NCBI RefSeq assembly: GCF_000470655.1
Contig: NC_021921.1
Location: 2,719,566-2,743,565, forward strand
Direction of reading: 5' to 3'
From: Halorhabdus tiamatea SARL4B
GTDB taxonomy: Archaea > Halobacteriota > Halobacteria > Halobacteriales > Haloarculaceae
Length of the DNA: 24,000 nucleotides
Part shown: piece by piece, positions 1 to 24,000 of the stretch
Layout: each line of letters begins with the position of its first letter
Position numbering within the stretch: the stretch's first letter is position 1
The notes under the pieces: generated by a model
The model's input: the letters and a program-made list of their open reading frames with translations, nothing else
Told to the model about the DNA's origin: nothing
Databases searched by the model: none
Program-made: the position numbers and the translations under genes

Positions 1-82
1 CTTCGATACCTTCCACGGCACGTGGTAAGCTGTCGATCGGCGAACGCCACGGCCCTCTTTTCAGCGTGACCGGGAACACGTC

Positions 83-757
83 GTGGAGTACTTCACTCGC
101 CCGCCCGAACGAGAGTCCATGAAACGATCGCTCGAAGAACACGCCGCCCGGTTCGACGAGCAGGCCGACGCCTACGACGGCGACAACTCGCCCGAGTACC
201 GGGCGTGTGCCGACCTGGTGATCGAACATGCCGATCCTGACGGGGACGACACCGTCCTCGATCTCGGGACAGGCACCGGCGCGATTGCCCTCGCGCTGGC
301 TCCAGCGGCCGGCCACGTGATCGGCCGCGACATCAGCGAGGGGATGCGCGAACAGGCTCGAGGGAAAGCTGCCGACCGTGGCCTGGACAACACCGAGTTC
401 GGCGAGGGTCGGTTTCGCGATCCGAACCTGCCGGATGGGGCCGACGTGGACGTCGTGGTCTCGAACTTCGCCATGCACCACCTCAGCGACGCCGAGAAGC
501 GTGACGCGATCGAGACCATCGCGAGTCTGGAACCGACGCGGTTCGTCCTCGGCGACGTGATGTTCTTCGGGACGCCTGACCCCGACGAGCCGTTCTATTC
601 GCCCGACGTCGACGATCCCGCCACCGTCGGGACGCTGGTCGACGCCTTCACCGACGCCGGGTTCGCGCTCACTGCCGTCGAGCGCGTCCACGATCAGGTC
701 GGCGTGCTGGTGGCCGAACGAGTCCCGATGAAGCCACCTGCGGAGGACAGCCCATGA
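83..757 (+). CDS. class I SAM-dependent methyltransferase
   Basis: 224-aa ORF with the SAM-binding motif I VLDLGTGTGAIALALAP and a downstream DVVVSNFAMHHL motif. Composition is acidic. The stop overlaps the next start (ATGA at 754-757). The start is GTG at 83; an alternative ATG lies at 119. A TATA-like CTTTTCA at about 56-62 fits a transcript starting near 83. Confidence 0.8.
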   Translation: MEYFTRPPERESMKRSLEEHAARFDEQADAYDGDNSPEYRACADLVIEHADPDGDDTVLDLGTGTGAIALALAPAAGHVIGRDISEGMREQARGKAADRGLDNTEFGEGRFRDPNLPDGADVDVVVSNFAMHHLSDAEKRDAIETIASLEPTRFVLGDVMFFGTPDPDEPFYSPDVDDPATVGTLVDAFTDAGFALTAVERVHDQVGVLVAERVPMKPPAEDSP

Positions 758-1230
758 AGCACCTCCCGAAGCACTTCCGCCAGCGCTGGCGGTATCTCGC
801 GGTCGAACTCGAAACCTGGCCGGACGCCGACTTCGATCGTGGCACCTTCCAGCGCCACCTCTGGTTCGCGGCCCAGAACCTCCTGGGTGACGTCGGCTCG
901 GCGTCGGTCGGTCTATCGGTCCTCCGCTTCGACCGTGCGGGGCCGACCGGGACGGCGATCGTCCGGACGCGTCGCGACGAAGTGACGAACGCCCGGGCGG
1001 TACTCGCCACCCTCGCGTCCGTCGGCGACGATCCAGTCGGCCTCCGGGTCCGGGGCGTCAGCGGGACCGTCCGCGCGTGTGAGGAAACGTATTTAGGCGG
1101 CCGACCGGAAGCCAGGGATCAGACCGTCGCCTTCGAGGGAGCCGATCGATCCGCAGTCGCCCGGGGCGGCCGGGTCGACGTGGCCGTCGATGACGGGTTC
1201 GTCGGGGCAACCAACGGCGATCTTCACTAA
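754..1230 (+). CDS. rnp2: ribonuclease P protein component 2 (Pop5/Rnp2 family)
   Basis: 158-aa ORF. The N-terminus MKHLPKHFRQRWRYLAVELE matches the conserved archaeal Pop5 N-terminal signature as I recall it. It lies directly upstream of psmA (2-nt gap), the classic archaeal superoperon arrangement. Confidence 0.8.
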   Translation: MKHLPKHFRQRWRYLAVELETWPDADFDRGTFQRHLWFAAQNLLGDVGSASVGLSVLRFDRAGPTGTAIVRTRRDEVTNARAVLATLASVGDDPVGLRVRGVSGTVRACEETYLGGRPEARDQTVAFEGADRSAVARGGRVDVAVDDGFVGATNGDLH

Positions 1231-1232
1231 CG

Positions 1233-2066
1233 ATGCAAGGACAAAAACAGCAGGCCTACGATCGCGGTATCACTATCTTCTCACCCGACGGGCGACTCTA
1301 TCAGGTCGAGTACGCCCGTGAAGCCGTCAAACGGGGAACGGCGTCCATCGGGATTCGGACAGCCGACGGGGTCGTCCTCGCGGTGGACAAGCAGGTTCGC
1401 TCCCCGCTCATGGTGCGTGATTCCGTCGAGAAGCTTCACAAGGCCGACGACCACATTGGAATCGCCAGCGCGGGTCACGTCGCCGACGCCCGCCAGCTCA
1501 TCGACTTCGCCCGCCGGCAGGCCCAGCTCAATCGCCTCCGATACGGTGAAGCCATCGGTGTCGAGACGCTTACGAAGGCGGTCACCGACCACGTCCAGCA
1601 GTACACCCAGATCGGTGGCGCTCGTCCGTTCGGCGTCGCGCTGATGATCGCCGGCGTCAGCGACGGGCAACCCTATCTGTACGAGACCGATCCCTCCGGA
1701 ACGCCCTACGAGTGGAAGGCACTCGCCATCGGAGCTGATCGGGGTGCGATCCGGGAGTATCTCGAAGCCAATTACGACGAGGAGATGACGCTAGAGGCCG
1801 GCGTCGAGTTGGCACTCGAGGCACTGGAGTCAGTCGCCGAAGGGGGGCTGACGCCCGAGGGTGTCGGACTCGCAACGATTGCCGTCGAGGGCGCCCAATT
1901 CCACAAGTTCACCGACGCCGAGACAGAGGCGTACCTCAGCGATCTGGAGCTGCTCGCCACAGACGACGAGGATGATTCGACGGAAGACGACGAAGCAGGC
2001 CCGACGGAAGACGGGGGCACACCCCCGGAAGCGGACGAGGACAGCGACGATTCGGTCGACGACTGA
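1233..2066 (+). CDS. psmA: proteasome subunit alpha, with an extended acidic C-terminal tail
   Basis: The N-terminus MQGQKQQAYDRGITIFSPDGRLYQVEYAREAVKRGTASIGIRT is the canonical archaeal 20S alpha-subunit signature. The ORF is 277 aa and the last ~35 residues are almost entirely D/E/S/T. Confidence 0.95.
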   Translation: MQGQKQQAYDRGITIFSPDGRLYQVEYAREAVKRGTASIGIRTADGVVLAVDKQVRSPLMVRDSVEKLHKADDHIGIASAGHVADARQLIDFARRQAQLNRLRYGEAIGVETLTKAVTDHVQQYTQIGGARPFGVALMIAGVSDGQPYLYETDPSGTPYEWKALAIGADRGAIREYLEANYDEEMTLEAGVELALEALESVAEGGLTPEGVGLATIAVEGAQFHKFTDAETEAYLSDLELLATDDEDDSTEDDEAGPTEDGGTPPEADEDSDDSVDD

Positions 2067-2225
2067 TCGGCTGAAAGGGAGGTTTCGAATTCGTGCGACC
2101 CCGAGAGCATCCGACACGGATTCGCGAATGGGTGGGCCAAAGCGGCGGTTCTCGAATTGCGGGACGTACCTGGCAGTAAGTCTGGGCGGCCGGTATCTCT
2201 CGGCTTGCGTGCGTTCGGAAACACC

Positions 2226-2231
2226 TTTTAG
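2226..2231 (+). promoter_or_regulatory. TATA-like box (TTTTAG) for a leaderless SBDS-family transcript
   Basis: This is the only AT-rich hexamer in the GC-rich spacer. Its centre is about 27 nt upstream of the ATG at 2255, the typical haloarchaeal TATA-to-TSS spacing. Confidence 0.4.
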
Positions 2232-2254
2232 TCGGCCCCAAGTAGGAGTAACAC

Positions 2255-2980
2255 ATGATATCGCTTGACGAGGCTGTCACGGCCCGTCTGGAAACACACG
2301 GCGAACGCTTCGAGGTGCTGGTCGATCCCGACGCCGCGCTCGCGATGAAACGCGGTGACTTCGAGGGTGAGCTCGAGGACGTCATCGCCGCCGAGGACGT
2401 CTTCGAGAACGCCTCACGTGGTGACCGACCGCCGGAGAATGCCCTCGAAGAGGTCTTTGAAACGACCGAGCCCCTGGAAATCATTCCCGAGGTCATCGAA
2501 CGGGGGGAGATCCAGATCACGGCCGACCAGCGCCGGGAGATGCAGGAGCGCAAACACCGCGAACTCGTCCAGCGCATCACCCGCAACGCGGTCAATCCAC
2601 AGATGGACGACGCGCCTCACCCGCCGGACCGGATCGAGTCCGCCCTGGAAGAAGCCGGGTTCCAGGTCGATCCGATGGAACCTGTCGAGAACCAGGTCGA
2701 CGACGCACTCGACGCCCTCAGGCCGGTAATTCCGATCCGCTTCGACGAGGTCACCGTCGCGGTCCAACTGCCACCCGATTACGCCGGGAGCGGACAGGCG
2801 AAGATCCGGGAGTTCGGGGACTTAGAGAGCGAAGAGTGGCAAAGCGACGGCTCGTGGGTCGGCGTGCTCACCTTCCCCGCCGGCCTCCAGAACGACTTCT
2901 ACGAACTCGCAAACGAGGTTTCCAGCGGCGGGGCCGAGACGCGCATCATCAAGGACGAAGACGACATCAAAACTCGTTGA
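2255..2980 (+). CDS. SBDS/Sdo1-family ribosome maturation protein
   Basis: 241-aa ORF. The N-terminus MISLDEAVTARLETHGERFEVLVDPDAALAMKRGD is typical of archaeal SBDS orthologues. It follows psmA as in the archaeal exosome superoperon. Confidence 0.9.
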   Translation: MISLDEAVTARLETHGERFEVLVDPDAALAMKRGDFEGELEDVIAAEDVFENASRGDRPPENALEEVFETTEPLEIIPEVIERGEIQITADQRREMQERKHRELVQRITRNAVNPQMDDAPHPPDRIESALEEAGFQVDPMEPVENQVDDALDALRPVIPIRFDEVTVAVQLPPDYAGSGQAKIREFGDLESEEWQSDGSWVGVLTFPAGLQNDFYELANEVSSGGAETRIIKDEDDIKTR

Positions 2981-3053
2981 TGCCATCGGTGGGTCGTCCC
3001 GTCAAATCTATCTGAGCCCAGGTCAGATCACTCACTGCGAAGGCAATATACGA

Positions 3054-3896
3054 ATGGGCTGGCTCCCTCTCGAGCGCTACCGACGACCCGAATACACCGG
3101 TGCGAACCGATGTCTGCCGTGTACCGTTGTCAACAGTGTCATCGCTGTCGTGATCGGAAACACGACGTTTACGCTCTTGGTGGGCCTGAACACTCGCCCG
3201 ACTCTCGCAGCGACAGTCGCGATCGGCGTAATCGCGATCGCCGGCGTCCAGATCTGGCTCCGTGGCTATCTGCTCCCCGGTACACCGACGCTCTCGGCGC
3301 GGTACTTCCCGCCGTGGGTACTCCGTGCCTTCGGCAAGGAGCCGTTCGTAGTCGATGGGACGCGCAGCGAATCTGGGATCGACACGGAACGGCCCCTCGC
3401 TGGGGCAAACGCCGTTCGATTCGGCGAACGCACGGCCTACGGCACCCTCGAGGACACCTTCGCGGACGAGTGGCAGGCTGCGATCGAGGACCTCGCTTCC
3501 GTCGAAACGACTGTCGTGGATGTCTTCGACGTTGACGGTGCAGTCCAGATCGACGAGAGGGGCAATCACGTGATACTCACGCTCGATGGCCGTCCGTTCG
3601 GCCGATGGGTCTCGCGAGCAGCGCTGCTCGCGGACCTCGGGGCCGGCCGCGTGCTCGCCAGCCGATACGACGGGTGGGGCGAACTGGAGACAGCAGAGCG
3701 CGGACAGGTCCTCGCCCAGCTGCGACGATACATCGACGCCTGTCCCGCGTGTGCGGGCGAGGCAGTCTCCAGCTTGGATTCCGCGACGTCTTGTTGTCGT
3801 GAGTACGAGGTTGTCACTGTCTCGTGTTCGGACTGCGGGACGCGGTTGTCTGAAGTGCCTGTCGCGGCTGTCGACGAACACGAAGCGGTGTCCTGA
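3054..3896 (+). CDS. hypothetical membrane-anchored protein with C-terminal zinc-ribbon-like cysteine motifs
   Basis: 280-aa ORF with GC-rich third codon positions. An N-terminal CLPC is followed by two hydrophobic segments (VVNSVIAVVIGNTTFTLLVGL and LAATVAIGVIAIAGVQIWL). An acidic soluble domain ends in CPAC-x13-CC-x10-CSDC. I recognise no family. Confidence 0.6.
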   Translation: MGWLPLERYRRPEYTGANRCLPCTVVNSVIAVVIGNTTFTLLVGLNTRPTLAATVAIGVIAIAGVQIWLRGYLLPGTPTLSARYFPPWVLRAFGKEPFVVDGTRSESGIDTERPLAGANAVRFGERTAYGTLEDTFADEWQAAIEDLASVETTVVDVFDVDGAVQIDERGNHVILTLDGRPFGRWVSRAALLADLGAGRVLASRYDGWGELETAERGQVLAQLRRYIDACPACAGEAVSSLDSATSCCREYEVVTVSCSDCGTRLSEVPVAAVDEHEAVS

Positions 3897-3998
3897 ACCG
3901 TCTCGTTTGTCCCTATACGGCTTCCAGGGCCGATTCTGGGTGGCAAGCGGCCATCGGGAACTTCACAAGGCTTATGCGCGAGTTGGCAGTTTCCTTGC

Positions 3999-4004
3999 CT
4001 AATG
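3999..4004 (+). promoter_or_regulatory. TATA-like box (CTAATG) upstream of the aglB ATG at 4028
   Basis: AT-rich element centred about 26 nt upstream of the ATG at 4028. A second candidate, CCTATAC at about 3912-3918, would instead give a leadered transcript. Confidence 0.3.
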
Positions 4005-4027
4005 AGTGTTCGGAGGGTTCCCGACAT

Positions 4028-7000
4028 ATGAGTGGGCTGAATGACTACGTTAGCGATGATTCGCCTGTCAACGACGTCATCGAGTGGTTGTCGGCGTGGT
4101 ACCACGTCCTGATCGTCGCCGGCCTGTTCGGGTTCATGGTCTGGCTGCGAGCCCGAACGTGGGGTCGATTCCTCGTCGACGGGAAGGTCCTTTTCAGTGG
4201 GAACGACCCGTGGTATCACCTGCGCCAGATCTCCTATACGGTCTCACACTGGCCCTCGACGATGCCGTTCGATCCCTGGACGGAGTTCCCCACCGGAACG
4301 TTCGTCGGCCAGTTCGGGACGTTCATGGATCAGTTGGTCGCGACAGCGGCGCTCGTCATCGGCCTCGGAAGCCCGAGTGACGAATTGGTCCGTCTCGTCG
4401 CGCTGTTCTCCCCGGTCGTCTTCGGTGCGGCGATCGTCGTGCCGACGTACTACCTCGGCAAGCGGATGGGCGGTCGACTCGGTGGGGTGATCGCCGCGCT
4501 CGTCCTCGCGCTGTCGGCCGGGGAACTCCTCCAGCGGAGCCTCGTCGGGTTCGCGGACCACCAGGTCGTCGAGGCGCTGTTTCAGGCCCTCGCCGTCCTC
4601 GGAATTTTGATCGCCGTTCGGGTGGCACAGGAGGAAAAACCAGTCTACGAGCTGTTCGTCGACCGCGACTGGGCGGCGCTTCGTCGCCCGCTGGGATGGG
4701 CGACGCTGGCCGGCGCTGGCCTCGGACTGTATCTCTGGACGTGGCCGCCGGCGATCCTCCTCATCGGGATCCTGGGAGTCTACGTGACCATTCAACTGCC
4801 GGTCGCCTACCTCCGCGGCGAGAGTCCCGAACACGTCGGGATCGCGACAGCGACGATCTTCTCCGTGGCCGGTGTCCTCTCGCTGGTCTCGATCACTTCG
4901 TTCGACCTCAACATGGTCCAGCTATCGCTGGCCCAGCCGGCACTCGCATTCGCTGGCGTCGCGTGGTCACTCGGATTGGCCTGGCTCGCACGTGAATGGG
5001 ACCGACGTCATCTTGCGAGCTGGCAGTACCCCGCGACGGTCTTCGGTGGACTCGTCGTCGGTGCCGTCCTGCTCGCCGTACTGCTGCCGGACCTGTTCTG
5101 GTACTTCTTCGATCAGTTGCTCCGGTTCGTCGGCTTCACCGTCAACCCGACCGCCTCGGCCAGTACGGTCGGCGAAGTTCAGCCTCTGACGACGATCGAT
5201 CCACTCTGGCAGTGGTTCGGGGCCGCGCCATTTGTCGCGGTCGCTGGGGTCGGCATTGCCATCGCTCACCAGTACCTCAGCGACGAACTCAAGCCGGAGT
5301 TGCTCTTTGTCGCCCTCTGGTTCGTGTTCATGGTCGCGGCGACGTTCACCCAGCAGCGATTCGCCTACTACCTCACCGTTCCGACCGCGACGCTGACTGC
5401 CCTCGTCGTCACCTGGCTGTTCGGGTATCTCCGCTCGGCTGCTGACAGCAGCGACCTCGAGACCTATCAGGTCCTGACGATCCTCAGCGTGGTCGTCGCC
5501 GTCGTCCTGCCGATGGTCGTCGTCTATCCGACCGCCATCGACGTCTCCGGACAGAACGGTCCTGGTGGCGTCTCCGGCTGGGAGAGTAGCCTCGAGTGGA
5601 TGAGCGAGAACACGCCCGCCGTGGGCAACTACGGCGGGGCCGGCAACGCCGAAGACCTCGACTTCTATGGCACCTACGAGCGGACCGACGACTACGAGTA
5701 TCCCGACGGTGCCTACGGCGTGATGTCGTGGTGGGACTACGGTCACTGGATCACCCAGGAAGGCGAACGCATCCCCGTAGCCAACCCGTTCCAGGGCAAC
5801 GCCGACAAAGCAGCCAGGTTCTTGATCGCTCAAAACGAGTCGGAGGCGGCTGGTGCCCTCGACGTGGTGAGCGAAAACGAGACCGACGCCCAGACGCGCT
5901 ACGCGATGATCGACTGGAAGATGGCGACTGCCAACGGCGCTTTCGGCGGGAAGTACTTCGCGCCGCCGAACTTCCTCGATACCGTCTCTGAGTCGACGTA
6001 CTACCGCAAGGTTCGCGGACTCGTCTCGACCGAGGAGCAGTCCTCGATCACCAGCCAGTATTACACCGTCCAGAAACAGGCTTACTACGAGTCGATGTCA
6101 GCCCGGCTGTACCGGTATCACGGGAGCGCTGCCTCACCGGAGAACGTGCCGGGCGTCAGTACTCAGGGGCGGATTCCGGTCGTCGACTGGGAGGAGACCC
6201 CGGTGACGCTTTCCGACGGGACTGAAACGACCTGGAACGTCCCGGCGAGAAACGAGAACGGGTCGGCCCAGGCGCTGCGATGGTTCGACAACCGCACGGC
6301 CGCAGAAGCCTACGTCGCCGAGGACGGAACCGCTCAGATCGGTGGGCTCGGGAAGATTCCGGCCGAGGAGGTGCCCGCACTTGAACACTACCGGCTGGTC
6401 CACGTGAGCAACCAGAGCCAGAACTCGTTCACGGCGAGCCAGCCCGGCCTGCTGTGGTTCGCCCAACAGAACGCCCAGAATCAGCAGGTGCAGTATCAGT
6501 CTGGCGTGGGCGTCCGGGATCTGCTGGGCGGGACGTTCTCCGAACCCAACAGCGCCTGGACGAAGACCTTCGAGCGGGTCCCTGGCGCGACCGTCGAAGG
6601 AACTGGCCCGGCCAATACGAACGTCACAGCCTCCGTCGAGATGGAGATGCCCAACGCCAACGGGACGTTCACCTACCGCCAGCACGCCCAGACTGACGCT
6701 GACGGCGAGTTCACGATGACGCTACCGTACTCGACGACGGACTACGACGCGGTGAGTACCGAAGACGGCTACACGAACGTCAGCGTGCGAGCGAACGGGT
6801 CCTACGAGTTCCGAACACCGTCGACGACCCACTCGACGAACGAGAGCGTGACGGTGACTGCCTACACCGACACCGCGGACGTCTCCGACGAGCAAGTCGT
6901 CGGGACCGACGAGTCGGTCGTGGAAGTCAACCTGACCGAGTCCGTCCTCTTCGAACAGGATCTCAATTCCTCGGACGATTCGACGAACGAGACGGGCGAG

Positions 7001-7141
7001 AACACGACAGACGGCACCGAGACGAGCGACACGGACGGTGGATCGACCGGCGAAACGGACGAGAACACGACCGAATCGCTCGCGCCTGCAATCGCCGTCG
7101 GCGACGCACCGATCGCTCGCGCAGCTCCCACCGGCTACTAA
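4028..7141 (+). CDS. aglB: archaeal oligosaccharyltransferase AglB (STT3 family)
   Basis: Catalytic WWDYGHW motif (VMSWWDYGHWITQEG). The N-terminal half has many transmembrane segments and a GNDPWYHLR loop. A large C-terminal soluble region follows. The longest ORF begins at ATG 3974; ATG 4028 (MSGLNDYV...) is preferred because of the TATA spacing, but the start is uncertain. Confidence 0.93.
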   Translation: MSGLNDYVSDDSPVNDVIEWLSAWYHVLIVAGLFGFMVWLRARTWGRFLVDGKVLFSGNDPWYHLRQISYTVSHWPSTMPFDPWTEFPTGTFVGQFGTFMDQLVATAALVIGLGSPSDELVRLVALFSPVVFGAAIVVPTYYLGKRMGGRLGGVIAALVLALSAGELLQRSLVGFADHQVVEALFQALAVLGILIAVRVAQEEKPVYELFVDRDWAALRRPLGWATLAGAGLGLYLWTWPPAILLIGILGVYVTIQLPVAYLRGESPEHVGIATATIFSVAGVLSLVSITSFDLNMVQLSLAQPALAFAGVAWSLGLAWLAREWDRRHLASWQYPATVFGGLVVGAVLLAVLLPDLFWYFFDQLLRFVGFTVNPTASASTVGEVQPLTTIDPLWQWFGAAPFVAVAGVGIAIAHQYLSDELKPELLFVALWFVFMVAATFTQQRFAYYLTVPTATLTALVVTWLFGYLRSAADSSDLETYQVLTILSVVVAVVLPMVVVYPTAIDVSGQNGPGGVSGWESSLEWMSENTPAVGNYGGAGNAEDLDFYGTYERTDDYEYPDGAYGVMSWWDYGHWITQEGERIPVANPFQGNADKAARFLIAQNESEAAGALDVVSENETDAQTRYAMIDWKMATANGAFGGKYFAPPNFLDTVSESTYYRKVRGLVSTEEQSSITSQYYTVQKQAYYESMSARLYRYHGSAASPENVPGVSTQGRIPVVDWEETPVTLSDGTETTWNVPARNENGSAQALRWFDNRTAAEAYVAEDGTAQIGGLGKIPAEEVPALEHYRLVHVSNQSQNSFTASQPGLLWFAQQNAQNQQVQYQSGVGVRDLLGGTFSEPNSAWTKTFERVPGATVEGTGPANTNVTASVEMEMPNANGTFTYRQHAQTDADGEFTMTLPYSTTDYDAVSTEDGYTNVSVRANGSYEFRTPSTTHSTNESVTVTAYTDTADVSDEQVVGTDESVVEVNLTESVLFEQDLNSSDDSTNETGENTTDGTETSDTDGGSTGETDENTTESLAPAIAVGDAPIARAAPTGY

Positions 7142-7144
7142 ATC

Positions 7145-8110
7145 GTGTCTACGGAACAGTCACCCTCGGCTCTCGACGTTCGCGCCTGGGTGGTGATCTA
7201 CCTCAAGGGGGTTGCGATGGGGACGGCCGACTCGGTCCCTGGCGTCTCCGGCGGGACGATCGCGCTCATCACCGGCATCTACGAGCGGTTGATCAGCGCC
7301 ATTGCGACACTCGATCCCCGGGCCGCCAGACACCTCCTCCGGGTGCATCACGCAAACGGCCGACAGGCGCTGGTCAGCCGCTTGCTCGCGATGGATGTCC
7401 CGTTCCTGGTCGTTCTCGGGTCCGGTGTCGCGACGGCGATCGTGGTCGTCTCGCGGGTGATGCACGCGGCACTCGCCGACGCACGAGCGCTTACGTTCGC
7501 GTTCTTCTTCGGGTTGATCGCCGCGTCGGCGGTCGTCCTCTACGAACACGTCTCGGTCGCCACGCCCGGGCGGATCGCCGCCGCGGTCATCGGGTTCGCG
7601 CTCGCCTTTCTCGTCTCGGGCGTTTCGGCTGGTTCGGAAGCCTCCCACGCGTTGCCGTTCGTCTTCGTGGCGGGGGCTATCGCGATCACCGCGATGATCT
7701 TGCCGGGCGTCTCGGGGGCGTTCTTCCTCGTCCTCCTCGGCCAATACGACCACCTGACGACGGTCCTCAAACGGTTCGTCGACCGGTTGGTCGGCCTCGC
7801 GGTCGGTGACGCGACGCTCGCCGACGTATTCGACCTCGGGACGACTGTCCTGACGTTCGGGGTCGGCGCGATTCTCGGCTTGCTCGCGTTCGCCCGGGTC
7901 GTCCAGTGGGCGCTCGCGACCTACCGGGCGGCGACGTTGACCTTCCTCGTGAGTTTGATGGTCGGGGCGCTCCGGTTGCCCGCCATCGAGGTTCTCGACA
8001 ACACCGCTGCCTGGACGCCGGGGACGACGGTCGCGACGCTCGCGGCTGGCGGCGTCGGTGCGCTCGCGGTCCTCCTGTTGGATCGGTACACGGAGTCGCT
8101 GTCGTACTGA
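7145..8110 (+). CDS. DUF368 family membrane protein (PopT-like putative polyprenyl-phosphate translocase)
   Basis: 321-aa polytopic membrane ORF with the duplicated DUF368 signature: GTADSVPGVSGGTIALITGIYERL and AMILPGVSGAFFLVLLGQYDHL. The GTG start lies 3 nt after the aglB stop. Confidence 0.87.
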   Translation: MSTEQSPSALDVRAWVVIYLKGVAMGTADSVPGVSGGTIALITGIYERLISAIATLDPRAARHLLRVHHANGRQALVSRLLAMDVPFLVVLGSGVATAIVVVSRVMHAALADARALTFAFFFGLIAASAVVLYEHVSVATPGRIAAAVIGFALAFLVSGVSAGSEASHALPFVFVAGAIAITAMILPGVSGAFFLVLLGQYDHLTTVLKRFVDRLVGLAVGDATLADVFDLGTTVLTFGVGAILGLLAFARVVQWALATYRAATLTFLVSLMVGALRLPAIEVLDNTAAWTPGTTVATLAAGGVGALAVLLLDRYTESLSY

Positions 8111-8172
8111 CAGCTCGCGCCGACGGGATCCGAGTCGGTAGCGTTTTCCCCACGCTGGGCCTGCCAGAGCGT

Positions 8173-9243
8173 ATGCGCGTCCTCAACTATCTCGATTTCG
8201 AGCGGTATCTCGGTTCTTCCGGGATCACCACGGCGGCCAGTCACCAGCGGAGGGCGCTGGCCGGGCGAGGCGTCGAGGTGGAAACGTCGCCCTGGGACGG
8301 TCGAAACCCGCTGACTGCCAGCCTCTCGAATCTCGGCACCGATTCGGTATGGACCGACTTCGACGTGGCTCACTGTAACCTCATCGGCCCCGGGTCGATC
8401 GCCGTCGCCAGGCACGCAAAGCGCCAGGATATCCCCCTCATCCTGCACTCTCACGTCACTCGCGAGGACTTCCAGGAGAGCTTTCGGGGGTCGAACCAGA
8501 TCTCGAAGCCGCTCGGTCGCTATCTCCGGTGGTTCTATTCGCAGGCTGACCTCGTGCTCTGTCCCAGTGAATACACCCGCCGGGTGCTCGAGTCCTATCC
8601 CGTCTCGGCCCCGATCCGACCGATGACCAACGGCGTCGACCTCGACGCACTCGACGGCTACGAGAAGTTCCAGGCCTCCGCCAGGGAGAAACACGACCTC
8701 GACGGCGTCGTCGTCTTCGCCGTCGGGCAGGTCTTCGAGCGCAAGGGACTCACCACGTTCTGCCGGGTCGCCCAGCAAACCCCCTACGACTTCGCGTGGT
8801 TCGGTCCCTACAGCACGAGCCCGCTGGCCTCGAAGACGGTCAAACGCTGGACGCAGAACCCACCGGAGAACGTCACTTTCACCGGCTGGGTCGAGGACAT
8901 TCGGGAAGCCTACGGCGCGGGCGACATCTACCTGTTCCCCACCAAAACCGAGAACCAGGGCATCGCAGTCCTCGAGGCGATGGCCGCCGGGAAGGCCGTC
9001 GTCATCCGGGACATTCCGGTCTTCGAGGAGTTCTTCACCGACGGCGAGGACTGTCTGAAAGCCGAGACTGACGCGGAGTTCCGCGAGGCGGTCGAACGCC
9101 TCGCCGAGAACCCCGAACTCCGCGAGCGGCTGGGCGAGAACGCTCGCGAGACGGCTGAACAACACAGTCTGGATCGCGTCGGCGAGGAACTCGTCTCGGT
9201 CTATCGGGCACTGCTCGACGGGGACGATCCGATCGAGGCCTGA
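8173..9243 (+). CDS. glycosyltransferase family 4 (GT-B fold)
   Basis: MRVLNYLDFERYLGSSGITTAASHQRRAL is a typical GT4 N-terminus. The C-terminal motif ENQGIAVLEAMAAGKAVVIRDIPVFEEF is an EX7E-type motif. The ORF track extends to 7906, but that extension overlaps the DUF368 gene and is Arg-rich, so ATG 8173 was chosen. Confidence 0.87.
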   Translation: MRVLNYLDFERYLGSSGITTAASHQRRALAGRGVEVETSPWDGRNPLTASLSNLGTDSVWTDFDVAHCNLIGPGSIAVARHAKRQDIPLILHSHVTREDFQESFRGSNQISKPLGRYLRWFYSQADLVLCPSEYTRRVLESYPVSAPIRPMTNGVDLDALDGYEKFQASAREKHDLDGVVVFAVGQVFERKGLTTFCRVAQQTPYDFAWFGPYSTSPLASKTVKRWTQNPPENVTFTGWVEDIREAYGAGDIYLFPTKTENQGIAVLEAMAAGKAVVIRDIPVFEEFFTDGEDCLKAETDAEFREAVERLAENPELRERLGENARETAEQHSLDRVGEELVSVYRALLDGDDPIEA

Positions 9244-9371
9244 GTGCCGGGCCGCTTTGCTTTCGAGACGCCAACAGTACAACTAACTACGCCCGCCGAG
9301 ACAGGGGTATTCACGGATGAATCGAGACAGCGCCCCCCGATCCGGGGATCGACAGACAGGAGCGTGGGAAC

Positions 9372-10388
9372 ATGGTCGCTGACACGGGGTATTTCGCGAT
9401 CGAGATACTGGTCGTGGCGTTTGCGGGCGGCGCGATCGGGGCTGCCGTCGGCGGGATGGCCGCGCTTTCCCTCTCTGGGCTCGCGCTCGTCGTCGGCGAG
9501 GTTGCCAATGCTGCGTCGGGGGCCGCGACAGGGAGCCCCGCGGCGCTCGGACTGACGTCGCTGGTCGGATACGGCCCGGCGCTTGGCCCCCACGTCGCCT
9601 TCGCCGGCGGCGTCGCGGCGGCAGCCTATCTCGGGCGACACGAGGACGCCGATTCGTTCGCGTACCACCGGGCGAAAGACGTCTTCACGCCGAACGGCGC
9701 GCAGGTCGACGCGCTGCTCGCCGGCGGCGCGTTCGGCGTGATCGGGTATTGGCTGGCTGCACTCTCGCGGACGCTTGGGCTCCCGGTCGATCCAGTCATG
9801 GCGAGCGTCGTCGTCTCGGGCTTGCTCGCCAGAATCGCATTCGGATACCCGCTGGTCGGGTTCATTCGGGACGGCCTCCTCGACGTGTCTCCCTCCGAGC
9901 GCGGGGAGATCCGGACGGCGTTGGATGGGACAGAGGAGGGCGAGGGAACTCGACTGGCCGTCGAACCGTGGGCCCCACAGCAACACCGGTGGCTCCAGCA
10001 GGCACTTCTCGGTGTTGTCGTCGGTGTCTTCGCTGCCTACGTGACCTACGTGACCCAGCGGTACTACCTCGCGTTCGGTATCGCGATGGTCACGCTCGCC
10101 ATTACGGTCGCCGGGGTCGATCGGTTGCCGATCGTCCACCACATCGCGTTCCCGGCCGGTATCGCCGCATTGTCGATGCCAGCCCACGGAATCGAAGTGG
10201 CGCTCGCTCTCGGTGTCGGCTTCGGTATCGCGAGCGCACTGATCGCCGAACTCGGCGGGCGGCTCCTTTACGCCCACGCGGATACGCACGTCGACCCACC
10301 AGCGATCGCCATCACGGTGACGACGCTCGCAATCGGGTTGCTGACGACTGTCGGCATCTTCGAGCAGGGACTCATTCCGGCGTTGTAG
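9372..10388 (+). CDS. hypothetical polytopic membrane protein
   Basis: 338-aa ORF rich in Gly, Ala and Val with about 8 or more hydrophobic segments and GC-rich third codon positions. The longer antisense ORF 9201..10469 has Arg/Asp-rich nonsense-like composition. I recognise no family. Confidence 0.65.
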   Translation: MVADTGYFAIEILVVAFAGGAIGAAVGGMAALSLSGLALVVGEVANAASGAATGSPAALGLTSLVGYGPALGPHVAFAGGVAAAAYLGRHEDADSFAYHRAKDVFTPNGAQVDALLAGGAFGVIGYWLAALSRTLGLPVDPVMASVVVSGLLARIAFGYPLVGFIRDGLLDVSPSERGEIRTALDGTEEGEGTRLAVEPWAPQQHRWLQQALLGVVVGVFAAYVTYVTQRYYLAFGIAMVTLAITVAGVDRLPIVHHIAFPAGIAALSMPAHGIEVALALGVGFGIASALIAELGGRLLYAHADTHVDPPAIAITVTTLAIGLLTTVGIFEQGLIPAL

Positions 10389-10495
10389 GGCGAAATCAGT
10401 GCAGGCGTCCCGGTCTGGGTCGATCGACGGCGACGAACGGGTGTGCCGGCGATCGATCGCCCGTCTCACGCTCGCCGAGACGCCTCGGGGCGCGC

Positions 10496-10666
10496 TTAGA
10501 TCTCTTCGACGGGGCTGTAATTACCGTTGATGTCCCACTCGTGGAGACAATGCGGGCTGCCGGTCTCCTCGTCGGATGCGGCCCAGACGCCGCGGTCGTC
10601 GTCCCAGACCTCCATGCGTCCACACCGCTCGCATTCGCGTTCGTTCGGGGGTACGATTCGGATCAT
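10496..10666 (-). CDS. HEWD family small zinc-binding protein
   Basis: 56-aa product MIRIVPPNERECERCGRMEVWDDDRGVWAASDEETGSPHCLHEWDINGNYSPVEEI. It has CxxC plus HCxH ligands and the literal HEWD motif of a small family conserved in haloarchaea, as I recall it. ATG 10666 is preferred over the upstream start at 10693. Confidence 0.65.
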   Translation of the reverse strand: MIRIVPPNERECERCGRMEVWDDDRGVWAASDEETGSPHCLHEWDINGNYSPVEEI

Positions 10667-10720
10667 GGGTGAGCGGAAGGCGCGAGCCGACAAGAATGTC
10701 TCGGGTCCACGGGTGGACGG

Positions 10721-11149
10721 TTACAACTCGACGCTGCCCGGGATGAGGCTACTGGAGCGAAGTAACTGTCCGGTGGTATCATAGACCAGCAGTGTCTGTT
10801 TCTCGAAGCGAACGCGGTCGTCGCCGGTCACGATCTCGACCCGGTAGCGACCGTCGTCGGCCTCGGCGACGTCGACGACGCGCTGTACGGCCGTGGTTTC
10901 GGCGTCGAGTTCAACGATGAACGCCCCGGTAAGGCGCTTGGCGATGCTCACCACGCCCGTCTCTCCCTCACGTTTGCGAAACGCCACGTCGACGTCCGCG
11001 CTCTCGAGCGTTGCACCGTCCCCGTCGGTCAGTCGGTCGCGAAGGACGGCCACACTCCCGCTGTAGTCGACCCGCAGCGTCGGAACGTCGGGGGCGTCGG
11101 GCGTATTGCCGGCCGGGATCGCAGTCACGCTGAAGTGTTCGCGCTTCAT
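10721..11149 (-). CDS. conserved hypothetical soluble protein (haloarchaeal)
   Basis: 142-aa acidic product starting MKREHFSVTAIPAG. A TATA-like CTATAGT (11172-11178, minus strand) is centred about 26 nt upstream of ATG 11149. The longer ORF reaching 11236 adds only an Arg-rich extension. Confidence 0.65.
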   Translation of the reverse strand: MKREHFSVTAIPAGNTPDAPDVPTLRVDYSGSVAVLRDRLTDGDGATLESADVDVAFRKREGETGVVSIAKRLTGAFIVELDAETTAVQRVVDVAEADDGRYRVEIVTGDDRVRFEKQTLLVYDTTGQLLRSSSLIPGSVEL

Positions 11150-11368
11150 CCGATATGTAGTGGTATGTGTTACTATAGCATGAAGGTGACGGCGGCGACA
11201 GGTTCGGCCGTTTGGCACTCGTCTTTCTGGCGGCATCTGCCCGCCGGCTGGTGCGCTGGTGACTGTCGACGCCGATCGTCATGACGGGCGCGTGGCGTCC
11301 GAATTTAAGTACCTGGACTCGCAATTCGGCATAAGCAACGACGTCGGACGCGTCGCGAAGAAAGTACG
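11150..11368. promoter_or_regulatory. divergent promoter region
   Basis: The 219-nt spacer holds two AT-rich boxes. CTATAGT at 11172-11178 serves the minus-strand gene and TTTAAG at 11304-11309 serves the plus-strand ATPase. The latter implies a roughly 35-nt leader. Confidence 0.4.
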
Positions 11369-13042
11369 ATGTCAGAACCAGATCGCCCACGCGACGGGGG
11401 AGGCAACGCAAATGTCGGGACAGCCACACGGACAGGTGACGAGGTCGCCGACCGCGGGCCACTCGGCGCGGCAAAGGACTGGCTCGTTCGCGTCAAGCGT
11501 TCCCTTGCAGGATCGCACGTCGTCGTCGAGAATTACGACCCGCTCCGACACGAACACTTGACGAACTTCGGCGGACTTCCCGGGATGAACGAGATCGAAC
11601 GCTACTGGCTGAACGCGCCCTACGCGTTCGCGTCGATCAATTACGACCCGGAGCAGGACGAACACCGCTATCACGTCGTCGAACCCGGTCTTGACGACTT
11701 CGAGCGCGATCTCTTGGATCGGCTGTTCGAGGACGTCCGCGATCCGCTGTTGTATCGGGCGAACGTCGACGAAGACCCGGAAGGCGCGTTGCTCTCGGAA
11801 CTTCGGGAGCGCTTAGAGGAGTACGGCGTCGACGTCCGGATCGAGACGGTCCATCGGCTCTTCTATTACCTCTTCAGGGAGTTTCAGGGCTACGGCAAGA
11901 TCGATCCACTGATGCACGACCCTGCGATCGAGGACATCTCGTGTGACGGGGCGGGATTGCCGATCTTCATCTATCACGACGGCTATACCGACATCGAGAC
12001 GAACCTGACCTACGACGCCGCCGAACTCGAGAACGTCGTCGTTCAACTTGCCCAGCGCTCGGGTCGACACATCTCGGTTGCCGATCCCGTCGTCTCGACG
12101 ACACTGCCCGACGGTTCACGGATCGAACTCGCTCTTGGGACTGAAGTGACGCCACGCGGGTCGGCCTTTACGATTCGGAAGTACGCCGAGGACCCGTTCA
12201 CACCGATCGACCTGCTCGAGTACGGCACCTTCAGCAAGGAGATGCTCGCGTATCTCTGGCTCGCCATCGAGCACAACAAGTCACTGCTGTTCGCCGGCGG
12301 GACCGCGGCCGGGAAGACGACTTCGATGAACGCCGTCTCGATGTTTATCCCGCCGCGAGCGAAGGTTCTCACCATCGAAGACACCCGCGAACTCTCGCTG
12401 TATCACGACAACTGGTTGTCGTCGGTGACGCGCGAGCGCTTCGACGAGGACGACATCTCAATGTACGACCTCCTGCGGTCGGCCCTGCGCCATCGCCCGG
12501 AGTACATCGTGGTCGGTGAGGTGCGCGGCGAGGAGGCGATCACGCTGTTCCAGGCGATGAACACCGGTCACACGACGTTCTCGACGATGCATGCCGACTC
12601 GGTCCAGACGGTCATCAATCGCTTAGAGAACGAGCCGATCAACGTCCCGCGACCGATGGTCCAGAGCCTGGACGTCCTGGCCGTCCAGGTGTTGACCCGC
12701 CAGGGCGACGAGCGCGTGCGTCGGGCGAAGACGCTGGCGGAGATCGAGGGTATCGATCAGCGGACGGGCGAACTCGACTACGCCAACGCCTACGAGTGGC
12801 AGTCAAACACGGACAGCTACGCCCAACGGGACTCCTCGTTGCTCGAAGGGATCCGCGAGGAACGCGGCTGGAGTCAGTCCGAACTCCTCCGTGAACTCGA
12901 CGATCGAGAGCGCTTTCTCGCCCATCTCCAGGCGGAGGGCGTCTCGGACTACCGCCGGTTTACGTCGTTCGTTAATCGATACTACGCCGATAAGGACGCC
13001 GTCATGTCGCGAATCGAGGGCGAATCCACCACGGAGACATGA
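11369..13042 (+). CDS. type II/IV secretion system ATPase (archaeal FlaI/ArlI/PilB family)
   Basis: Walker A is GGTAAGKTTSMNA, the Asp box is LTIEDTRELS, Walker B is RPEYIVVGEVRGEEA and the His box is GHTTFSTMHADS. The FlaI-type N-domain signature ERYWLNAPYAFASINYD...YHVVEP is also present. Confidence 0.93.
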   Translation: MSEPDRPRDGGGNANVGTATRTGDEVADRGPLGAAKDWLVRVKRSLAGSHVVVENYDPLRHEHLTNFGGLPGMNEIERYWLNAPYAFASINYDPEQDEHRYHVVEPGLDDFERDLLDRLFEDVRDPLLYRANVDEDPEGALLSELRERLEEYGVDVRIETVHRLFYYLFREFQGYGKIDPLMHDPAIEDISCDGAGLPIFIYHDGYTDIETNLTYDAAELENVVVQLAQRSGRHISVADPVVSTTLPDGSRIELALGTEVTPRGSAFTIRKYAEDPFTPIDLLEYGTFSKEMLAYLWLAIEHNKSLLFAGGTAAGKTTSMNAVSMFIPPRAKVLTIEDTRELSLYHDNWLSSVTRERFDEDDISMYDLLRSALRHRPEYIVVGEVRGEEAITLFQAMNTGHTTFSTMHADSVQTVINRLENEPINVPRPMVQSLDVLAVQVLTRQGDERVRRAKTLAEIEGIDQRTGELDYANAYEWQSNTDSYAQRDSSLLEGIREERGWSQSELLRELDDRERFLAHLQAEGVSDYRRFTSFVNRYYADKDAVMSRIEGESTTET

Positions 13043-15540
13043 GCCTCACGGGATACCTGCCACTGGTCGCCGCACTCGCGCTCGCCGGAGCGCTCGCGCT
13101 GACCCGCTTCAGCCCGCGTCTCGACAGGGTGTTCACCCGGATCGCTCGCCAGTATTTCAGCCAGCACATCGGTGAGTCACCGGCCCGCGAGCGCCTGCTC
13201 GCGTCCGCGTACGTCGAGACGACCTACCGGGTGTACGCGGCCAAGACGCACCTCTACACCGCACTCACAGCACTCATTGGCGGGATGATCGGCGTCTACG
13301 TCGTCGGCGGAGCCCTGATCGTGATCCCGACCATCGCCGCCGTCCTCGCCGACCTCCCGTCGGTCATGGGCGACGTCCTGGGCAATCGGAACCTCGAAAT
13401 CGTCCTCCCGCCTGACCAGGTGTTCCTCGTCCTTACCGTCGGTGGGGTCGTGATCGGCGGGCTTTCCGCAGTTGTGACCTACGTTGCTCGCTGGCAACTC
13501 CCGGCAGGTGACGCCGAAGTTCGCCGTCGGGGAATCAACGAAGCGCTCCCCCGGACGGTCGCGTTTATTTATGCGCTCTCCCGTGGAGGCCTTGCCTTCC
13601 CTGATGTCATGCGAACGCTCGGGCGTAACCGGGAGATCTACGGCGACGCGGCCGACGAGATGAGCGTCGCCGTCCGGGAGATGGACCTCTTCGGGACGGA
13701 CATGATCTCGGCGATCAGGCGGGCGGCCCACCGCAGTCCCAGCGACACGTTCCGGACGTTCGGCGAGAACCTCGCGAGCGTCCTCGCCAGCGGCCAGCAG
13801 ATCCCCCAGTTTCTGGAAGACCAGTACGACCGCCTCCAGGAGGAGGCCGAGCAACGCCAGGAGGAAGTGCTCGAACTGCTCGCGACTATCGCCGAAGCCT
13901 ACGTCACGACGCTGGTCGCCGGCATCCTCTTCCTGTTGACGATCCTGCTGGTGTTCGGGTTGACGGTGACCGATACGCTCCCCTTCCTCCAGTTGCTCAC
14001 GTACCTCATCATTCCGCTGTCGAACGCGTTGTTCGTCGTCTTCCTGGTGCAGAAACTCGAGGAACTCGGCGTCGCCCGGGAGAGTGGCGTCGCGGCCCTG
14101 GAAGGCGAGACGCCGGATACGATCGCTCCCGAGACACCGACGGCGACCGCCGACGGCGGTCACCTCCCGCGGCTGTCGGCCGGCCGGTCACAGCTCCAGT
14201 TGTACGACCGGATCAGTCGGTTCAAGCGCGTCCTCCGTCGCCCGATCCAGACGATCATCTGGAACCCGACGCGGATCTTCTATCTCACGGTCCCGATTGC
14301 GCTCCTGTGGCTGGCCGTTCGTGCGCCTGGAACGATCACGGAGTACGGGTTCAACCTCCGACTGGCTGATGATTTGATCATTCAGGTCTCTCTGTTCGTG
14401 ATCGGTACGTTCGCCATCGTCCGGGAGATCTACTCCCGGCGGATCGACCGCATCGAGGCCGCGACGCCGGAGTTGCTCGAACGGCTGGCGAGCCTCAACG
14501 AGGCCGGGATGTCCTTCGTCGAGAGTCTCGACCGGGTCCGGGATTCGGATCTCGGCGTCCTGACCGACGAGGTAAATCGCATCTGGACGGACGTTTCGAT
14601 GGGAGCGAACGCCGCCGACGCCCTGCGTCGGTTCGGCCGGCGAGTCCGAACAGCTTCGATCGCCCGGGTCGTCACGTTGCTCACCCACGCGATGCGGGCG
14701 AGCGGTCGCCTCGGACCTGTCCTGCGGATCGCCTCCGCACAGGCTCGTTCGGACCTCGAACTCCGTCGGGAGCGCCGCCAGCAGATGTTCACCTACCTGG
14801 TCGTGATCTACGTCTCGTTTCTGGTCTTTCTGGTCATCATCTTCGCCGTCGAGGAGGTACTCGTCCCGAGCCTCCCTGATAACGTTCCCGTCCCCGAGTC
14901 CAACCGCCTGGGCGTCGACGTCACCGCCTTCGCGAGACTCGGACAGGTCAACAAGCCCGCCTACACGCTGATCTTCCTGCACGCCGCGCTGATCCAGGCA
15001 GTGTTGTCGGGATTCGTGGCCGGGCTCCTCGGCGAGGGAACGCTCAAGGACGGCGCGAAACACGCCGCGATATTGCTCGCGATCGCGTACGTTGCGATCC
15101 TCCTCGTGACCTCGCCGGTCGCGTCACTGACCATGCAGGATCAGGAGGCCCTCGGCGACGGCGTCACGATCGACTCGGTCTCGACGTCGGAAGGCGGATT
15201 CCTGGTGATCCACGACCGGACGGCCGACGGGGCGATCGTGGGTCACACCGGCTACCTGCCGCCGGGCGAGCACACGAACGTCCGCGTTCGACTCGACGAG
15301 ACCCTCCAGCGCCAGACGACCCTGGTGGCCGTGCCGTATCTCGACGGGAACAGTGACAAGCAGTTCACCATCGGGGCCGATCAGCCCTACGGGACGGGCG
15401 GCGATCCGGTGGCTGTCGACGCACGCATCACGCCAGTCGAGCCCGAGTCGAGTCAGTCGCGGGCGGTCGGCGATGGCATCGCAGCCACGGTCGGAGACCG
15501 CGCGATGCCTGCATCGCCGGCGTTGCCGATCAGTCGCTGA
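13039..15540 (+). CDS. FlaJ/PilC/TadC-type (T2SS F family) membrane platform protein with an extra C-terminal soluble domain
   Basis: The 833-aa ORF overlaps the ATPase stop (ATGA at 13039-13042). It has two GspF/TadC-like cytoplasmic helical modules, each followed by transmembrane helices, as in FlaJ. The final ~140 aa form a non-membrane domain. Confidence 0.85.
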   Translation: MSLTGYLPLVAALALAGALALTRFSPRLDRVFTRIARQYFSQHIGESPARERLLASAYVETTYRVYAAKTHLYTALTALIGGMIGVYVVGGALIVIPTIAAVLADLPSVMGDVLGNRNLEIVLPPDQVFLVLTVGGVVIGGLSAVVTYVARWQLPAGDAEVRRRGINEALPRTVAFIYALSRGGLAFPDVMRTLGRNREIYGDAADEMSVAVREMDLFGTDMISAIRRAAHRSPSDTFRTFGENLASVLASGQQIPQFLEDQYDRLQEEAEQRQEEVLELLATIAEAYVTTLVAGILFLLTILLVFGLTVTDTLPFLQLLTYLIIPLSNALFVVFLVQKLEELGVARESGVAALEGETPDTIAPETPTATADGGHLPRLSAGRSQLQLYDRISRFKRVLRRPIQTIIWNPTRIFYLTVPIALLWLAVRAPGTITEYGFNLRLADDLIIQVSLFVIGTFAIVREIYSRRIDRIEAATPELLERLASLNEAGMSFVESLDRVRDSDLGVLTDEVNRIWTDVSMGANAADALRRFGRRVRTASIARVVTLLTHAMRASGRLGPVLRIASAQARSDLELRRERRQQMFTYLVVIYVSFLVFLVIIFAVEEVLVPSLPDNVPVPESNRLGVDVTAFARLGQVNKPAYTLIFLHAALIQAVLSGFVAGLLGEGTLKDGAKHAAILLAIAYVAILLVTSPVASLTMQDQEALGDGVTIDSVSTSEGGFLVIHDRTADGAIVGHTGYLPPGEHTNVRVRLDETLQRQTTLVAVPYLDGNSDKQFTIGADQPYGTGGDPVAVDARITPVEPESSQSRAVGDGIAATVGDRAMPASPALPISR

Positions 15541-15639
15541 CGGCACCGGGACCGATCCCAACGACGTTGTGGTCGGCGATCCGGAGCCGGCTTCGCCGGT
15601 GACCGAACGGCTATCTGGCAGGGACTCCTATTTTCGGAC

Positions 15640-16575
15640 ATGCCGACAGACATTCCCGGAATCCACCACGTCACGGCGATCGCGAGCGGCCCACAGGAGA
15701 ATTACGACTTCTACACGGAGACGCTGGGCCTCCGGCTGGTCAAACGTAGCGTCAACCAGGACGACACCTCCGTCTATCACCTCTTCTACGGCGACCGCGC
15801 GGGCTCGCCGGGAACCAGCATGACGTTCTTCCCCTACCCGGGAGCGCGACCCGGCCAGGTCGGGACCGGACAGGTAAGCACCACGGGGTTCACGATCCCG
15901 GCCGACGCCGTCGAGTACTGGCTCGACCGACTCGAGGGAGCAGGCGTCGACGTGGACGAGCCACGAGAACGGTTCGGCGAGACCGTGATCCCGTTGCGCG
16001 ATCCCGACGGCCTCCCGCTTGAACTCGTCGGTGTCGAGGGCGCGCCGGCGGGCGATCCGCCCGCCGGACCGGTCCCCCCCGAGCGGGCGATCCGCGGGTT
16101 CTACGGCGTCACCCTCTCGCTCGAGGACACCGACAGCACGGTCAGAGTACTCGAGGAGATGGGCTACGAGGAGGCGGGCAGCGCGGGCGATCGAACCCGC
16201 TACGAGGCGAGCGGCGATATCGGGGCCGTCGTCGATCTGATCGCCGAACCCGACCGGGGGCGCGGTCAGCCGGGGGCGGGGACCGTCCACCACGTCGCCT
16301 TCCGGGTCACGAGCGACGAGCAGCCCGAGTGGCGGGAGCAACTCCAGACCCTCGGGCTCCGCCCGACAGAGATCGTCGATCGGAAGTGGTTCGAGTCGGT
16401 GTACACCCGGACACCGGGTGGCGTGCTCTTCGAGTACGCCACGGCCGAGCCGGGCTACACTGTCGACGAGGCCCTCGATTCGCTCGGCGAACGCCTCGTC
16501 CTCCCCGAGTGGTTCGAGGATCGCCGCGAGGAGATCGAGGCGGGACTGCCGCCGCTGTCGGTCGACAGTAACTGA
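15640..16575 (+). CDS. two-domain VOC-family ring-cleaving dioxygenase (MhqO/MhqA-like glyoxalase/dioxygenase)
   Basis: The N-terminus IPGIHHVTAIASGPQENYDFYTETLGLRLVKRSVNQDD..VYHLFYGD is characteristic of this family. A second VOC repeat (GFYGVTLS...VHHVAFRV) follows. The product is 311 aa. Confidence 0.85.
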   Translation: MPTDIPGIHHVTAIASGPQENYDFYTETLGLRLVKRSVNQDDTSVYHLFYGDRAGSPGTSMTFFPYPGARPGQVGTGQVSTTGFTIPADAVEYWLDRLEGAGVDVDEPRERFGETVIPLRDPDGLPLELVGVEGAPAGDPPAGPVPPERAIRGFYGVTLSLEDTDSTVRVLEEMGYEEAGSAGDRTRYEASGDIGAVVDLIAEPDRGRGQPGAGTVHHVAFRVTSDEQPEWREQLQTLGLRPTEIVDRKWFESVYTRTPGGVLFEYATAEPGYTVDEALDSLGERLVLPEWFEDRREEIEAGLPPLSVDSN

Positions 16576-16599
16576 TTTGCCGCGGAAACGTTTCGCCGG

Positions 16600-17016
16600 T
16601 TAGAACAGACCGATGCCGACGCTGTAGGCCCACGACTGGGTTCCGGCGGCCGCGACGACGAGCGCGCCGCCGGCCATCACCAGGTTCTTCAGGAACGCCG
16701 TCATCTCGTCCTGCTGGTCGTCCTCGGGAACGGCCCAGAAGTCGTGCATCGTGACGGCCGAGATCAGGAGGAACCCTGCGAGTGCGACCGCGCCGACGAC
16801 CGGGTAGACACCGGCGACGACGGCGAGTCCCCCCGCGATCAGGACAGCACCCGACGCGACCACGGAGAACCCCGGTGCGGGGAGCCCCTTGTATTCGGCG
16901 TAGCCCGTCATCTGCTCGCGCTGCATGAAGTGGTTGAGCCCCATGAACGCCAGGACGATGCCGAACAGGATCCGCCCGGCGAGGAGGAGAAGTCCCTCGG
17001 TTCCGGTGAACGCCAT
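16600..17016 (-). CDS. DoxX family membrane protein
   Basis: The 138-aa product MAFTGTEGLLLLAGRILFGIVLAFMGLNHF... has four hydrophobic segments and the typical DoxX layout. ATG 17016 is preferred over the Arg-rich extension to 17076. Confidence 0.82.
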   Translation of the reverse strand: MAFTGTEGLLLLAGRILFGIVLAFMGLNHFMQREQMTGYAEYKGLPAPGFSVVASGAVLIAGGLAVVAGVYPVVGAVALAGFLLISAVTMHDFWAVPEDDQQDEMTAFLKNLVMAGGALVVAAAGTQSWAYSVGIGLF

Positions 17017-17076
17017 CAGGCGCTCACCTCTCGGGCGGCAGTCACGTTCTGCTGGCGATCGAGTTCGCATCCACAA

Positions 17077-17155
17077 TCTGGTATCATTGCGTTAGGTAGT
17101 TCGAATCCGAACCTACTTATGAATTCGGCGATAAGAATGTGATCAAGTAACACCG
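17077..17155. promoter_or_regulatory. divergent DoxX/HxlR promoter with candidate operator repeats
   Basis: This is the most AT-rich spacer in the window. It holds an imperfect inverted repeat GTAGTTCG-aatc-CGAACCTAC (17096-17116), CCGAA/TTCGG half-sites (17107-17111 and 17124-17128), and ATAAGAAT about 20 nt upstream of ATG 17156. Confidence 0.35.
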
Positions 17156-17509
17156 ATGTCACCGACGACAGTTGCCGACGAGCAGACGGTCGAGGAACAG
17201 AACGCGGCGGCCTGTCCGGTTGTCGAGGCCGTCGAGACGATCGGGTCGGAGTGGCGACTCGTCGTCCTGCACGAACTGGTCGACGGCGAGCAGCGATTCA
17301 ACGAACTCAAGCGCTCGACGGGTGCAAGCTCACGGACGCTCTCCCGGGTCCTCGACGACCTGGAGGAGGCCGAACTCGTCGACCGCCGCGTCGAGGAGAA
17401 ACCCATCGCGACCTACTATTCACTGACCGAGCGGGGCCAGGCGCTGTGTCCGGTCTTCGACGAACTCGAAGCGTGGGCCGACGAGTGGATCGACGGCGTC
17501 GAGGCGTAG
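17156..17509 (+). CDS. HxlR (DUF24) family winged-helix transcriptional regulator
   Basis: The 117-aa product carries CPVVEAVETIGSEWRLVVLHELVDGEQRFNELKRSTGASSRTLSRVLDDLEEAELVDRRV, the canonical HxlR-type HTH signature. Its only cysteines are Cys20 and Cys98. Confidence 0.9.
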   Translation: MSPTTVADEQTVEEQNAAACPVVEAVETIGSEWRLVVLHELVDGEQRFNELKRSTGASSRTLSRVLDDLEEAELVDRRVEEKPIATYYSLTERGQALCPVFDELEAWADEWIDGVEA

Positions 17510-17534
17510 GGCGGCGTACTCTCGGGACTCGAGA

Positions 17535-20288
17535 TCAGTCAGTGACGGAAACCTCCTGGAGTGACTCGTCGTCGATCGCCTCCTGAACGCGTTCGTGGAA
17601 CTCTTTCAGGACGGCCGACTCGTCCTCCGCCAGGACGACGTCGCTGGCCATCAGCGTCGCCAGCCCGAACGCCCGAGGGGTCGGCGAGTCGACGCGGTGA
17701 TGGACGACACTGATTTCGCCGTCACCGATCGCGCCGAGCACGTCCTCGATCGCGTCCACGTTGAGTTTGTCTTCCAGGATTTCGCGGTAAGTCTCTTCGA
17801 TCACCGCGAAGTCCTCGAGATCCTGTGCGAAGCCGAGCAACATCTCGCTGTTGACCTGCTGTTCGCTGGCTGATTTCTCGTAGCCCTTGTAGCGTTTCAG
17901 GATCATCAGCGACCGCGTCGCGTTGATCCGGAAATAGCGCTCGAGCAGGTCAGTCCCGTCGAGGCTGGCCTGGAGGTCTTCTCGCACGTCGCCCGGGTCG
18001 ATCGATTCCAGCACGCCCACCACGTCGACCTTCCGGTTGAGCGGCATCGAGAGTGTAAAGCCGTGGTCGGCGACGGCGACCTGGACGTTCGCTGTGGCCT
18101 GCTGGGCGACGCGATAGGCCAGCAGTCGCGAGAGTCCGTCGTTGAACCGGCGGCCGTAGTTCGAGTGGACGTAGTACCGGCGTTCGTACGCCTCGCGGTC
18201 GCGCTCCTCCTCGATGACCAGCCGCCCGTCCGTGCTGACGCTCTCCGAGCCGGCGTAGCGCACCTGCTGGTCGAACATCTCGACGATCGCGCGGACGCTG
18301 TGCTCGTCGAGGGGGAACTCCCGCAGCCACAGCCTGGCCGCCGACTGGCCCCCCTCCGCGAGGCGATCGAATAGCCCCCGCTGGAAGGCCAGGATCTCAC
18401 GGCCGAGGTCGTAACTGAGGGGCAATCGCTCGGAGTACCACGACGGGACGGTCGGGCGGGCGCTCGTGTGATCGACGTAGACCTTCGAGCCCCGACGGTA
18501 GCGAAACTCGTAATGATCCCCACCAAGGACGAACACGTCACCAGTTTCCAGGGTGTCGAGGTAGGACTCGTCGAGTTGCCCGATCCACTCGCTATCGCCA
18601 CGCGTGAGCACGTCACACGTAAACGAGTCCGGAATCGTTCCGATGTTGGTCATGTAGATGACTCGCGCCAGCCGGCCGCGCTTGCCGATCAGCGTCTCGC
18701 CGACCGGGTACTCCTCGTAGTGGTACTCGCCGTCCGGTGGATCGTTCGTATCCCGCCAGATCTTCGCGTAGACGTTCTCGTCCTCCATGCCCGGATAGTC
18801 GGCGGTGAGATACCGAACGAGTCGCTCCCAGTCGTCGTCCGAATACGTTCGATAGGGATACGCACGCCGGAGGATACCCATGATCTCGGATTCCGGGCGC
18901 ACCGCATTGATCGCCATGCCGTAGACGTGCTGGGTGGCCACGTCGTGGGCGTTCTCGGGAATGAACACCCGGTCGACGAAGCCCTCCTCGGCCTTCTTGA
19001 GCATGACCGCACACTCGAGAAGTTCGTCGCGATCGAGCGCGACGACTCGCCCGGTGACCGTCTCACCGAGCTGGTGGCCAGCCCGTCCCACTCGCTGGAG
19101 GAGTGCGGCGACTGACTTGGGTGAACCGACCTGCACCACCAGGTCGATGTGTGGCATGTCGATCCCGAGTTCGAGGCTCGTCGACGTGGTCACGACGTCG
19201 ATGTCGCCCGACTTCAGGTCGGATTCGATGGCCTCGCGTTTCTCCCTCGAGAGGCTCCCGTGGTGACACCCCGAGTTGCCTTCGTCGTAGGCGTCGAAGC
19301 GCTCCCGGAGGTTGTGCAGGACGCGTTCGGCTCCCGAGCGCGTGTTCGTGAACACGAGCGTGTTTGTGTGCTCGCCGATCAATTCGTGCAACTGGTCGTA
19401 GAACCGGTCGTTGATCGTCGACTGTGGCGTGTGGATGAGGTCGTCGGTCGGCGTCGTGAGCTCCATGTCGAACTCGCGGGCGAAGCGGGCGTCCACGATC
19501 TCGCAATCGCGGGGATCGCCGCCCGGCTTCTCGCGGCCGACCAGGAACTCGGCCATCGTGTCCAGAGGCTCGACGGTCGCCGAGCAGCCGATTCGCGTCG
19601 GCGAGGTCTCGGCCATCGCTTCGAGACGCTCCAGCGAGACCGAGAGATGCGTCCCCCGTTTGTTCGCCGCGAGGCTGTGGATCTCGTCGACGATGACGTA
19701 CTCGACGGTTTCGAGTTTCTTCTGGAACTTCGGTGAGTTCAGCAGGATGGCCAGCGTCTCGGGCGTCGTGTTGAGGATATGTGGCGTCTCTTCGAGCATC
19801 GCCTGGCGATCACTGTCCGACGTATCGCCGTGGCGGATCGCGTGGCGGATCTCGACGTCCTCGCCCCGACGGTCGAGTTTTGCGGAGATCTCCGAAAGCG
19901 GGACTTCGAGGTTGCGGTGGATGTCGTTGGCGAGACTCTTCAGCGGCGAGATATAGAGACAGTAGACGGAATTTTCCAGTCCGTCGTCGCCGCGGTCGCG
20001 ACGGAAGAGCTCGTCGATGATCGCCGCGAAACTGGCCTGGGTCTTGCCCGAGCCGGTCGGCGCGGCGATGAGTGCGTTCTCGCCGTCGTGGATGTGCGGG
20101 ATCGCCTCCTTCTGCGGTGGGGTGAAGAAGCCGCCGTTGTCGGGGACGTACGGACCGAACGTCTCGACCCACCATTCTCGAACGACGGGCTTGAACCGCG
20201 CCAGAACGTTGTCGTCGTCGATCCCGACGCTCTCAGGATCGAAACCGAGGTCCATGTCCGCGTCCGCGAGCAGTTCCCGTCCTCCCAT
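17535..20288 (-). CDS. lhr: Lhr-type ATP-dependent DEAD/DEAH-box (SF2) helicase
   Basis: 917-aa ORF. Motif I is AAPTGSGKT and motif II is VIVDEIHS. The helicase C-domain contains TSTSLELGIDMPHIDLVVQVGSPKSVAALLQRVGRAGH. A long Lhr-style C-terminal extension follows. Confidence 0.92.
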   Translation of the reverse strand: MGGRELLADADMDLGFDPESVGIDDDNVLARFKPVVREWWVETFGPYVPDNGGFFTPPQKEAIPHIHDGENALIAAPTGSGKTQASFAAIIDELFRRDRGDDGLENSVYCLYISPLKSLANDIHRNLEVPLSEISAKLDRRGEDVEIRHAIRHGDTSDSDRQAMLEETPHILNTTPETLAILLNSPKFQKKLETVEYVIVDEIHSLAANKRGTHLSVSLERLEAMAETSPTRIGCSATVEPLDTMAEFLVGREKPGGDPRDCEIVDARFAREFDMELTTPTDDLIHTPQSTINDRFYDQLHELIGEHTNTLVFTNTRSGAERVLHNLRERFDAYDEGNSGCHHGSLSREKREAIESDLKSGDIDVVTTSTSLELGIDMPHIDLVVQVGSPKSVAALLQRVGRAGHQLGETVTGRVVALDRDELLECAVMLKKAEEGFVDRVFIPENAHDVATQHVYGMAINAVRPESEIMGILRRAYPYRTYSDDDWERLVRYLTADYPGMEDENVYAKIWRDTNDPPDGEYHYEEYPVGETLIGKRGRLARVIYMTNIGTIPDSFTCDVLTRGDSEWIGQLDESYLDTLETGDVFVLGGDHYEFRYRRGSKVYVDHTSARPTVPSWYSERLPLSYDLGREILAFQRGLFDRLAEGGQSAARLWLREFPLDEHSVRAIVEMFDQQVRYAGSESVSTDGRLVIEEERDREAYERRYYVHSNYGRRFNDGLSRLLAYRVAQQATANVQVAVADHGFTLSMPLNRKVDVVGVLESIDPGDVREDLQASLDGTDLLERYFRINATRSLMILKRYKGYEKSASEQQVNSEMLLGFAQDLEDFAVIEETYREILEDKLNVDAIEDVLGAIGDGEISVVHHRVDSPTPRAFGLATLMASDVVLAEDESAVLKEFHERVQEAIDDESLQEVSVTD

Positions 20289-20342
20289 TGGGTGGATCTA
20301 CCTAATGGCCCGGATCGCCTTGTGTACTCGGGTCGGTGGCTG

Positions 20343-21284
20343 TCAGGCGATCGCCACGTGGGCGAGTGTGAAGGCCAAAAGCGCCAGCGTGATCGCAGCG
20401 AGCCCCGTCAGCACGGCTGTCAGTGCGCCGGGGGCCGTCCAGGGGCGCTCGCGACTGACCGCGCCCACGAGGCCGATGGGAAGGATCGTGGCGACGAACG
20501 GCACCGCGTGATCGACGGTCGCTCCCTCCAGGACGAGCGCCATCGGGGCGTAAGCGATGCCCAGCACAGCCCCGACGTGGACGTGTCGGCGAGGGTCGAT
20601 TCCGAGGGCGGTGATGCCGACCAAGAGTCCGAACCAGATGACTGCCAGTTCTGTCCCGAACGCCACGAGGAGGTTCGCCGTCGGATCCCCGAAGAGCTCG
20701 ATCCGGTTCGCGATCGGGACGACATCGAACGGGGCGAAGAAGGCCGGCGGCTCACCGGTCAGGAGGTCCGTGAACGGGTGGACGAGCAGTCCCAGCAGGG
20801 CAGCCCCGCCGATCGCGCGTGTCGAGAGTCCGACCTCGTCGGCGACCGTCGCGACGACCACGCCGGCGATCACGAACAACACGATCACGAGGCCGCCAAC
20901 GGGGCCGTCCGTCACCGCAACCAGGGCAACGACTCCCGAGAGCGCAAGCCAGCCTGCGGCCCGCCGGACTGTCCACAGCCCGAATCCGAGGCTCCCGAGC
21001 ACGGCGACGACTAGGGAGTGGGTCATCGTTCGGTGACGCTCATCCGTCGCGGTCCAGAAGTGATCGAACGCCGTGGAGTCTTCGGGCAGCGAGACGACCT
21101 GGAACGCGGCGTGGACGACATCGACGTCCGGCAACGAGGCGAACAGTGCGGCCGCCAGCCCGACCGCGATTGCGTATCGAAGTTCGATCCGACCGGAGAG
21201 GATCGACGGCCCGTCGGTCGGGAGCATGCGTCTCGTGAGTAGCGTCGCGAACCCGAACGCGAGGAAGGCGTGACCGACGAACAC
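20343..21284 (-). CDS. membrane-bound metal-dependent hydrolase (DUF457/YdjM-like)
   Basis: 313-aa polytopic product whose N-terminus MFVGHAFLAFGFA is typical of the family. The start is GTG. A TATA-like GTATATGA at 21305-21312 lies about 24 nt upstream on the minus strand. Confidence 0.72.
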   Translation of the reverse strand: MFVGHAFLAFGFATLLTRRMLPTDGPSILSGRIELRYAIAVGLAAALFASLPDVDVVHAAFQVVSLPEDSTAFDHFWTATDERHRTMTHSLVVAVLGSLGFGLWTVRRAAGWLALSGVVALVAVTDGPVGGLVIVLFVIAGVVVATVADEVGLSTRAIGGAALLGLLVHPFTDLLTGEPPAFFAPFDVVPIANRIELFGDPTANLLVAFGTELAVIWFGLLVGITALGIDPRRHVHVGAVLGIAYAPMALVLEGATVDHAVPFVATILPIGLVGAVSRERPWTAPGALTAVLTGLAAITLALLAFTLAHVAIA

Positions 21285-21315
21285 GCTCTCGTTTAGCGAC
21301 CGGCGTATATGAACG

Positions 21316-21987
21316 TCACTCTCCCGGTGGTTCAGCCCTCTCGCCGCTGATTACCGACAGGACCTGCGAGACGAAGTCGTTGAGATAGACCGTCCCCCAC
21401 GCCGCGACGATCGTGGCCCCGATGGTGTTGAAGATCAGGTCCTTCATCGTATCCTCGATGCCGTACTGAGTCAACACCGGTGAGCCGCCGATAGTCGTCG
21501 CGGCGGCGCTCGTGGTGAACTCGATGACTTCCCAGAAGACGCCGAAGGCGAGCACGAACATGAGGATGAACACGAAGACGAACCGATCCGGCAGATGGAC
21601 CTCTTCCCAGTGTTCGTCCAGCGCGCGAATCGTCGCGTAGCCGGCCCCGGCGACGACTGACGCCGACAGCGCGTGAGTCAGATGGTCGTATCCGGGGATC
21701 GACTGATAGAATCCGGACCCGCCGGGCACACCGACGGTCCCCAACGAGTGTAAGAAGACAGCCGTCGTGATCCACAGCGTCAGCCGGGGGTCCATCGAGA
21801 CGCTGTAGTCCCGTTCGAGCAGCGGTGGAATCTGCAGGACGACGAGGCCGATCGCGGCGTTGATCGAGATACCGACTGATCGGCGTTCGAGGCCGATGAA
21901 CAGCAACCCGGTCAGGACGAACTCCATGAGCTTCGTGAGTTGCTGCTGGCGATACGTGCTGAGCCGAAGGCGCGAGCGGAGACTCAC
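21316..21987 (-). CDS. hypothetical polytopic membrane protein
   Basis: 223-aa ORF with about 6 hydrophobic segments and a FWEVIEF...DTMKDLIFNTIGA C-terminal motif. The GTG start overlaps the upstream stop (GTGA at 21984-21987); an alternative ATG lies at 21927. The competing same-strand ORF 21332..21997 is Arg-rich and rejected. Confidence 0.6.
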   Translation of the reverse strand: MSLRSRLRLSTYRQQQLTKLMEFVLTGLLFIGLERRSVGISINAAIGLVVLQIPPLLERDYSVSMDPRLTLWITTAVFLHSLGTVGVPGGSGFYQSIPGYDHLTHALSASVVAGAGYATIRALDEHWEEVHLPDRFVFVFILMFVLAFGVFWEVIEFTTSAAATTIGGSPVLTQYGIEDTMKDLIFNTIGATIVAAWGTVYLNDFVSQVLSVISGERAEPPGE

Positions 21988-22601
21988 GCGCTCTCACCCC
22001 CGCGACGGACGCCGGCGTACCGACGCACGTACACCTCGAAGAACCCGCCGGCGAGCAGGCCAGCGACCGCCGAAGCGACGAACTCCCACATGAGCTGTTC
22101 CTCGATGGCGTCGTCGCTCAGCGCGGGATCGAGCAGCAGCGTCGTCCCGAGATACAGGTCAGAGAGCCACCGGGAGACGGCCCACAGTCCCGCGAAGGCT
22201 AACGTCGAGACGACGACGAACAGCAGCGCGAACTGGTAGTTCATCTCGACGTTCGTAAAGAGTTGCAACTCGACGGCCACGATCAGCGCGAGGGCAGCCA
22301 CCGAGAGATACGTCGCGACCTCCCGGAAGGCGACGTTCACCCCGAAGGTGTACCCGAGCAACGGCAACGCGGCGAGGACGAACACCTCCCAGGGGATCAT
22401 CACCAGCGGGTCGCGGCTGGCGACCGGCGGCAGGACTGCTAGCCCGCCAACGACCGCGGCGAAGCCAGCCCACAGTAGGTTCCCGAGGACGACATTTCCG
22501 AGGGCCGTCAGTGCGATGATGCCGACCAGCCCCCAGCCGAGTGCCGCATTGATCCGCGACTGACGCAATAGCGACGCCAGGTTCGAAGGGGTCGGTTCCA
22601 T
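21984..22601 (-). CDS. hypothetical polytopic membrane protein
   Basis: 205-aa product from ATG 22601 (MEPTPSNLASLL...) with about 6 hydrophobic segments. The longer ORF to 22724 would overlap the upstream lipoprotein gene and adds Arg-rich sequence. Confidence 0.6.
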   Translation of the reverse strand: MEPTPSNLASLLRQSRINAALGWGLVGIIALTALGNVVLGNLLWAGFAAVVGGLAVLPPVASRDPLVMIPWEVFVLAALPLLGYTFGVNVAFREVATYLSVAALALIVAVELQLFTNVEMNYQFALLFVVVSTLAFAGLWAVSRWLSDLYLGTTLLLDPALSDDAIEEQLMWEFVASAVAGLLAGGFFEVYVRRYAGVRRGGESA

Positions 22602-22619
22602 AGTATTTGTCTCGAACCC

Positions 22620-22643
22620 CCGAGGGAAAAGCTCCTCCCTCGG
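22620..22643 (-). promoter_or_regulatory. intercistronic GC-rich stem-loop
   Basis: A perfect 8-bp inverted repeat, CCGAGGGA (22620-22627) and TCCCTCGG (22636-22643), encloses an 8-nt loop. It lies between the lipoprotein stop (22669) and the next start (22601). Confidence 0.35.
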
Positions 22644-22668
22644 ATCTGATTGGCGACCCGTTGCGGAC

Positions 22669-24000
22669 TCAATCGAAGACGTATACTGTACCGGAACCGG
22701 CCGTCGTGTCCCCGCCCGGCGCACCGACGACTGCCGTAGTCCCGTCGCCGGACAGCGCTAGGGCATCGCCGTACCGACTGTCTCGCTGACTGCCCTCTGC
22801 CGTGAGTGCTGTTTTTGGTGTCCAGGACCCCACAGCGTGGGTGAAGACGTGGACGCTGACCGCATTCGAGTCCGTCAGTCCAGGGACGAGCGCCGTTTCC
22901 CCGTCGCCGGCCATCGCAACCGACGGTCCGAATTTCTGGGTGTGAGCGAGGGACAGTTCCGACCGGGACCACGATCCGTCTGCCCGATCGAAGACGATTG
23001 CCGATCCGCCAGTATCGTCGCCCGGACTGTCCCCGACGATCACCGTCGACCCGTCGTTCGAAACGCCGATTGCCTCGTCCAGTGGAACCGCTACGCCGTC
23101 TGCAAGCGGGAGCGTCGTCGTCGTCTCGGTCCAGGACCCGCCGGCCCGGGTGAACACCGAAACTGTATTTCCCCCGTTCGCACAGATGACGGCCGTCGAT
23201 CCGCGATCCGCCAGCGCGACGCTCGATCCCAGACGGACCCGTCCATCGGGGTCCTCGGGTCTAACCGTCGCTTCCCGGGACCACTCGCCGTCGGATCGCT
23301 CGAACGCGAACGCCGCTCCCGGGACGCGCGCGGGCGTCGATCGGGGAGCGGCGACGACATCCGCCGTGATTGCCCCTCCGGAGAGCGACGCTACCCTTGC
23401 GGTGTCGTCGGACCCATCGACGTACTGCGGCGCGCCGACCAGTGCCGTCTTCCCGTCGTCAGCGATGGCGACGGCCGCGCCGAAGGCGTCGAAATACTGT
23501 CCTTCCGTGGGCGTGAACGCCGTGTCGACACTGAGTCGCGCATCCTGGTTCCACCCGTCGTCGGTGCGCTCGAACACGTACGCCGCGCCGGACACCAGTC
23601 CGTCCGTGCGCACGTCGCCCGTACATCCGATGACGGCCGTTTTCCCGTCGCCCGACAGCGCCACGCTGGCCCCGAACCCGCTAAACTCGGCTGTGTTCGT
23701 CGGGGAGAGCGTTGCTGTCCGGGACCACGAGTCGCCCGCCCGCTCGAAGACGGACACACCACTGGACTCGTCCCCGGCGGTAGTGGCGGCCGGTGCGCCG
23801 ACGATGATCGTCGATCCATCGTTCGACACAGCGATCGAGTCGCCGAACTGGTCCCCGCTGGTGCCGTCCTCCGCGGTCAGTGTCGCCCGCTGTGACCATG
23901 ATTTCCCCCCGCCCGGGGCGGCGATGCTTCCACATCCGGCAAGGCCCGTTACACCCGCCGCGCCGACGAGTCTGAGGGCGTCCCGGCGGTGTAGATCCAT
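22669..24000 (-). CDS. Tat-exported lipoprotein with seven FG-GAP-like repeats (predicted 7-bladed beta-propeller)
   Basis: The N-terminus MDLHRRDALRLVGAAGVTGLAGC has a twin-arginine motif and a LAGC lipobox. Seven repeats of about 55 aa follow, with the pattern W(S/T)x...(F/Y/L)G.S(V/I)A(L/V)S.DG.T(A/I)(V/I)(V/I)GAP...G(A/S)(V/A)YVF. The ATG occupies the last three bases of the window, so the gene is complete but its promoter is outside. Confidence 0.8.
   Translation of the reverse strand: MDLHRRDALRLVGAAGVTGLAGCGSIAAPGGGKSWSQRATLTAEDGTSGDQFGDSIAVSNDGSTIIVGAPAATTAGDESSGVSVFERAGDSWSRTATLSPTNTAEFSGFGASVALSGDGKTAVIGCTGDVRTDGLVSGAAYVFERTDDGWNQDARLSVDTAFTPTEGQYFDAFGAAVAIADDGKTALVGAPQYVDGSDDTARVASLSGGAITADVVAAPRSTPARVPGAAFAFERSDGEWSREATVRPEDPDGRVRLGSSVALADRGSTAVICANGGNTVSVFTRAGGSWTETTTTLPLADGVAVPLDEAIGVSNDGSTVIVGDSPGDDTGGSAIVFDRADGSWSRSELSLAHTQKFGPSVAMAGDGETALVPGLTDSNAVSVHVFTHAVGSWTPKTALTAEGSQRDSRYGDALALSGDGTTAVVGAPGGDTTAGSGTVYVFD

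Follow-up and report, generated by a model that had tools for sequence, protein, structure and literature searches.

In Euryarchaeota, the oligosaccharyltransferase AglB is known to transfer the glycan from dolichyl-monophosphate to Asn. To our knowledge, the return of dolichyl phosphate (Dol-P) to the cytoplasmic leaflet is among the last unassigned steps of archaeal N-glycosylation, and the equivalent eukaryotic step, via DedA relatives, is likewise unassigned. The leading archaeal candidate for this return is the aglB-linked DUF368 protein, whose family has been described as inverted-repeat transporters in which a transmembrane helix of each half is followed by PGxSG(G/A). Among the bacterial members, PopT reduces surface-exposed undecaprenyl phosphate (UndP) and confers resistance to MX2401 (10.1101/2022.02.03.479048). 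According to Roney & Rudner (10.1101/2022.02.03.479048, Fig 3B/S13), N-glycosylation clusters harbour 37% of the archaeal duf368 genes, frequently beside aglB, and the authors proposed that the encoded proteins recycle the Dol-P liberated by AglB. In addition, Sit et al. found that the Haloferax volcanii homologue, HVO_RS12060, partly complements the V. cholerae delta-vca0040 mutant (PMC9876793). The aglB-DUF368 pairing and the idea of Dol-P recycling were therefore already known, having been published in 2022-23, and the novelty implied by an earlier reading of the present sequence (the first-pass annotation) did not stand. The same annotation held that no archaeal protein had been assigned experimentally to this step; this still holds broadly for archaeal hosts, as we found no report in the literature of a biochemical or genetic test of any DUF368 protein in such a host, the published evidence being limited to heterologous complementation by the H. 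volcanii homologue (PMC9876793).

The window, a 24,000-nucleotide stretch of the Halorhabdus tiamatea SARL4B genome, contains such a pair on the forward strand. The upstream gene is aglB (3974..7141), which encodes an archaeal oligosaccharyltransferase of the STT3 family and starts at ATG 3974 or at the alternative ATG 4028, the latter being the choice of the first-pass annotation. The AglB protein matched the TIGR04154 archaeo_STT3 model with 840 bits (cut-off 450) as well as PF02516, PF22627 and PF18079, and the catalytic WWDYGHW motif was located at residue 586 (5729-5749). The combination of the TIGR04154 match, the STT3 HMM matches and the WWDYG motif identifies it as an archaeal STT3 protein. 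The TAA stop codon of aglB occupies 7139-7141 and is followed, after 3 nt, by the GTG start codon of the DUF368 gene, so that the junction (7139..7147) reads TAA-ATC-GTG. An identical stop-ATC-GTG junction was found in a relative with 88% identity (L081). The GTG start at 7145 is supported by this identical junction and by the peptide preceding Met25 (VRxWxxVYLKG), which is conserved across genera. Since the junction is too short for a promoter, the pair is probably transcribed as one unit, with translation of the second gene coupled to that of the first. They share a reading frame here and in approximately 9 of 22 loci; a read-through fusion was considered and rejected because chance alone would give a similar proportion, namely one-third. 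Rfam and tRNA scans revealed no RNA genes in the window.

The DUF368 gene (7145..8110) encodes a polytopic membrane protein of 321 aa. PF04018, the Pfam family termed DUF368 / VCA0040-like or 'undecaprenyl phosphate translocase-like', matched this protein with 213.4 bits (cut-off 26, E=4.8e-63), and the alignment covered residues 25-277 and profile positions 1-226 of 246. The two signature motifs were found at residue 32 (PGVSGG, 7238-7255) and residue 187 (PGVSGA, 7703-7720). Moreover, the two halves of the protein align to each other (BLASTP E=2e-5, 25% identity), each containing one PGVSG(G/A) motif, which corresponds to the two homologous halves, each with PGxSG(G/A), that characterize PF04018. 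The AF2 model was all-helical with a mean pLDDT of 79.5 and showed short broken helices after each motif. A search for a solved structure of the DUF368 fold, with which a lipid-binding groove could be checked, returned none. The main features that the first-pass annotation had read from the letters, namely an aglB gene with WWDYGHW and a stop at 7141, a DUF368 gene beginning 3 nt later and the duplicated PGVSGG/PGVSGA signature, were thus all confirmed, and its assignment of 7145..8110 to DUF368 was borne out by the profile match.

To place the protein relative to its characterized homologues, it was compared with the NCBIfam models of polyprenyl-phosphate transporters. The nearest was the VCA0040-type model of V. 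cholerae, NF052564, with 191.4 bits, whereas the S. aureus PopT-type model, NF052563, gave 90.4 bits; the equivalog cut-off is 400 in both cases. The DUF368 protein is, at the level of its sequence, a family relative and the equivalog of neither bacterial protein. Because both scores fall below the cut-offs, substrate and direction are extrapolated across approximately 35-40% identity. Like the window protein, VCA0040 and S. aureus PopT (SAOUHSC_00846) match PF04018, possess duplicated PGxSG motifs and have an all-helical, transporter-like model, and all of them are proposed to move a polyprenyl monophosphate inward across the membrane. The proteins differ in their presumed substrates, which are C55-P for VCA0040 and PopT and alpha-saturated dolichyl phosphate for the window protein, and in their partner pathways, which are peptidoglycan synthesis and N-glycosylation, respectively.

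The closest described archaeal case is HVO_RS12060, which corresponds to the archaeal 'PopT' in Fig. S13 of Roney & Rudner and agrees with the window protein in Pfam family and in length. The Haloferax orthologue, compared here through a 'MULTISPECIES Haloferax' sequence, showed 50% identity over the full length. Both genes lie in an aglB neighbourhood, and both products have been proposed to recycle Dol-P. However, the overall arrangements are not identical. The Haloferax locus is part of a large agl cluster, and its aglB and DUF368 genes are separated by an aglM-like gene for UDP-glucose dehydrogenase in inverted orientation, whereas in the window the two genes are 3 nt apart and no other agl genes are nearby, apart from one glycosyltransferase of family GT4. 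The window thus shows the aglB-linked arrangement published for archaeal duf368, with a gap of 3 nt, and its DUF368 protein is a solid orthologue of the published case. Since the candidate, the synteny argument and the first heterologous test have already been published, the window raises no new question and is one more clean example. As for function, we consider it likely that the product of 7145..8110 represents, in Halorhabdus, the orthologue of the polyprenyl-phosphate translocase of the DUF368 (PopT / VCA0040) family whose gene is linked to aglB in haloarchaea.

To determine whether the adjacency is conserved or sporadic in Halobacteria, loci from reference genomes and metagenomes were surveyed. 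We found aglB directly upstream of DUF368 on the same strand in 23/26 haloarchaeal DUF368 loci of the reference genomes (~88%), while DUF368 lay directly downstream of aglB in 43/59 informative metagenomic haloarchaeal aglB loci (~73%). As evident from these two counts, the adjacency is far beyond chance and not sporadic. Among 21 haloarchaeal loci in which the gap between the two genes was measured, 17 had a value from -11 to +11 nt. The pairing was kept in at least 11 haloarchaeal genera despite changing flanking genes; in particular, the flanks are wholly different in Natronorubrum, Halococcus and Haloferax, and in the window DUF368 is the sole glycosylation-related neighbour of aglB apart from the single GT4 gene. 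These results modestly sharpen the published picture, in that the pairing is a near-rule in Halobacteria with a junction usually of 11 nt or less. The frequency of the pairing is partly due to common ancestry within the class.

The last point bears on the possibility that DUF368 is a general transporter of polyprenyl phosphates, other lipids or ions, and that its position beside aglB is inherited synteny without functional coupling. Several observations are compatible with this explanation. With a haloarchaeal AglB profile, which is biased towards Halobacteria and may have missed weak homologues, aglB was found near DUF368 in none of 11 methanogen/Thermoplasmata loci, some of which have short flanks; the neighbours of DUF368 there were housekeeping genes. 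The aglB-DUF368 link therefore appears to be lineage-specific. Additionally, one haloarchaeal DUF368 gene (L029) has no glycosylation neighbours, and approximately a quarter (~27%) of haloarchaeal aglB loci have no DUF368 nearby. Set against these exceptions, the pair outlasts complete turnover of its flanking genes across families, its junction is typically 11 nt or shorter, and DUF368 genes that are separated from aglB usually still lie beside glycosylation genes, namely aglM-like genes in two loci (L027 and L085) and a Gtr-like operon in a third (L012). We thus regard synteny without coupling as unlikely. The 16 aglB loci without DUF368 were also examined for a replacement: Pfam scans of 20 neighbouring ORFs revealed no DedA/UptA gene in the place of DUF368 and no recurring substitute gene.

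The Gtr-like operon was found in Halonotius roseus, where a GT2 gene and a fusion of GT2 with PMT_2 (GT-C) precede a GtrA gene, and DUF368 begins 3 nt after the latter and closes the operon. Judged from its gene content, this operon appears to be a Gtr-like system that would also release Dol-P on the outer face, and this context independently ties DUF368 to a predicted GT-C enzyme that consumes Dol-P-sugar on that face. Flipping of the loaded polyprenyl-P-sugar is the role commonly proposed for GtrA proteins, and for this reason the outward step is already covered in Halonotius. This arrangement argues against a role of DUF368 before AglB, in which it would flip loaded Dol-P-oligosaccharide or Dol-P-hexose outward. 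Adjacency to aglB is equally compatible with a step before transfer, and no archaeal flippase for lipid-linked oligosaccharides is known to have been established firmly, AglR being a candidate only. However, the role assigned to the bacterial family members is transport of UndP in the inward direction; surface-exposed UndP rises when they are lost, and their overexpression protects from a UndP-binding antibiotic (10.1101/2022.02.03.479048). We therefore assign a distinctly low probability to an outward role. The Halonotius operon also mirrors the logic of B. subtilis yngABC / ykcBC described by Roney & Rudner (10.1101/2022.02.03.479048). There, DedA/UptA genes, which belong to a family unrelated to DUF368, lie beside GT-C/GT2 operons for surface glycosylation, so that the gene for the recycler likewise neighbours that of the enzyme releasing polyprenyl phosphate on the outer face.

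Taken together, the PF04018 match, the conserved pairing and the Halonotius context give good support to the Dol-P recycling reading of the first-pass annotation as a hypothesis, with the function being deduced from bacterial homologues. Those of its proposed checks that are open to computation all turned out in favour of this reading. Accordingly, AglB would act on the outer face of the membrane, where transfer of the glycan to Asn would leave the phosphate of Dol-P outside. The DUF368 protein would then bring the head group of Dol-P back to the cytoplasmic side, where the carrier could be reloaded; this inward role is suggested because genetic evidence in bacteria assigns the same activity, with undecaprenyl phosphate as substrate, to PopT and VCA0040. 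By analogy with what has been suggested for V. cholerae, the protein may be coupled to the Na+ or pH gradient. A stronger version, which we consider unlikely, is that AglB and DUF368 form an obligate two-gene module whose members are translationally coupled and possibly associated as proteins, with Dol-P being handed directly from the AglB active site. If so, what is conserved at the heart of N-glycosylation loci in haloarchaea would be the pair rather than the larger agl cluster, and it would be explained why aglB keeps DUF368 even where all the remaining agl genes lie at a distance, which is the situation in the window. Such a module goes beyond the published statement on the 37% of genes in glycosylation clusters.

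The gene following the pair (8173..9243, forward strand) encodes a GT4 glycosyltransferase of 356 aa and starts 62 nt past the DUF368 stop codon. The protein contained both the Glyco_transf_4 N-domain (PF13439, 6.9e-17) and the Glycos_transf_1 C-domain (PF00534, 3e-24), in agreement with the first-pass annotation of a same-strand GT4 gene. The closest curated families were lipid alpha-glucosyltransferases (IagA/BgsA, Dgs), all of which scored below their cut-offs; NF053513, for example, gave 278 bits against a cut-off of 460. A literature search on haloarchaeal GT4 glycolipid synthases yielded nothing useful. The short distance, the shared strand and the best matches to lipid (diacylglycerol) alpha-glucosyltransferases would be consistent with DUF368 serving this enzyme rather than AglB, for example by translocating its glycolipid or a precursor. 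In contrast to the class-wide link with aglB, however, GT4 was found downstream of the aglB-DUF368 pair only in Halorhabdus (L001, L081 and L082). Owing to this restricted adjacency, GT4 was rejected as the true partner of DUF368, and a role of DUF368 in its service appears highly improbable. We also observed that the longest ORF of the GT4 gene, from 7906, would run into DUF368; conservation instead points to ATG 8173 (MRVLNYLDF...) as the start, and the GT4 gene call in the L081 relative has the same length as this start gives.

The aglB gene in the window (GC content ~65%, which is high) occupies 3974..7141 on the plus strand as a 1055-codon ORF, and its product matched the archaeal oligosaccharyltransferase model TIGR04154 with 840 bits (cut-off 450), as well as the STT3, AglB_core and AglB_L1 domains. 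Two in-frame ATG codons are candidate starts, at 3974 and at 4028; the second had been chosen in the first-pass annotation. The observation made in that annotation was confirmed: the WWDYGHW motif is present (nt 5729-5749), aglB ends with TAA at 7139-7141, and after a single ATC codon the DUF368 gene starts with GTG at 7145, 3 nt past aglB. Over 7139-7147 the two genes share a reading frame, with the TAA plus one codon between them. The same frame was found in ~9 of 22 haloarchaeal loci, not far from the one third that chance would give, and thus there was no sign of an aglB-DUF368 read-through fusion. With this spacing, the two genes would be co-transcribed and translationally coupled. The pair is surrounded by genes for SBDS, the proteasome alpha subunit and DUF8054 and by a type IV pilus-like locus. 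In two close Halorhabdus relatives, whose DUF368 proteins are 88% identical to that of the window, a 408-aa TnpB / Cas12f1-like_TNB gene sits between DUF8054 and aglB (L081, 5505-6731; L082, 2581-3807); the window lacks this gene, and the DUF8054-aglB gap (3897-3973) is only 77 nt.

The DUF368 ORF (7145..8110, plus strand, 321 codons) matched PF04018 with E=4.8e-63, and the current Pfam name of this family is 'VCA0040-like, undecaprenyl phosphate translocase-like'. The duplicated signature noted earlier was found as PGVSGG at residue 32 and PGVSGA at residue 187, and the two halves of the protein align to each other with 25% identity (E=2e-5). An AlphaFold2 model calculated from a 12-sequence alignment was all helical, with a mean pLDDT of 79.5; a search for a solved structure of the DUF368 fold found none. 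The nearest named relatives are from Halorhabdus spp., the top named match being H. rudnickae (84% identity) and the top unnamed match showing 92% identity. GTG 7145 is a credible start, since the segment before Met25 (VRxWxxVYLKG), which forms the first helix of the model, is conserved across genera and the stop-ATC-GTG junction also occurs in a relative with an 88%-identical DUF368 protein. In contrast to the characterised bacterial proteins, for whose NCBIfam models the equivalog level is 400 bits, the window protein scored 191 and 90 bits; by NCBIfam criteria its sequence places it as a PF04018 member and not as an equivalog of either.

One genome per GTDB species was scanned with a haloarchaeal DUF368 alignment, which yielded 80 loci, 26 of them haloarchaeal, including one labelled Thermotogae (L015, 48% identity) that is evidently a mis-binned haloarchaeal contig. 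Conservation of the adjacency in Halobacteria was borne out: in 23 of these 26 loci, tblastn together with an in-house AglB profile located aglB as the immediate upstream gene in the same orientation. Where both ends were readable, the spacing between the end of aglB and the earliest plausible DUF368 start codon was -11 to +11 nt in 17/21 loci and 42-74 nt in 4/21. Exact-protein look-ups also revealed the pair in Natronorubrum, where the gap is 164 nt, in Halococcus, where the two genes overlap at ATGA, and in two loci closely related to the window. The pair is flanked by agl-type GT2, GT4 and sulfatase genes in Natronorubrum and by pyrBI and a P450 gene in Halococcus. Because the flanking genes are unrelated among these families and that of the window, the pair is the conserved unit, which general synteny does not explain; a general transporter with merely inherited synteny is a less likely reading of the DUF368 protein. 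Conversely, when metagenomes were scanned with an AglB alignment, 80 aglB loci of the haloarchaeal type were recovered. Of these, 59 extended far enough downstream to be informative, and DUF368 directly followed aglB on the same strand in 43 of the 59 (73%). The other 16 had varied downstream genes, none of which encoded DedA.

The exceptions within Halobacteria were of several kinds. At the Halonotius roseus locus L012 (5594-10945), four genes that apparently form an operon, with junctions that either overlap or span 3 nt, encode a 1026-aa GT2+PMT_2 (GT-C) fusion, a GT2, a GtrA-family protein and, starting 3 nt past the GtrA-family gene, DUF368, with no aglB within 10 kb. This operon is a Gtr-like three-component Dol-P-sugar glycosylation system in which DUF368 is the candidate carrier recycler. 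Like AglB, its GT-C enzyme works on the outer side of the membrane, where it consumes a Dol-P-sugar and leaves Dol-P behind; this locus is thus an independent association of DUF368 with the same chemical logic as the aglB pairing. In Halobellus rufus (L027), DUF368 and an aglM-like UDP-glucose dehydrogenase gene are divergently oriented, and aglB was likewise absent within 10 kb; the tblastn match to this DUF368 is in two segments, which may indicate a frameshift. Haloferax (L085, 5256-10969) differs from the window in that an inverted aglM-like UDP-glucose dehydrogenase gene (-) lies between aglB (+) and DUF368 (+), all within a large agl cluster; its DUF368 protein is 50% identical to that of the window along its whole length. 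No glycosylation neighbours of DUF368 were found at the MAG locus L029.

Conservation in other Euryarchaeota, which the first-pass annotation had also proposed to survey, was not observed: AglB was found in 0/11 methanogen and Thermoplasmata DUF368 loci, over available flanks that were in part short and with a halo-biased AglB profile. The neighbours that were sampled in these loci were RLI, DNA ligase, an aquaporin, PEP carboxylase and CNNM. In three Methanomicrobiales loci (L032, 10874-11797; L033, 3355-4227; L041, 5443-6315), a conserved soluble protein of ~290 aa is encoded directly 3' of DUF368; these proteins start with MFIGIDHGTT, are 69-85% identical to one another and had no Pfam match at E≤1e-3. 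Many Bacteroidota loci, those of Flavobacteriia included, carry tandem DUF368 genes (L044, L046, L051, L055, L058, L063, L064, L066, L067, L072-L075, L077, L079), with the second copy 50-250 nt after the first and just 27-33% identical to the query, which looks like an old paralogue pair.

Euryarchaeal AglB takes glycans from dolichyl monophosphate at the outer face of the membrane, so the by-product Dol-P ends up with an outward-facing head group and has to go back to the cytoplasmic leaflet for reuse. The DUF368 protein would carry out this return of AglB-released Dol-P; we infer Dol-P as its substrate, the direction of transport and its energy coupling alike. The bacterial DUF368 proteins PopT and VCA0040 have been assigned the same return role for undecaprenyl phosphate (10.1101/2022.02.03.479048; PMC9876793). 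The Dol-P recycling interpretation is already in the literature: Roney and Rudner found 37% of archaeal duf368 genes in N-glycosylation clusters, often beside aglB, and proposed a role in DolP recycling (10.1101/2022.02.03.479048). Sit et al. reported that DUF368 is enriched in Halobacteria and that growth of V. cholerae delta-vca0040 under alkaline conditions is rescued, at least in part, by the H. volcanii protein (PMC9876793). The window locus is a further orthologue of a published case. We found no later study of a DUF368 protein in an archaeal host, and a 2024 review of archaeal N-glycosylation made no mention of recycling, flippase, translocase, DedA or Roney. As a hypothesis, the reading in the first-pass annotation is supported. 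Given the family match, the near-obligatory tight pairing with aglB in Halobacteria and the Halonotius context, Dol-P recycling is the best-supported explanation and a probable one; that the protein instead flips the loaded carrier outward is less likely. The survey adds incrementally to the published case a linkage in Halobacteria much above the archaeal average, the tight aglB-DUF368 junctions, the absence in sampled methanogen and Thermoplasmata loci, and the Gtr-like alternative context in Halonotius.

A GT4 glycosyltransferase gene does follow DUF368 on the plus strand (8173..9243, 356 aa, 62 nt past the DUF368 stop), but its start is ATG 8173 and not 7906, which is only the longest-ORF start. 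Its best matches were bacterial lipid (diacylglycerol) alpha-glucosyltransferases, IagA/BgsA (278 bits) and Dgs (208 bits), both below cut-off, versus only 32 bits for Agl16; the enzyme may glycosylate archaeol lipids instead of building N-glycans. This gene accompanies the aglB-DUF368 pair in Halorhabdus only (L001, L081, L082), and DUF368 acting as a partner of the GT4 is less likely than Dol-P recycling. Further downstream, the longest ORF is on the minus strand (9201-10469, 422 aa, no family match), whereas the syntenic gene call of the relatives is a plus-strand 338-aa ORF (9372-10388) annotated as DUF7973 (PF25928); the Pfam copy used did not report PF25928 in the 338-aa protein of the window. 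At 11369-15540 (+), a type IV pilus-like pair, kept in L081 and L082, consists of a PilB3-type ATPase (557 aa) gene overlapping that of an 833-aa T2SSF (PilC-like) protein, which bears DUF7282 at its C-terminus.

Follow-up and report, generated by a model that had tools for sequence, protein, structure and literature searches.

A pilin-less pilB–pilC locus of Halorhabdus tiamatea as a probable PilB3/PilC3-type adhesion-pilus assembly machine

A locus that contains no pilin genes and assembles PilA adhesion pili in trans has been published for both pilB3-pilC3 and pilB1-pilC1 of haloarchaea (PMC4858521, PMC6491452, PMC7002104, PMC4292770). In Haloferax volcanii, the pilB3-C3 operon carries no pilin genes and is needed for the PilA1-6 pili (PMC6491452, PMC4371748). 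Makarova et al. describe this locus and its Halobacterium orthologue as devoid of pilins and acting on pilins in trans (PMC4858521). The pil-1 locus of Halobacterium salinarum R1 (pilB1, OE2215R; pilC1, OE2212R), the stated orthologue of pilB3-C3, is required for adhesion and for the formation of thin pili (PMC4292770, PMC7002104). According to Losensky et al., prepilin genes are lacking within about 100 kb of pil-1, and a flaI/pilB1 double deletion lost both pili and adhesion (PMC4292770).

The pilB–pilC pair described here was found in a 24-kb stretch of the Halorhabdus tiamatea SARL4B genome (referred to below as the window). The pair belongs to a single-copy haloarchaeal orthologue clade and has no linked pilin genes, and PilA-type pilins and the PibD peptidase are encoded elsewhere in the same genome. 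It is very probably the Halorhabdus orthologue of H. volcanii PilB3/PilC3 (Hbt. salinarum PilB1/PilC1), that is, the core assembly machine of a PilA-type adhesion pilus. By analogy with the published work on the H. volcanii and Hbt. salinarum orthologues, its function would be pilus assembly and its role adhesion. The features of the locus are as follows.

10496–10693, minus strand: HEWD-domain small protein, 56 aa counted from an internal ATG at 10666
10721–11149, minus strand: DUF5793, an acidic protein of 142 aa that lacks transmembrane helices; its gene is often found divergent to pilB3
11150–11368, no strand: spacer of 219 nt separating the divergent DUF5793 and pilB genes, with one AT-rich TATA-like element per gene
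11369–13042, plus strand: assembly ATPase of pilB3 type, 557 aa; PilB3_N and PilB3_C domains in addition to a VirB11/T2SSE core
13039–15540, plus strand: pilC3-type polytopic platform protein, 833 aa, ATGA-coupled to pilB
15121–15432, plus strand: DUF7282 domain, C-terminal in PilC3 (residues about 695–798); predicted extracellular Ig-like beta-sandwich

Identity of the ATPase and platform proteins

The ATPase matches the Pfam T2SSE family (122.8 bits, E 1.8e-35) and displays all four catalytic boxes intact: Walker A (GGTAAGKTT, residue 310), the Asp box (LTIEDTRE, residue 334), Walker B (PEYIVVGEVR, residue 377) and the His box (TGHTTFSTMH, residue 399). A reading made earlier from the sequence alone (the sequence-only reading) had called it a catalytically intact FlaI/PilB-type ATPase, translationally coupled to an 833-aa platform protein. 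Both statements hold: the pilB stop codon and the start codon of pilC share the ATGA at 13039–13042, and the platform protein contains two T2SSF stretches (Pfam, 113.7 bits, E 6.9e-33). The ATPase also carries the PilB3-specific N- and C-terminal domains (the Pfam pair PF23990 and PF23989, gathering score 27), with 38.1 bits for PilB3_N and 80.8 bits for PilB3_C. The corresponding values are 52–75 and 88–89 bits in Halobacterium and Halorubrum orthologues, and 21–24 bits (below the cut-off) and 28–36 bits in PilB4-type paralogues. A VirB11-type ATPase with both PilB3 domains and an adjoining single-gene platform with two T2SSF domains is the arrangement of H. volcanii PilB3/PilC3 (HVO_1034/HVO_1033).

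Identity with bacterial type IVa PilB/PilC or with GspE/GspF of type II secretion was ruled out by scores far below the equivalog cut-offs (48.7 bits vs 675.65 for TIGR02538 and 48.4 bits vs 630.25 for TIGR02533). ArlI/ArlJ (FlaI/FlaJ) of the archaellum share their ATPase and platform superfamilies with the window pair, and the FlaI model is the best NCBIfam match of the ATPase by score. However, this match (383 bits) lies under the 550-bit equivalog cut-off, and the platform protein reaches 39–99 bits with ArlJ models whose cut-offs are 400–570. No archaellin, ArlCDEFGH or other archaellum accessory gene is present in the window, and the genome possesses its own ArlI/ArlJ pair at 773 kb. Identity with ArlI/ArlJ was ruled out on these grounds together with the separate ArlI clade described below.

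A maximum-likelihood tree was calculated for 31 T2SSE ATPases of six genomes from six genera, including Halobacterium. The window ATPase falls inside a clade supported at 99/99, which has exactly one member in each of the six genomes and in which the Halobacterium bonnevillei orthologue is grouped. This clade is separate from the ArlI clade, where the present genome has its own member from the 773-kb pair, from a long PilB4-type clade and from two more distant clades, clade-4 paralogues being among the proteins that fall outside it. The PilB4-type ATPase (H. volcanii HVO_1160 type) is the sister clade, with 48% identity to the window ATPase over the core. Its locus lies at 2784–2796 kb in this genome, with the ATPase gene at 2785 kb, and both types belong to Makarova clade 2, the window pair being assigned on sequence grounds to this clade and to T4F system 2. 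The PilB4-type protein is much longer, at 855 aa in this genome, has additional regions at both termini and scores under the cut-off for PilB3_N, and its locus, unlike the window, has flanking genes of its own with class-III-like signal peptides.

Orthologous loci were compared over the best 80 of at least 579 relatives, a set with no record from Haloferax or from Hbt. salinarum R1; the best 120 matches listed in a protein search, all of them closer relatives, likewise include none from H. volcanii or Hbt. salinarum R1. Orthology to HVO_1034/1033 is supported indirectly, by the Pfam PilB3 models, by published orthology statements, by synteny and by membership of a single-copy clade that takes in a Halobacterium species other than Hbt. 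salinarum, the tree being without the reference proteins. Across Halobacteria, the window ATPase is 65–83% identical to those of the best 80 loci, and pilC directly follows pilB in 79 of them. A PilA-like gene within 6 kb was seen in a single locus of the 80; in the PilB3 orthologue group, it is the arrangement with no linked pilin that is conserved. Neither aglB nor other window genes recur as neighbours in any of these 80 loci, apart from one stray DoxX fragment and the DUF5793 gene discussed below.

The gene downstream of pilC encodes a VOC dioxygenase in the window. This differs from Haloferacaceae-type loci, where a methyltransferase follows pilC; a class I methyltransferase occupies this position in 18 loci, including those of Halorubrum, Halobaculum and Halobacterium. 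In a PDB sequence search, the methyltransferase retrieved no H. volcanii Trm9 structure and only the distant entry 5cm2, its second-best match, labelled 'tRNA methyltransferase', which we take to be a Trm9 structure. A methyltransferase 3′ of pilC, possibly Trm9-like, fits the synteny of HVO_1033 and HVO_1032. The latter is HvoTrm9 and is numbered next to HVO_1033 (PMC6144793). As in pil-1 of Halobacterium, the window has no linked prepilin gene, and the H. bonnevillei orthologue shares the ATPase clade. Halobacterium loci differ from the window in lacking both an adjoining DUF5793 gene and the DUF7282 extension, and the pil-1 transcript of Hbt. salinarum R1 takes in a third gene, OE2210R.

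Divergent neighbours and the platform extension

The divergent 142-aa acidic protein pointed out by the sequence-only reading is a DUF5793 protein (Pfam, 135.3 bits), whose start is confirmed by an MRRDYF N terminus conserved in 55 orthologues. It is predicted to be cytoplasmic, and its gene diverges from pilB3 in about 70% of the best 80 loci (55 of 80, from Haloarculaceae, Natrialbaceae, Haloferacaceae and others). It is the sole window gene conserved beside the orthologous pairs. The 219-nt spacer contains TTTAAG at about 11304–11309, upstream of pilB, and CTATAGTAAC about 25–30 nt ahead of the minus-strand ATG of DUF5793, both read from the sequence as putative promoter elements. The second divergent gene encodes the HEWD protein (85.1 bits, Pfam), whose proposed length of 56 aa is correct when counted from the internal ATG at 10666 within the 10496–10693 open reading frame.

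One alternative is that these two small proteins form with pilB and pilC a functional module of four genes and serve the motor as its own accessory or regulatory components. The frequent divergent placement of DUF5793 beside pilB3 in several families is in keeping with such a module, as is the near-universal presence of both proteins in Halobacteria, DUF5793 being found in 197 of 201 sampled genomes, mostly as a single match. However, HEWD was ruled out as a conserved partner: none of the 80 best loci, which include those of two other Halorhabdus species, has a homologue within 6 kb, and the protein appears from this comparison to be a local neighbour only, outside the conserved module. For DUF5793, the linkage is broken in Halovenus, Halosimplex, Halorussus and Halobacterium, and an extra open reading frame separates it from pilB in Haloarcula. 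Nor do DUF5793 and PilB3 strictly occur together across genomes: two genomes encode a 64–65% identical PilB3 orthologue and no DUF5793 at all. Two core genes lying side by side may also reflect retained ancestral gene order, and the predicted DUF5793 fold yields no relative that hints at a role. A functional module of four genes is therefore unlikely, and the conservation of the four-gene neighbourhood itself did not survive the comparison.

The AlphaFold2 model of DUF5793 has a pLDDT of 91.7, and a fold search of the PDB returned no relative (best E 0.078, TM 0.24); a literature search on the family found nothing. That a protein present in nearly all haloarchaea has a fold predicted with confidence and no PDB match may be a minor new point.

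The platform protein carries a C-terminal DUF7282 domain (Pfam, 99.6 bits), the only one in the whole genome. Among the best 80 loci, the PilC–DUF7282 fusion is present in 52, all of Haloarculaceae type, with two further loci in which DUF7282 occupies the next open reading frame, and it is absent from the sampled Natrialbaceae, Haloferacaceae and Halobacterium PilC orthologues. The Halorhabdus pair, from the Haloarculaceae, is distinguished in this respect from H. volcanii PilB3/PilC3. The AlphaFold2 model of the domain is all-beta (pLDDT 89.7), and a fold search against the PDB gave weak, generic Ig-like matches (best E 7e-3, TM ≤ 0.44). In the hydropathy map, DUF7282 comes after the last of three transmembrane helices that follow the cytoplasmic T2SSF domain 2, and it should therefore lie outside the cell. 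Judged from its distribution, DUF7282 is a lineage-specific addition to Haloarculaceae-type PilC3, with which the behaviour of the platform may differ in detail from that of Haloferacaceae, Natrialbaceae and Halobacterium orthologues. A literature search on DUF7282 also found nothing, and its restriction to Haloarculaceae-type loci may be a new, if minor, point. That DUF7282 contacts the S-layer or the pilus base, or that DUF5793 is an unrecognised partner or regulator of PilB3, is a doubtful proposition at present.

Pilins in trans and the proposed assembly pathway

The main evidence for the absence of pilins comes from the Pilin_N profile (PF07790), which has no match in the 24-kb window and ten in the genome, all outside it. 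In a FlaFind-like scan, none of the open reading frames of the window showed a class III signal peptide, the two matches being internal to PilC and DoxX; the scan is crude, and overlooked one PF07790 PilA elsewhere in the genome, whose motif starts with ESG. The window also contains no prepilin peptidase; the sole gene of the genome, at 1,318 kb, encodes a PibD with Peptidase_A24 and Arc_PepC_II domains. The profile search, the signal-peptide scan and the positions of these genes elsewhere bear out the statement that the window is without a pilin, a prepilin peptidase or an archaellum accessory gene.

Five of the ten Pilin_N proteins, encoded in four genome regions, are PilA-type with the N terminus R/S-G/A-VSPVIGVILMVA(I/V)TV(I/L)LAAV(I/V)(A/G)TFV, and the other five have divergent N termini. 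The VSPVIGVILMVA(I/V)TV(I/L)LAAV motif is presumably the hydrophobic domain of Haloferax PilA (PMC7002104). A pilin-less operon, with PibD and PilA-type pilins bearing a conserved hydrophobic domain encoded elsewhere, is again the situation of H. volcanii PilB3/PilC3.

By analogy with these systems, PilA-type prepilins encoded at several distant loci would be inserted into the membrane and cleaved by the single PibD peptidase. The hexameric PilB3 ATPase would dock onto the pair of cytoplasmic T2SSF domains in PilC3, and ATP hydrolysis would push the conserved hydrophobic N-terminal helices of the pilins from the membrane into the growing pilus. The resulting PilA pilus would serve surface adhesion and biofilm formation, and the Haloarculaceae platform would present in addition its predicted extracellular Ig-like DUF7282 domain.

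The pilin set of PilB3-C3 may be wider than PilA, because PilB3-C3 partly substitutes for PilB1-C1 in H. volcanii (PMC6491452). A stronger version of this idea holds that the Halorhabdus machine, although of PilB3/PilC3 type, mainly serves other pilins, for instance the non-PilA Pilin_N proteins, with DUF7282 adapting the platform to them. The five Pilin_N proteins with divergent N termini provide candidate clients, DUF7282 is confined to Haloarculaceae-type orthologues, PilB3-C3 can complement a pilB1-C1 deletion in H. volcanii (PMC6491452), and a swapping of pilin sets by ATPase/TadC modules has been argued for by Makarova et al. (PMC4858521). Against this, the genome encodes five pilins of PilA type that bear the conserved hydrophobic domain, and the 65–83% identity of the ATPase across families favours a conserved client, which makes a machine devoted mainly to other pilins very unlikely.

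An orphan motor for a non-pilus process such as protein export or DNA uptake or transfer, pilin-free or with unknown substrates, would suit a window without pilin, peptidase or accessory gene, a platform with an unusual predicted extracellular domain and a conserved neighbour, DUF5793, of no known function or fold relative, but it is barely credible given the PilB3-specific domains of the ATPase, the pilin-less layout that is the rule among its orthologues, the five PilA-type pilins and PibD in trans, and the genetics of two model species in which pili are built from pilins encoded elsewhere. The sequence-only reading had put forward both an orphan motor whose pilins would be encoded at other loci and an undescribed machine for another export or uptake process. 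The first is supported and coincides with the published role of pilB3-pilC3 and pilB1-pilC1; the second finds no support, given the PilB3 domains, the single-copy PilB3-type clade and the pilins and peptidase in trans. Since PilB3/PilC3 builds pili from scattered pilin genes, their absence from the window is the known normal state and no sign of a new machine. Orthologues are not routinely found beside pilins, as the single such locus among the best 80 indicates, but unlinked pilins are an already described defining feature of this locus type, so this does not make the module new. The pilin-less PilB3/PilC3 locus is already known, and there is little new in the window.

For a Halorhabdus-like, polysaccharide-degrading haloarchaeon, the PilB3/PilC3 assignment allows a confident annotation of the locus as pilB3/pilC3, the assembly machinery of PilA adhesion pili, and a listing of the probable client pilin genes. 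Pilin-less pilB-pilC pairs in other haloarchaeal windows should likewise not be taken for orphan machines. Two leads emerge from the comparison: the lineage-specific DUF7282 domain on PilC3 and the frequent divergent pairing of pilB3 with DUF5793. If true, a role for DUF7282 or DUF5793 would bring a further part into a machine whose components are taken to be the ATPase, the platform, the peptidase and the pilins alone.

Probable PilB3/PilC3 assignment of the module

The window is a GC-rich segment of the haloarchaeal chromosome (GC content of about 65%), spanning positions 2,719,566-2,743,565 on the 2.82-Mb contig of a genome whose second contig measures 0.33 Mb. The module in it comprises the following genes:

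10496-10693, minus strand: small HEWD-domain ORF (56 aa counted from the ATG at 10666)
10721-11149, minus strand: DUF5793 protein (142 aa)
11369-13042, plus strand: ATPase (557 aa)
13039-15540, plus strand: polytopic membrane (platform) protein (833 aa)

The ATPase matches the Pfam T2SSE model (E value of 1.8e-35) and displays Walker A (GGTAAGKTT), Asp (LTIEDTRE), Walker B (PEYIVVGEVR) and His (TGHTTFSTMH) boxes. Its stop overlaps the start of the platform gene in an ATGA, and the platform protein carries T2SSF in two stretches and DUF7282 at its C terminus. The window gives no hit to Pilin_N (PF07790), and no class III signal peptide emerges when all potential starts are screened in a FlaFind-like manner. 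Since the four genes, motifs and ATGA are present and both pilin signatures absent, the sequence-only reading, which had described an intact four-box ATPase coupled to a platform in a window devoid of pilins, is borne out in every detail.

The window ATPase scores 38.1 bits with PilB3_N and 80.8 bits with PilB3_C (Pfam cut-off of 27 for both). Its clade-mates from Halobacterium and Halorubrum reach 52-75 and 88-89 bits, and the long PilB4-type paralogues of H. tiamatea and Halobacterium 21-24 (below the cut-off) and 28-36 bits, respectively; on these scores, the two models separate the putative orthologues from paralogues. The H. tiamatea genome encodes four ATPase-platform pairs and one PINA-like ATPase. 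A maximum-likelihood tree was calculated from all T2SSE ATPases of this genome and of Halobacterium bonnevillei, Halorubrum rubrum, Natronorubrum texcoconense, Haloarcula vallismortis and Halobaculum rarum. This six-genome tree groups the window ATPase in a clade (support 99/99) with exactly one member per genome, whose sister is the long PilB4-type clade (100/100) and which is distinct from the ArlI (archaellum ATPase) clade (100/100) and from two more distant pilus-ATPase clades. Core identities repeat this pattern, decreasing from orthologues (71-81%) to PilB4 type (47-50%), ArlI (34-39%) and the rest (28-32%). Among the matches listed, the closest named relatives are Halorhabdus species (H. 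utahensis, 88%).

The PilB4-type locus (C1:2783779-2796002 on the large contig, about 40 kb downstream of the window) encodes an ATPase of 855 aa, extended at length at both its N and C termini, and a platform of 698 aa. Downstream come a cluster of genes whose products have class-III-like signal peptides, such as TRGVSVAITHGLTIAITGVLLIGLL and DRGQLVVIAALMIALTVLASVVLL, and a protein of 1273 aa. Several genes with class-III-like N termini flank this paralogue (2,785 kb), whereas the window module has no such neighbours.

Conservation of the locus across Halobacteria

One genome per species was scanned, which yielded at least 579 relatives, and the best 80 loci (65-83% identity) were compared with flanks of up to 6 kb. 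pilB is followed by pilC in 79 of these best 80, a contig end cutting the one exception. A PilA-like gene occurs in the flanks of just one of the 80; the absence of linked pilins is thus conserved in this orthologue group and does not stem from a local rearrangement. A HEWD gene is adjacent at none of the 80 loci and a divergent DUF5793 gene lies upstream at 55 (55 of 77 once three loci with less than 1.5 kb of upstream flank are dropped), so that the four-gene neighbourhood proposed earlier is not a conserved unit. The other window genes (aglB, DUF368, glycosyltransferase, VOC dioxygenase, HxlR and Lhr) are not conserved at the 80 loci either. An aglB-DUF368-glycosyltransferase N-glycosylation cluster (window 3974-9243) stops some 2 kb short of the module on its upstream side, and Haloferax PilA pilins are N-glycosylated; aglB is found within 6 kb of pilB3 at none of the best 80 loci, and its closeness is thus not conserved.

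The gene downstream of pilC differs with lineage among the 80 loci: a DNA-ligase-like gene at 21, a class I methyltransferase at 18 (including Halorubrum, Halobaculum and Halobacterium) and an MBL-fold-like protein at 8; the two-domain VOC/glyoxalase dioxygenase of the window is found at none. The second-best PDB match of the methyltransferase is a tRNA methyltransferase, 5cm2, which we take to be a Trm9 structure. HvoTrm9 is HVO_1032, numbered beside HVO_1033 (PMC6144793). The class I, possibly Trm9-like, methyltransferase after pilC lends small synteny support to PilB3/PilC3 orthology.

Probable pilus assembly from pilins in trans

The genome encodes ten Pilin_N proteins, all more than about 80 kb from the module. 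Five share a near-invariant N terminus, R/S-G/A-VSPVIGVILMVA(I/V)TV(I/L)LAAV(I/V)(A/G)TFV, presumably the conserved hydrophobic domain that is the hallmark of PilA adhesion pilins, as judged from the Haloferax pilins and PMC7002104. The only prepilin peptidase gene (1,318 kb) encodes Peptidase_A24 and Arc_PepC_II domains. Two PilA-type pilin genes stand in tandem at C1:1808281-1809353, with about 30 nt between open frames; their identical hydrophobic domains and unlike C-terminal domains suggest a recent duplication followed by divergence.

The genes are identified here and none of the parts is missing from the genome, and the module is very probably a PilB3/PilC3 machine that assembles PilA-type adhesion pili from pilins encoded in trans. 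PilA-type prepilins from scattered genes would enter the membrane and be trimmed by PibD; a PilB3 hexamer would dock on the cytoplasmic T2SSF domains of PilC3, and ATP hydrolysis would pull pilins from the membrane into the growing pilus. We infer the assembly role and adhesion phenotype of the Halorhabdus pair from characterised orthologues. The orthologues of HVO_1034/HVO_1033 are Halobacterium pilB1/pilC1 (Pfeiffer et al.; PMC7002104). According to Makarova et al. (PMC4858521), neither the pilB3-C3 locus nor its Halobacterium orthologue encodes pilins, and both work on trans-encoded ones. Losensky et al. (2015; PMC4292770) reported that prepilin genes are missing from the neighbourhood of pil-1 to a distance of about 100 kb, that thin pili and most adhesion are lost when flaI and pilB1 are both deleted, and that Halobacteriaceae broadly carry pil-1; a 2026 census places the locus in T4F 'system 2' (PMC13705601). 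The pilin-less PilB3/PilC3 locus type is already well described: an orphan motor assembling pilins encoded elsewhere was the right proposal, and a published one, and the suggestion of an undescribed machine finds no support.

DUF5793 and the DUF7282 domain

Of the 201 Halobacteria genomes sampled, 197 carry DUF5793, for the most part with one match each, and the protein has an invariant C-terminal SLIP(S/G)GVEL motif. Its predicted fold is confident (pLDDT 91.7) and has no relative in the PDB (best E value of 0.078). The frequency of its divergent pairing with pilB3 (55 of the best 80 loci) would suit a real partnership, functional or regulatory, but such a link is improbable, the linkage being broken in several genera, PilB3 being kept without DUF5793 in two genomes and a membrane-protein ORF separating the two genes in Haloarcula. 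This ORF of Haloarcula-type loci, on the pilB strand, encodes a predicted membrane protein of about 170-190 aa (MAWVKSEYAGEFAVLATWLV...; in Haloarcula vallismortis, locus L032:5257-5841, plus strand); the window has no counterpart in its DUF5793-pilB spacer of just 219 nt.

Within H. tiamatea, DUF7282 is found solely in PilC3. It is fused to PilC at 52 of the best 80 loci, all Haloarculaceae-type, and absent from the PilC orthologues (about 700 aa) of Natrialbaceae, Haloferacaceae, Halobacterium and others among the 80. Two more loci carry it in the ORF after a shortened pilC (L037:9147-10031 and L073:9901-10209), which could mean that the frame has shifted, that the sequence is in error or that platform and extracellular domain really are split. 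Because a hydropathy map places DUF7282 after the third transmembrane helix following cytoplasmic T2SSF domain 2, it should be located outside the cell. The confident AlphaFold2 model (pLDDT 89.7) is an all-beta sandwich with generic Ig-like PDB matches only. Among the papers searched, none mentions DUF7282 or DUF5793. The module as a whole is of a known kind, and what novelty it holds may be minor, residing in DUF7282 on PilC3 and in DUF5793.
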